Assembly: GCF_013315695.1 (NCBI RefSeq)
Contig: NZ_CP054353.1
Source: Escherichia coli
GTDB lineage: Bacteria; Pseudomonadota; Gammaproteobacteria; Enterobacterales; Enterobacteriaceae
DNA length: 64,000 nucleotides
Reading direction: 5' to 3' (one strand)
Shown here: positions 1 to 64,000 of the stretch, in pieces
How positions within the stretch are numbered: the first letter of the stretch is position 1
How the letters are laid out: each line of letters begins with the position of its first letter
Position numbers and translations under genes: made by a program
Notes under the pieces: generated by a model
Seen by the model: only the letters and a program-made list of their open reading frames with translations
Told to the model about the DNA's origin: nothing
Database searches by the model: none

Positions 1-11
1 GAATCCCCCCG

Positions 12-1067
12 TTAACCAATTTTGACGGTAACAAATTTGCGAATATCTGCCGGAACCGGCTGCGGTGCGCTGTGCGTCTGCACGTACTCAATCGCCGGAT
101 CGCCGTCCTCAATCCAGTTTTTCGGGTAAAACATGTTTTGCGTTGCGCCCGTTCTTACCGCTTCCTGTTCCAGGATCGCACCATAGGCCACCAGCCCTTT
201 ATTGTTGGTGTTGCCCAGGACCAGCAAATCAGGCTCAAGGAAATATTTTTCTGTGCCGTCGCTGTCAGTGTATTTGCCGGAATAGACGATAAGGGCCAGA
301 TCACCAAGATAGCCTTTAAAGCTCACCACTTCGCCCAGGTTTTTACATGCCAGCTCTGCGGCGGATTCTGAACCACGGGAGAGATCGTACAGTTCACGGA
401 ATTTTTTAAAGCTGCGTAACATGCGCCATACATCAACGCCCATAATCATGACGTTTGCGGGGCAACCTGCCTGATCTGCGTATAGCTCAATGTCATAGAT
501 TGGGTCGTGTATGTCTTTGTCCTGCTCTGACCATTTTTTACCGTCGGCCTGCTCTATGATGTTTTTTTCCGGTATCTTCCAGTCGATTTCATAGCGCTCT
601 ATGCCTTCGCCCTCAATGATGTTTTTTCCGGTCGTTACCGCATTTACCGCCAGCCATTCCACGCGCGCTTTAATGGCGTTTATCTGGCGGCGCATGTTGC
701 CAGTAATCAGGCGCATACGGCGGTAGGTAGGGTCGTTAAGCTGTGCTGGATCTTCTCCAGCCATGCGCATTATTGTTTTTAATGGATCGATTTCGTGTTT
801 TGGCTTCATGTAGCCAGGGCGAATAATGCTTGTTTCGTACCCTTTATCGCGCTGAACCTGGCTACCCACCATAGGCGAACAAAACGCCGACATAGTGACT
901 TCTTCAATATCCAGGTTATCTAACATGATGTCCTGTGTGTTGAATGTCGCCACGTTCGGGAAAAACAGCGCGGTAAACAGCGGACTGAATTTAAATTCCG
1001 CAATATCCTCGCGATTCAGGTACGCAAAAAGCTGGTTAGTGTTAAGTGCTATTGCTTTTACTGTCAT
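12..1067 (-). CDS. Major capsid protein, lambda gpE family
   Basis: 351-aa ORF; translation shares many conserved blocks with lambda E as I recall it (GY.KPKHE, DP.YRR.R, RSFK, RGS.SE, VYSG.Y, VLGNT, YPKNW..GDPA, QSAP). Start overlaps stop of upstream gene (TAATG); GGGGGTGA RBS. Confidence 0.8.
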   Translation of the reverse strand: MTVKAIALNTNQLFAYLNREDIAEFKFSPLFTALFFPNVATFNTQDIMLDNLDIEEVTMSAFCSPMVGSQVQRDKGYETSIIRPGYMKPKHEIDPLKTIMRMAGEDPAQLNDPTYRRMRLITGNMRRQINAIKARVEWLAVNAVTTGKNIIEGEGIERYEIDWKIPEKNIIEQADGKKWSEQDKDIHDPIYDIELYADQAGCPANVMIMGVDVWRMLRSFKKFRELYDLSRGSESAAELACKNLGEVVSFKGYLGDLALIVYSGKYTDSDGTEKYFLEPDLLVLGNTNNKGLVAYGAILEQEAVRTGATQNMFYPKNWIEDGDPAIEYVQTHSAPQPVPADIRKFVTVKIG

Positions 1068-1273
1068 TATTCACCCCCGTGAACCTGATTCATACCCAGC
1101 GCCGCGCGTAAATAGGCGCGTACCTGCCAGCCTGTTGACGGCTCAACCATCGCCAGCGGATCAAGTCCTGCCGCAATGCCTGCTTTTACGTTCTGCTGGT
1201 GGCGTTCCTTGAGCGCCTTCACGATGTCGGGGCTTATGTACACCGAAACACCGCCTTTTTTCTCTTCAGCCAT
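1067..1273 (-). CDS. Hypothetical small protein (68 aa), first gene of capsid operon
   Basis: ORF with AAGAGGA RBS ~10 nt upstream; translationally coupled to capsid gene; no recognisable family. Confidence 0.45.
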   Translation of the reverse strand: MAEEKKGGVSVYISPDIVKALKERHQQNVKAGIAAGLDPLAMVEPSTGWQVRAYLRAALGMNQVHGGE

Positions 1274-1304
1274 AGTAAGAAATTCCTCTTTGACTTAAAA
1301 AATC

Positions 1305-1358
1305 ATAACTGGATGTTCATCCAGTTATGATTATAATCATGATTGCATTTTGTGCAAT
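1305..1358 (-). promoter_or_regulatory. Promoter/operator of capsid operon: three adjacent palindromes overlapping sigma70-like -35/-10
   Basis: Perfect 24-bp palindrome ATAACTGGATG-TT-CATCCAGTTAT (1305-1328); 14-bp palindrome ATGATTATAATCAT (1327-1340) containing TATAAT on minus strand; ATTGCA-N5-TGCAAT (1342-1358) containing TTGCAC -35 at 16-bp spacing. Confidence 0.5.
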
Positions 1359-1436
1359 GATATTGAGTTGCGTTGCAAATTATGAAATTATTATCCCGAT
1401 CATGTGTGTCAGTGCACCAAAAAACCTCATATGCAA

Positions 1437-1510
1437 AAGCCCGATAAGCCACCTCTGACCTTATCGGGCTTTTTTTGGGCGCAAAAAAGCCGGATTGCTC
1501 CGGCTGTGTG
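1437..1510 (-). terminator. Two tandem hairpin terminators downstream of PerC-like gene
   Basis: GCCCGATAAG...CTTATCGGGC hairpin flanked by A-run and T-run (bidirectional), then AGCCGG-attgct-CCGGCT hairpin followed by T-run on minus strand. Confidence 0.5.
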
Positions 1511-1527
1511 GTGTGGTTCTGGTATTC

Positions 1528-1776
1528 CTACTCTGCTAATTTGCTCAGCCCCATGTCTGCGTAAGTGCGATTTACTGCATTTCTCAGGTCTGCATAGTTC
1601 TCCGTTGGCGGCTCCGGTGGCCTCTGTGCCTTCCTGGAACATTCCAGCCGTCGCATCGTGATGTGATGCCGTTCCTTGTCTGTCTCCACCAGCATCATGA
1701 CTTCACCCCATCGCGCCGCCGCCCTCCGGTAAAATCCTTTCGCTTCGAGTTCTTCCGCTATGCGGTCATGTACCAT
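1528..1776 (-). CDS. PerC-like transcriptional regulator (82 aa)
   Basis: Start chosen at internal ATG with GAGGGGGTGA RBS 10 nt after SSB stop; motif AEELEAKGFYRRAAARW resembles the PerC/Pch family signature from memory; needs profile search. Confidence 0.45.
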   Translation of the reverse strand: MVHDRIAEELEAKGFYRRAAARWGEVMMLVETDKERHHITMRRLECSRKAQRPPEPPTENYADLRNAVNRTYADMGLSKLAE

Positions 1777-1786
1777 CGTCACCCCC

Positions 1787-2197
1787 TCAGAACGGAATAT
1801 CATCACCGTAAGGGTCATCGCCTCCCGCTGGTGGCTGATTACCCTGTGCGCCTGTGGTTTTGCGTCTGTTCCCGCCAGGACGTGCCGCACGGGCACTGAT
1901 TACGCTGTCTGCAATAACCTGATAACCCTGACGCGTCTCCCCGTTCTGTCCGGTCCACTGGCTTACCTGCATCGTGCCGGATACGCTGGCAACGTCGCCT
2001 TTTTGATGTTTAGCCAGGAAGTCGGCCTGCTTACCAAATGCGATGACCGATAGCCATAACGTCGCCTGTCCGTCCTGTGCCTGACTGCATGGCAGTGATA
2101 CCGCCATACGCGCCAGCGTCATCGGTGTGCCCTTGCTGGTCTGTTTTACCTGCGGGTCGTCCACCAGCCGACCGTAAGCCGCTATCTGTGCTGTCAT
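1787..2197 (-). CDS. ssb: Single-stranded DNA-binding protein (SSB)
   Basis: 136-aa ORF, Gly/Pro/Gln-rich C-terminal linker ending in acidic tip ...GDDIPF, the hallmark SSB C-terminus; GGAGAGGTGG RBS; ATGA overlap with upstream gene. Confidence 0.8.
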   Translation of the reverse strand: MTAQIAAYGRLVDDPQVKQTSKGTPMTLARMAVSLPCSQAQDGQATLWLSVIAFGKQADFLAKHQKGDVASVSGTMQVSQWTGQNGETRQGYQVIADSVISARAARPGGNRRKTTGAQGNQPPAGGDDPYGDDIPF

Positions 2198-2445
2198 GAT
2201 TCCACCTCTCCGGTTTTAACGTTGATGGTTGTTACCTGTTCCGCTTCGGCAATCTCCCGTTCTGTCAGCGTGGCAAAGTTTGCCGCCGCCGTGGTCATGA
2301 ATGCGCTTATCAGGTCGGGATGTTCCTTCGCGTATCCTTCCCGCGTGTGGCGGTCTATCGTTCTGATTGCCACCTTTAAGGTGTGCTCAGTCATGTCTAA
2401 CGCTTTATATTTTGGCTCTGTTCTGTCTCTGCGTGTTCTGGTCAT
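2194..2445 (-). CDS. Hypothetical protein (83 aa) between ori and ssb
   Basis: ORF with GAGGTGG RBS before ATG at 2445 (ORF track extends to TTG at 2457); coupled to ssb by ATGA overlap; no recognised family. Confidence 0.45.
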   Translation of the reverse strand: MTRTRRDRTEPKYKALDMTEHTLKVAIRTIDRHTREGYAKEHPDLISAFMTTAAANFATLTEREIAEAEQVTTINVKTGEVES

Positions 2446-2477
2446 TTGCCACCTCAATTTATATATATAGAAACATG

Positions 2478-2795
2478 TGCGGGTTATGCGGGTTATTGGG
2501 TTATCTTAGCGTGCTAACCATTTTTTATCCTTTTATATCAGTATTTTGCAAAACACCCTGTTTATTATTTGCCCACCACGTAACCCGCAAAACGCTCAAA
2601 ATAACCCGCAAACGGGGTTTTTTCTGCGGGTTACGCATGACTGTCCGGTGTTACTTCAGTTATTCGCCTGCGGGTTATAATCGTGCTTTTGCGGGTTATA
2701 AATGCCCTTTTGCGGGTTACGTGCGGGTTATTGGTTTCCTTTATATTCATGCACTTAATACACTTATACACAGGATAACCCGCATAACCCGCAAT
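2478..2795. repeat. Iteron array / replication origin of the island
   Basis: About 11 copies of the 9-mer GCGGGTTA(T/C) in both orientations with AT-rich spacers, including tandem pairs, directly downstream of the primase-helicase gene. Confidence 0.7.
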
Positions 2796-2815
2796 TTTTT
2801 TCCTCACACAGGGGA

Positions 2816-4939
2816 TTAATCTTCATCATCAGGCTGGAACATCAGCACGTAAAAAACATGCTGCTTACCCCCAATCTTGCCCAGCGCCTTTTTTTTGTAT
2901 CGGCGATCGCTTCCCTTCTCCAGCATTCCGGCAGCATCCAGGGCACGCGCAAAATGCGCCGGATTAAATCCCTTCGCTATCTCACTCTCAAACACGTGCG
3001 GGAACGTGTAATAGCGCATCTCGTCATCTTCGTTGCGAATGCTCCCTTTTCTGTATCCGGCAAGCTCTTTAATCGGTAAATCACGCTCATCTGTATTGGG
3101 GTACGGAAGGTAGCGGCTAAACCCAAACGACGACAAAAACGCCTCAGCCTGTTCAACCATCTGTTTAAATTCCCTGTTACCCGTGCCGAACTCCTTCACC
3201 CAGGCATTAAAGTTATGCTGTATCGCGTCGCGGCATTCCTGCACGACCCAGCCAGTTACATGACCGGAAAGCACAAGCGCGGCCTCCAGTATGGCGAAAC
3301 GTTCACCCACGCGGTGGACCTGCTCGCCGTAGCTCTCCGGTATCAGGTTGCGCCACCGTTCGCGGCATTCCCTTACCGTATCCTTTGCCTCCTGCTGGTG
3401 GCCTGCCAGCCATTTAACCCACTCACGACCCGCCGCCCCGTGATTTGCTGTCCAGGCATCCTTTAACGCGTCAGCATGTTCCTTACCGTTGCTGTATTCG
3501 TGAAATTTCGTGGCTTTTTCCATCGGAACGTTAAGCAGTCGGACAAGCTGCCCCGCCTTAACTTTTATCCCCTCACTTTTGAGGAATGTCTCAACGTCCA
3601 TTTCTCCGGTGCTGATTGCCACCGTTCGCCAGTGTTTGATCTCCCTGTTGCCGCCATCCTTCGCCCCCTGCAATTTCCCTGAACCGTTAAACAGCGTATA
3701 AGCAGACGTTGACACTTCCCGCGCATTTCCGGCCTGGCCTATCTCATCCAGTGGTAAAAGCCCGTCATTATGGGCCTCGGCCTCATTGGCAATACCTAAC
3801 GCCGTGCCGTACCAGGTCAGCCGCTGCGCGTCCGGCTCTCCCCATAAACTTGATGCGATGTTCTGCGTGGTGGTCTTACCTGCCGATGACTGTTCGAAAA
3901 GATGCACCCCGAAGCCGTCAGCACCCACAAGGCCAATTAAAGGCGCTGCCAGTGACGTTGCCACACCCAGCATCATTGAGGCATTACCGCCAGCCAGCCG
4001 CGCCACACTCTCGCGCCAGCCCTCCGCCGTACCCGCCACGGAATAACCGTTAATCGCGGCGCTTTTTCCGGTAAACAGGATCGGTTTTTCAGAATCACCA
4101 ATGATCGAACCGTCCGGCATGATGTACGCGCCAAAATGCCAGCCCGTTGTTGTGCTTAACTGCCATTCCTCATGGCTTCCGCTTAACTGCATCCAGTCCG
4201 CCAGGATTGCCCTGTATTTGCCGTTGGTTGTCACGTTCAGCCCGTGATCTTTAAGTAACCGCCAGCCGTCACGGTCGCCGATACCACCACACGGGATCGC
4301 CATTGTGATGACTTCATGATTTGCTAATTTTTTCCAGCGCATGACGCGGTAATGCTCTTTACCGATCGTCCCCGTTCCCAGTAGTTCAAGCGGAGAACAT
4401 AACCACGTCTCAGGCCGGATAATTTCGCCTGACTGCTTATCCACTTTGGGCGTTACCCAGAAAACACCATCGGCGCGACTTTCAACGCGTGGCTTTAATT
4501 CGTCATCGCTATGGCTTCCGGTATCTTTTTTCTTTACCGGAAACTCAATAACCAGACCATCAGAAAGATTCTGCCGCTCACGGGCCAGATATTCGCGCCA
4601 GTTCTCCACCTCCTGACCGTGCATTCCATCAGGGTAAAAATTTGCATCCTGTACGCCTGCCGCCGCCAGCTTCTGACCAATCGCCTTGATCATTACTGGC
4701 TCAAGATGTCCGGCCCTGAATATGCGTACTGATTTTCGGCCTTCCGGCACAATTTGCAGCTTATCCAGTTCGGCAAGTTGTTGCTCTCCAAGCCAGACAG
4801 GAGGCACGTTATCGCCAGCCAGTCGCCCGTCCTGTTCCTGCCACTGTTTCGCATGTGCCCAGGCATCACTACCCGCAAAAATGATGACTTCCGTCATTTT
4901 GTCACGTGGCTGGTGTTTTAAATTTGGCGCTTTTTTCAT
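2816..4939 (-). CDS. Primase-helicase (P4 alpha-like, D5/SF3-type)
   Basis: ~707-aa ORF; Walker A-like SSAGKTTT; size and position (next to iteron ori, downstream of int/alpA) typical of satellite replication proteins. Likely start ATG at 4939 with GGAGAG RBS, overlapping upstream stop (ATGA); ORF track extends to 4954. Confidence 0.75.
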   Translation of the reverse strand: MKKAPNLKHQPRDKMTEVIIFAGSDAWAHAKQWQEQDGRLAGDNVPPVWLGEQQLAELDKLQIVPEGRKSVRIFRAGHLEPVMIKAIGQKLAAAGVQDANFYPDGMHGQEVENWREYLARERQNLSDGLVIEFPVKKKDTGSHSDDELKPRVESRADGVFWVTPKVDKQSGEIIRPETWLCSPLELLGTGTIGKEHYRVMRWKKLANHEVITMAIPCGGIGDRDGWRLLKDHGLNVTTNGKYRAILADWMQLSGSHEEWQLSTTTGWHFGAYIMPDGSIIGDSEKPILFTGKSAAINGYSVAGTAEGWRESVARLAGGNASMMLGVATSLAAPLIGLVGADGFGVHLFEQSSAGKTTTQNIASSLWGEPDAQRLTWYGTALGIANEAEAHNDGLLPLDEIGQAGNAREVSTSAYTLFNGSGKLQGAKDGGNREIKHWRTVAISTGEMDVETFLKSEGIKVKAGQLVRLLNVPMEKATKFHEYSNGKEHADALKDAWTANHGAAGREWVKWLAGHQQEAKDTVRECRERWRNLIPESYGEQVHRVGERFAILEAALVLSGHVTGWVVQECRDAIQHNFNAWVKEFGTGNREFKQMVEQAEAFLSSFGFSRYLPYPNTDERDLPIKELAGYRKGSIRNEDDEMRYYTFPHVFESEIAKGFNPAHFARALDAAGMLEKGSDRRYKKKALGKIGGKQHVFYVLMFQPDDED

Positions 4940-5235
4940 TTCTGCTCTCTCCACGCGGCAATCATGTTTTTCAGTTCCTGTAGTTTTTTATCCACATCCA
5001 CACGTGACACATGGTTATTTCTGGAAGTCGGGATTTCCCGCCTGAATCTGCTAATAAAGATCTCCACGTTCAGCGAACTATGAAATGAATAGCCATCACG
5101 AATAAAATACACACGGTCAAACATCAGTTCTTTTACCGTTACTCTGTTGCCGTTCTTATCCAGATAAATAGCGCCGGGGATAATTTTGGGGTGTGCATAA
5201 CCGCTGGCAGTCAAGCCAGATAAATATGTTCTCAT
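4936..5235 (-). CDS. Hypothetical protein (99 aa), low-GC cargo
   Basis: ORF translationally coupled to primase gene (ATGA); local GC ~30-38% versus ~50% for neighbours; no recognised domain. Confidence 0.5.
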   Translation of the reverse strand: MRTYLSGLTASGYAHPKIIPGAIYLDKNGNRVTVKELMFDRVYFIRDGYSFHSSLNVEIFISRFRREIPTSRNNHVSRVDVDKKLQELKNMIAAWREQK

Positions 5236-5241
5236 GATTAT

Positions 5242-5562
5242 TTATCCCCGATTTGAATCAGTATTCGCTTTCTTTATAGCATTTAATGCATTTGTGGCAT
5301 TTTCAATGGTGCACCGTAACGAAATATCAAACTGCCCAAGCATTGCCAGTAACAAACCGATATTACCCATATCAATGCGCATGGCCTTTTCGTCATATTC
5401 CTCATTTTCTGACGCATACCACATCAGGCTACCAATTGACGCAATACCCATTGATATATTGTCAGTAGCCCCATCCGCAGCGGAATAAACTTTTTTAGCA
5501 ATATCATGCTCACAGTTAAAATGCGGATTAATCAGGTACTGGTAATTGGTCATGTCAGGCAT
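5242..5562 (-). CDS. Hypothetical protein (106 aa), low-GC cargo
   Basis: ORF starting ATGCCTGA-overlapped with upstream 67-aa gene; low GC; no recognised domain. Confidence 0.5.
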   Translation of the reverse strand: MPDMTNYQYLINPHFNCEHDIAKKVYSAADGATDNISMGIASIGSLMWYASENEEYDEKAMRIDMGNIGLLLAMLGQFDISLRCTIENATNALNAIKKANTDSNRG

Positions 5563-5758
5563 GGCACACCCCCTGACGAATACGGGCGGCGAATACCATC
5601 ACGCAGCCAGCCGGGGATTGCTGGCGTGCTTCCTGTTCGCTGCTGGCCTCAATGGTAATCACGCGCGGTTGTGCCGTGCTCAGGGCGATAAAACGCCAGA
5701 TGTATTTATTCAGGTTGTGCGAGTCCCGCCCTTGCGGGTGTGTGGTATGATTTAACAT
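5555..5758 (-). CDS. Small conserved satellite protein (67 aa), possibly Icd-like
   Basis: 3' portion of a long spurious ORF; ATG at 5758 preceded by GAGG; native-like GC; YIWRF...FAARIR pattern vaguely matches Icd-like annotations from memory (unverified). Confidence 0.4.
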   Translation of the reverse strand: MLNHTTHPQGRDSHNLNKYIWRFIALSTAQPRVITIEASSEQEARQQSPAGCVMVFAARIRQGVCHA

Positions 5759-5839
5759 AGCTACCTCGATACTGTTGCTATCGTTGGTTGTTAGACGCCC
5801 TGCATGTGTTGCGAGCACTGCGGGGCGTTGCTCTTTCAG

Positions 5840-5885
5840 GTGTATTTCACCTTTGCTTTTTAATTTACTCACTGGTGAAATACAC
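5840..5885. promoter_or_regulatory. Perfect 12-bp inverted repeat in divergent promoter region (candidate operator)
   Basis: GTGTATTTCACC (5840-5851) and GGTGAAATACAC (5874-5885) separated by a 22-nt loop, followed by T-rich tract; lies between divergently oriented 67-aa gene and RHH gene. Confidence 0.45.
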
Positions 5886-5951
5886 TTCAAGCCTTTTTTT
5901 ATCATTTTTTTTGCGTATACTGACATACACCAATTTTTAGGAGATCCAGAA

Positions 5952-6131
5952 ATGGCAACTGGTGCAAAGAACGCAAAATCACAAATGACAACTGTCAGAA
6001 TCCCACATGAAGTAATGGATGATATTGAGCAACTTAAAGAACCTGGCGAAAGTACCGCTGGTTTTTTAGTTACTGCCGCAAAAGGCGAGATCAAACGCCG
6101 CCAGCGCCGCAAGGCCAAAGAATCAGAATAA
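5952..6131 (+). CDS. Ribbon-helix-helix-like small DNA-binding protein (59 aa), candidate repressor
   Basis: ATG at 5952 preceded by AGGAGAT RBS; N-terminal region (TTVRIPHEVMDDIEQLK) has RHH/CopG-like character; basic C-terminal tail. Confidence 0.45.
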   Translation: MATGAKNAKSQMTTVRIPHEVMDDIEQLKEPGESTAGFLVTAAKGEIKRRQRRKAKESE

Positions 6132-6188
6132 TCACTATCAGCGCCGTGGCGTGAGGTACTCCGGCGCATTGCTTTACAGGTCAGTACT

Positions 6189-6398
6189 ATGAGCAAAAAA
6201 CACCGATCAGCAGATGAGATTTTTGCAGAACAACGAAGATTGCTTTTGCAAAGTATCATTTCACGCCAGCAAGAGAAGGCGCGAGCTAAACAAATGCCAC
6301 CAAATACAGAACCAGCGCCTACAAGATTTGCGCTTGATGATTTTCTCGATAAACACCCCAGGGTAATGAAAGCAAACAAAAACCGCCCACCAGCCTGA
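6189..6398 (+). CDS. Hypothetical protein (69 aa)
   Basis: ORF downstream of RHH gene on same strand, followed by a strong terminator; weak RBS; no recognised family. Confidence 0.35.
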   Translation: MSKKHRSADEIFAEQRRLLLQSIISRQQEKARAKQMPPNTEPAPTRFALDDFLDKHPRVMKANKNRPPA

Positions 6399-6441
6399 TA
6401 GCGGCTATCATCCCCGTGCTTATGTTTAGTGTTTCCAAACT

Positions 6442-6469
6442 GGCGACCTCCCAAGGTCGCCTTTTTTTT
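6442..6469 (+). terminator. Rho-independent terminator
   Basis: GGCGACCT-ccca-AGGTCGCC hairpin followed by T8. Confidence 0.65.
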
Positions 6470-6488
6470 ATGTGCCATTGTCACCACC

Positions 6489-6785
6489 TCAAGCGGCCTT
6501 GCCTGAATTAATGCGTTCGCGGTTTTTGACCCACGCCACAACCTCAGACTTAACCCAGCCAACAGAACGACCGCCGAGACTGATACGGGAGGGGAAGCGG
6601 CCCTGCTTTTCCATCTCGTAACGAGTTGTGCGGCAAACGCCTGTTAGCTCTCTGCATTCTTTTTCGCGGATTACGCGATCTTCATTTATTTCACGCATAC
6701 AAAAACCTACATAAAAATTACGTATATAAACTTTTCTCTTAGCTGTAGATATATGAGATCGGATATTACTTAGATTCTTTTTCAC
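6489..6785 (-). CDS. alpA: AlpA/Vis-family phage transcriptional regulator / excisionase-like
   Basis: C-terminal part matches AlpA-type HTH pattern (ECRELTGVCRTTRYEMEKQGRFP...GGRSVGWVKSEVVAWV). Start uncertain: GTG at 6785 or ATG at 6698. Confidence 0.6.
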   Translation of the reverse strand: MKKNLSNIRSHISTAKRKVYIRNFYVGFCMREINEDRVIREKECRELTGVCRTTRYEMEKQGRFPSRISLGGRSVGWVKSEVVAWVKNRERINSGKAA

Positions 6786-7107
6786 CTCTTAAATTAAAAA
6801 CACAACCATGCTAAAGGCTTTGTTCGCTAAGGTTCGTAGAAGCTCGTTAGTGTTTAAAATCGTGTCACGAGTTTTTAAGCGACGCAACAAAAAATGTCGT
6901 TATTTGGCATGACACCTGAATTACCTCATTAAAAACAAATAGATAAACCATCAGGTGTTGGAACAATCAAGAAACAGAGAATAAGAACTAAGAAGAAGAC
7001 ATTTCAAATTTTTTCAATACTTGACACATATAAATCGTCGATATTTGCCGATATTCGACGATTTATTTTAGAGGGCCATTTTTCGCAAGAAAAACAGCCG
7101 TAATTTG

Positions 7108-8346
7108 TCAAGAATTTTGGGAGTAAATTCGCGGGGTCATAACAACGATTTTTTCATCATTGTTCTGGAGAAGCTCGAGACGCTCAACCCATAGATTAAG
7201 AGCGTCACGTTTTGCATCGAGATAACGGGAGTGATTATAGACTCGTTGCATTCCTGGCAACTGGTGCGCGGTTAGCTGCTCCACTACATGAGGATCCACG
7301 CCTAAATCGTTCAGCATCGTTGTAAACGTGTGCCGGATGTCGTGCAACGTCCAGGGGGCTTGATTAATGCGTCTGTGTGCCGTTCTTCCGTACTCTGATA
7401 CAGATGATTGCCCTTTCAGTTCTCCGAGTAATAAGCCCGTGTGTCGGTTCTGCTCCACCAGCTTCGTTACGAACGGCAAGATCGCTTCCGGTATTGGCCT
7501 GAATATTGCTACCTTCGTTTTGCTGTGTTCTTTCGGCACAGTCCAGAGCATTTCTTTAAAATCCCATTCCTGGACCTCAGAGCGTCTTAGCTCAGTGGTA
7601 CGGCATCCGAAGACAATCAGGAGGCGAATCAGGGCGCTGTAGTACGGTGTGTAAATTTTTTCATCCAGGGCGCGTAGTAATTCCCCAAGCTCCTTGTTTG
7701 TTAGTACGCGCTCGCTTATTTCTGCTTTTTTCCCAACATCACCTACAACCATATCATCTAGAACGTTGGTAATTGCGTAGCGTCGTTTGCGGCAGTACTT
7801 AAGCGCCTGCTTGCATACCTGTAACAAAAATCCTGCTGATACCGGATTACGCATAGCAAGCTGATCAAAACAGGTCAGCCAGTGGCGTAGCTCGCATTTT
7901 TCCAGCGGCATAGCACCAATATGGCTGATTATGTGTGTATTGATCCGGCTTTTCAGAGATTCGTAATCTGTGCGCTTTTCCTTCGCGTACGATTCAAGCC
8001 AGTAAGTGAGCGCTTCCTTAACCGTAACAGGTGATAACGCTTCCTGTACGGTGTGATTAAGCTCATGGCGTGGATTTTTACCCTCAGCAAGCCAGGCGCG
8101 ACACTGCGACGCTTTTTCCCTGGCTGCTTTCAGGCTCAAATCTGGATAATTTCCCAGCCTCAGACGTTCAGGGGCTACCTTCCTGCCTGTTCCGGCCCTG
8201 TAAGTGAAATACCAGGTTAACAGGCCATTGGTTGAATGCCTTACGCTAAGGTTGCCACCATCATTAAAAAAGGTGTTTTTTGTGGTTGGTGATCCGCTTA
8301 ATTTTCGTAAAAGAGTGTCGCTAAGTCTATGAATTGCCCTGCTCAT
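7108..8346 (-). CDS. int: Tyrosine-type site-specific integrase
   Basis: 412-aa ORF; C-terminal catalytic region with HDIRHT and ...VYNHSRY (R-H-R-Y family pattern); located at island edge next to host gene. Confidence 0.85.
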   Translation of the reverse strand: MSRAIHRLSDTLLRKLSGSPTTKNTFFNDGGNLSVRHSTNGLLTWYFTYRAGTGRKVAPERLRLGNYPDLSLKAAREKASQCRAWLAEGKNPRHELNHTVQEALSPVTVKEALTYWLESYAKEKRTDYESLKSRINTHIISHIGAMPLEKCELRHWLTCFDQLAMRNPVSAGFLLQVCKQALKYCRKRRYAITNVLDDMVVGDVGKKAEISERVLTNKELGELLRALDEKIYTPYYSALIRLLIVFGCRTTELRRSEVQEWDFKEMLWTVPKEHSKTKVAIFRPIPEAILPFVTKLVEQNRHTGLLLGELKGQSSVSEYGRTAHRRINQAPWTLHDIRHTFTTMLNDLGVDPHVVEQLTAHQLPGMQRVYNHSRYLDAKRDALNLWVERLELLQNNDEKIVVMTPRIYSQNS

Positions 8347-8401
8347 GTTTCGAATTTCCGGTCATCAAAATTAACTACACCATTGACTACACCGAGCATC
8401 G

Positions 8402-8434
8402 TACAAGGGCGAACTGTGACGAACAAGGGCGAAC
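8402..8434. repeat. Direct repeats (ACAAGGGCGAAC x2) in int-proximal attachment region
   Basis: Two copies of a 12-mer 8 bp apart, plus CGAACAC repeats nearby, between int start and cspD; candidate integrase arm-type sites. Confidence 0.3.
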
Positions 8435-8750
8435 AAGAAAAACGAAATTATCCTTTATAATCATAGAAATAAATGAGATACCTACACCATGACGAACACC
8501 CACGAACACTAACTGATAAATAACTATCATCTATCGTTGGCATCAGCGACATCTGTCACATTCCTGTCAATAGCGTTAACTGCTTCAAATTTTTGATTCA
8601 TACCTGCCCCCTGGCCCCTGTCAAATGCTTGACGGCTCGCCCTAATTCTCTAAATTGTATTTCTAGAGTTGGCGAGGTTTTGAACAGCCCCCTCTCTGAC
8701 CCCGGTTTATTCCATCTTACTTGTATAAGATTTGCGAAGGATGTCGAAGC

Positions 8751-8975
8751 ATGGAAAAGGGTACTGTTAAGTGGTTCAACAATGCCAAAGGGTTTGGTTT
8801 CATCTGCCCTGAAGGCGGCGGCGAAGATATTTTCGCTCATTATTCCACCATTCAGATGGATGGTTACAGAACGCTAAAAGCTGGACAATCCGTTCAGTTT
8901 GATGTCCACCAGGGGCCAAAAGGCAATCACGCCAGTGTTATTGTGCCCGTCGAAGTAGAAGCGGCAGTCGCATAG
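8751..8975 (+). CDS. cspD: Stationary-phase cold-shock-domain protein CspD
   Basis: 74-aa translation MEKGTVKWFNNAKGFGFI... recognised as CspD; ORF track begins upstream at an earlier in-frame ATG. Confidence 0.9.
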   Translation: MEKGTVKWFNNAKGFGFICPEGGGEDIFAHYSTIQMDGYRTLKAGQSVQFDVHQGPKGNHASVIVPVEVEAAVA

Positions 8976-9010
8976 CTCTTCTGTCTCATTGTGTACATCC
9001 TAAAGGCAAA

Positions 9011-9040
9011 ATGCCAGCCCGATCGGCTGGCATTTTTATC
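9011..9040. terminator. Bidirectional rho-independent terminator (cspD / macB convergent)
   Basis: ATGCCAGCC-loop-GGCTGGCAT hairpin flanked by A-run and T-run. Confidence 0.6.
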
Positions 9041-9047
9041 TCAAAAA

Positions 9048-10994
9048 TTACTCTCGTGCCAGAGCATCTACTGGATCCAGTCGTGCCGCATTTCGTGCGG
9101 GTAACCAGCCAAATAAAATCCCGGTGACCGTCGAGCAGAGAAATGCCAGCAGCAGCGCCAACGGTGAAAAACCGATCTCCCAGCCGGGTAAGAAAAGCTG
9201 CAAGGTGAAAGCAATTAACAGTGACAGTGTTATTCCCAACGCGCCACCGACCAGGCAAACCAGTACGGCTTCGATCAGGAACTGTTGCAAAACATCACTT
9301 GCTCGCGCACCTACAGCCATGCGAATGCCAATTTCCCGCGTCCGCTCGGTCACTGACACCAGCATAATATTCATTACACCAATACCGCCCACCACCAGCG
9401 AAATCACCGCCACCAGCGTCAGAAACAGTTGTAAAGTACGTGTGGTCTTTTCAACGGTTTTCAAGACGCCGTCCATGTTCCAGGTAAAGAAATCCTTCTT
9501 ACCGTGGCGCAGTGAAAGTAAACGCGTGAGTTGCTGTTCCGCCTCGGCGCTGTCAAATCCTTCTTTCACCCTGACAGTAATGGAGTTCAGCCACGACTGG
9601 CCCATAACTCGCCCGGACATCGTGCTGTAAGGTAGCCAGACACGCAGCACTTTACTGCTACCAAACATCGACTGTTTTTCTTCCGCCACACCAATGACTC
9701 TGGCGGGCATATTGCCGACCAGAATTACCTCACCAACCACATCTGCTTTATGGGGGAAAAGCTGGCGGCGAGTATTACTGTCGAGAACCACGACCTGCGC
9801 ACGACCGTTCAGCTGCTCCTGATTAAAGGTGTTCCCTTCACTGAAGGTCATGCCATAGACATTAAAATAATCGCCGCTCACGCCATTGGCACTGGCAGCC
9901 ACATCAACATTGTTATAACGCAGGTGCAGGTTTTGCGAGACGGCAGGTGTGGCTGAGGCGACCCACGGTTGTTTTTGGATGGCGATTAAGTCATCGTACT
10001 TCAGCGCCTGCTGATATTGCGGATCGTCATCGCCAAAATCTTTCCCGGGATAGACATCAATAGTATTCGTACCAATAGAACGAATATCCGCCAGCACCAT
10101 TTGTTTGGCGGCGTCGCCCACCACGACAATGGAAACCACCGACGCAATACCGATAATAATCCCCAGCATGGTCAGTAAAGTACGCATTTTATTCGCTGCC
10201 AGCGCCCGCCATGCCATCGTCAGCGCTTCGTTAAAACCGCTGACAAATTGCCGCCAGCCAGAGGCCGTGTTGACAACAGGTTCCGTCCCGCCAGCAACAT
10301 TCACTTTTTCAATGGCGGGAGGATTGCGCACAATTTCACCGTCACGAATTTCGATCACCCGCTCGGCCTGAGCAGCGACCTGCGGATCGTGGGTAACGAT
10401 AATCACCGTATGCCCGCGATCGCGCAGCTGATGCAGGATCGCCATCACCTCTTCGCCAGAATGGCTGTCCAGTGCGCCGGTTGGTTCATCGGCAAGAATT
10501 ACCTGACCGCCGTTCATCAATGCCCGCGCGATGCTGACACGCTGTTGCTGACCACCCGAAAGCTGTGCCGGATAATACTCTGTACGGTCTTCCAGCCCCA
10601 GTCGTTGCAGCAACTCCTGGGCGCGAAGCAGCCGCTGTTTCCGCTCAAGACCAGCATAGACAGCGGGTACTTCAACGTTCTGCTCGGCGGTTAAATGCGA
10701 AAGCAAATGGTAACGCTGGAAAATAAAGCCGAAATGCTCGCGGCGCAGTTGCGCCAGCGCATCGGCGTCCAGCGTGGCAACATCCTGACCGGCGACGCGA
10801 TAGGTGCCGCTGGTGGCCTTATCCAGGCAGCCGAGAATATTCATCAGGGTCGATTTACCGGAACCCGAAGCGCCAACAATCGCTACCATCTCACCGGCAT
10901 AAATATCGAGGCTGATGCCCTTCAGCACCTCAACCTGCTCATCACCGGCAGGATAGCTGCGACGAATATCCTTTAATTCGAGCAAGGGCGTCAT
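9048..10994 (-). CDS. macB: Macrolide export ABC transporter ATP-binding/permease MacB
   Basis: 648-aa ORF with N-terminal ABC ATPase motifs and C-terminal FtsX-like permease; recognised as MacB. Confidence 0.9.
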
Positions 10995-12106
10995 TGTGCA
11001 GCTCCTGGTTTGTCCTCACCAATCACCACTTCATCGCCCGCTTCCAGCCCTTTGACAATCTCAACATCGGTATCGTTACGTGCGCCAATCGTCACTTCAC
11101 GCTCCCGTGTTTCACCATTACGCAACAATTTGACTTTATAACGATTATCGCCAACCGGATCGCCTAACGCCGACAGAGGGATCGTCAGCACATTTTTCAC
11201 ATCGGTGAGCTGAATATGCACTTGCGCGGTCATATCCAGCCGCAGCAAACCATTGGGGTTGGGTACTTCAAAACGGGCGTAATAGAAAATAGCGTCGTTA
11301 ACCTTTTCCGGCGTCGGTAGCACATCCTTGATTTGCCCCTCGTAGCGCGTCAGTGGATCGCCAAGCACCGTAAACCAGGCTTTTTGCCCCGGCTTCAGGT
11401 GGATTACATCCGCTTCAGAAACCTGCGCTTTTACCAGCATGGTGCTCATATCTGCCAGCGTCAGAATGTTCGGTGCTTGTTGTGCGGCAATCACCGTCTG
11501 GCCTTGCAGAGTGGTGATTTGCGTGACTTCCCCGGCCATCGGAGCAACGATGCGGGTGTAATCGAGATTGGTTTTAGCCGTATCGAGAGAGGCCTGATTG
11601 CGCTTGATTTGCGCGTCAATGGTGCCAATTTGCGCCTGTTTCACAGCCATCTCCGTCGCGGCGGTATCGAGATCCTGCTGTGAAACCGCTTGCGTTTGTG
11701 CAAGACGTTGCTGACGGGAATACGTCACCCGCGCCAGTTTCAGCTCCGCTTCCGCCTGCTGCCGCTGCGCGCGTAGCTCCATCAGCGTTGCTTCCACCTC
11801 CTTAATCTGGTTTTCAGCCTGTTCAGGATCAATAACCCCTAAAAGCTGGTCTTTTTTTACTTTATCGCCAATCGCCACCGACAGCGTTTTCAACTGACCG
11901 CTGACCTGCGCGCCCACGTCAACCTTACGCAGCGCGTCCAGCTTTCCGGTCGCCAGCACGCTTTGCTGTAAATCACCGGGGCGCACAATCAGCGTCTGAT
12001 AAGTCGGCTCGGGTGCGTTAAGAATTCTCCATAACGTAATCAGTCCGGCGATGACTATCACCAGCGCAATAACGTAACGCTTCTTCACGGTTTTCCGCTT
12101 TTTCAT
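10991..12106 (-). CDS. macA: Macrolide export periplasmic adaptor MacA
   Basis: Membrane-fusion-protein family; ATGA overlap with macB; start set at MKKRKTVKK. Confidence 0.9.
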
Positions 12107-12220
12107 AAATATTCTGAATACTCCATATGCCAATCCGGGTCATTAACTTCAACGAAATATCAACAAAACCCTAAAATTTACGTTAGTAATCACACTATTG
12201 ATGTTTGGTTAAGATACGCA

Positions 12221-13213
12221 ATGGTGAAATCGACGTCATGTATAATCATTGATTTCATGAATATGTCGCAGCTAACTGAACGGACCTTTACGCCATCTGA
12301 ATCTCTCAGCAGCCTGTCACTTTTTCTTAGTCTGGCACGTGGACAGTGTCGGCCGGGTAAATTCTGGCATCGCCGTAGTTTTCGCCAGAAATTTTTGCTG
12401 CGCTCGTTGATTATGCCGCGTTTAAGCGTTGAGTGGATGAACGAACTTTCCCACTGGCCCAATCTCAATGTGTTGTTAACGCGCCAGCCGCGACTGCCTG
12501 TGCGTCTGCATCGCCCTTACCTTGCGGCGAATCTTAGCCGTAAGCAATTGCTGGAGGCGTTACGTTACCATTATGCGTTACTCCGCGGGTGTATGTCGGC
12601 GGAAGAATTCAGCTTATATTTGAATACCCCCGGGCTGCAACTGGCGAAGCTGGAAGGCAAAAACGGCGAGCAGTTCACGCTTGAGCTGACCATGATGATC
12701 TCAATGGATAAAGAAGGTGACAGCACAATCCTGTTCCGCAACAGCGAAGGTATTCCTCTGGCAGAGATCACGTTTACTCTGTGTGAATATCAGGGGAAAA
12801 GAACAATGTTTATTGGCGGACTGCAAGGCGCAAAATGGGAAATTCCACATCAGGAAATCCAGAATGCGACGAAAGCCTGCCACGGGCTATTTCCCAAACG
12901 CCTTGTGATGGAAGCGGCCTGTCTGTTTGCCCAACGTTTGCAGGTAGAGCAGATTATTGCCGTCAGCAATGAAACGCATATTTACCGCAGCCTGCGTTAT
13001 CGCGATAAAGAAGGCAAGATCCACGCTGATTACAACGCTTTCTGGGAATCGGTTGGCGGCGTATGTGATGCTGAACGCCATTACCGCCTTCCAGCACAGA
13101 TAGCACGAAAAGAGATTGCCGAAATCGCCAGTAAAAAACGGGCTGAATACCGTCGGCGCTATGAGATGCTCGACGCTATTCAGCCACAAATGGCCACAAT
13201 GTTTCGCGGTTAA
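12221..13213 (+). CDS. ybjX: DUF535/VirK-like protein YbjX
   Basis: ORF in conserved K-12 position between macA and ybjD; start may be internal. Confidence 0.75.
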   Translation: MVKSTSCIIIDFMNMSQLTERTFTPSESLSSLSLFLSLARGQCRPGKFWHRRSFRQKFLLRSLIMPRLSVEWMNELSHWPNLNVLLTRQPRLPVRLHRPYLAANLSRKQLLEALRYHYALLRGCMSAEEFSLYLNTPGLQLAKLEGKNGEQFTLELTMMISMDKEGDSTILFRNSEGIPLAEITFTLCEYQGKRTMFIGGLQGAKWEIPHQEIQNATKACHGLFPKRLVMEAACLFAQRLQVEQIIAVSNETHIYRSLRYRDKEGKIHADYNAFWESVGGVCDAERHYRLPAQIARKEIAEIASKKRAEYRRRYEMLDAIQPQMATMFRG

Positions 13214-14868
13214 TCCGCGCGACCGCGCGCCAGCCACAGCACGCGTGAGAACATTTTTTTCAGCAGAGTCGGTACGGAATCCACACCACGACGTCCGGCC
13301 TCCATTGCCACTTCAATGGCAAGATCGGGTTTGGAAGAGCGATGGATCGCTTTCGAGATAATTTTGCGCAGATTCATCGGTACATTTTCCGGGATTTGCG
13401 CCACGCGGTGGAACACATCGGAAAATCCCTGGCGATACATAAAATGTTCCATATCCAGCGCCGGTAACGCCGTTAAATGTTCTCGTTCGGCTTCCCGATC
13501 GTTATTCAACAGGCTGCGTACCGTAGCGGCATATTTCTTCCCTGCTTCATCGCCATCGACCAGTACATGCCATTCAATCCCCATTCGCCGGGCAAATTTC
13601 ACCAGTGGTTTTAGCCCGGACTGGGCAAATTCAATGACCTTAATCCCTTCGGCATCGAAATGGTGTCCACACTGGCGCGCCAGTTCGTTGATAACCCAGG
13701 TTTCTGTTTCCCCTTCCACCAGCAGCCAGCAGCGTGCAAACAGCGATGATGGACGATTAAAACGAATGTGGAAAGAGATGCGTCGGCTATCTTCGGTACT
13801 CAAACCACTCGGCCCCAGACGCCAGGCGGCAACGCGCGAGGACTCACGTACCAGTCGGCAAACATGCTCTACCGGCGTTAACGAAAGCAACTCTCCCGAG
13901 TTGGTAGTAGCGATGCGCTGCAATGGCAGAAGATTCAACAGATGCCAGGCAACTGAAAGCATAATGGGGTGCAAACGGGTTTCTGGATCTTCGATCAGCA
14001 ACAATGGACGGGAGTCTTTATCCAGCCGCAATGTGCCTTTTGCCTGCAATAAAGTAGCAAACAGACCGAGCAAAATAACCCGATACGAGCGCCCTCCAGG
14101 TCGGTCAATCATCCGGTTGATGATATCCAGATAGCGCCAGCTTCGTTGCTCATTGCTGGCTCGCCGCCGCATTAAACGATATCGCGCCTGTCCAGCTCCC
14201 TGCTCAGAGAAATAATGCTCAAGCAGTTGCACCATTGCGGAAAGTCCCTGACGAATCTGTCCATCAGAGAGATTTTGCGGATGTGAGGACAACTCACGGG
14301 CGAGGAAATCGAGCTGGCGCGCGGTGACTTCCACATTAGGGACATTTGGCACCGTGCCGTTACGAATACGGCGCATAAAACGGGCATCACGCAAGCGCAG
14401 CACCGGCATTAAACGCACCAGATGGCGTGCCTGATCGTTAATATCCTCGACATCAATCGGATGTCCGTCTTTATCGAGAAAACTGCGGAGTGTCATCACG
14501 CTGCCGTCTTCCGCACTCTCCCCTTCCAGACGATAAAAAATACGGTGATAGCCATCGGTGCATGGCGTCCAGCACGCTTCCAGCGGCCGATAGCGGCGAA
14601 CCCGATGTCGGCCTGGCAGCGATTCGCGGAAGGTCAAAATAATATGCAGATGATGTTCTCGCCCGTTGATATCTCCCGGCGGGAACCAGAAATCGTCGCG
14701 CTCAAAATGGTAGAGATCTGATTCTGGCGATAGCAGCAGGGTTAAGGCGTCCAGCAAGCTGGATTTACCCCACGCGTTCTCCCCAATCAGGACGTTGTTT
14801 TGTTCCAGCATCAACGACAAACGGTTGATACCGCGAAAACCCACAATTTCAACGCGCTCAAGAATCAT
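13210..14868 (-). CDS. ybjD: OLD-family ATPase/nuclease-like protein YbjD
   Basis: 552-aa ORF with N-terminal P-loop (GENAWGKSS) ATPase; K-12 synteny. Confidence 0.85.
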   Translation of the reverse strand: MILERVEIVGFRGINRLSLMLEQNNVLIGENAWGKSSLLDALTLLLSPESDLYHFERDDFWFPPGDINGREHHLHIILTFRESLPGRHRVRRYRPLEACWTPCTDGYHRIFYRLEGESAEDGSVMTLRSFLDKDGHPIDVEDINDQARHLVRLMPVLRLRDARFMRRIRNGTVPNVPNVEVTARQLDFLARELSSHPQNLSDGQIRQGLSAMVQLLEHYFSEQGAGQARYRLMRRRASNEQRSWRYLDIINRMIDRPGGRSYRVILLGLFATLLQAKGTLRLDKDSRPLLLIEDPETRLHPIMLSVAWHLLNLLPLQRIATTNSGELLSLTPVEHVCRLVRESSRVAAWRLGPSGLSTEDSRRISFHIRFNRPSSLFARCWLLVEGETETWVINELARQCGHHFDAEGIKVIEFAQSGLKPLVKFARRMGIEWHVLVDGDEAGKKYAATVRSLLNNDREAEREHLTALPALDMEHFMYRQGFSDVFHRVAQIPENVPMNLRKIISKAIHRSSKPDLAIEVAMEAGRRGVDSVPTLLKKMFSRVLWLARGRAD

Positions 14869-15293
14869 ATCCCCTCCAGAAATATGTGACTTATCCTTTA
14901 CGCTGGCAGTATAACGGGAAAGGCCATGCTAATACGTGATGACATCACATTTAAGCATGGCAAATGTCTGAAAAATGAGCGAATAATCGCGTTATACTCC
15001 CTCTTGCTGATAAGCCTGCAAAAACAACAAAATCAAATAATTAGCATGATAAATTATTTTTTATTACGCCTAAAGGATTAAATCTTTTGCTTGCACTACA
15101 CTGTCAATCAGACAAATGACTATATGGGGCAACCCGCTGTTGCCCTAAATCAAATTTACTGGATTTATTTATCTGGTGAATGACTCGCCTTCGTTTTTAA
15201 AATAGCCGCGCATTATTTCCGTCGTCACTTTTTTACGACGACCCTATAAAACGACCATATTTTTCACAGGGTCAATTTTTAATTGAGGTGGAT

Positions 15294-15989
15294 ATGTTCA
15301 GAAAATTAGCAGCTGAATGTTTTGGTACTTTCTGGCTTGTTTTTGGTGGCTGTGGTAGTGCCGTACTGGCCGCAGGCTTCCCGGAATTAGGCATTGGTTT
15401 TGCCGGCGTGGCGCTTGCATTCGGTCTGACCGTTCTGACGATGGCCTTTGCTGTTGGTCATATTTCTGGTGGTCATTTTAACCCGGCGGTCACTATTGGT
15501 TTATGGGCTGGCGGACGTTTCCCGGCAAAAGAAGTCGTTGGCTACGTAATTGCCCAGGTTGTCGGCGGTATTGTTGCGGCGGCGCTGCTGTATTTAATTG
15601 CCAGTGGTAAAACGGGTTTTGACGCGGCAGCCAGCGGTTTTGCTTCTAACGGTTATGGCGAGCATTCGCCAGGCGGTTATTCCATGCTTTCCGCGCTGGT
15701 AGTTGAACTGGTATTGAGTGCAGGTTTCCTGCTGGTGATCCACGGCGCAACCGACAAATTCGCTCCGGCAGGTTTTGCGCCGATCGCTATTGGTCTGGCC
15801 TTAACCCTGATTCACTTAATCAGTATTCCGGTGACTAACACTTCTGTTAACCCGGCGCGCAGCACCGCGGTTGCTATCTTCCAGGGCGGCTGGGCGTTAG
15901 AACAACTGTGGTTCTTCTGGGTGGTGCCAATTGTCGGCGGTATTATCGGTGGTCTGATTTACCGGACCCTGCTGGAAAAGCGTAATTAA
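15294..15989 (+). CDS. aqpZ: Aquaporin Z
   Basis: MIP-family channel with two NPA motifs ([14 protein letters not shown]). Confidence 0.9.
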
Positions 15990-16001
15990 TTAACGCAGAA
16001 G

Positions 16002-16027
16002 GCCTGGCGCAATGTCAGGCTTTTTTT
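16002..16027 (+). terminator. aqpZ rho-independent terminator
   Basis: GCCTG-loop-CAGGC hairpin followed by T7 directly after aqpZ stop. Confidence 0.55.
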
Positions 16028-16112
16028 AAAATGTTGTTATATGTTGATTCATCATCTTGTTGCGCTCCTTTCATGAGCTAAGCCACATATTGCCACTGAC
16101 GCAAGGAGCGCG

Positions 16113-16141
16113 CAGGGGGCGGCCAATCGCCGCCGCCCCCT
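16113..16141. repeat. GC-rich palindrome
   Basis: CAGGGGGCGGC-caatcgc-GCCGCCCCCTG, perfect 11-bp arms. Confidence 0.4.
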
Positions 16142-16253
16142 GCCCCCCCGGGCTCTGGCGAACAAAATCGCCGCTGCGCGGTACCCTCGGCTTATCCCTT
16201 GCGGCTACCGGGTCGGGCGCGAGGTAACATATATGGACGCTCCCGGAATGCAA

Positions 16254-16503
16254 TGCTTTCTTCAGTTATGTAATAAAACGGGTAGGTGCAGCCATATATC
16301 CGGTTTCTGATGGGATTTTTATCCCGAACCATGATGAAATCCGCCAGGCAGGTACCAATCATCCTCTACGGGCTAACTTGCCCTTGTTACCTCTCGGTGT
16401 ATCCTGCCTGCGGTCTTACCTGTTTTGCCATCTTCTGAAGTCACCTGCACCTACCAGGACGTTAACTTTTTTTCAGCACCTCGTCAGATTGACTGACCTT
16501 GTG
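16254..16503 (-). ncRNA. Candidate structured non-coding RNA (possible bridge RNA) 3' of IS110-family recombinase
   Basis: 250-nt non-coding region with long-range inverted repeat GGTAGGTGCAG / CTGCACCTACC and local hairpins; bridge-RNA assignment is by analogy only. Confidence 0.25.
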
Positions 16504-17529
16504 TCAGGCGAGCTGCCGAGGTTGATATTCAGTATTGTGTGACAACATTGACCACATGATCCTCGCTGTTTTTGCCGCCATGGCGACAACAGCTACATTG
16601 TAGTGCTTCCGCTCAAGGAGTCCCTGAAGCCAGGAATTCTCCTCAACCGCGCCGTTTCGGTTGACCCAGGCGGTAAGTGCGCGTGCGCCGTGAACCAGCA
16701 GGTATCGGAAATATCCATCTCCACGTTTGCTGATCCCTCCCAGTTGCTGTTTCCCGCCGCTGGAATGTTCCTTTGGTGTCAGCCCCAGCCATGAAGCGAA
16801 CTGCTTTGCGGTACTGAATTGTCGGGCATTACCCACTGCTGCTACCACATAAGTGGCCGTTAGCATGCCAACCCCCGGGATCTTGGCCATTCTCTGGCAG
16901 GCTTCCTGCGTTCTATACCAGGAGGCCAGAGCTTCTTCTACCTGTTTAACTTGTTCTTCAAGTTCCCGGATATGTTTAGACTGTCTGTAGATGCTGGTTC
17001 TGACAAAGGGAGATAAACCATTTTCGCCATCCTCCAGAATGGCTGGCAGCTCACGTGTTAAATGGCTTTGTCCGGCCGCAATCGTAATACCAAACTCAGC
17101 AAGTGTGGCTCTTAAACTATTGGCACAGGCAATCCGCTCACGGATAAGTATTCCCCGTTCAGTGTGTAACGCTAAAACGGCCTGCTGCTCTTCGGTTTTT
17201 ATCTGAACAAAACGCATATTCGGACGGGTTACCGCTTCGCAGATTGCTTCAGCATCTGCTGCATCCGTCTTGTTCGTTTTCACATAAGGCTTCACATACT
17301 GCGGAGGTATGAGTTTTACCTCATGACCATAGCGGGTGAATAATCGCGCAAAATAATGACTGGATGAGCAGGCTTCCATGCCAATCAGACAAGGTTCCAG
17401 TTGAATCACAAACTGAACAAACTTAGCCCGGGTGAGCTTTTTACGCAAAATAGTATGGCCTTCATGATCGACACCATGAAGCTGAAAAACGTTCTTTGCC
17501 AGGTCGATACCAAGAGTTGATACTTTCAT
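16504..17529 (-). CDS. IS110-family transposase/recombinase (DEDD RuvC-like N-domain + C-terminal HhH domain)
   Basis: 341-aa ORF; N-terminus GIDLAKNVFQLHGVD and C-terminal AKIPGVGMLTATYVVAAVGNARQF...GISKRGD match IS110/IS1111 transposase family patterns. Confidence 0.8.
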   Translation of the reverse strand: MKVSTLGIDLAKNVFQLHGVDHEGHTILRKKLTRAKFVQFVIQLEPCLIGMEACSSSHYFARLFTRYGHEVKLIPPQYVKPYVKTNKTDAADAEAICEAVTRPNMRFVQIKTEEQQAVLALHTERGILIRERIACANSLRATLAEFGITIAAGQSHLTRELPAILEDGENGLSPFVRTSIYRQSKHIRELEEQVKQVEEALASWYRTQEACQRMAKIPGVGMLTATYVVAAVGNARQFSTAKQFASWLGLTPKEHSSGGKQQLGGISKRGDGYFRYLLVHGARALTAWVNRNGAVEENSWLQGLLERKHYNVAVVAMAAKTARIMWSMLSHNTEYQPRQLA

Positions 17530-17530
17530 G

Positions 17531-17606
17531 TGGACGCTCCTAATTTTTCAGGACGTATTGCAACGATCCAGTCTGGTACTTTGATACCGTAAAATCTGGA
17601 GCGTCC
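17531..17606 (-). promoter_or_regulatory. RBS-sequestering hairpin in recombinase leader
   Basis: On minus-strand RNA, TGGACGCTCC (from 17606-17597) can pair with GGAGCGTCCA (17540-17531), which contains the GGAG Shine-Dalgarno immediately before the ATG. Confidence 0.4.
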
Positions 17607-17760
17607 ATCTCATTATCCCTGTAAAACGCGCCCTCAGCCCACATCCATGTGGGCTGCCCCGGCCTTCAGGGAACGCCTCGGCGATTTTGACGCCACCAAA
17701 CAACCGTGCGGCCTATTGATAAAGAGCTAACACATTGTCAAAAAACATCACTATGGTTTC

Positions 17761-18708
17761 TTAGAGTTTCTCGATATCAATTGCCTGAATAGCCCTTGCA
17801 ATATCAGGGGAATTATTCAACACCCGAACATGCTGAAATAATTCTGTTGCTTCATCGTATTCTTTACGCAAATAACTCAACCACTGTTTAATCCGCGCTA
17901 CGTGATATAACCCGGTATCGCCCTGCTTTTCCAGACGGGTATATTTTTGCAGCAAAGCAACTACCTCCGGCCACGGCATTCGCGGTTCGTTATATTTTAC
18001 CACCCGGCTCAGGTTGGGAATATTGAGCGCCCCGCGACCAATCATCACTGCGTCACAGCCGCTGATCGCCATGCATTGTTGCGCGCTCTGCCAGTCCCAG
18101 ATTTCACCGTTGGCAATCACCGGAATATTCAACCGCTGGCGAATCTCGCCAATCGCCTGCCAGTCAATATGCTCCGCGCGGTAACCCTGCTCTTTTGTCC
18201 GCCCATGTACTACCAGCTCCGTAGCGCCAGCCTGTTGCACCGCATCGGCGATTTCAAATTTCTTCTCACCGCTGTCCCAGCCCAGACGCACTTTTACGCT
18301 GACGGGCAAATGCGCCGGTACAGCTTCGCGCATCGCTTTTGCACCCTGATAGATGAGTTCAGGATCTTTGAGTAACGTCGCCCCACCGCCGCTACCGTTA
18401 ACCGTTTTCGACGGGCAGCCGCAATTGAGATCCACGCCCCAGGAACCTAACTCGACCGCACGGGCGGCATTCTCTGCCAGCCATTGTGGGAACTGACCTA
18501 ACAACTGCACGCGCACCAGCGTACCGGATGGTGTCCGGCTGGCGTTTTGTAGCTCAGGGCAAATGCGATGAAAGACTTTTACCGGCAGCAGTTGATCCAC
18601 CACGCGGACAAACTCGGTGATGCACAGATCGTAGTCGTTAACTTCGGTCAGCAATTCACGCACCAGAGAGTCGAGTACACCCTCCATCGGTGCCAGTAAC
18701 ACACGCAT
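17761..18708 (-). CDS. dusC: tRNA-dihydrouridine synthase C
   Basis: 315-aa Dus-family TIM-barrel flavoenzyme; recognised as DusC (YohI). Confidence 0.9.
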
Positions 18709-18769
18709 ATCATCACCCGCAAAAAAATGAGGCGCTATGTTAGCGCCTATGGTCAGCGGATTAAAGTAC

Positions 18770-19963
18770 TCAGCGTGGTTGCAAACAGTTATCTTCTTTC
18801 CAGCCGTACAGCCACTCCATGCCGCGGTAAAACTCTGCCTGCGATTTCCCTTTCCACAGCAGGTTACGTACCTGGCGCTCTACTCCTGCGGCATGATAAA
18901 CCCGCCCCATTTCACGGGTCGACCAGATGATGCGCGCGGTGCGCGGTATACGTACCGACTCATACAGCGCAAAGGCTTGTGCCGCATCACCCTCACACTG
19001 CGCCAGCGCCTTACCCAGTGTTACCGCGTCTTCCAGCGCCATACAGGCACCCTGCGCCATATACTGCGCCACCGAATGGGCCGCATCGCCCACCAGCGTA
19101 ATGCGCTTCGTTCCCCACTTCGCTACCGGTTCACGGTCGGCGGTTGACCAGCGTCGCCAGGAGGTCGGTTTATCCAGCATCTGGCGCGGACGGGGGTGAA
19201 TCCCTTCAAAGTAAGAGAGCACTTCCTCTTTACTGCCATCTTTCACGCCCCACTCTTCCTGCTGGCGGCTGTGGAATGTCACCACCAGGTTATACTGCTT
19301 GCCGCCGCGTAAAGGGTAATGCACCAAGTGACAGCACGGCCCCGCCCACAGTACTGGTGCGTTAATGCGCAAATCTTCCGGCATATCGGCACAATCGATA
19401 ACCGCACGGTAGACCACATGCCCGGTGACACGCGGCGCATCGCCCAATAAGCTCTGGCGCACCACTGACTTCACGCCGTCACAGCCAATCAGAATATCGC
19501 CGATCCAACTATTGCCGCGATCGTCGAAAACGGTGACATCGTCTTCTGTCTCGCGAATATCCACGACGTTGGTGGAGGTGTGATATTCCACGTCCGGATG
19601 CGTCAGTACCGCTTCCCACACCGAGGCATGAATATCAACCCGGTGGATCACCGCGTAAGGGCCGCCGAAATGATCGCGAAAGGCCTGACCGGTTTCAATG
19701 CGCACCACTTCTTCGGCGTTTACCGCATCCATCATGGTGATGTGATCGGTGAATACCGCGCGCTGGCGGGCGATTTCGCCGACGCCGAGGCTATCCAACG
19801 CCGAAAACGCATTTGGCCCCAACTGGATACCTGCGCCAATCTCACCGATCTCATGCGCCTTTTCCAGCAGCACCACTTTGATCCCCTGGCGGGCCAGTGA
19901 CAACGCAGTTGCCGCACCGCCGATCCCGCCTCCCACAATTACTGCGCGTGTCACTTTAGTCAT
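18770..19963 (-). CDS. mhbM: 3-hydroxybenzoate 6-hydroxylase (FAD-dependent monooxygenase)
   Basis: N-terminal GGGIGG FAD-binding fold, salicylate-hydroxylase-like; last gene of mhb-type cluster. Confidence 0.7.
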
Positions 19964-19977
19964 TATGGTTCTCCTGG

Positions 19978-20637
19978 TCAGGCTGAAATTTTATCTTGTT
20001 GATTTTCTGGCGCTGCGGCAATGAACGCTGGCAGCTGCGTGCAGGCGTCGTACACCGCTTTGCAGCGCGGATACCCGCTCAGATCGCAGTTCATACGTAG
20101 CGCGTTCGCCCACTGTGGAACAAGGCAGCAATCTGCCAGCGTCGGCGTCTCGCCCACACAAAATTGCCCCGACTGGCTCTGGCGCAGTAGCTGTTCCACC
20201 GCGCTTAACCCTTGCTGGATCCAGTGCGCATACCAGCGTTTTTTATCTTCTTCACTGACGTTCAGCTCTTCGGTCAGGTAGCGCAGCACGCGTAGGTTAT
20301 TCAATGGATGAATATCGCAGGCGATGGCATAGACAATTTCCAGCACCTTGTTGCGGGCCGGTTCTTCCTGCGGCATCAGCGGAACTTGCGGGTAGTGACT
20401 CTCCAGCCAGTCAATAATCGCCAGCGATTGTCCGAGTGATTCGCCCTCGTCGGTCAGCAGCGTCGGCACCAGCCCGACCGGATTCATCCGCCGGTAGGCC
20501 AGTTCGTTTTGCTGACCAATGCGGATATTCACCCCTTCGGTCTGGTAATCGATACCCTTCAGCGCCAGCGCAATGCGCACCCGGTAAGACGCTGAACTAT
20601 TAAAAAAACTGTACAGCTTCATCATCACCTCAGACAA
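19978..20637 (-). CDS. mhbI: Maleylpyruvate isomerase (zeta-class glutathione S-transferase)
   Basis: GST-fold N-terminus ([18 protein letters not shown]) typical of maleylacetoacetate/maleylpyruvate isomerases. Confidence 0.7.
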
Positions 20638-21331
20638 TCTTCACCGCGATAGGCGTTAAGCCCTCGACGTTGCCCGTGATCACATCACCTTTGACTACTG
20701 GGCCAACCCCTTCCGGCGTACCTGTAAAGATTAGATCGCCCGGTTGCAGTTCAAAGAAGCCTGACAGGTAGCTGATGGTTTCATTCACTGACCAGATGAG
20801 ATGACGAATATCGCTGCGCTGATGATCTTCGCCGTTAACCTGTAACCAGATAGGTGCGTTATCAATACCGCCAGTTTCGCTGGCTTTGTGCAGCGGCGCG
20901 ATGGGGGCCGAGAGATCGAACGCTTTGCCGATTTCCCACGGGCGGCCCATCTGGCGCATTTCCATTTGACGGTCACGGCGAGTCATATCAAGACCCGTGG
21001 CATAACCCCAGACATATTCATGGGCGTTTTCCAGCGGGATATCACTGCCTTTTTTACCAATCGCCACCACCAGTTCAATTTCATAATGGTAGTTATCGGT
21101 CTGCGCCGGATACGGCAGCGCCAGCGTTTCGCCAGCGGCAACCGGAACAACGGCATCCGCCGGTTTGCAGAAGAAGAATGGCGGTTCACGATCCGGATCA
21201 AAGCCCATTTCACGGGCGTGGGCGGCATAGTTACGTCCGACGCAGTAAACGCGGCGTACGGGGAATTGTTCATCACTGCCAACAACCGGTACGGTAACGG
21301 GCGCTTGTGGTTCGAATACGTATTGAGTCAT
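20630..21331 (-). CDS. mhbH: Fumarylpyruvate hydrolase (FAH family)
   Basis: FAH-family pattern ([16 protein letters not shown]...). Confidence 0.7.
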
Positions 21332-21346
21332 TTTCTCTCTCCCAAA

Positions 21347-22375
21347 TTAATAACGCGCTTCGCGGAACAGCCCCAGGGCTTCTTGTACCGGTCTGTCCGA
21401 AAAACTAAATAAAACGGTATCTTGCGTGGTCTGGAACGACACGCCGTGCCAGGTCGGCACCACGAAGATATCTTTTGCACTAAAGCTGAAGGTTTCATTG
21501 CCGATAGTGACCTGCCCGCTACCTTCCACCACATGGTAGATGGTGCTGTCAGTGGTACGCGCCACGCGTGAGGCAAACCCTTTCGGCAGCAGTTGCAGGA
21601 AAGCGCCCATCGACGGCATCGGATAGCCACCGGTGACCGGGTTGACGTAGCGCATTTTGTAGCCATCCCACTCATCGGCATCGCCCAGGCGGGTTAAATC
21701 GTGTAGCACTTCGCGGCTACGCTCATAACGGTAGTTAAAGATGGGCGAGGAGTTCCCGGTCTGATGGCGCAGCGGCAACATATTGGCAGCGTAACGCGGC
21801 AGATAATCGCCCTCTTTACGCGTTACTGGTTGTTGCTCCTCCGGGTAATCTTCGGCAAAACCGCAGCCCAGAGTGTTCACTAATGGCAGATCCAGCCCAT
21901 CGAGCCAGATAACCGGTTCGTCGCCAGGGTTACCGTGATCGTGCCAGCGCCACTGCGGGGTCAGGATAAAATCGCCCTCATTCATTGGCGTGCGTTCGCC
22001 ATCAACGGCGGTGAATGCCCCTTTACCTTCAACAATAAAACGCAGCGCCGACTGGTTATGGCGATGACTCGGTGCCACTTCGCCCGGCATGATCAGTTGC
22101 AAACCGGCATATAAAGTCGCGGTGATGGAAGACTGCCCGCGCAGCGCCGGGTTTTCCAGCACCAGCACGCGGCGCACGGCTTCTTTCGCGCCAATCAGGC
22201 TGCCGCTCTCCAGCAGCAGCGGGCGGATCTCCTGATAATTCCAGTACGCTGGCGCACAGTTAGCGTTGGGCGTTTTTGGCACCAGATGGTGCAGTGACTC
22301 CCACAGAGGGGTCAGGTTTTGCCCGGAAATATACTGATAAAATTGCTCGCGGCTATTTTGATTGTTATCAGTCAT
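21347..22375 (-). CDS. mhbD: Gentisate 1,2-dioxygenase (bicupin)
   Basis: 342-aa cupin protein with His-rich metal motif ([13 protein letters not shown]) and gentisate-dioxygenase-like N-terminus. Confidence 0.75.
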
Positions 22376-22386
22376 TGGGATGCTCC

Positions 22387-23745
22387 TTATTCGTTCACAA
22401 CACCTGCGTGAGGCAGTGAGTCAGGGACAGAGGTCGACTGGCGAACCACGGTGATCAGCAGGGTTAACATCACCGCACTGATCGCCGCGGGCACAGCGAT
22501 AATGAAAAACAGAGTGTCGAAAGAGAAATTCATCGCCATCATCACGCCGCCAGACAGCGAGCCAACAATCGCGCCGCAGCGGCCCACGGCGTTTGACCAG
22601 CTCACGCCCGTGGCGCGACTTTGTGTTGGATAAAGTGTTGCGGTCAGCGCATTCAGCCCCACCTGCGATCCGCTGATGCCAATGCCGGTGCCGAAAATCG
22701 CCAGCGCCATTAGCCATAATCCGTCCTGGCTTAAGCCAATCATCACGATGCATACAGCGCCTATGGCATAGCTCAGCGCCAGTACGCGGAAAGGATTGAA
22801 CTTATCCATCAGCACGCCCAGCGCCAGCGCGCCCAACGTACCGCCAATCTGGAACGCGGCGGTAACCCAGGAGGCATGTTGCAGGTCGATGCCGCGATGG
22901 TTGAGCAGCGTTGGCATCCAGCTTGAGAGCAGGTAAATAATCAGCAAGCTCATAAAGAACACCACCCACAGCATCAACGTGATGGGTAACTGACGCCCCA
23001 TAAACAGTTGACGAATGCTGCCTTTTGTAACGGAGGCTGATTCAATGAGATAAAAGTGGGTATCGACATAACGCTCGCGGGTGATGGCGCTGACGGTTTT
23101 CGCAATCACCGCCTGGGGTAGCTGGCGGCGCACCTGCCAGCGTGGCGATTCCGGCAGAACCACCAGCAGTGCAACAAACAGCATCAGCGGTAATACGCCA
23201 CCCAACACCAGGATCCCGTGCCAGCCAATCACCGGCACCAGCTGCGCGCTGACAATCCCACCAAACGCCGAACCCAGGGTAAAGCCGCAAAACATCAGCG
23301 TCACCAGCGCGCCGCGGCGGCGGGCAGGCAGATATTCCGAGGTCATGGTAATTGTGTTTGGCATCGCGCCACCCAGCCCAAGGCCGGTGAGGAAACGGAG
23401 GAATACTAGCGTTTGCAGATCCGGTGAGAAAGCCGAGGCGAGGCTTAACGCGCCAAACAAAAAGACGCACAGCTCAATCACCCGTTTGCGGCCAAAGCGA
23501 TCGGACAACGGACCACAAAGCAGTGCGCCTGCGGTTAACCCCAGCAGACCCGCGCCAAAAAGCGGGGCGAGATCGCCTGCGGTGAGTTGCCAGTGAGTGC
23601 GAATATCAGGGGCGATAAAGCCGATAGCCGCGGTGTCAAAACCATCGAGCATTACCACCAGAAAACAGCAGATGATAACGCGCCACTGCATCTTGCCGAC
23701 CGGAGCAGCATCGATCAGTGCTTGTAAATCACGTCGTTGAGTCAT
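22387..23745 (-). CDS. mhbT: MFS aromatic-acid transporter (3-hydroxybenzoate transporter-like)
   Basis: 452-aa, 12-TM MFS profile; first gene of the catabolic operon. Confidence 0.7.
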
Positions 23746-23871
23746 AGTAAATGCCTCAGTGCAGGTAAGGTAGATGTTTCTTTTGTTTTATGTATGTTGC
23801 GATATTGTGATTAAAGAGATGAAATGTACAATGGCATTTCGGGCAGAGAGATAACCTGGAGGTTATGGCAA

Positions 23872-24780
23872 ATGGCAAACTGGGCGCAGAAACTAAAGCT
23901 TCATCACCTGCAAATGCTGGTGGCGCTGGGTGAACAGGGCAATCTGACCCATGTGGCGCGGATGATGAATATCACCCAGCCTGCGCTGTCGAAATGGTTG
24001 TCACAACTCGAAGATGAGATCGGCCTCACACTCTTTGAGCGGCACAGCAAAGGGTTACGCCCTACCGAAGGCGGTAGATTGTTATTGCAACATGCCCAGC
24101 GGTTAATCAATGACATGGAGCGCTCGCAACATGAACTGGCCCGTTTTAAACAAGGTGGGCTGGTCGGCAGTCTGAAAATTGGCTGTTCTCCCGTCGCCAC
24201 TGACTGCGTATCACAGGCGATTTTGCATTTGCTCAAGGAGATGCCAACTCTACACCTGAATATTGAAGAGAAGGTTATGACCCCATTGCTGCAAGATCTG
24301 TTGGCAGGTTCTGTCGACGTGGTCGTTGGGCGAATTGGCGGTCGCGCCTTGCAGCTGCCACTGAATTATAAGGTGCTCTACACCGAGCCGGTGTGTTTTG
24401 TCGCCCGTGCTGAGCATCCACTGGCGAAATACGCCACCCTCAGCTGGAATGATCTTGCTAACTGGCGGTGGATAGTCTGGCCGACAGGTACCCCCATTCG
24501 CATCAGTATTGATAATGCGCTGGTAGACCACGGCGTGATGCTGCCAGAAAACACGATTGAGTCGGCGTCGATGAACGTCAGTACCAACCTGTTACAAAGC
24601 AGCGATATGATCTCTATTTTGTCATTACGCCTGGCGCAACGTTATGCCAGCCAGGGACAACTGGTGATCCTCAACCTGCCAAAGATAGAACAGAAAGGCA
24701 GCGTCGGTGTGTTCTGGCGCAATAACGAAACGCCTTCTTATGCTTTAAGTCAGTTTCTGCACTTTTTACAGCAGAATTAG
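23872..24780 (+). CDS. mhbR: LysR-family transcriptional regulator of the gentisate cluster
   Basis: N-terminal LysR HTH (LQMLVALGEQGNLTHVARMMNITQPALSKWLSQLE); divergent from operon; start set at MANWAQK with GGAGG RBS. Confidence 0.75.
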   Translation: MANWAQKLKLHHLQMLVALGEQGNLTHVARMMNITQPALSKWLSQLEDEIGLTLFERHSKGLRPTEGGRLLLQHAQRLINDMERSQHELARFKQGGLVGSLKIGCSPVATDCVSQAILHLLKEMPTLHLNIEEKVMTPLLQDLLAGSVDVVVGRIGGRALQLPLNYKVLYTEPVCFVARAEHPLAKYATLSWNDLANWRWIVWPTGTPIRISIDNALVDHGVMLPENTIESASMNVSTNLLQSSDMISILSLRLAQRYASQGQLVILNLPKIEQKGSVGVFWRNNETPSYALSQFLHFLQQN

Positions 24781-24874
24781 TGTGCTGAACTGGGCGCTCG
24801 CCCGAGGTTACGTCCCTAAAATTCAACTATGCTGAGAATTCTTAATGTGATCGGTAGCACGTTTTACGAATTAA

Positions 24875-26001
<1,127 letters not shown>

Positions 26002-26130
26002 AATTTGCGATGCGTCGCGCATTTTTGATGTAAGTTTCACGCGTTGCATAATTAATGAGATTCAGATCACATATAAAGCCATAACGGGTTCGTAAACTGT
26101 TATCCCATTACATGATTATGAGGCAACGCC

Positions 26131-28126
<1,996 letters not shown>

Positions 28127-28319
28127 TATTTTCCCTTTTCTGTTAATTATTGAGAATAATTATTACTTCACTTAATAAGCTGCGGATATAACATTCTGAA
28201 CCGCAGCTATTTGTGAATCCTTTCACAGTTTAAATTTCCCCACGCGCATAGCCTTAATATCAGCACGCAATATTTATTTAGCGTTCGCCTTAATTACTCA
28301 TAGCATTAAGGAAGATCAC

Positions 28320-29558
28320 ATGCCGCAACAAAATTATCTGGATGAACTCACTCCGGCTTTTACGCCTTTACTGGCGATTAAAGAAGCCTCTCGCTGTTTA
28401 TTATGTCATGACGCTCCCTGTAGTCAGGCTTGCCCGGCACAGACCGATCCGGGGAAATTTATTCGCTCAATCTACTTTCGTAATTTTAAAGGTGCTGCCG
28501 AGACAATTCGCGAAAATAATGCCCTCGGTGCCGTTTGTGCCAGAGTGTGCCCGACGGAGAAATTATGCCAAAGCGGTTGTACACGTGCCGGTGTTGATAC
28601 TCCCATTGATATCGGTCGCTTACAGCGTTTTGTTACTGATTTTGAACAACAAACTGGGATGGAAATTTATCAGCCCGGTACTAAAACGCTCGGCAAAGTC
28701 GCGATTATTGGCGCGGGTCCTGCCGGATTGCAGGCCAGTGTGACACTGACAAACCAGGGTTATGACGTCACGATCTATGAGAAAGAAGCACAACCCGGTG
28801 GCTGGTTGCGTAACGGCATTCCGCAATTCCGGTTACCGCAATCAGTACTGGATGCAGAAATCGCCCGTATTGAAAAAATGGGCGTGACCATTAAATGCAA
28901 TAACGAAATCGGTAACACACTCACCCTGGAGCAGCTGAAAGCGGAAAACCGCGCGGTACTGGTCACAGTGGGGTTATCGAGCGGTTCGGGGCTACCACTG
29001 TTTGAGCATAGCAACGTTGAGATTGCCGTCGACTTCTTGCAACGTGCACGACAGGCGCAAGGCGATATCAGCATTCCACAAAGCGCATTAATTATCGGCG
29101 GCGGTGATGTCACGATGGACGTAGCCAGCACGCTGAAAGTTCTCGGCTGTCAGGCAGTAACTTGCGTAGCGCGTGAAGAGTTAGATGAGTTTCCGGCAAG
29201 CGAAAAAGAGTTTGCCAGCGCCCGGGAGCTGGGCGTTTCGATCATTGATGGATTCACGCCAGTAGCCGTGGAAGGCAATAAAGTCACGTTTAAGCATGTA
29301 CGGTTACCGGGCGAACTGACGATGGCGGCAGATAAAATTATTCTCGCCGTCGGTCAGCATGCCAGACTGGATGCCTTTGCGGAGTTAGAGCCGCAGCGTA
29401 ACACCATCAAAACACAAAATTATCAGACCCGCGATCCGCAAGTCTTTGCTGCTGGCGATATTGTTGAGGGTGACAAAACCGTGGTCTATGCCGTGAAAAC
29501 CGGGAAAGAAGCCGCCGAGGCGATTCATCACTATTTAGAGGGAGCTTGCTCATGTTAA
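28320..29558 (+). CDS. preT: NAD-dependent dihydropyrimidine dehydrogenase subunit PreT
   Basis: FeS cysteine clusters plus FAD/NAD Rossmann motif (IIGAGPAG). Confidence 0.85.
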
Positions 29559-30787
29559 CGAAAGATCTTTCGATTACTTTTTGCGGCGTGAAGTTTCCCA
29601 ACCCGTTCTGCCTCTCTTCTTCGCCTGTAGGCAACTGCTATGAGATGTGTGCCAAAGCCTACGACACAGGCTGGGGCGGCGTGGTGTTTAAAACGATCGG
29701 CTTTTTTATCGCCAACGAAGTCTCGCCGCGTTTTGATCATCTGGTGAAAGAAGATACCGGTTTTATCGGCTTCAAAAATATGGAGCAGATTGCTGAACAT
29801 CCGTTGGAAGATAATCTGGCCGCCCTGCGTCGGCTGAAAGAAGATTATCCGGACAAAGTATTGATCGCTTCAATCATGGGCGAAAATGAGCAGCAATGGG
29901 AAGAGCTGGCGCGTCTGGTGCAAGAAGCTGGCGCGGATATGATCGAGTGTAACTTCTCCTGTCCGCAAATGACTTCTCATGCGATGGGTAGCGATGTCGG
30001 GCAAAGCCCGGAGCTGGTAGAAAAATATTGTCGGGCAGTAAAACGTGGTTCCACGCTGCCAATGCTGGCGAAGATGACGCCGAATATCGGTGATATGTGC
30101 GAAGTGGCGCTGGCGGCGAAGCGCGGCGGCGCAGATGGCATTGCGGCGATTAACACCGTTAAATCCATCACCAATATCGATCTTAATCAGAAAATCGGTA
30201 TGCCGATCGTTAACGGTAAATCGAGTATTTCCGGATATTCCGGTAAAGCGGTAAAACCGATCGCCCTGCGCTTCATTCAGCAAATGCGTACCCATCCAGA
30301 GCTGCGCGATTTCCCGATCAGCGGTATCGGCGGTATTGAAACCTGGGAAGATGCGGCAGAGTTTTTATTGCTCGGTGCAGCGACGTTGCAGGTGACCACC
30401 GGCATTATGCAGTACGGGTATCGGATAGTGGAAGATATGGCGAGCGGGTTGTCGCATTATCTCGCCGATCAAGGGTTTGATTCGTTGCAGGAGATGGTAG
30501 GTCTGGCGAATAACAATATTGTCCCGGCGGAAGATTTAGACCGCAGTTATATTGTCTATCCCCATATCAATCTTGATAAATGTGTTGGCTGTGGACGCTG
30601 TTATATTTCCTGTTACGACGGCGGTCACCAGGCGATGGAATGGAGCGAGAAAACCCGTACACCGCATTGTAATACCGAGAAATGTGTGGGTTGCCTGCTT
30701 TGTGGTCACGTCTGCCCGGTGGGTTGTATTGATCTCGGAGAAGTGAAGTTTAAGAAGGGAGAGAAAGAACACCCGGTAACGTTGTAA
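29552..30787 (+). CDS. preA: NAD-dependent dihydropyrimidine dehydrogenase subunit PreA
   Basis: Dihydroorotate-dehydrogenase-like TIM barrel with C-terminal 4Fe-4S ferredoxin motifs. Confidence 0.85.
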
Positions 30788-30794
30788 AATCAGA

Positions 30795-30843
30795 GACGCA
30801 TCCGGCATTTGGCACCGATTGCCGGATGCAGCGCATCCGGCAA
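30795..30843. repeat. REP-type palindromic unit(s) (BIME-like)
   Basis: GACGCATCCGGCA ... TTGCCGGATGCAGCGCATCCGGCAA between convergent preA and mglC. Confidence 0.6.
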
Positions 30844-30857
30844 TACCCACATTCACA

Positions 30858-31868
30858 TCATTTCTTACGCGCGTATTTCAGTGAATCCAGCGCTACGGCG
30901 AAGATAATAATCGCCCCTTTGATGATGTACTGCCAGTATGGGTTTACGCCGATATACGTCAGGCCATAGTTGATGACGGTAAAAATAATTACCCCGGTCA
31001 CCACGCCAATCACCGTCCCCACACCGCCGCTGAACGATACGCCGCCCACCACGCACGCCGCGATAGCATCCAGTTCATACATAAAGCCGAGGTTGTTGGT
31101 GGCAGAGCCGATACGTCCGGCTTCTAACATCCCGCCGAAGGCATAGAACACACCAGACAACGCGTAGATCATCAGCAGGTTCAGGCCGACGTTGACACCA
31201 GATACTTTCGCCGCTTCCGGGTTACCGCCAATGGCAAAAATGTTCTTACCGAAGCGGGTTTTGTTCCACAACACCCAGACGAACGCCACCGCAATCAACG
31301 CGTAGAAGGTGATGTAAGAGAGACGGAAACTCCCCAGCGCGACAAAGCCCTGAGCAAAGGTAGAGAAGCCACTGTCAAAACCAGAAATTGGCGACGCCCC
31401 GACAAAGTCGTAATAGAGCGAGTTGATGCCATAGACGATGATCATCGTGCCGAGCGTGGTAATGAACGGCGTCACGTTGAGATAGGCGATAATCAGACCG
31501 TTGATCAAACCGATCACCGCACCAATGGCACAGACAATCAGAATAACCAGCGCAATCGGCATCGTCGCCATTTCCGGGAACACTTTGTTAGCGTTATCCA
31601 TGGACTGCAATAACGTCGCTGCCACCACTGCCGCCAGCCCCACCTGGCGACCTGCAGAAAGGTCGGTCCCCTGGGTGACAATTAACCCTGCCACACCGAG
31701 CGCGATAATAATACGCACCGATGACTGGGTGAGAATATTACTTAAGTTCAACAGACTTAAAAATGTTGGGTCCTGGAAAATAATAATCGCCAGCAAAACT
31801 AAAAGAACGACGTAAATACCGCCCTCTTTCAGGTAAGTAAGAAAACTTTTCTTATTTAACGCACTCAT
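30858..31868 (-). CDS. mglC: Galactose/methyl-galactoside ABC transporter permease
   Basis: 336-aa multi-TM permease; mglBAC operon context. Confidence 0.9.
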   Translation of the reverse strand: MSALNKKSFLTYLKEGGIYVVLLVLLAIIIFQDPTFLSLLNLSNILTQSSVRIIIALGVAGLIVTQGTDLSAGRQVGLAAVVAATLLQSMDNANKVFPEMATMPIALVILIVCAIGAVIGLINGLIIAYLNVTPFITTLGTMIIVYGINSLYYDFVGASPISGFDSGFSTFAQGFVALGSFRLSYITFYALIAVAFVWVLWNKTRFGKNIFAIGGNPEAAKVSGVNVGLNLLMIYALSGVFYAFGGMLEAGRIGSATNNLGFMYELDAIAACVVGGVSFSGGVGTVIGVVTGVIIFTVINYGLTYIGVNPYWQYIIKGAIIIFAVALDSLKYARKK

Positions 31869-31883
31869 GGGAAGCCCCTAATC

Positions 31884-33404
31884 TTAAAGGTGCAAAGACG
31901 CAAGACGCAGAATTTCGTTTTGCGTTGTTGTTTTTGTATCGACAATTCCGGAAACGAGACCATTGCTCATGACCAGAATACGGTCTGTTATCCCTAACAA
32001 CTCAGGCATTTCAGAGGAGATAATAATAATCCCTTTGCCTTTCTTCGCCAGTTCGGCAATTAACTGATAGATCTCAAACTTCGCTCCGACATCAATACCG
32101 CGCGTCGGTTCATCGAGCATTAATATTTCTGGTTGCGTTAGTAGCCAGCGACCAATAATCACCTTTTGCTGATTACCGCCGGAGAGCGAACCAATTTGCG
32201 TCCGATGACCTGGCGTTTTTACCCGCATCGAATCAATGACCCACTGGGTATCGCTTTTCATCCGCGAATTATCCAGCAAGCCAACTTTGTTTTTGTAATT
32301 GCGAATATTGGAAATTAACGAGTTAAAGCCAATATCCAGATAGGCATAAATTCCCGTTGAGCGGCGCTCTTCAGTTACCAGTGCAAATCCGTGGTTTATG
32401 GCTTCGTTGGCATTATGGTTATTGATCTTTTTGCCGTGCAACGTAATGGTGCCAGCCGATTTCTCGCGAATACCAAATAACGTCTCAACAATATCGGTAC
32501 GTTTCGCTCCCACCAGACCGGCTATACCGAGAATCTCCCCTTTATGCAGATCAAACGAGACATCACGGATCGACGGCTGGCGCAGCGACGTCAGGTTACG
32601 CACTTCCAGAATCACTTCGCCCGGCTTGTTTTCTTTGTCAGGGAAACGCTGGTTAAGAGAACGCCCAACCATCATGGCGATGATCTTGTCCATCGTCAGC
32701 CCTGCCAGCGGTTCGGTAGCGATCCACTGACCGTCGCGCAATACGGTAACTTCATCACATAACTGGAAGATTTCTTCCATTTTATGCGAGATATAAACAA
32801 TACCGCAGCCGCGCTCTTTTAATTTACGAATAATAGTGAACAGATGATTGACCTCTTTTTCGGTTAACGAAGAAGTCGGTTCATCCATAATCACAATTTT
32901 CGCGTTATAGGAAAACGCTTTGGCGATTTCAATCATCTGCATTTGCGAAACGGATAATGTGCCGACGCGTGCACGCGGATCGATATCAATATCCAGTTCA
33001 TCAAAAATCGCTTTGGTTTCGCGGTACATTTTGTCTTGATCGACAAACATGCCTTTGGTGGGATATCGCCCCAGCCACATGTTATCCATCACCGAACGTT
33101 GTAATACCAGGTTTAACTCCTGGTGTACCATCGAAATACCATTTTCCAGCGCTTCTTTGGCAGAATGGAAATCGATCTCTTTACCCTGGAATAAAATGGT
33201 GCCGGAGTCTTTTTGATAAATACCAAACAGGCATTTTAATAATGTTGATTTTCCTGCGCCGTTTTCCCCCATTAATGCATGGATAGAATGTGGCCGGACT
33301 TTTAAATTAACGTTATCAAGTGCCTTAACACCAGGAAAAGACTTGTTGATACCGCTCATTTCCAACAAGTATTCCCCGGAAGACGGAGTCGTTGAGCTGA
33401 CCAT
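31884..33404 (-). CDS. mglA: Galactose/methyl-galactoside ABC transporter ATP-binding protein
   Basis: 506-aa duplicated ABC ATPase ([17 protein letters not shown]). Confidence 0.9.
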
Positions 33405-33464
33405 ATAATTTTACCTTGTTGGCCATACAATAAGGGCGCAGTAAACGACTGCGCCCAATCAGTC

Positions 33465-34463
33465 TTATTTCTTGCTGAATTCAGCCAGGTTGTCTTTATC
33501 TACGCCAACATAAGGTACGCGGACCACTTTGTTGTCGATTTTCCAGTTGGTGCCATCAGCCGCACCTTTGCCATCGGCCAGGTTTTTCGCCAAATCAAAG
33601 GTCGCTTTCGCCTGGTTGTTAGCATCGTTCAGTACGGTGCCCGCCAGTGCACCGGATTTCACCAGCGCAAGCGCTTCTGGCAGCGCATCGACGCCAAACA
33701 CCGGAATGCTGGATTTGTTGTGTGCTTTCAGTGCTTCTACCGCGCCCATTGCCATCGCATCGTTGTTGGCGATAACCACTTCGATTTTGTTGGCGTTCGG
33801 GCCAGACAGCCAGGCGTCCATCTTATCTTTCGCCTGAGCGGTATCCCACATAGCGGTATCTAACTGTAACTGTTCAGTTTTGATGCCTTTGTCGTTCAAT
33901 TCTTTAATCACGTAAGTGGTACGTGCTTCTGCATCCGGATGGCCCGGCTCACCTTTCAGCAGTACGAATTGAATCTGACCGTCTTTGTTCAGATCCCAAC
34001 CCTGATTCGCCGCCCAGTGTTTAGCAATCAAATCGCCCTGAATAATGCCGGACTCTTTGGAGTCAGTGCCAACGTAGTAGGCTTTGTCGTAGCTATCCAG
34101 CGCCTTACGAGACGGTTCTTTGTTGAAGAAAACCACCGGCACGTTTTGCCCACGCGCTTTCTCAATCACCGTACCCGCAGCTGCCGGGTCAACCAGGTTG
34201 ATTGCCAGTGCCTTCACCCCTTTCGCCAGCAATACGTCGATCTGATCGTTCTGCTTGGACTGGTCATTCTGAGAATCATTCATCAGCAGCTGAACATCTG
34301 GCGCGGCTTTCGCATCTTGCTCAATAGCCTTGCGCACCACAGACATAAAGTTATCGTCGTACTTGTAGATTGTTACACCAATGCGAGTATCAGCGGCGTG
34401 TGCAGCGGCACCGAATAACATGCTGGCCATCACAGCAGACAGGGTTAACACCTTCTTATTCAT
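33465..34463 (-). CDS. mglB: Periplasmic D-galactose/D-glucose-binding protein
   Basis: 332-aa protein with signal peptide; recognised MglB sequence. Confidence 0.9.
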
Positions 34464-34714
34464 GGTATCTCCGGTTTTTCTTATGCAGGGTAGTGCTTGA
34501 GATAAATGCTCGGCGGGGCAGTAGAGTTAATGAAGTGTTACTGAACGCCGAAGCTCACTTTTTAAAATTCGTTCTTCCATGCCCGGTAACGCTCCAGAAA
34601 ACGGCTTTAATTGTTGTTATGACGCTATTACCTCGGTGAAAGTGATTATTCACTGTTACATACGGGTTACAACGTTAAAACGGTGCAATCATAGCTATCA
34701 CATTGTTAAGATAC

Positions 34715-34730
34715 TGTGAAATCACTCACA
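34715..34730. promoter_or_regulatory. CRP-binding site (perfect consensus half-sites)
   Basis: TGTGA-aatcac-TCACA upstream of mglB. Confidence 0.6.
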
Positions 34731-34732
34731 GA

Positions 34733-34748
34733 TTGAAAGCGGTTACAT
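34733..34748. promoter_or_regulatory. GalR/GalS-type operator
   Basis: TTGAAAGCGGTTACAT resembles gal operator half-palindromes (..AGCGGTTACAT); overlaps galS stop, adjacent to CRP site. Confidence 0.45.
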
Positions 34749-35783
34749 CGCCTGATTTGTTGAGTTAGTGATCGCCGCCGCATTCTGGCGCGTTGCGACA
34801 GAATGACGACGCACTAACGTTGGCATAAAACAGTGGCTGGCACGAGGATCAATATTGCCTGCTGCCCCCTGCAAGGCCAGTTCGGTGGCTAATTTAGCCA
34901 TTGAAGCAATGGGATAACGCACGGTCGTTAATTGCGGGTCGGTGTAACGGGCGATGGGAATATCATCGAAACCGATGATTGAGAGATGTAACGGAATCGC
35001 AATGCCATTATCTTTTAATGCTGTCAGTGCGCCAGCAGCCATATTGTCGTTATAAGCAAATACAGCGGTAAGTTGTAGATTGCGCCCCAGCAGTTCAACC
35101 ATCGCCGCCTCACCGCCCGGCATGTCCGGCGTGCCAGTGCCAATCCAGCTTTCCGGCGGAATAATATCCTGCTCTTTCAACGCACTCATCCAGCCTGCTT
35201 TACGCATGGCGTCATCTTCAATGCCGTGACTGGAAGAAAGATAACCAATACGTTGATGACCGTTATTCAGCAACATGCGCGTCGCCATTCGGGCACCGCT
35301 GAGATTATCCAGGCAAACGCAACGATGGGCGTACCCCGGCACAACGCGGTTGATTAACACCATACCGGGAATGTTATCCATAAATTGTGCCAGTTCATCA
35401 TCACTCAATGCTTTTGAGTGAACAATCAACGCATTACAACGCTGGCGAATTAACACCTCAATGGCGTGACGCTCTTTTTCCGCTTCATGATAGCTATTGC
35501 CTATTAGCACGTATTTCTGATGCTGCTGAGCGACCAAATCCACCGCTTTTACCAGCGCACCAAAAAACGCATCAGAAACGTCCATCACCACCACGCCAAT
35601 GGTATCGCTAACCTGAGTTGCCAGCGCCTGGGCATTGGCGTTTGGCCGATAATCCAGCTCACTCACGGCTTTCATTACTGCTTCACGCGTGTCGGCACTG
35701 ACCAGCGTGCTGTTATTGAGCACCCGGGAAACCGTTGCCACAGAGACGCCAGCCTGACGCGCTACATCACGAATGGTGATCAT
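34743..35783 (-). CDS. galS: Galactose isorepressor GalS (LacI family)
   Basis: N-terminal [26 protein letters not shown]; K-12 synteny. Confidence 0.9.
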
Positions 35784-35924
35784 ATTCACTACCTGTTATG
35801 AGATTGCAGTAAATGACTGCTTGCTGGCGGCTATTTTGTCAGCACTGAATACAGGACTTCGTGAATCGAGTCACAGCAATGGAAACGGTTACAGCCGTTT
35901 TGTTAACGAATGTGATCCAGATCG

Positions 35925-37082
35925 TTATCTTGATGTTTTAGATATTGCCGGTCCGGCAGCACGCAAAGTTAACTGACGCCAGAGCCATTCCACCGGCCCC
36001 TGGCGGAAGTAACGCAGCCAGATAACAGAGAAGAAGATATTCGCCAGCCATACCGGAATAACAAACGCCAGCAGCTCCAGACGGTCAAACTGCATAAACA
36101 AACCGAGGTGGTAAAAAAGCGTAGTACAAATCAGCGTTTGCAATAGATAGTTGGTCAGTGCCATCCGTCCGACACAGGCGATTGCCAGCACCAGCTTAAA
36201 GCGGCTTAATTGCGGCCAGAAGCCATAAAACAGCGACGCATAGCCAATCGCTTGAAACGGCGCACTCAGTTCCCGCGGCATTTGAAGTAAGAAGGCACAC
36301 CAGCGATACGCCCAGTCTAGCTGCCATTGCAGGGCGATGGCAGGAAGGTTAATGGTCACCCCAATCGCCACCAGCACAAAACCAGTACGACGATAGTGAC
36401 GTAAGCTGAACTGCCCTTTCAGCCAGCCGCTGCGCATCAGCGCCGCACCAATGAGCATCATCCCTGCCAGTTGCCAGCCATACTGTGCGCCCAGTGCCAG
36501 TAAACTGTTGCCAACACCATCGGCACGATTACTGATCGCTTCAACGCCGCCGTGAAGCTTCCAGTATTTTTCATACAAAATAGCCGATGCATCCGGCGTC
36601 CAGGCGCGGCTGGTCTGGCTGTCGGAAATCAGCCCCAATAACAGCAAAACGCCAAGCCCCACCAGATAAAGCATGACGCCTGTATTAAACAGGCTTTTTA
36701 CCGATGGCGCATCGCGCACCAGCCGCCAGCAGATTAAGCCCACCAGCCCGTAAGCCAGCAGAATATCGCCGTCCCAGAACAATAAACCGTGAATAAAGCC
36801 CAGCAAGACTAACAGCGTTAACCGCGACTGGATCCAGCGTCTGCCACGGGGCAGCAACATTTGCAGGCCCGCCCCAAACAGCAGAGCAAAAAGCGTGAGG
36901 AATTTCACCTGGCCGATGAGATCGAGAAATGCCCAGGTCCATGCATCCTGCGACGTAATAGCGCCGTACCAGGCGGGATTGAGATAAGCCGCCTTTGGTA
37001 GCCCAAAGGCGCTGATGTTTAATAGCAGGATCCCCAGAATGGCGACGCCGCGAACAAAATCGAGCGTGACGTTGCGCTCCAT
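35925..37082 (-). CDS. yeiB: DUF418 inner-membrane protein YeiB
   Basis: 385-aa multi-TM ORF; K-12 synteny. Confidence 0.8.
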   Translation of the reverse strand: MERNVTLDFVRGVAILGILLLNISAFGLPKAAYLNPAWYGAITSQDAWTWAFLDLIGQVKFLTLFALLFGAGLQMLLPRGRRWIQSRLTLLVLLGFIHGLLFWDGDILLAYGLVGLICWRLVRDAPSVKSLFNTGVMLYLVGLGVLLLLGLISDSQTSRAWTPDASAILYEKYWKLHGGVEAISNRADGVGNSLLALGAQYGWQLAGMMLIGAALMRSGWLKGQFSLRHYRRTGFVLVAIGVTINLPAIALQWQLDWAYRWCAFLLQMPRELSAPFQAIGYASLFYGFWPQLSRFKLVLAIACVGRMALTNYLLQTLICTTLFYHLGLFMQFDRLELLAFVIPVWLANIFFSVIWLRYFRQGPVEWLWRQLTLRAAGPAISKTSR

Positions 37083-37098
37083 GGTTCCTGTCTTTTAA

Positions 37099-37767
37099 TC
37101 AGTTGTGATGACGCACAGCGCGCAGAAACTCGTGGCGCGTATTCTGACTGGATTTGAACAATCCACCAAGAGAAGTCGTTGTTGTGGCACTGGTTGCGTC
37201 GCGGATGCCACGCGCTTTCACGCAGTAATGCACCGCGTCGATAGAGACAGCCACGTTATTGGTGCCCAGCAGCGTTTGTAGCGCAATGAGAATTTGCTGG
37301 GTCAGACGTTCCTGCACCTGCGGACGTTGGGCAAAGAACTGCACGATGCGGTTAATTTTTGACAGACCGATCACCGAATCTTTCGGGATATAAGCCACCG
37401 TCGCTTTGCCATCGATGGTAACAAAATGGTGTTCACAGGTGCTGGTCAGGGTGATATCGCGCACGGTGACCATTTCATCGACCTTCATTTTGTTTTCAAT
37501 GAGGGTGATTTTCGGGAAATTGGCGTAATCCAGACCGGAGAAAATTTCATCGACATACATTTTAGCGATGCGATGCGGCGTTTCCATCAAACTGTCATCA
37601 GCCAGGTCGAGATTCAGCAGCTGCATGATTTCGGTCATATGACCAGCAATAAGGCTTTTGCGCGTTTCGTTATCCATTTCATGCACGGGCGGGCGCAGCG
37701 GTGTTTCCAGTCCTCGCGCAACTAACGCTTCATGAACCAGGGCCGCTTCTTTACTGAGTGATGGCAT
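37099..37767 (-). CDS. folE: GTP cyclohydrolase I
   Basis: 222-aa protein; recognised FolE sequence with catalytic Cys/His region (TSTCEHHF). Confidence 0.9.
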
Positions 37768-37991
37768 TTATGATTTCTCCTGCAGGTGTGACGCCTCCGC
37801 CCTGCGTGGGGGCAAAGTTATTAAGCTGATTTACAGCCTGATTATTGTGCGTGAGGCGGCGCACATAATCCAGTATTCACAGCGATAATTATTGTAATTG
37901 CCGCTGCCTTTCATCAGCAGATGTTAAAACATCGTTATGCAAATACGGAAGTGAAAGTTACTCACAGCACATTGAATAAACGGTATGATGA

Positions 37992-38861
<870 letters not shown>

Positions 38862-38892
38862 AAGTCCGCCCGGTTCGCCGGGCATCTTCTCA

Positions 38893-40884
38893 TCAGAAGC
38901 GATAATCCACTGCCATAAAGTAACGACGTCCGTCTTCGTTATAGCTGTAGTCGTCACGACTGAGATCCTTGTCGCCAAGGTTCAGCACGCCTGCGCGCAG
39001 TTTGACGTCTTTAGTTACCTGCCAGGCCGCACCGGTATTCCAGATGGTATAACCGCCCGGTGTTTTAGCCGTCGCGCTGTCGGCGCGTTTCTGCCCGGTA
39101 TAGTGACCAGAAACATAGAATGACCAGTCTTCCAGCGCCAGCGGTTTCCAGTCCAGCGTACCGTTAGCAGTATGGAACGGCAGATCGGATAGCGGTTTGT
39201 TTTCGCCGTTGCTGACATCACGACCATCGTTGTAGGTGTAGTTGAGTGACAGTTTCCATTCATCGTTGAACGGAATTTTCAGCTCGGTTTCCACGCCCTG
39301 AATACGTGCTTTGTTAACGTTGTAGTAGCTGAATACCGGTATGCGCCGTCCGTTAGCGCCCGTCTCAAAACCGACAAAGTTTTGGTAGCCCGGTGCAGCA
39401 TTGACGTCAGACGTACGGCTGATGCTGATGCGATCTTTCACATCGTTACGGAAAACGGTAACGCTGGACTCCACCCCTTCCAGCCAGCCTTCTTCACCCA
39501 TGTAGTAAAGCCCCAGCTCCCAACTTTCGCTGGTTTCTGGTTTCAGATCCGGGCTACCCACAATCTTACATGCGCCACGGCAGGAATTGCTCGTCCAGTC
39601 AGGGCTAAGTTGCAACAGAGAAGGCGCTTTAAATGCCGTCGCCCAGCCCCCTTTCACCGTTACGGTGTCGGTGGCGTTATAAACCAGGTAGGCACGCGGA
39701 CTCCAGTGTTCACCGTAGGTTTCATGATCGTCCATACGTACGCCGGTCGTCAGCGCCAGCGGCTCGAAGATCCGCCATTCATCTTCCACAAACAGCGCGT
39801 ACTGGCTGGCAGATGTTTTGGAGCTGGTTCCCCCTGTCAGGTTCACCTCATCGCTAAGTTTGTCGTGACGCCATTCACCGCCAACCGTGAGAAACTGATT
39901 AATCGCCGTTAACGGCAACGTGTATTTGCCGTCGACCGTATTGCTTTCGGAAGTTATCGGGCTGCTGTTGCCGGGGTTTTTGTTCTCGACTTTCTCACCG
40001 TAGTATTTCAGTTCGCTGGTGCCGTAATCCCAACGCCCATTATGGCTAACGGAGTAGTTCTGGCGTTCCAGGCGGTTTTTGTCCAGCGAGTCGGAATCAC
40101 GATCCTGACGGTCGAAACCGTATCCGGCAGTAAAATCGTGATTTTGATTCGGTGTCCAGGCAAATTCGACATTGCCGTCGCGGCTGGAGAATCCTTCAAT
40201 ACGCGGCGTTTCTCCGGTATCGGTGGTCGTTGAGTTTTGCGGGTCATCCTTTTCACGTTTTGCCAGGCTGCCGTAAGCTTTCATTCCCAGCACGCCGTCA
40301 ATTAATGGTCCGCTGGTAAAGAACTGACCGTTATAGGTATCACCGCGATCGCGATGTTCCTGAACGGTGGTATCGACGGTAACGGTGCCCGACCATTTCT
40401 GACCGATTTTTTTGGTGATGATATTCACTACACCGCCGAGCGCATCGGAACCGTACAGCGACGACATCGGACCACGGACCACTTCAATACGTTCGATGGA
40501 ATCGACCGGGATCCAGTTCAGATCGAAATCATTGTGGCGGAAGACGGCATTGCGGGAGTTAACGCGTTTACCGTCGACAAGAATCAGGGTGTAGCTGCTG
40601 TCCAGACCACGAATACTTACGCCCTTACGGTTATCCCCTTCGTTCGTCAGTTGTACGCCAGGCACTTCTTTGAGGACATCCTTCAGATTCTGTACCGGTT
40701 TTCGCTGCAGGTCTTCCTAGGTAATGACGCTGATACTGGCGGGTGCATCTTTAAGGTTTTGCTCAACGGAAGATGCAGTGACAACCATCGTTTCGCCATC
40801 ATCATCGACCGCTAACACAGGCCATGCACAAGAAATAGCGGACAAACACAGCCCGACCCGTACGAAAGGGTTCAACCTAAACAT
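38893..40884 (-). pseudogene. cirA: cirA (catecholate siderophore / colicin Ia-Ib receptor) interrupted by in-frame amber codon
   Basis: Reading frame from ATG at 40884 encodes the CirA signal peptide and TonB box (ETMVVTA) then TAG at codon 56 (minus-strand codon 40719-40717) where K-12 has Gln, as I recall; the rest of the 663-codon frame is intact. Confidence 0.7.
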
Positions 40885-41176
40885 TCCATATCTCCATGAG
40901 GTAACTACGAAAATAAAATGGGTTATCGCTCACATCTTCTTCATGTCCCCTTGCGTACGGCAGCATCGCGGTGGACTTATTTGTATGCAGGTGATCATCC
41001 CAGAAAGCCGGAACAGCCTCTGATTTGTCAGCCTTTTTTGATTGCGGCGTAACGATAATGCAAACGATAACAATTATCAATCCAAATGTTAAATTTTATA
41101 TCCGCATGATTTGTCAGGGAAATGGAATTGAAAAAGCCCTCTCGGTTGAGAGGGCTTAGCAAGGAAGGGAGGAAAC

Positions 41177-42646
41177 TTATTTCTTATCGTTCTGCGGGAA
41201 CTTCATTTCGCTGTAACGTACGAAGTGTGTTCCTTTAATCAGCTTGTAGCCGAACCAAATAATCAGGAACAGCGGGATACCAATATACGTTGCCGCTACG
41301 CCGCCCCAGTCAATGGTATCTTTCAGGAACGCTTCGTAGTTCTGGCCCAAAGTGATAATCAGACACAGAATGAATGCGAAGATCGGCCCCAGTGGGAAGA
41401 AACCTGAACGGTACGGCAGATCGTTAATGTCGTGTCCCTGCAATACGTAACCGCGACGGAAGCGGTAGTGGCTAATGGCAATCCCCAGCCAGGCGATAAA
41501 ACCCGTCATCCCGGAGGTGTTCAGCAGCCACAGGTATACCGTCTGGTTGCCAAACATGGAGGTCAGGAAGCACAGACCGGCAATCACCGTCGTCGCATAC
41601 AGCGCATTACGCGGCACGCCACCACGCGACAGTTTAGCGAAAATGCGCGGCGCTTTACCGTCACACGCCAGGGTGTACAGCATACGAGTAGACGCATACA
41701 TACCGGAGTTACCCGCTGACAGCACCGCCGTCAGAATAACTGCGTTCATCACCGCCGCCGCAGAGAGCAGACCCGCGTGCTGGAACACCAGGGTGAACGG
41801 ACTAACGCTGATGTCTTTAACATCGTTACGCAGCAGGCTCGGATCGGTGTACGGAATAATCAGGCTGATAATCAGGATCGCGAACACATAGAACAACAGG
41901 ATTCGCCAGAATACCTGACGTACCGCGCGTGGAATGTTTTTCGCCGGATCTTCGGACTCGCCTGCAGCAATACCGATCAGCTCGGTTCCCTGGAAAGAGA
42001 AGCCGACAATCATAGCTACGCCGATCATCGCCGCAAAACCACCAGCAAACGGCGCTTCGCCGATTGTCCAGTTGCTCCAGCCCGCAGGCTGCGCGCCTTT
42101 GAAGATACCGATAATCATCAGCACGCCAACGATGATAAAGACAATAACTGTCGTGACTTTGATCAGTGAGAACCAGTATTCCGCTTCACCAAAGCCACGA
42201 ACTGAGATGTAGTTCAGCAGGAAGATAACGCCGAGGAACAGCGCACTCCAGATCCAGCCCGGTGTATCCGGGAACCACCAGCTCATGACCAGCTGTGCTG
42301 CAACCAGGTCAACGGCGATAGTCACCGCCCAGTTGTACCAGTAGTTCCAGCCCAGCGCGAAGCCAAAGCCTTCTTCAACATAGTTCTGACCATAAGTGGC
42401 AAACGAACCGGAAACCGGCATATATGCAGCCAGTTCACCGAGACTGGTCATCAGGAAGTAAACCATCAGGCCAATCAGCATATACGAGAGCAATGCCCCG
42501 CCCGGACCTGCCTGAGAAATCGTTGCGCCAGAGGCAACAAAAAGACCTGTACCGATGGAACCGCCAATGGCAATCATCGTCAGGTGACGCGCCTTTAATT
42601 CACGGCGTAAGCCCGGCGCTTCTGTAGTTTTAGTTTCGGAACCCAT
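41177..42646 (-). CDS. lysP: Lysine-specific permease
   Basis: 489-aa APC-family transporter; recognised LysP. Confidence 0.9.
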   Translation of the reverse strand: MGSETKTTEAPGLRRELKARHLTMIAIGGSIGTGLFVASGATISQAGPGGALLSYMLIGLMVYFLMTSLGELAAYMPVSGSFATYGQNYVEEGFGFALGWNYWYNWAVTIAVDLVAAQLVMSWWFPDTPGWIWSALFLGVIFLLNYISVRGFGEAEYWFSLIKVTTVIVFIIVGVLMIIGIFKGAQPAGWSNWTIGEAPFAGGFAAMIGVAMIVGFSFQGTELIGIAAGESEDPAKNIPRAVRQVFWRILLFYVFAILIISLIIPYTDPSLLRNDVKDISVSPFTLVFQHAGLLSAAAVMNAVILTAVLSAGNSGMYASTRMLYTLACDGKAPRIFAKLSRGGVPRNALYATTVIAGLCFLTSMFGNQTVYLWLLNTSGMTGFIAWLGIAISHYRFRRGYVLQGHDINDLPYRSGFFPLGPIFAFILCLIITLGQNYEAFLKDTIDWGGVAATYIGIPLFLIIWFGYKLIKGTHFVRYSEMKFPQNDKK

Positions 42647-42850
42647 ACAAAAATGCTATCCATCTTAAAAATGAGGCGCGATTGTAGCAGACGATTGGCA
42701 ATCCTTCCGGCAGAAATACACGGTTATAAGACACCTTCATGATCGCCCAGGGATTATAAGTAAAGCAGCCAATCTCTTTTCTGGCGAATGCATGCTGAGG
42801 GCGCTGCGTCACGAAATCGACACAGCACCAGCATGTTCTTGTACAGCAAC

Positions 42851-43732
42851 TTAACGCGGTACATTCGCGGGATCGCAATAGTCCAGGAAGCGCCGTAGCG
42901 CGTTGGAAAGGTGTTTTTGCCGATGATGTATACGCCACAACGTACGCATCAGGCGCGGAAGAGGGACCGCAACTTCACTTAATGTGCCTGCCTGCAATTG
43001 ATCTTCAATCACCCGTCGCGACAGGCAACTAATACCCAACCCATGACGCACCGCATGTTTGATTGCCTCGGAGTTACCTAATTCCATCGCCATCTCAAAC
43101 TTCGGTAAATGTGACAGCAACAGATAATCGACAATCTCCCGCGTGCCGGAACCGCGTTCACGCAGGATCCACGGCGCAGCGGCCAGCTGTTCTAAGGTGA
43201 CCGGACCACGAGCCAATGGCGAAGTCGGCGCGGCGAAAACCACCAGCTCGTCTTCCAGCCACGGTTCAGAGATGATTTCAGTGCTGTGGCACGGTCCTTC
43301 AATAAAGCCAATATCAACGCGGAAGTCCAGCACCGCTTGCATCACGTCCTGGCTGTTCCCAACGCTAAGTTCAATCGGCAACTGCGGATAATCATGGCGA
43401 TAACGGGCGATAACTGCAGGCAGAATATAGTTACCGATGGTACTACTGGCATAGATACGAATCGCGCCGTTGTCTTCGCGAAACAGTTGTTCGATTTCAA
43501 CTGCCTGTTCAAGCAGTGCCAACGCTCGCGGATAGAGCAGCCGCCCGTGTTCATTAACAACCAGTCTTTTCCCCACGCGATCAAACAGTTGAACGCCAAG
43601 CTGCCCTTCCAGGTCGGTCAAGGCTGCGCTCACTGCTGATTGCGACAACGCCAGCATCACCGACGCCTGGGTGGTTGATCCACTTTTCAATACTTCTGCA
43701 AAAACTTCCAACTGCCGGAGGGTGATGTGCAT
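42851..43732 (-). CDS. yeiE: LysR-family transcriptional regulator YeiE
   Basis: 293-aa with N-terminal LysR HTH; divergent from yeiH. Confidence 0.85.
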
Positions 43733-43830
43733 AGTCGCTTACCACTTATAAAGATTAATTATAAATATATAATCAATTTTATTTTTAAACCAGTTAGTCG
43801 TAACCTTATGCCCGGTTAAAGGAGAGGGTT

Positions 43831-44880
43831 ATGACGAATATCACCTTACAGAAACAACATCGTACACTGTGGCATTTTATTCCGGGGTTAGCCCTGAGTG
43901 CAGTTATCACCGGGGTCGCCCTGTGGGGTGGTTCCATTCCCGCGGTTGCGGGTGCCGGGTTTAGTGCCCTCACCCTCGCAATTTTGTTGGGGATGGTTTT
44001 AGGCAACACCATCTATCCGCACATCTGGAAAAGCTGTGACGGTGGTGTGCTGTTTGCCAAGCAATATTTATTACGTCTGGGTATCATTCTTTATGGCTTC
44101 CGTCTGACGTTCTCGCAAATTGCCGATGTCGGTATCAGTGGGATCATCATTGACGTGCTGACGCTGTCCAGTACCTTCCTGCTGGCTTGCTTCCTGGGGC
44201 AGAAAGTGTTTGGTCTGGATAAGCACACCAGCTGGTTGATCGGTGCCGGTAGCAGTATCTGTGGTGCTGCCGCGGTACTGGCGACTGAGCCGGTAGTGAA
44301 AGCAGAAGCCAGTAAAGTAACCGTGGCTGTTGCAACCGTTGTTATCTTCGGGACCGTCGCGATTTTCCTCTACCCGGCGATATATCCGCTGATGTCTCAA
44401 TGGTTTAGTCCGGAAACTTTCGGTATCTACATTGGTTCTACTGTGCACGAAGTGGCGCAGGTGGTGGCGGCAGGTCATGCCATCAGCCCGGATGCAGAAA
44501 ACGCAGCAGTTATTTCCAAAATGCTGCGCGTGATGATGCTGGCTCCGTTCCTCATCCTGCTGGCGGCGCGTGTTAAACAGCTGTCTGGGGCGAACAGCGG
44601 CGAGAAAAGCAAAATCACTATTCCGTGGTTTGCCATCTTGTTCATCGTAGTTGCCATCTTTAACTCGTTCCACCTGTTACCGCAGAGCGTAGTGAATATG
44701 CTGGTAACGCTGGATACCTTCCTGCTGGCAATGGCGATGGCGGCGCTGGGTCTGACCACTCACGTCAGCGCGCTGAAAAAAGCCGGGGCGAAACCTCTGC
44801 TGATGGCTCTGGTACTGTTTGCCTGGCTGATTGTTGGTGGTGGTGCGATTAACTATGTGATTCAAAGCGTCATCGCATAA
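43831..44880 (+). CDS. yeiH: UPF0324 inner-membrane protein YeiH
   Basis: 349-aa multi-TM ORF; K-12 synteny. Confidence 0.85.
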
Positions 44881-44953
44881 ACCACTACATCTTGCTCCTG
44901 TTAACCCGCTATCATTACCGTTTTCCTCCAGCGGGTTTAACAGGAGTCCTCGC

Positions 44954-45811
44954 ATGAAATACATTGGAGCGCACGTTAGTGCTGCTGGCGGTCTGGCAAA
45001 TGCCGCAATTCGCGCCGCCGAAATCGACGCAACCGCGTTTGCCTTGTTCACCAAAAACCAACGTCAGTGGCGTGCCGCACCGCTCACGACGCAAACCATC
45101 GATGAATTCAAAGCCGCCTGTGAAAAATATCACTACACATCGGCGCAAATTCTTCCCCACGACAGTTATCTGATTAACCTCGGACATCCGGTCGCTGAAG
45201 CTCTGGAAAAATCGCGCGATGCGTTTATCGATGAAATGCAGCGTTGCGAACAGCTGGGGCTTTCTTTGCTCAACTTCCACCCTGGCAGCCATCTGATGCA
45301 GATTTCAGAAGAGGATTGCCTTGCGCGTATTGCCGAATCCATCAACATTGCGCTGGATAAAACTCATGGTGTGACAGCGGTGATTGAAAACACCGCCGGT
45401 CAGGGCAGTAACTTAGGGTTTAAATTCGAACATCTCGCGGCGATTATCGACGGCGTGGAAGATAAATCCCGCGTCGGCGTCTGCATTGATACCTGCCATG
45501 CTTTCGCTGCCGGGTATGATTTGCGTACTTCTGCCGAATGCGAGAAAACGTTCGCGGATTTTGCCCGTATTGTCGGCTTTAAGTATCTGCGCGGGATGCA
45601 CCTTAACGATGCGAAAAGCACCTTTGGCAGCCGCGTTGACCGCCATCATAGCCTCGGTGAAGGCAATATCGGTCATGATGCGTTCCGCTGGATCATGCAG
45701 GACGACCGTTTCGACGGCATTCCGCTGATCCTTGAAACCATCAACCCGGATATCTGGGCAGAAGAGATCGCCTGGCTGAAAGCGCAACAAACTGAAAAAG
45801 CGGTAGCCTGA
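44954..45811 (+). CDS. nfo: Endonuclease IV
   Basis: 285-aa TIM-barrel AP endonuclease; recognised Nfo sequence. Confidence 0.9.
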
Positions 45812-45813
45812 AG

Positions 45814-46902
45814 ATGAATAACCGGGAGAAGGAGATCCTTGCAATATTAAGGCGTAACCCGCTGATTCAGCAGAACGAAATTGCGGATATGCTGCAAATC
45901 AGCCGTTCGCGTGTTGCAGCGCATATTATGGATTTAATGCGCAAAGGACGGATTAAAGGCAAAGGTTACATTCTCACCGAGCAGGAATACTGCGTAGTGG
46001 TGGGGACAATCAATATGGATATTCGCGGGATGGCGGATATCCGTTACCCGCAAGCGGCTTCTCATCCCGGTACCATTCATTGCTCGGCAGGCGGCGTTGG
46101 ACGCAATATCGCCCACAATCTGGCGCTGTTAGGCCGCGACGTTCATTTGCTTTCAGTGATTGGCGATGACTTTTATGGCGAAATGCTCCTGGAAGAAACG
46201 CGCCGCGCCGGCGTGAATGTCTCCGGCTGCGTTCGTTTACATGGTCAAAGCACATCGACGTATCTGGCAATTGCCAATCGAGACGATCAAACCGTGCTGG
46301 CGATTAACGATACCCATCTGCTGGATCAGTTGACACCGCAACTACTGAACGGGTCGCGCGATTTACTTCGTCATGCGGGCGTGGTACTGGCTGATTGCAA
46401 CCTGACAGCCGAGGCGCTGGAGTGGGTCTTTACCCTCGCTGATGAAATCCCGGTGTTTGTCGATACCGTTTCAGAATTCAAAGCGGGCAAAATCAAACAC
46501 TGGCTGGCGCATATTCACACCCTGAAACCCACTTTACCGGAGCTGGAAATTTTATGGGGACAGGCGATCACCAGCGATGCTGACCGTAATGCCGCAGTGA
46601 ATGCATTACATCAGCAAGGTGTTCAGCAACTGTTTGTTTATTTGCCCGATGAGTCAGTTTATTGCAGCGAAAAGGATGGAGCACAATTTTTGCTGACCGC
46701 ACCAGCGCATACGACAGTAGACAGTTTTGGTGCTGACGATGGTTTTATGGCGGGTCTGGTATATAGCTTTCTGGAGGGAAACAATTTCCGTGACAGCGCC
46801 CGTTTTGCGATGGCCTGCGCGGCAATTTCACGCGCCAGCGGCAGCTTAAACAACCCTACCCTGTCTGCCGATAACGCGCTTTCATTAGTGCCAATGGTGT
46901 AA
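45814..46902 (+). CDS. yeiI: Sugar kinase with N-terminal HTH domain YeiI
   Basis: 362-aa PfkB-family kinase (GAGD motif) preceded by HTH. Confidence 0.85.
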   Translation: MNNREKEILAILRRNPLIQQNEIADMLQISRSRVAAHIMDLMRKGRIKGKGYILTEQEYCVVVGTINMDIRGMADIRYPQAASHPGTIHCSAGGVGRNIAHNLALLGRDVHLLSVIGDDFYGEMLLEETRRAGVNVSGCVRLHGQSTSTYLAIANRDDQTVLAINDTHLLDQLTPQLLNGSRDLLRHAGVVLADCNLTAEALEWVFTLADEIPVFVDTVSEFKAGKIKHWLAHIHTLKPTLPELEILWGQAITSDADRNAAVNALHQQGVQQLFVYLPDESVYCSEKDGAQFLLTAPAHTTVDSFGADDGFMAGLVYSFLEGNNFRDSARFAMACAAISRASGSLNNPTLSADNALSLVPMV

Positions 46903-46909
46903 CAATGTT

Positions 46910-46943
46910 GCCGGATTCGACGCTTGACCGCGTCTTATCCGGC
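46910..46943. repeat. REP element
   Basis: GCCGGATTCGACGCTTGACCGCGTCTTATCCGGC. Confidence 0.6.
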
Positions 46944-46957
46944 TCATAACTCGCGCA

Positions 46958-48208
46958 CTACGCTAAGCCAATAAAGAACCCGGCAATGGTAGCGCTCATC
47001 AGGTTAGAAAGTGTCGCCGCCGCCAGCGCGCGTAAACCAAGCTGGGCGATTTCCGGCGCGCGGTGTGGCGCAACCGCAGAAAATGCCCCAACCACTACCC
47101 CGATAGAACCAAAGTTAGCGAAACCGCACAACGCGAAGGAAATAATCGCCACGGTTTTAGCATCCAGAGTGCCAGCTGTTTGCAGATAAGGTGAGAAATT
47201 GAGGTAAGCGACAAATTCATTAATCGCCAGTTTCTGTCCAATCAAACTCCCGGCAAGATTCGCATCACTCCAGTCAACCCCCATCACCCACGCCAGTGGA
47301 GCCAACAGGTAACCTAAAATGGACTCCAGCGAGGCATGTTCAAAACCAAACCAGCCGCCAACGCCGCCGATAATACCGTTAATCAACGCAATTATTGCAA
47401 CAAATGCCATCACCACTGTCGCTACACCGGCGGCGATTTTCAGCCCGGTCATTGCCCCTGTCGCAGCGGCTTCAATAATGCTTTTTGGCGGTGTTTCGGT
47501 GAAAGAGAGGTTATTAAAAGAAACCTGCGAAGATTCCGTAGCCGGGCTTAACAGGCGGGCAAACAAGATCCCGCCTGGGATCGCCATTAACGATGCCGCC
47601 AGCAAATATTCCACAGGTACGCCCAGTGCGGCGTAACCAATCATTGTCGAACCAGCAATCGAGGCCATGCCACTACAAATCGCTGTAAATAATTCATTGC
47701 GATTCAGCCGATCGATAAAGGGTTTGACGATTGCCGGAATTTCGTTTTGCCCGAGGAAAATGGTAGTGACCGCGACGAATGACTCGATCTTGCTGATATT
47801 TAATGCTTTCTGGAAGATACCGCCGAGAATGCGAATTAAGATCCCCATCACACCGATGTAGTAGAGAATACTCACCAGCGCGGTGACGAAGATAATTGCC
47901 GGTAATACTCTGAAACCAAAGATAAATCCTGCACCATCAAACAGCGTGTCCATTTTCGGCCCGACCAGCGAACCGAAGATAAATGCGCTACCCGCGTCGC
48001 TGTACGCCATCACTTTATGCACGCCAAAAGCGACTTTTTCTGCGACCCAACGCCCTGGCGGTAACCAAAGCATAATCCCGCCAATCACGACCTGTAACAC
48101 TAACGCCGCGCCAACGGTACGCAGGCTTATCTTCTTCTTGTTTACTGACAGTAAAAACGCAATTGCCAGCAGTACCACCATTCCCAGAACACTTCTCATG
48201 ACATCCAT
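46958..48208 (-). CDS. nupX: Nucleoside permease (NupC/CNT family)
   Basis: 416-aa CNT-family transporter; paralog of psuT in this window. Confidence 0.85.
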   Translation of the reverse strand: MDVMRSVLGMVVLLAIAFLLSVNKKKISLRTVGAALVLQVVIGGIMLWLPPGRWVAEKVAFGVHKVMAYSDAGSAFIFGSLVGPKMDTLFDGAGFIFGFRVLPAIIFVTALVSILYYIGVMGILIRILGGIFQKALNISKIESFVAVTTIFLGQNEIPAIVKPFIDRLNRNELFTAICSGMASIAGSTMIGYAALGVPVEYLLAASLMAIPGGILFARLLSPATESSQVSFNNLSFTETPPKSIIEAAATGAMTGLKIAAGVATVVMAFVAIIALINGIIGGVGGWFGFEHASLESILGYLLAPLAWVMGVDWSDANLAGSLIGQKLAINEFVAYLNFSPYLQTAGTLDAKTVAIISFALCGFANFGSIGVVVGAFSAVAPHRAPEIAQLGLRALAAATLSNLMSATIAGFFIGLA

Positions 48209-48307
48209 AGTGATTATCTCTTCATGTCATTTTGGGCGACGGCTTTCTGCCCATCAGAAATAGCCGGGCCTGCATCTTGCGATACTGTCCCGGCTTGTTA
48301 TCAACAC

Positions 48308-49249
48308 TTAATGGGTTTTGATGTAGCCGCGCACGCACTCTTCGACTAAGCCCCAGAACCAGTCGGTATCAATAGTGATGCCGACTTTGGTATTAGCGGG
48401 CTTGCCAAGAACGCCCAGTTCGTCGCAGACGGTACGCCCGTAGCAAGGGCCGCTGTTGACGTCCACTTCGACGTACATCTCCTGGGTTTTAATGCCATCA
48501 GGGTTGATCAGATAACCAATGCAGGTGGCGTCGTGCACCGGGCCGCCAGCCAGGCCGTAGTTTTCGAACTGGGTTTTGAGAGTGAAGTTCATGATGTCGC
48601 TGAACAGCTCTCCGGCAGGGCCGCCTGCCCTTTCCATCCGAGCAATTACGTCCGGGGTGCAAACGGTCTGGTTGGTAAGATCGAGGCCCATCATCACTAA
48701 TGGAACGCCGGAGGTGAACACCACGCGTGCGGCTTCCGGGTCAGCAAAGATGTTGAACTCGGCAGATGGGGTGAAGTTGCCTGTACCGTAAGCGCCGCCC
48801 ATTAGCACAATTTCACGGATTTTGGGCAGGATCGCGGGTTGCATACGCATTGCCACCGCGATATTTGAAAGCGGACCAACCGGCACCAGAGTGATATCGC
48901 CATCGCTTGCCATCAGGGTATCAATGATATATTTCACCGCATGAGTGCTTTCTGCCTGGCGGGTCAGCGGCTCGAATACCGGGCCATCCAGTCCGGTTTC
49001 ACCGTGAATATTATCGGCAACGATTTGTTGCCGCATAATGGGTTGTGGCATCCCCGCATAAACCGGAACATTAATCTCCAGTTTCTGGCAAACATTCAGG
49101 CCATTAATTAATGTTTTATCGAGGGTTTGATTACCCGCTACAATGGTGATACCTAATAAATCAATCGCCGGATGTTTCGCTGCCATCATCATTGCAATAG
49201 CATCATCATGACCCGGATCACAATCCAGAATAATTTTTCTCTTTTCCAT
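48308..49249 (-). CDS. rihB: Pyrimidine-specific ribonucleoside hydrolase RihB
   Basis: 313-aa IU-nucleoside hydrolase with N-terminal DCDPGHDDA motif. Confidence 0.9.
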
Positions 49250-49326
49250 TGTTTATTTCCTCTGTTTCCAGGGTGATGCTGCCAACTTACTGATTTAGTG
49301 TATGATGGTGTTTTTGAGGTGCTCCA

Positions 49327-49602
49327 GTGGCTTCTGTTTCTATCAGCTGTCCCTCCTGTTCAGCTACTGACGGGGTGGTGCGTAACGGCAAAAGCACCGC
49401 CGGACATCAGCGCTATCTCTGCTCTCACTGCCGTAAAACATGGCAACTGCAGTTCACTTACACCGCTTCTCAACCCGGTACGCACCAGAAAATCATTGAT
49501 ATGGCCATGAATGGCGTTGGATGCCGGGCAACAGCCCGCATTATGGGCGTTGGCCTCAACACGATTTTACGTCACTTAAAAAACTCAGGCCGCAGTCGGT
49601 AA
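49327..49602 (+). CDS. insA: IS1 InsA
   Basis: 91-aa protein with CPSC...CSHC zinc finger; recognised IS1 InsA. Confidence 0.9.
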
Positions 49603-50024
49603 CCTCGCGCATACAGCCGGGCAGTGACGTCATCGTCTGCGCGGAAATGGACGAACAGTGGGGCTATGTCGGGGCTAAATCGCGCCAGCGCTGGCTGTTT
49701 TACGCGTATGACAGGCTCCGGAAGACGGTTGTTGCGCACGTATTCGGTGAACGCACTATGGCGACGCTGGGGCGTCTTATGAGCCTGCTGTCACCCTTTG
49801 ACGTGGTGATATGGATGACGGATGGCTGGCCGCTGTATGAATCCCGCCTGAAGGGAAAGCTGCACGTAATCAGCAAGCGATATACGCAGCGAATTGAGCG
49901 GCATAACCTGAATCTGAGGCAGCACCTGGCACGGCTGGGACGGAAGTCGCTGTCGTTCTCAAAATCGGTGGAGCTGCATGACAAAGTCATCGGGCATTAT
50001 CTGAACATAAAACACTATCAATAA
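49521..50024 (+). CDS. insB: IS1 InsB (expressed as InsAB' by -1 frameshift)
   Basis: 167-aa ORF overlapping the insA 3' end in the -1 frame; recognised IS1 InsB. Confidence 0.85.
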
Positions 50025-50194
50025 GTTGGAGTCATTACCTGTTTCCAGTTGCGTTATTTTTTCTACAGCAAAGAAAATTCGACCGGGCCGATGATTGAAT
50101 CTTAACAACAGCGTACGTATGCTAAATATGAGAAATCTCATAGCGGATAAACATCGTGAAAGAAATCCACAATAATGATCTTAAGCAGCAATTG

Positions 50195-50854
50195 ATGAGT
50201 GAATCCGCGTTTAAGGATTGCTTTTCAACGGATGTTTCAGCCGATACGCGGCTGTTTCATTTTTTAGCACGTGACTACATTGTGCAGGAAGGGCAACAGC
50301 CGTCATGGCTGTTTTACCTGACGCGAGGCCGCGCCAGGCTTTACGCCACGCTAGCTAATGGTCGCGTGTCGCTGATCGATTTCTTTGCCGCCCCCTGTTT
50401 TATTGGTGAGATTGAGTTAATCGATAAAGACCATGAACCGCGTGCGGTGCAGGCTATTGAAGAGTGTTGGTGCCTTGCGCTCCCTATGAAACATTACCGC
50501 CCGCTGTTATTAAACGACACGCTATTTTTACGAAAACTCTGCGTTACTTTAAGCCATAAAAATTATCGCAATATTGTTTCTTTAACTCAGAATCAATCAT
50601 TTCCGTTAGTGAATCGCCTGGCAGCATTTATATTACTCTCACAAGAAGGTGATCTTTATCACGAAAAGCATACGCAAGCGGCAGAGTATTTAGGCGTTTC
50701 TTATCGACATCTTTTATATGTTCTCGCGCAATTCATTCACGACGGTTTATTAATTAAAAGCAAGAAAGGATATCTAATTAAAAACAGAAAGCAGTTGTCA
50801 GGACTGGCGCTGGAGATGGACCCGGAGAATAAATTCTCCGGGATGATGCAGTAA
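50195..50854 (+). CDS. yeiL: CRP/FNR-family regulator YeiL
   Basis: cNMP-binding-like domain plus C-terminal HTH; start set at MSESAFK. Confidence 0.8.
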
Positions 50855-50876
50855 AAAATAATCTGCAATAGCGCGA

Positions 50877-50915
50877 TTGCCGGATGCAACGCTTAATAAG
50901 GCGTACATCCGGCAA
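50877..50915. repeat. REP-like palindromic element
   Basis: TTGCCGGATGCAACGC...GCGTACATCCGGCAA between yeiL and psuT. Confidence 0.55.
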
Positions 50916-50921
50916 TGAAAC

Positions 50922-52172
50922 TCAAGCTAAACCAATAAAGAACCCGGCAATGGTCGCGCTCATCAGGTTGGAAAGCGTTGCTGCTGCCAGCGCCCGTAAA
51001 CCAAGCTGAGCGATTTCCGGTGCGCGTTTTGGCGAAATAGCCGAAAATGCCCCAACGACAACACCGATAGAACCAAAGTTAGCAAAACCACAAAGCGCAA
51101 AGGAGATAATCGCCACGGTTTTCACTTCCAGCGTGCCGCTCGTTTGCAGGTATGGGGAGAAACTCAGGTAAGCGACGAATTCGTTAATCGCCAGTTTCTG
51201 CCCAATCAGGCTACCCGCAAGGTTGGCATCACTCCAGTCCACACCCATGATCCACGCCAGTGGTGCCAACACATAGCCAAAAATACTTTCCAGAGAGGCA
51301 TTGGCGAAACCAAACCAGCCGCCAATTCCGCCGATAATGCCGTTGATCAGCGCAATAATTGCGACAAACGCCATTACTACCGTCGCTACACCAGCGGCGA
51401 TTTTCAGCCCGGTCATCGCACCGCTCGCCGCTGCTTCGATAAAGCTTTTTGGCGGCGTTTCGCTGAACGACAGATTTTCAAATGTGACCTGCGAAGGCTC
51501 GGTTGCCGGGCTAAGAATACGTGCAAACAAAATACCACCAGGGATCGCCATCAGCGATGCCGCTAACAGGTAGTCAATTGGTACGCCCATTCCGGCATAA
51601 CCAATCATCATCGAACCAGCAATGGACGCCATCCCGCTACAAATAGCCGTAAACAACTCGTTGCGATTCATGCGATCGATAAACGGTTTAACGATCGCCG
51701 GGATCTCATTTTGCCCGAGGAAAATAGTGGTAACCGCAACAAAAGATTCGATTTTGCTGATGTTGAGGGCTTTCTGGAAAATGCTGCCAAGGATGCGAAT
51801 CAGCAGCCCCATCACGCCAATGTAGTACAGCAGACTAATGAGCGCAGTGACGAAGATAATCGCCGGGAGTACGCGAAAGGCGAAGATAAAACCCGCACCG
51901 TCAAAGAGGACATCCATTTTCGGCCCAACCAGCGAACCAAAAATGAAGGCGCTACCGGCATCACTGTAAGACATCACTTTATGAACGCCTAATGCCGCCT
52001 GTTCTACCGCCCATTTTCCTGGTGGAAAATAGAGCATGATTCCGCCAATGGCGATTTGTAGCAGCAACGCGGCTCCAACCGTGCGCAAACTGATGCTCTT
52101 TTTATTCACTGACAACAAAAATGCTATTGCCAGTAACACCACCATCCCCACAACACTTCTCATTATATCCAT
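50922..52172 (-). CDS. psuT: Putative pseudouridine/nucleoside transporter (NupC family)
   Basis: 416-aa CNT-family transporter upstream of psuG/psuK; K-12 synteny. Confidence 0.85.
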   Translation of the reverse strand: MDIMRSVVGMVVLLAIAFLLSVNKKSISLRTVGAALLLQIAIGGIMLYFPPGKWAVEQAALGVHKVMSYSDAGSAFIFGSLVGPKMDVLFDGAGFIFAFRVLPAIIFVTALISLLYYIGVMGLLIRILGSIFQKALNISKIESFVAVTTIFLGQNEIPAIVKPFIDRMNRNELFTAICSGMASIAGSMMIGYAGMGVPIDYLLAASLMAIPGGILFARILSPATEPSQVTFENLSFSETPPKSFIEAAASGAMTGLKIAAGVATVVMAFVAIIALINGIIGGIGGWFGFANASLESIFGYVLAPLAWIMGVDWSDANLAGSLIGQKLAINEFVAYLSFSPYLQTSGTLEVKTVAIISFALCGFANFGSIGVVVGAFSAISPKRAPEIAQLGLRALAAATLSNLMSATIAGFFIGLA

Positions 52173-52265
52173 AATGATTTTCCCTTCATGCCAGTAAACC
52201 CGGCGTCAGCGCCAGGTTTTGGTATGTATGATCAGTACGGGCGACGGCTTTCTGCCCGTCAGAAA

Positions 52266-53204
52266 TTAACCCGCGAGACGCTGGTATTCTTTGGCAATTT
52301 CGCTCGCCAGAATGGCGTTGTTGAACACCAGTTGGATGTTGGATTTCAGGCTGTCACCGCCAGTCAGTTCAGCAACACGCGCCAGCAGGAACGGTGTACT
52401 TTCTTTACCAATAACGCCCTGCTCTTCGGCTTCGGCGACGGCTTGATCTATGGCTGCATTGATAGATTCCTCCGGCATCGCAAACTGCTCCGGGATCGGA
52501 TTCGCCACTACCAGGCCGCCGTTCAAACCGGTTTGCCATTTCACTGCCATTGCACGAGCGATTTCCGTGGCACTATCAAGGCGAATGCTGACGTCAAACG
52601 GGCTGGTACGGCAGAAAAACGCAGGCAGCGCTTTTGTCTGATAGCCAATTAACGGCACACCGAAGGTTTCTAAATATTCTGTTGTTAATCCTAAATCGAG
52701 AATAGATTTTGCACCGGCACAAACAACGGTGACATTAGTATTTGCCAGTTCTTGCAAATCGGCAGAAATATCGAAGGTATGTTCCGCCCCGCGATGCACA
52801 CCACCAATTCCCCCGGTGGCAAATACTTTAATTCCGGCAAGCGCCGCAATAATCATCGTTGAAGCCACAGTGGTTGCGCCATTTTTTCCGGCGGCAACGA
52901 CAAAAGGTAAATCGCGACGACTAACTTTGGTCACGTTATGCCCTTCGCGACCCAGCAATTCAATTTCTTCTTTGCTTAAACCCACTTTCATCACGCCGCC
53001 AATAATGGCGATAGTGGCAGGTACAGCGCCCTGTTCACGAATAGTTTCTTCAACTTCAATTGCGGTCTGGGCATTTTGTGGGAACGGCATCCCGTGAGAA
53101 ATAATGGTCGATTCCAGCGCCACAACCGGTTTTTTGTTTTTTAAAGCGTCCTGCACTTCCGGGGAAATTTGTAATAATTCAGGGGAAATTTTTAATTCAG
53201 ACAT
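52266..53204 (-). CDS. psuG: Pseudouridine-5'-phosphate glycosidase
   Basis: 312-aa ORF; recognised YeiN/PsuG. Confidence 0.85.
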   Translation of the reverse strand: MSELKISPELLQISPEVQDALKNKKPVVALESTIISHGMPFPQNAQTAIEVEETIREQGAVPATIAIIGGVMKVGLSKEEIELLGREGHNVTKVSRRDLPFVVAAGKNGATTVASTMIIAALAGIKVFATGGIGGVHRGAEHTFDISADLQELANTNVTVVCAGAKSILDLGLTTEYLETFGVPLIGYQTKALPAFFCRTSPFDVSIRLDSATEIARAMAVKWQTGLNGGLVVANPIPEQFAMPEESINAAIDQAVAEAEEQGVIGKESTPFLLARVAELTGGDSLKSNIQLVFNNAILASEIAKEYQRLAG

Positions 53205-54133
53205 TCTGCGTTCTCCACTAACGATATAACGTTGGCAATCGATAAATCGGGGTTATTGGTGTATTCACAGGAGAGCGCCATTGACGAACATCCCTGTGCG
53301 AAACGAACAGATTCGGCAAACGGCATTCCGTCTACCCAACACGAAGCAAGTCCCGCCATCATGGCATCGCCCGCTCCGGTAACATTAATAACATTGGTTT
53401 TGATCGGCGCAGACCAGCCACTTTCACCGCTGATATCGCTGTAATAAACGCCATCGCCGCCCATGCTCAATACCAGTCGGTTCAGCCCATGTTGATGGAA
53501 CCAGGCAGCAACTTTTGCCACATCTTCACGCCCTGACAGCGCAATCCCACTCAGGGTTTCCGCTTCAAGGCGGTTTGGCTTGAGAGTGTGGATTTGATTT
53601 AGACGGTCGCGCACTTTGACACATTTCCACGCTGAAACAGGATCGACAAATACGGGTACGTTGGCGGCATTATCCAGAATCCATGCCAGTGCCTCTTCAC
53701 TGATATTACAGTCCGCGACAATGACCTTTGCCCTCTGAATAAATTCACGGTGCTGTGCGAGATATTCAGCTGTAATAGCGTTGCTAATATTCATGTCATT
53801 TATAGCAACCAGCATTTCACCGGTATTATCGAGTAATGATAAATAGCTCGACGTATTTTCTCCCGGCACAATCAGGCATTTATCGACATAAACGCCAGAT
53901 TGATTGGTTTGCGTTAGCAGCGATTGGCCATAAAAATCACTGCCTACGGCGCTCAGTAGCCAGGCTCTATTACCCAGCAACGCCAGGTTTTGTGCAATAT
54001 TGCGCCCTACCCCACCAGGCGTAAATTTTATTTTACCTGGATTTGAATCCGCATAATTTAATGATTCATGTGAATATCCGGCGACATCAATATTCGCCGA
54101 GCCTATAATTACGACATAATCCTTTTCGCGCAT
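53192..54133 (-). CDS. psuK: Pseudouridine kinase (PfkB family)
   Basis: 313-aa ribokinase-like protein with GAGD motif; overlaps psuG start. Confidence 0.85.
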   Translation of the reverse strand: MREKDYVVIIGSANIDVAGYSHESLNYADSNPGKIKFTPGGVGRNIAQNLALLGNRAWLLSAVGSDFYGQSLLTQTNQSGVYVDKCLIVPGENTSSYLSLLDNTGEMLVAINDMNISNAITAEYLAQHREFIQRAKVIVADCNISEEALAWILDNAANVPVFVDPVSAWKCVKVRDRLNQIHTLKPNRLEAETLSGIALSGREDVAKVAAWFHQHGLNRLVLSMGGDGVYYSDISGESGWSAPIKTNVINVTGAGDAMMAGLASCWVDGMPFAESVRFAQGCSSMALSCEYTNNPDLSIANVISLVENAECLN

Positions 54134-54200
54134 AGCACGTCCTCTGGTAAAAAATTACCAACCCTGTCAATCCACAAGAATATAGATACTGCAAAGACGG

Positions 54201-54236
54201 TTTAAACATGTGTTCATATTTAAACATGTGCTCATA
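54201..54236. repeat. Tandem 18-bp direct repeat upstream of psuK
   Basis: TTTAAACATGTGTTCATA immediately followed by TTTAAACATGTGCTCATA. Confidence 0.5.
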
Positions 54237-54556
54237 GTATGCATGTTTTACGTAAAGTAAATTGCCGCCAGAGAGGCAAAATGGGCAGATTTGAGCAGGC
54301 TCACAAAATGCGATTAAATGCCTGAATTACAAAAACGGGGAATTTGTGACGGGATGCACAGAACAGGAACACTAAAAAAGGGCAGAAATTAATCTGCCCT
54401 TGAGGAAATAACCTTAGTGTTTGATGAAAGTTTCAGGTTTCTACTAAAAGATAAAACCATTTAAATTCATAAAATTACATTCACAAACCGGTCATTCCCT
54501 TTGCGCTCATCCAATGTTACAGGGCAGGAAATTTCTGCCCTGGAACACACCTTTTA

Positions 54557-56248
54557 TTACGCTGCTTTCGCTACTGCGTCCACTTCCGGACGTTTCAGGA
54601 AGGCATAGGCCAAACCCGCCACCAGCGTACCGGCAATAATGGCTACCAGGTAACCCAATACCGGCGTAATCGCGCCAGGGATCAGCAGAACAAACAGACC
54701 ACCGTGCGGTGCCATCAGTTTCGCACCAATCGCCATTGAGATTGCGCCAGTCAGCGCCCCACCCACGATACAGCACGGCAGCACACGCATCGGATCACGA
54801 GCAGCAAACGGAATTGCACCTTCCGAAATGAAGCACAGTCCCAATACCAGAGCGGCTTTGCCACCTTCCTGCTGCGCTTTGTCGAATTTGCGACGCGCCA
54901 CCATTGTTGCCAGACCCATTGCCAGCGGTGGCACCATACCTGCCGCCATAATCGCCGCCATCGGGCCATAGGTTTGAGTACTCAGCAGACCCACACCGAA
55001 CGCGTACGCTGCTTTGTTTACCGGACCGCCCATGTCAGTACACATCATGCCACCGAGGATCGCCCCCAGCAGAACCGCATTCGCAGTCCCCATGGTCTGC
55101 AGCCAGTGAGTCAACCCTTCGAGAATGCCAGCAACCGGTTTACCGATCAGGTAAATCATCGCCAGACCGACCACCAGACTGGAAATTAGCGGAATGATCA
55201 GGATCGGTTTCAGCGCCTCCATACTCTGCGGCAGTTTCAATTGCGTACTGATTAACTTCGCAATGTAACCCGCCAGGAAGCCCGCAATAATACCGCCAAT
55301 GAAGCCAGAACCGGTGCTGACCGCCAGCATACCGCCAATCAGACCCGGCGTGAGACCCGGACGATCGGCAATAGAAAAGGCAATATAACCTGCCAGTACC
55401 GGCACCATCAACGCAAAGGCTGAACCACCACCAATCTGCATCAGCGCCGCAGCCAACGTACCCGGCTCTTTAAACGCTTCGATACCAAAAGCAAAAGAAA
55501 GCGCGATACACAGACCACCTGCAACGACCATCGGCAGCATGTAAGAGACGCCCGTCAGCAAGTGACGGTAAGCGCCTGCACTCTCTTTCTTGCCTTCAGT
55601 GGTCGCTGTTTGAGCTTTGCCCGCTGGTTCATACAGCGTTGCTTCAGCAACCGCTTTATCCAGTTCCTGCGCAGTTTTCTTCAGCGCCAGACCGGTAGAG
55701 GTGCGATACATCGGTTTACCAGCAAATTTCGCCAGATCCACTTCAATATCTGCCGCCACAATCACCAGATCCGCTGCGGCGACTTCTTCAGGGGTGATTG
55801 CATTACCCGCGCCAACCGAACCACGGGTTTCAACTTTCACCCACCAGCCACGTTTTTTCGCTTCGGTTTCAATGGCTTCAGCCGCCATAAAGGTGTGTGC
55901 TACGCCAGTCGGGCAAGCAGTCACCGCAACTACGCGTTTCGGACCGCTGGCGGCAACCGGTGCTGTCGCAGCGACCGGCGCAGTGTAAGGTTTCGCATGG
56001 CCTTTGGCTTCACTCAGGAACAGCTCAGGGTGCGCAACTGCCCGGGAAATATCGCCCAGCCAGACATTTTTACCGTTCAGCGCGCTGTCGTTCGGGATGG
56101 AATCACCGAGAACAATCGCCATTTCAGCGTCGTTCGGATTGTCGATGATTTCCAGTTTTGCTTTTCGCGCCGCCGCGCCCAGCAGGGTCTTCGCCATATA
56201 GGCGCGTGCCTGACCGAGATTAGCGTCAATAATCAGCAGCGTTTTCAT
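54557..56248 (-). CDS. fruA: PTS fructose-specific EIIB'BC component
   Basis: 563-aa; IIB domain followed by multi-TM IIC domain; fruBKA operon context. Confidence 0.9.
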   Translation of the reverse strand: MKTLLIIDANLGQARAYMAKTLLGAAARKAKLEIIDNPNDAEMAIVLGDSIPNDSALNGKNVWLGDISRAVAHPELFLSEAKGHAKPYTAPVAATAPVAASGPKRVVAVTACPTGVAHTFMAAEAIETEAKKRGWWVKVETRGSVGAGNAITPEEVAAADLVIVAADIEVDLAKFAGKPMYRTSTGLALKKTAQELDKAVAEATLYEPAGKAQTATTEGKKESAGAYRHLLTGVSYMLPMVVAGGLCIALSFAFGIEAFKEPGTLAAALMQIGGGSAFALMVPVLAGYIAFSIADRPGLTPGLIGGMLAVSTGSGFIGGIIAGFLAGYIAKLISTQLKLPQSMEALKPILIIPLISSLVVGLAMIYLIGKPVAGILEGLTHWLQTMGTANAVLLGAILGGMMCTDMGGPVNKAAYAFGVGLLSTQTYGPMAAIMAAGMVPPLAMGLATMVARRKFDKAQQEGGKAALVLGLCFISEGAIPFAARDPMRVLPCCIVGGALTGAISMAIGAKLMAPHGGLFVLLIPGAITPVLGYLVAIIAGTLVAGLAYAFLKRPEVDAVAKAA

Positions 56249-56264
56249 TATGCCTCTCCTGCTG

Positions 56265-57203
56265 TCAGTTAAAAGGTTGTAAGTCGACGCGCGCCATCAT
56301 TGCGGCCAACTGCGGACGATCGGTAATACCCACATTGCTTTGACTTACCGCCAGGGCTGCAACAGCTGTCGCCAGACGCAGTGTGTGTTCACTGGATTCA
56401 CGCATCAGCAAGCCATAAATCAGGCCACCAACCATAGAATCCCCTGCGCCAACGGTGCTTACGACATCGACTGACGGTGGTTTGGCGATCCATTCGCCGG
56501 AGGCATTAACCCAAAGCGCGCCTTCGGCACCCAGTGAAATAACGACATGCGCGATACCCTGTTCACGCAGCGCATGCGCAGCTTCAATCACATCTTTCAT
56601 TTCAGGCAGTTTACGGCCCGCCCAGATTTCCAGCTCGCGGCGGTTAGGTTTCACCAGCCACGGTGCCGCTTTCAAACCTGCTACTAACGCTTCACGGCTA
56701 CTATCAAAGATAATGCAAGGACACTGACTACGCAGGCGAGTCATCCAGTCGGTGAACGCTTCCGGGCTGACGCCTGACGGTAAGCTTCCGCTGACACAGA
56801 CCATATCGAACTGACCGAGCCAGCTCAGAGAATCAGTCACAAAGCGTTCCCAGTCGGCGGGGGTGACTTCAAAACCCGAGAAGTTGAAGTCGGTCACTTC
56901 GCCGTCTTTTTCCGTCAGCTTAACGTTAATTCGGGTGCGCCCCTGTACAACCTGGAAACGGTTGGCAATGCCCAGCTCGCTGAACAGTTGCTGAAAACCA
57001 TCCTGATTGTCTTTACCGAGGAAGCCGCCAACGGTGACATCAATTCCCAGGTCTTTTAATACTTTGGCCACGTTGATGCCTTTACCCGCCGCATGCAGAC
57101 CGGTGGTTTTCACCAGGTTCACTTCGCCGCGTTCAATTTCCGGGCAGAAACCAACAAGGTCATAAGCCGGATTAAGGGTGATAGTAGCAACACGTCTGCT
57201 CAT
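56265..57203 (-). CDS. fruK: 1-phosphofructokinase
   Basis: 312-aa PfkB-family kinase between fruB and fruA. Confidence 0.9.
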   Translation of the reverse strand: MSRRVATITLNPAYDLVGFCPEIERGEVNLVKTTGLHAAGKGINVAKVLKDLGIDVTVGGFLGKDNQDGFQQLFSELGIANRFQVVQGRTRINVKLTEKDGEVTDFNFSGFEVTPADWERFVTDSLSWLGQFDMVCVSGSLPSGVSPEAFTDWMTRLRSQCPCIIFDSSREALVAGLKAAPWLVKPNRRELEIWAGRKLPEMKDVIEAAHALREQGIAHVVISLGAEGALWVNASGEWIAKPPSVDVVSTVGAGDSMVGGLIYGLLMRESSEHTLRLATAVAALAVSQSNVGITDRPQLAAMMARVDLQPFN

Positions 57204-58333
57204 TATGCGCCCTCCCCAAGACCAGCAGCGATAGCGTCGCCAATGGCTTTCAGCGCCTGTTCAGCATCTGCACCCTGGGCGGTAAAGCGTAGGCGATGAC
57301 CTTTCTTAACGCCAAGTGCCACAACTTTCATCAGACTACGTCCGTTTGCCGGTTTGCCGGTGCCATCAAGGTTTGTCACGGTAATATCACTGTTAAATTG
57401 TTTAATGGTATTGACCAGCATGGTACCTGGACGAGCATGCAGGCCGTGTTCATTGCGCACCACAAACTCCGCGCTTAACACGTCGTCGGTCGGCGCATCA
57501 TCGCTGGTCAGCAGTGCCAGCAACGTTGCCGCATCCGCTTTCAGCAAGCGGTCAGCTTTATTATCGAGTAACAAATCAGCGAGACGCTTAAGAACCGCGA
57601 CGGGCTGATCGTCATTCATCGCCACACTCACCAGCATGGCTGCCGTTTCGCCGTCCACATCAAAAGCATTTGCCGCACGGCTTACCGCAATCGCGCTACG
57701 CAGATTGCCTTCGGCGCTATCGCTCAGCCAGATACCCTGTCCGAGGTTCAGCGGTTGTTCATTGATGGCTTTGGTGACGAAAGTGGCGTCAACTGCCCCC
57801 GCCTCTTTCAGACGTGCAGCGTTCAGCGCCTGAAGAGTCAGCAGATCGCTGGCGACGATATCCAGCGTCAGCATTTCGTTGTCGAGCTTCAGCTGCTCAC
57901 TCTGCTTTTCGCCCATCAGCAATGCGCGAAGTTCTTCTGCTGTTGTTGCTGACTTCAGCTGTTCAGCAACGGAATCATCGCTCAGTACGTGGGTCAGCTG
58001 GCGTAGCAGGCCCAGATGTTCATCCGAGCTGGCAGCAATACCGATCGCCACGTACGCTACCTGACCGTCACCCCAGGTGACGCCTTCCGGGAACTGAAAT
58101 ACCTGAACGCCGGTTTTCAGCACCTGATCGCGGGTGTCGGTAGTGCCGTGTGGAATAGCAATACCATTGCCGAGGAACGTTGAGGTTTGCTGTTCGCGCG
58201 CCAGCATGCCATTGACGTAGCCTTCTGCTACATTACCGGCCTGCACCAGCGCCGCAGCGACCTGGCGAATCGCCTCTTCTTTGTCTCCGGCCTTTTCGCC
58301 CGGATGGATGTCCTGTACGGATAACTGGAACAT
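57203..58333 (-). CDS. fruB: Fructose PTS diphosphoryl transfer protein (EIIA-Fru/FPr)
   Basis: 376-aa; N-terminal IIA-Fru domain and C-terminal HPr-like domain. Confidence 0.9.
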
Positions 58334-58347
58334 AGTTCTCCTCTCTT

Positions 58348-58368
58348 GCTGAATTGAAACGATTCAGC
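58348..58368. promoter_or_regulatory. Cra (FruR) operator-like palindrome
   Basis: GCTGAAT-tgaaac-GATTCAGC just upstream of fruB start. Confidence 0.55.
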
Positions 58369-58419
58369 TTCTATGAGAAAAAAAGCGCCAACCTGGCTTA
58401 GGGTTAAAGACAAGATCGC

Positions 58420-58433
58420 GCTGAAACGTTTCA
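58420..58433. promoter_or_regulatory. Cra (FruR) operator, consensus match
   Basis: GCTGAAACGTTTCA, palindromic Cra consensus, upstream of fruB. Confidence 0.65.
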
Positions 58434-58700
58434 AGAAAGCATAATACTTCTGTTTCAGCACGCAAGGAAAGCCGTAAAGTAATGAGCAAAAGTTTGATGT
58501 GCTGCACAATTTTTTGTCATTTTTCCTAATTGCTGATGGGAAAATCCGTTATCAGCAATTTCATTTCAGCAGCGTCAGCAGCCAATCAGCAACAGTGAAA
58601 TGGCATTTTGATTATTCGTGGCGCTTTTGATTTCGCTGTCTGTTTATTTTCTGACAAGCAGCGTAAACTCCGCGTCTTCCTCTTCCAGTGATCGACCAGC

Positions 58701-59882
58701 ATGCATAACTCCCCCGCAGTCTCCAGCGCGAAATCGTTTGACCTGACCTCGACGGCGTTTTTAATCGTTGCCTTTCTCACCGGTATTGCGGGCGCTCTGC
58801 AAACCCCGACACTCAGTATTTTTCTTACTGATGAAGTACATGCCCGTCCGGCGATGGTGGGATTCTTCTTTACCGGCAGCGCTGTCATTGGGATTCTGGT
58901 CAGTCAGTTTCTCGCCGGGCGCTCTGATAAGCGCGGCGATCGCAAATCGCTGATTGTCTTTTGCTGCCTGTTAGGCGTGCTGGCCTGCACTCTTTTTGCC
59001 TGGAATCGCAACTACTTTGTTTTGCTATTCGTTGGCGTCTTTCTTAGCAGCTTTGGCTCAACTGCTAACCCGCAAATGTTTGCCCTTGCCCGTGAACATG
59101 CCGACAAAACCGGACGTGAGGCGGTGATGTTCAGCTCTTTTTTACGCGCTCAGGTTTCACTGGCATGGGTCATTGGCCCGCCGCTGGCTTATGCCTTAGC
59201 GATGGGTTTCAGCTTTACGGTAATGTATCTGAGCGCAGCGGTAGCGTTTATTGTTTGCGGCGTGATGGTGTGGCTGTTTTTACCGTCGATGCAAAAAGAA
59301 CTTCCACTGGCGACCGGCACGGTTGAAGCGCCGCGCCGTAACCGTCGCGATACGCTGCTGCTGTTTGTCATTTGTACATTGATGTGGGGCTCGAACAGCC
59401 TGTACATCATCAACATGCCGCTATTTATTATCAACGAACTGCATCTTCCCGAGAAACTGGCCGGTGTGATGATGGGGACCGCCGCCGGGCTGGAAATCCC
59501 GACCATGTTGATTGCCGGATATTTCGCCAAACGTCTGGGTAAGCGTTTCTTAATGCGCGTTGCTGCCGTGGGTGGCGTCTGTTTTTACGCAGGAATGCTG
59601 ATGGCGCATTCACCTGCCATTCTGTTGGGCTTGCAGCTGCTAAATGCTATTTTTATTGGCATTCTGGGCGGCATCGGGATGCTTTATTTTCAGGATTTGA
59701 TGCCCGGTCAGGCAGGTTCAGCCACCACGCTCTATACCAACACGTCGCGCGTGGGCTGGATCATCGCAGGATCTGTGGCGGGCATCGTCGCCGAGATCTG
59801 GAATTATCACGCTGTGTTCTGGTTTGCGATGGTGATGATTATCGCCACTCTGTTTTGCTTACTGCGGATTAAAGATGTTTAA
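58701..59882 (+). CDS. setB: Sugar efflux transporter B (MFS)
   Basis: 393-aa 12-TM MFS protein; K-12 synteny. Confidence 0.85.
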
Positions 59883-60133
59883 GGCGCGGTCAGCATTTCC
59901 AGATCGATAAGCCAGGTCATGGCCTGCTGACGCGAGTTACCGCACATTTCAGCGCTGGCTTGTAAGCCTGCACAGACTTTCGGCCGCAGTGGCGAGGTGA
60001 AAATTTTACAGCGTTGCTGTTCATCAAGCTGAATGCAGGGCGTATTGGCGGGCTTGCCATCTGGCATACCGGGAATAGGGCTGGAAATTGAAGGGGCAGT
60101 GCAACACGCCCCGCAACCCGGACGGCATTCCAT
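59879..60133 (-). CDS. yeiW: Cys-rich UPF0153 protein YeiW
   Basis: 84-aa protein beginning [14 protein letters not shown]; ORF track extends upstream. Confidence 0.75.
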
Positions 60134-60287
60134 ACGTTGTTCTCTTAAGGTTAACCACCGGATTGATGAGCGCGCACAGTACCACCTTTTTTGCACCAGC
60201 AAAAGTGCGAATACCACTTGCCCGAAAGGCCCGTCGCGAGTACTTTGTCGCGATATTTTTGACATTTTTGACTACAGGAATTTTTCG

Positions 60288-60860
60288 ATGCCAAGAGCGA
60301 ACGAAATTAAAAAAGGTATGGTACTGAATTACAACGGCAAACTGCTGCTGGTTAAGGACATTGATATTCAGTCGCCCACTGCCCGCGGTGCCGCTACGCT
60401 GTACAAAATGCGTTTTTCTGATGTCCGAACCGGGCTGAAAGTAGAAGAGCGTTTCAAAGGTGATGATATCGTTGACACCGTGACGCTGACCCGCCGTTAC
60501 GTTGACTTCTCCTATGTCGATGGTAACGAATATGTCTTTATGGATAAAGAAGACTATACCCCGTATACCTTCACCAAAGATCAGATTGAAGAAGAGTTGC
60601 TGTTTATGCCAGAGGGCGGGATGCCGGACATGCAGGTGCTGACCTGGGACGGTCAATTGCTGGCGCTTGAGCTGCCGCAGACCGTTGATCTGGAAATCGT
60701 TGAAACCGCACCAGGCATCAAAGGGGCATCTGCCAGCGCCCGTAACAAACCGGCGACATTGAGCACTGGTCTGGTGATTCAGGTACCAGAATACTTAAGC
60801 CCGGGCGAAAAAATTCGTATCCATATCGAAGAACGCCGTTATATGGGTCGTGCTGACTAA
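60288..60860 (+). CDS. yeiP: Elongation factor P-like protein
   Basis: 190-aa EF-P fold paralog; start ATG at 60288 inside a longer track ORF. Confidence 0.85.
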
Positions 60861-60877
60861 CTTCAGCCGCATGCAGA

Positions 60878-60906
60878 AAAGGGATAGCTCAGGCTGTCCC
60901 TTTTTT
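60878..60906 (+). terminator. Rho-independent terminator after yeiP
   Basis: GGGATAGC-tcag-GCTGTCCC hairpin (one mismatch) followed by T6. Confidence 0.55.
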
Positions 60907-61082
60907 AATTTATTATACCAATCTTCTATTTTGCGCTTCCTGAATATAGTTCTCCCGTAATATTCACCAGTTCATTGATCGCCCTCACACTTCATCGCAT
61001 TAACAATCCAGACCAATTTCAATTGTTGTCATATAACTTTACACTGTCATTGTTAATCAATCGTTACTAAGACGTGACTCCT

Positions 61083-62549
61083 ATGAATACAATCGCCTCC
61101 GTTACGCTCCCGCATCATGTACACGCTCCACGCTACGATCGCCAGCAGTTGCAATCACGTATCGTTCATTTTGGCTTTGGAGCCTTTCACCGCGCTCATC
61201 AGGCGTTACTGACCGATCGTGTGCTGAATGCCCAGGGCGGCGACTGGGGGATCTGTGAAATCAGCTTGTTCAGCGGTGATCAACTGATGAGCCAGCTCCG
61301 CGCACAGAACCATTTATATACCGTGCTGGAGAAAGGTGCGGACGGCAATCAGGCGATAATTGTCGGTGCCGTTCACGACTGCCTGAATGCAAAACTGGAT
61401 TCCTTAGCGGCAATTATTGAGAAATTTTGCGAGCCACAGGTGGCAATTGTTTCCCTGACGATTACCGAAAAAGGCTATTGTATTGACCCGGCCACCGGTG
61501 CACTCGACACCAGCAATCCGCGGATTATTCACGATCTTCAAAATCCTGAAGAACCTCACTCCGCGCCGGGTATTCTCGTCGAAGCACTGAAACGACGCCG
61601 TGAACGCGGCCTTGCACCGTTTACCGTACTCTCCTGCGACAATATTCCCGACAATGGCCATGTGGTGAAAAACGCGGTGCTGGGAATGGCAGAAAAACGT
61701 TCACCAGAACTCGCCGGGTGGATAAAAGAACACGTCAGTTTTCCGGGAACCATGGTCGACCGTATTGTTCCGGCAGCAACCGACGAATCACTGGCGGAAA
61801 TCAGCCAGCATCTGGGAGTGAATGATCCCTGCGCGATTAGCTGCGAACCGTTTATCCAGTGGGTGGTGGAAGATAACTTCGTCGCTGGGCGTCCTGCCTG
61901 GGAAGTCGCAGGCGTACAAATGGTGAATGATGTCCTGCCATGGGAAGAGATGAAACTGCGTATGCTTAATGGCAGCCACTCTTTTCTCGCTTATCTGGGT
62001 TACCTCTCAGGATTCGCCCATATCAGTGATTGCATGCAGGATCGCGCATTTCGCCATGCCGCCAGAACATTAATGCTGGATGAGCAAGCGCCGACTCTGC
62101 GAATTAAAGATGTCGATTTAACACAATATGCGGATAAGTTAATTGCACGTTTTGCTAACCCGGCGCTGAAACATAAGACCTGGCAAATCGCGATGGATGG
62201 CAGCCAGAAATTACCGCAACGTATGCTGGCAGGTATTCGCATACATCTGGCGCGCGAAACGGACTGGTCGTTGCTGGCATTAGGCGTTGCAGGCTGGATG
62301 CGTTACGTCAGCGGCGTTGATGATGCCGGAAATGCCATTGATGTTCGCGATCCGCTTAGCGATAAAATTTGCGAACTTGTTGCGGGCAGTAACAGTGAAC
62401 AACGCGTAACCGCCCTGCTTTCTCTGCGTGAAGTTTTCGGTGATGATCTGCCAGATAACCCGCATTTTGTGCAGGCAATCGAACAAGCCTGGCAACAAAT
62501 CGCACAATTCGGCGCGCATCAAGCGCTATTAAACACCCTCAAAATTTAA
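61083..62549 (+). CDS. yeiQ: Mannitol-dehydrogenase-family oxidoreductase YeiQ
   Basis: N-terminal Rossmann fold (VHFGFGAFHRAHQA); K-12 synteny. Confidence 0.85.
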   Translation: MNTIASVTLPHHVHAPRYDRQQLQSRIVHFGFGAFHRAHQALLTDRVLNAQGGDWGICEISLFSGDQLMSQLRAQNHLYTVLEKGADGNQAIIVGAVHDCLNAKLDSLAAIIEKFCEPQVAIVSLTITEKGYCIDPATGALDTSNPRIIHDLQNPEEPHSAPGILVEALKRRRERGLAPFTVLSCDNIPDNGHVVKNAVLGMAEKRSPELAGWIKEHVSFPGTMVDRIVPAATDESLAEISQHLGVNDPCAISCEPFIQWVVEDNFVAGRPAWEVAGVQMVNDVLPWEEMKLRMLNGSHSFLAYLGYLSGFAHISDCMQDRAFRHAARTLMLDEQAPTLRIKDVDLTQYADKLIARFANPALKHKTWQIAMDGSQKLPQRMLAGIRIHLARETDWSLLALGVAGWMRYVSGVDDAGNAIDVRDPLSDKICELVAGSNSEQRVTALLSLREVFGDDLPDNPHFVQAIEQAWQQIAQFGAHQALLNTLKI

Positions 62550-62666
62550 CGATTTCTGCGGTTAAAGCGGATGAAGCTCGCCTTCGTCCGCTCTCCCCTT
62601 CTCTTTTCTGCCTTTTTTAGCCAGGATTAACGCTCAGTTAACTTTTAAGAGTATTGCGGAGCCGTT

Positions 62667-63653
62667 GTGACCAGAACCAACCTCATCACCGGTTTTCTCG
62701 GCAGCGGGAAAACTACGTCGATTCTTCATCTGTTAGCCCATAAAGATCCCAACGAAAAATGGGCGGTACTGGTTAATGAATTTGGGGAAGTCGGAATTGA
62801 TGGTGCTTTGCTCGCCGATAGCGGCGCATTGTTGAAAGAGATCCCCGGCGGCTGTATGTGCTGCGTTAATGGTTTACCCATGCAGGTAGGGTTGAATACC
62901 TTACTGCGTCAGGGAAAACCAGACCGCTTGTTGATAGAGCCGACCGGGCTGGGCCATCCGAAACAGATCCTCGATCTCTTAACCGCGCCCGTGTATGAAC
63001 CGTGGATAGATCTGCGCGCCACGTTGTGCATTCTCGATCCACGCCTGCTGCTGGACGAAAAAAGCGCCAGCAATGAAAATTTCCGTGACCAGCTGGCTGC
63101 CGCAGACATTATTGTCGCCAATAAATCCGACCGTGCGACGCCCGAAAGTGAGCAAGCGCTACAGCGCTGGTGGCAGCAAAATGGTGGCGATCGGCAATTA
63201 ATTCACAGCGAGCATGGAAAAATTGACGGTCATCTTCTGGATTTGCCGCGTCGCAATTTAGCCGAGTTGCCCGCCAGCGCCGCGCATTCTCATCAGCATG
63301 TCGTGAAAAAAGGGTTAGCAGCGTTAAGCCTGCCAGAGCATCAACGCTGGCGTCGCAGTCTGAACAGCGGGCAAGGATATCAGGCCTGCGGCTGGATATT
63401 CGACGCTGATACGGTATTCGACACCATTGGCATTCTGGAATGGGCGCGACTTGCACCGGTAGAACGCGTCAAAGGCGTGCTGCGTATTCCCGAAGGGCTG
63501 GTGCGAATCAACCGTCAGGGCGATGACCTGCACATTGAAACGCAAAACGTTGCGCCACCGGACAGCCGTATTGAGCTGATTTCCAGCAGCGAAGCTGACT
63601 GGAATGCCTTGCAGAGCGCGCTGTTGAAGCTTCGTTTAGCGACTACCGCGTAA
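62667..63653 (+). CDS. yeiR: CobW/COG0523-family metal-chaperone GTPase YeiR
   Basis: P-loop GFLGSGKTT and CxCC motif (GGCMCCV). Confidence 0.85.
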   Translation: MTRTNLITGFLGSGKTTSILHLLAHKDPNEKWAVLVNEFGEVGIDGALLADSGALLKEIPGGCMCCVNGLPMQVGLNTLLRQGKPDRLLIEPTGLGHPKQILDLLTAPVYEPWIDLRATLCILDPRLLLDEKSASNENFRDQLAAADIIVANKSDRATPESEQALQRWWQQNGGDRQLIHSEHGKIDGHLLDLPRRNLAELPASAAHSHQHVVKKGLAALSLPEHQRWRRSLNSGQGYQACGWIFDADTVFDTIGILEWARLAPVERVKGVLRIPEGLVRINRQGDDLHIETQNVAPPDSRIELISSSEADWNALQSALLKLRLATTA

Positions 63654-63691
63654 GGTTGCCTGCGTTTTTCAGTAAGATAATTAGAGAAAAT

Positions 63692-64000
63692 ATGATTAAA
63701 AATTTGCCGCAAATAGTGTTGTTGAATATTGTCGGCCTCGCGCTGTTTCTTTCCTGGTATATTCCCGTTAATCATGGATTCTGGTTGCCGATTGATGCGG
63801 ATATTTTTTATTTCTTTAATCAGAAACTGGTCGAAAGTAAGGCCTTTTTGTGGCTGGTTGCATTGACCAACAATCGCGCCTTCGACGGTTGTTCACTGCT
63901 GGCGATGGGTATGTTGATGCTGAGTTTCTGGCTGAAAGAAAACGCCCCTGGCAGACGACGTATCGTGATTATTGGTCTGGTCATGCTATTAACTGCAGTG
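63692..64000 (+). CDS. lpxT: Lipid A 1-diphosphate synthase LpxT (partial, 3' end beyond window)
   Basis: ORF start MIKNLPQIVLLNIVGLALFLSWY..., PAP2-family membrane protein; truncated by window end. Confidence 0.75.
   Translation, partial: MIKNLPQIVLLNIVGLALFLSWYIPVNHGFWLPIDADIFYFFNQKLVESKAFLWLVALTNNRAFDGCSLLAMGMLMLSFWLKENAPGRRRIVIIGLVMLLTAV

Follow-up and report, generated by a model that had tools for sequence, protein, structure and literature searches.

The window analysed here, a stretch of 64,000 nucleotides of Escherichia coli DNA (contig NZ_CP054353.1), carries psuK, psuG and psuT on its minus strand, downstream of fruA, and the genes yeiI and yeiL on the far side of psuT. A tandem repeat of two 18-bp units lies between fruA and psuK, 68–103 nt upstream of the psuK ATG. 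The features on which the argument draws are as follows, in window coordinates:

45814..46902, plus strand: yeiI, just after nfo, encoding a winged helix (residues 1–48) and a PfkB kinase-like domain (58–348); proposed regulator acting at O1 and O2
50156..50854: yeiL, beside psuT, encoding a cNMP-binding domain and a Crp-type HTH
50922..52172, minus strand: psuT, nucleoside transporter
52266..53204, minus strand: psuG, pseudouridine-5'-phosphate glycosidase
53192..54133, minus strand: psuK, pseudouridine kinase, first gene of the operon proposed to be controlled
54145..54160, minus strand: 5'UTR hairpin TGGTAA-TTTT-TTACCA, adjoining the Shine-Dalgarno sequence
54201..54236, minus strand: 18-bp tandem repeat of two units, on the psuK strand TATGAGCACATGTTTAAA TATGAACACATGTTTAAA, unchanged in K-12 and in Escherichia clade genomes
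54203..54216, minus strand: candidate operator site O2, TGAACACATGTTTA, about +12 to +25 from the predicted start and 18 bp from O1
54221..54234, minus strand: candidate operator site O1, TGAGCACATGTTTA, conserved in position across the aligned loci
54227, minus strand: predicted transcription start (A), 7 nt after the -10 hexamer and derived from the hexamer positions
54234..54239, minus strand: predicted -10 hexamer TACTAT, which is TA(C/T)(T/C)AT in all 10 aligned sequences
54256..54261, minus strand: predicted -35 hexamer TTTACT, inside the conserved block ATTTAC(T/A)TT
54290..54305, minus strand: CRP-like site TGTGAGCCTGCTCAAA, centred about -70.5 from the predicted start
54378..54401, minus strand: terminator-like hairpin with a T-run, ending the fruBKA transcript upstream of the psuK promoter
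54557..56248, minus strand: fruA

As sequenced, the repeat reads TTTAAACATGTGTTCATA followed by TTTAAACATGTGCTCATA, two 18-bp units that are 17/18 identical. Tandem Repeats Finder (TRF) reports it at 54201–54236 with a period of 18, 2.0 copies, 94% matches and a score of 65, which confirms the tandem 18-bp repeat upstream of psuK that an earlier note on this DNA had described; four TRF arrays in the 64-kb window score at least 50. A scan for adjacent duplicates (period 12–30, at most one mismatch) retrieved two in the window, this repeat and one 12-mer, against a mean of 0.13 per resample in 30 first-order Markov resamples, and an adjacent duplicate as good as this one is not expected to arise by chance. 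Elsewhere in the operon, the first codons of psuG hold a 21-bp tandem repeat (53157–53196, at the psuK/psuG overlap) that encodes M-S-E-[LKISPEL]-[LQISPEV].

The term direct repeat, under which the array had been recorded, captures the tandem copies, which are real, but misses the palindromic nature of the units. Within each 18-bp unit there is an imperfect palindrome of 14 bp, which on the psuK strand follows TGAACA-YR-TGTTYA (as sequenced, TAAACATGTGTTCA at 54203–54216 and TAAACATGTGCTCA at 54221–54234), and the repeat therefore consists of two adjacent inverted-repeat sites. The site nearer the promoter, O1, overlaps the last base of the -10 hexamer and the predicted start, spanning about -7 to +7.

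This placement is conserved. We aligned ten upstream sequences, drawn from psuK loci of other Escherichia, E. albertii, Citrobacter, Buttiauxella and a Raoultella MAG, and found four blocks conserved amid diverged flanks: the CRP-like core, ATTTACTTT with the -35 hexamer, the -10 hexamer after 16 nt, and the two palindromes, which directly abut the -10. All blocks stay in register across the ten upstream regions, and the two units hold the same place relative to the conserved -35 and -10 in at least five enterobacterial genera while their flanks diverge. The CRP-like core TTGTGA-N6-TCA(A/T)A is invariant in the alignment, and in the window TGTGAGCCTGCTCAAA matches nine of the ten core bases of TGTGA-N6-TCACA. 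The same core is found in a Salmonella locus (L024) and a Klebsiella-like metagenome contig (L025), whose layout is the same as that of the aligned enterobacteria, and in Pasteurella, where it sits about 10 bp closer than the about -70.5 of E. coli as counted from the predicted start; class I CRP sites are centred near -61.5 or -71.5. The layout looks like a weak, CRP-dependent psuKGT promoter.

The promoter TTTACT-16-TACTAT has 8/12 consensus matches, and a consensus scanner overlooked it because the score is only that high. That scan returned a single minus-strand match, P1 (TTTAAA-16-TATATT, 54206..54179), which would put the repeat upstream, in the position of an activator site. We rejected P1 because L004, the Z allele and other genera lack its TATATT block or have it elsewhere; TTTACT-16-TACTAT, by contrast, is both conserved and the site of an adaptive SNP. 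The units do not lie upstream of the promoter but over and downstream of the -10, in the position of a repressor.

The adaptive SNP comes from experimental evolution in two laboratories. An A>C change between psuK and fruA swept in five of seven mouse-gut populations, where it was called a psuK-promoter mutation (PMC9509342), and the identical A>C was fixed in three of four long-term stationary-phase populations (PMC7858067). It is annotated as 'intergenic (-126/+297)', with position 2257444 also given, and this A>C at -126 from psuK is the only recurrent psuK/fruA mutation in the gut and stationary-phase studies. Using psuK at 2258355..2259296 in NC_000913.3, it maps to window position 54259 (A on the plus strand); on the psuK strand it is T>G and changes the -35 hexamer from TTTACT to TTGACT. 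The SNP supports TTTACT-16-TACTAT as the psuK promoter. If a weak promoter is selected for higher output, an up-mutation in its -35 hexamer is the kind of change to expect. When uropathogenic E. coli grows in urine, a source of pseudouridine, PsuG ranks with its five most strongly induced proteins (PMC9149909); the psu operon is therefore regulated.

Several further elements occupy the same spacer. The arms of the leader hairpin at 54145–54160 covary, reading TGGCAA/TTGCCA in most other species with a G.U intermediate in E. albertii; RNAalifold did not capture this hairpin, whose stem was misaligned by MAFFT. Two similar GC-rich hairpins (GGGCAG...CTGCCC) lie downstream of fruA, one at 54520–54542, just after the fruA stop, and the other at 54380–54399, about 150 nt on, with a T-run and the look of a terminator. 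A mechanical 46-aa open reading frame (54227..54087, minus strand) begins at an ATG inside O1, where transcription is predicted to start, and has no conserved counterpart in Citrobacter. Gene callers were led astray by the same ATG and extended the HTH-PfkB fusion genes of Yersinia and Serratia by nine codons.

Within E. coli, the K-12-type psuK–fruA spacer (at least 80% coverage required) is present in 4195 of 5426 complete genomes, and a second, E. albertii-like allele, roughly 60% identical to the K-12 type, in 1194. K-12 carries the identical repeat; the 46 bp around it are exact in 3280 genomes, and a further 652 fall in the one-mismatch band, from which the one genome checked has its mismatch at 54199, outside the repeat. 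The second allele keeps two units at an 18-bp period, diverged in sequence, with ACAT rather than ATGT (plus strand) at the palindrome centres and the half-sites retained. Three 18-bp units occur in E. coli KD0845 (L023, NZ_CM143749.1), the sole case seen among about 4200 genomes with the K-12-type allele. The repeat is native to essentially all E. coli, as the earlier note had supposed it might be, and not strain-specific. That note would have dismissed a repeat that was unchanged in all E. coli and had no regulatory function; nativeness holds, and absence of function is contradicted by promoter-locked conservation across genera. The spacer and the psuK 5' end form two deeply diverged haplotypes in E. 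coli (window 54134–54556; L002 3035–3488), of which the E. albertii-like one carries a REP-like element, and psuK is frameshifted in strain Z1323CEC0015.

Paired palindromes are not confined to close relatives. We scored as a pair two matches to RAACANNTGTTY that have at most two mismatches each and at most three in total and lie 18–19 bp apart. Exactly one pair was found in nine of ten loci, each time within 200 bp upstream of the first psu gene, and none elsewhere in 136.6 kb, where 0.2 would be expected. O1 and O2, with one and zero mismatches to RAACANNTGTTY and an 18-bp spacing, form the only pair in the 64-kb window. Beyond the ten-locus test, L025 and Ferrimonas add further examples, the Klebsiella-like L025 having a perfect pair; the Salmonella module (L024) has one perfect site and a degenerate site 2. 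In Yersinia and Serratia, CA(G/A)AC(A/T)CATGTTTA-AAAA-CAAACAAGTGTCCA comes right after TTTACT-N16/17-TA(A/T)AA(C/A); the Pasteurella pair is CAAACAAAAGTTGA-AAAA-TAAACAGGTGTTGA, and Shewanella, Aliivibrio and Ferrimonas have equivalent pairs with a 19-bp period. Equivalent pairs thus precede psu operons in four orders of Gammaproteobacteria, which, with the fixed register relative to the promoter in at least five genera, argues for the earlier suggestion that the repeat marks regulator-binding sites. The exception is Xenorhabdus, whose fusion–psuG operon lacks a clear pair close to the gene. Between the genes of the yeiE..psuK cluster there are no other copies of the motif, and none lies upstream of yeiI, nupX, rihB or psuT; this neither supports nor contradicts regulation by YeiI. 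Single matches inside yeiE and yeiH fall in conserved coding sequence and were treated as chance.

The gene that travels with the pair is yeiI or its homologue. By Pfam, YeiI combines an HTH_24 domain, which also scores with HTH_11 (the Pfam family that includes the N-terminal domain of BirA), with a PfkB domain, and it has no ROK domain. YeiI and PsuK are paralogues that share 39% identity across the entire kinase domain. The candidate operator is 7.3 kb from yeiI in the window, with the psu operon and a nupX-rihB-IS1-yeiL block between them; the IS1 transposase ORF (49521–50024, Pfam DDE_Tnp_IS1) sits between rihB and yeiL, upstream of both divergent genes. In every locus looked up that has an HTH-less psuK and enough flank, yeiI adjoins psuT, and it follows psuT directly in E. 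albertii, Citrobacter, Buttiauxella, the Raoultella MAG and a Salmonella island. Outside the E. coli/Citrobacter lineage, all eight HTH-PfkB homologues looked up head or adjoin psuG, and six carry the pair, a co-occurrence that can be read directly from the loci. YeiI homologues stand in the psuK position in Yersinia, Serratia, Xenorhabdus, Pasteurella, Shewanella, Aliivibrio and Ferrimonas, where the operon runs from the HTH-PfkB gene to psuG and, where present, a nucleoside transporter. One distant homologue, 43% identical and differing in its recognition helix, shows TTGACT-17-TATAAT followed directly by TAAGCATGTGCTTA-ATTG-ATAAGCTTATATTA, the same layout with a changed half-site.

Residues of the kinase domain point in the same direction. 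Ser30, Asn143 and Lys170 contact pseudouridine and give PsuK its affinity for it (PMC9061257), and their equivalents are invariant in YeiI and in all fusions. The catalytic GAGD motif is intact in PsuK and in the single-copy fusions of Yersinia, Pasteurella and Shewanella, whereas GADD replaces it in YeiI of E. coli and Citrobacter, species with a separate PsuK. Among homologues, the HTH is 65–72% conserved as against 38–48% for the kinase-like domain; compared with the Yersinia fusion, the PsuK kinase domain is 60% identical, the YeiI kinase-like domain 48% and the YeiI HTH 70%. PsuK is a homodimer (PMC9247573), which fits a palindromic site; none of the solved structures covers the HTH part. 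YeiI itself has been listed as an uncharacterised sugar kinase (PMC9061257, 2022; PMC12506659, 2025), and we found no psuK regulator, YeiI function, CRP link or pseudouridine sensor in the literature searched.

Taken with the domain architecture, these patterns suggest a division of labour. Where there is one fusion gene only (Yersinia, Pasteurella, Shewanella and others), its product is probably both the kinase and its own repressor, and in the E. coli/Citrobacter lineage the jobs appear to be split between PsuK, without an HTH, and YeiI, with an HTH and GADD. It is conceivable, and we put the chance a little below even, that an ancestral bifunctional HTH-PsuK, regulating itself through the paired operator, was duplicated and split in E. 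coli, Citrobacter and Salmonella, PsuK being the enzyme that lost its HTH and YeiI a pseudouridine sensor with a disabled catalytic motif. The putative ancestral type would, with the same tentativeness, still be present in Yersinia, Pasteurella, Shewanella, Vibrionaceae and Ferrimonas. In Citrobacter braakii (L014, 5941–6000), the 60 nt leading up to the psuK ATG contain no in-frame stop and align weakly with the winged-helix end of the Yersinia HTH-PsuK fusion; the stretch may be a relic of a lost HTH-coding region. In Salmonella enterica (AAOFJQ010000019.1, L024, 8001–12315), yeiI and psuT-psuG-psuK form a compact four-gene module that lies apart from nfo and fruA; a RelB/ParE pair adjoins it and a transposase-like gene is further off, which suggests that the module moves as a unit.

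The reading we favour, and hold to be somewhat better than an even prospect, is that the repeat serves as a tandem operator at which YeiI acts as a pseudouridine-responsive repressor. Two YeiI dimers, bound 18 bp apart centre to centre at O1 and O2, would sit over the -10 hexamer, the start and the initial ~25 bases of the transcript and so block RNA polymerase at the -10/start region of the weak psuKGT promoter; the position of the sites is what suggests repression rather than activation. Pseudouridine or its 5'-phosphate, in the kinase-like pocket, would release YeiI from the DNA. Because the promoter would also need CRP, at the class I-type site near -70.5, psuKGT would be expressed when pseudouridine is present and glucose is absent. 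A weakness of the repressor model is the lack of yeiI knock-outs: evolution selected a promoter-up SNP, no yeiI loss-of-function mutations appear in the portions of the supplements of both evolution studies available to us, and a simple repressor usually offers a larger mutational target. Within those portions, the missing knock-outs may mean that promoter strength still limits expression once repression is lifted, or that repression is not the whole of YeiI's role.

Other readings of the sites deserve comparison. The palindromes may be an operator for a regulator other than YeiI, for instance an unlinked nucleoside or sugar regulator that is conserved across Gammaproteobacteria, the HTH of YeiI-type kinases serving some other purpose. 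The sites resemble repressor sites whoever binds them, the link between YeiI and this DNA comes from sequence comparison, and the supplements, so far as they were available, list no yeiI mutations; the gene neighbourhood would be compatible with another conserved regulator encoded elsewhere. What makes this unlikely in our view is that the pair tracks the HTH-PfkB gene across four orders and into the relocated Salmonella module, and that in the distant homologue both the recognition helix and the half-site differ. Nor, to our knowledge, do the known E. coli motifs of CytR, DeoR, Cra, RutR, NagC and KdgR fit TGAACA-N2-TGTTCA. A more specific candidate is YeiL, a regulator of the CRP/FNR family whose gene adjoins psuT. 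Proteins of this family bind palindromes as dimers, and an old proposal, reportedly by Anjum et al. in 2000, linked YeiL to nucleoside use. The sites do not depend on this neighbour, however: E. albertii, Citrobacter, Buttiauxella, the Raoultella MAG and the Salmonella island have them with no yeiL adjoining the operon, and so do the fusion-type loci, all of which lack the gene. CRP and FNR sites are TGA-N6-TCA, and O1 and O2, dimer-type palindromes like them, are TGA-N8-TCA, with a half-site spacing 2 bp wider. Binding by YeiL is accordingly very improbable.

Two further explanations would dispense with a DNA-binding regulator. Because the repeat lies just after the predicted start, its palindromes could form a 5'UTR hairpin and act in RNA, on mRNA stability, translation or attenuation. 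The E. coli leader does fold better than shuffled sequences (z -3.4), as does the 43-nt repeat region in Escherichia, Citrobacter, Buttiauxella and Yersinia (z -2 to -5). Any two tandem palindromes would fold in this way, though, and in enterobacteria the DNA and RNA roles are for this reason partly confounded. Outside them the two come apart: in Pasteurella and Aliivibrio the DNA motif is retained with no stable hairpin (z about 0), and Shewanella folds differently. With no Rfam match at E<=1 in 53000–55500, and the link to a DNA-binding fusion protein left unexplained, we see only a slim chance that the repeat acts in RNA. Slimmer still is that of a neutral local duplication, made by replication slippage and without function. 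Slippage makes short tandem repeats, and KD0845 has three units, but the pair has been preserved from genus to genus and order to order while the sequence around it diverged, two units stand in both E. coli alleles though their palindrome centres differ, and copy number is almost fixed, with one variant among about 4200 genomes. Conservation already contradicts this reading.

Regulation by YeiI would have partial precedents. The ROK repressors NagC and Mlc, which act at palindromic sites to turn down operons for catabolism or transport, often in concert with CRP, resemble YeiI in using a sugar-kinase fold with an N-terminal winged helix as a ligand sensor. YeiI differs from them in its PfkB (ribokinase-type) rather than ROK fold, in its candidate operator motif and in its predicted ligand. 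BirA and NadR each unite, in one polypeptide, a pathway enzyme and a DNA-binding repressor of that pathway's genes, and YeiI likewise joins a DNA-binding domain to an enzyme domain whose ligand-binding residues are retained; single-copy HTH-PsuK proteins with an intact GAGD may be bifunctional in the same sense. BirA and NadR control biosynthesis or salvage with a corepressor, whereas a catabolic operon induced by its substrate is proposed here, and in E. coli the roles that they hold in a single polypeptide are apparently split between two paralogues. Having PfkB as its sensor domain places YeiI outside the ROK, BirA and NadR families. The promoter itself recalls lac-type class I CRP promoters, with weak -35 and -10 hexamers, a CRP-like site some 70 bp before the predicted start and candidate operators spanning -10 to +25; unlike lac, psuK has two adjacent short palindromes rather than one main operator with distant auxiliaries. 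We found no description of a YeiI-type regulator–operator pair in the literature searched.

Overall, the repeat is more interesting than it was first rated, because it points to YeiI as a candidate regulator not described before and would explain a recurrent adaptive mutation. The earlier note had given it low priority as possibly native; it is indeed native and fixed in E. coli, a status that does not rule out a function. The literature searched does not describe how E. coli regulates pseudouridine catabolism. If the reading favoured here is wrong, the repeat is still a conserved cis-element of the psuK promoter. If it is right, the operator, promoter and regulator of psuKGT would be named, and the SNP that sweeps repeatedly would be explained as a -35 up-mutation on a weak, repressed, CRP-dependent promoter. 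The natural pseudouridine-responsive switch thus described would be of practical interest for pseudouridine production strains. The locus would also provide an example of an enzyme–repressor fusion splitting into an enzyme and a sensor, and if an ancestral HTH-PsuK was duplicated and split as outlined above, the orphan E. coli K-12 gene yeiI would gain a function and a new class of regulators derived from PfkB kinases would be defined.
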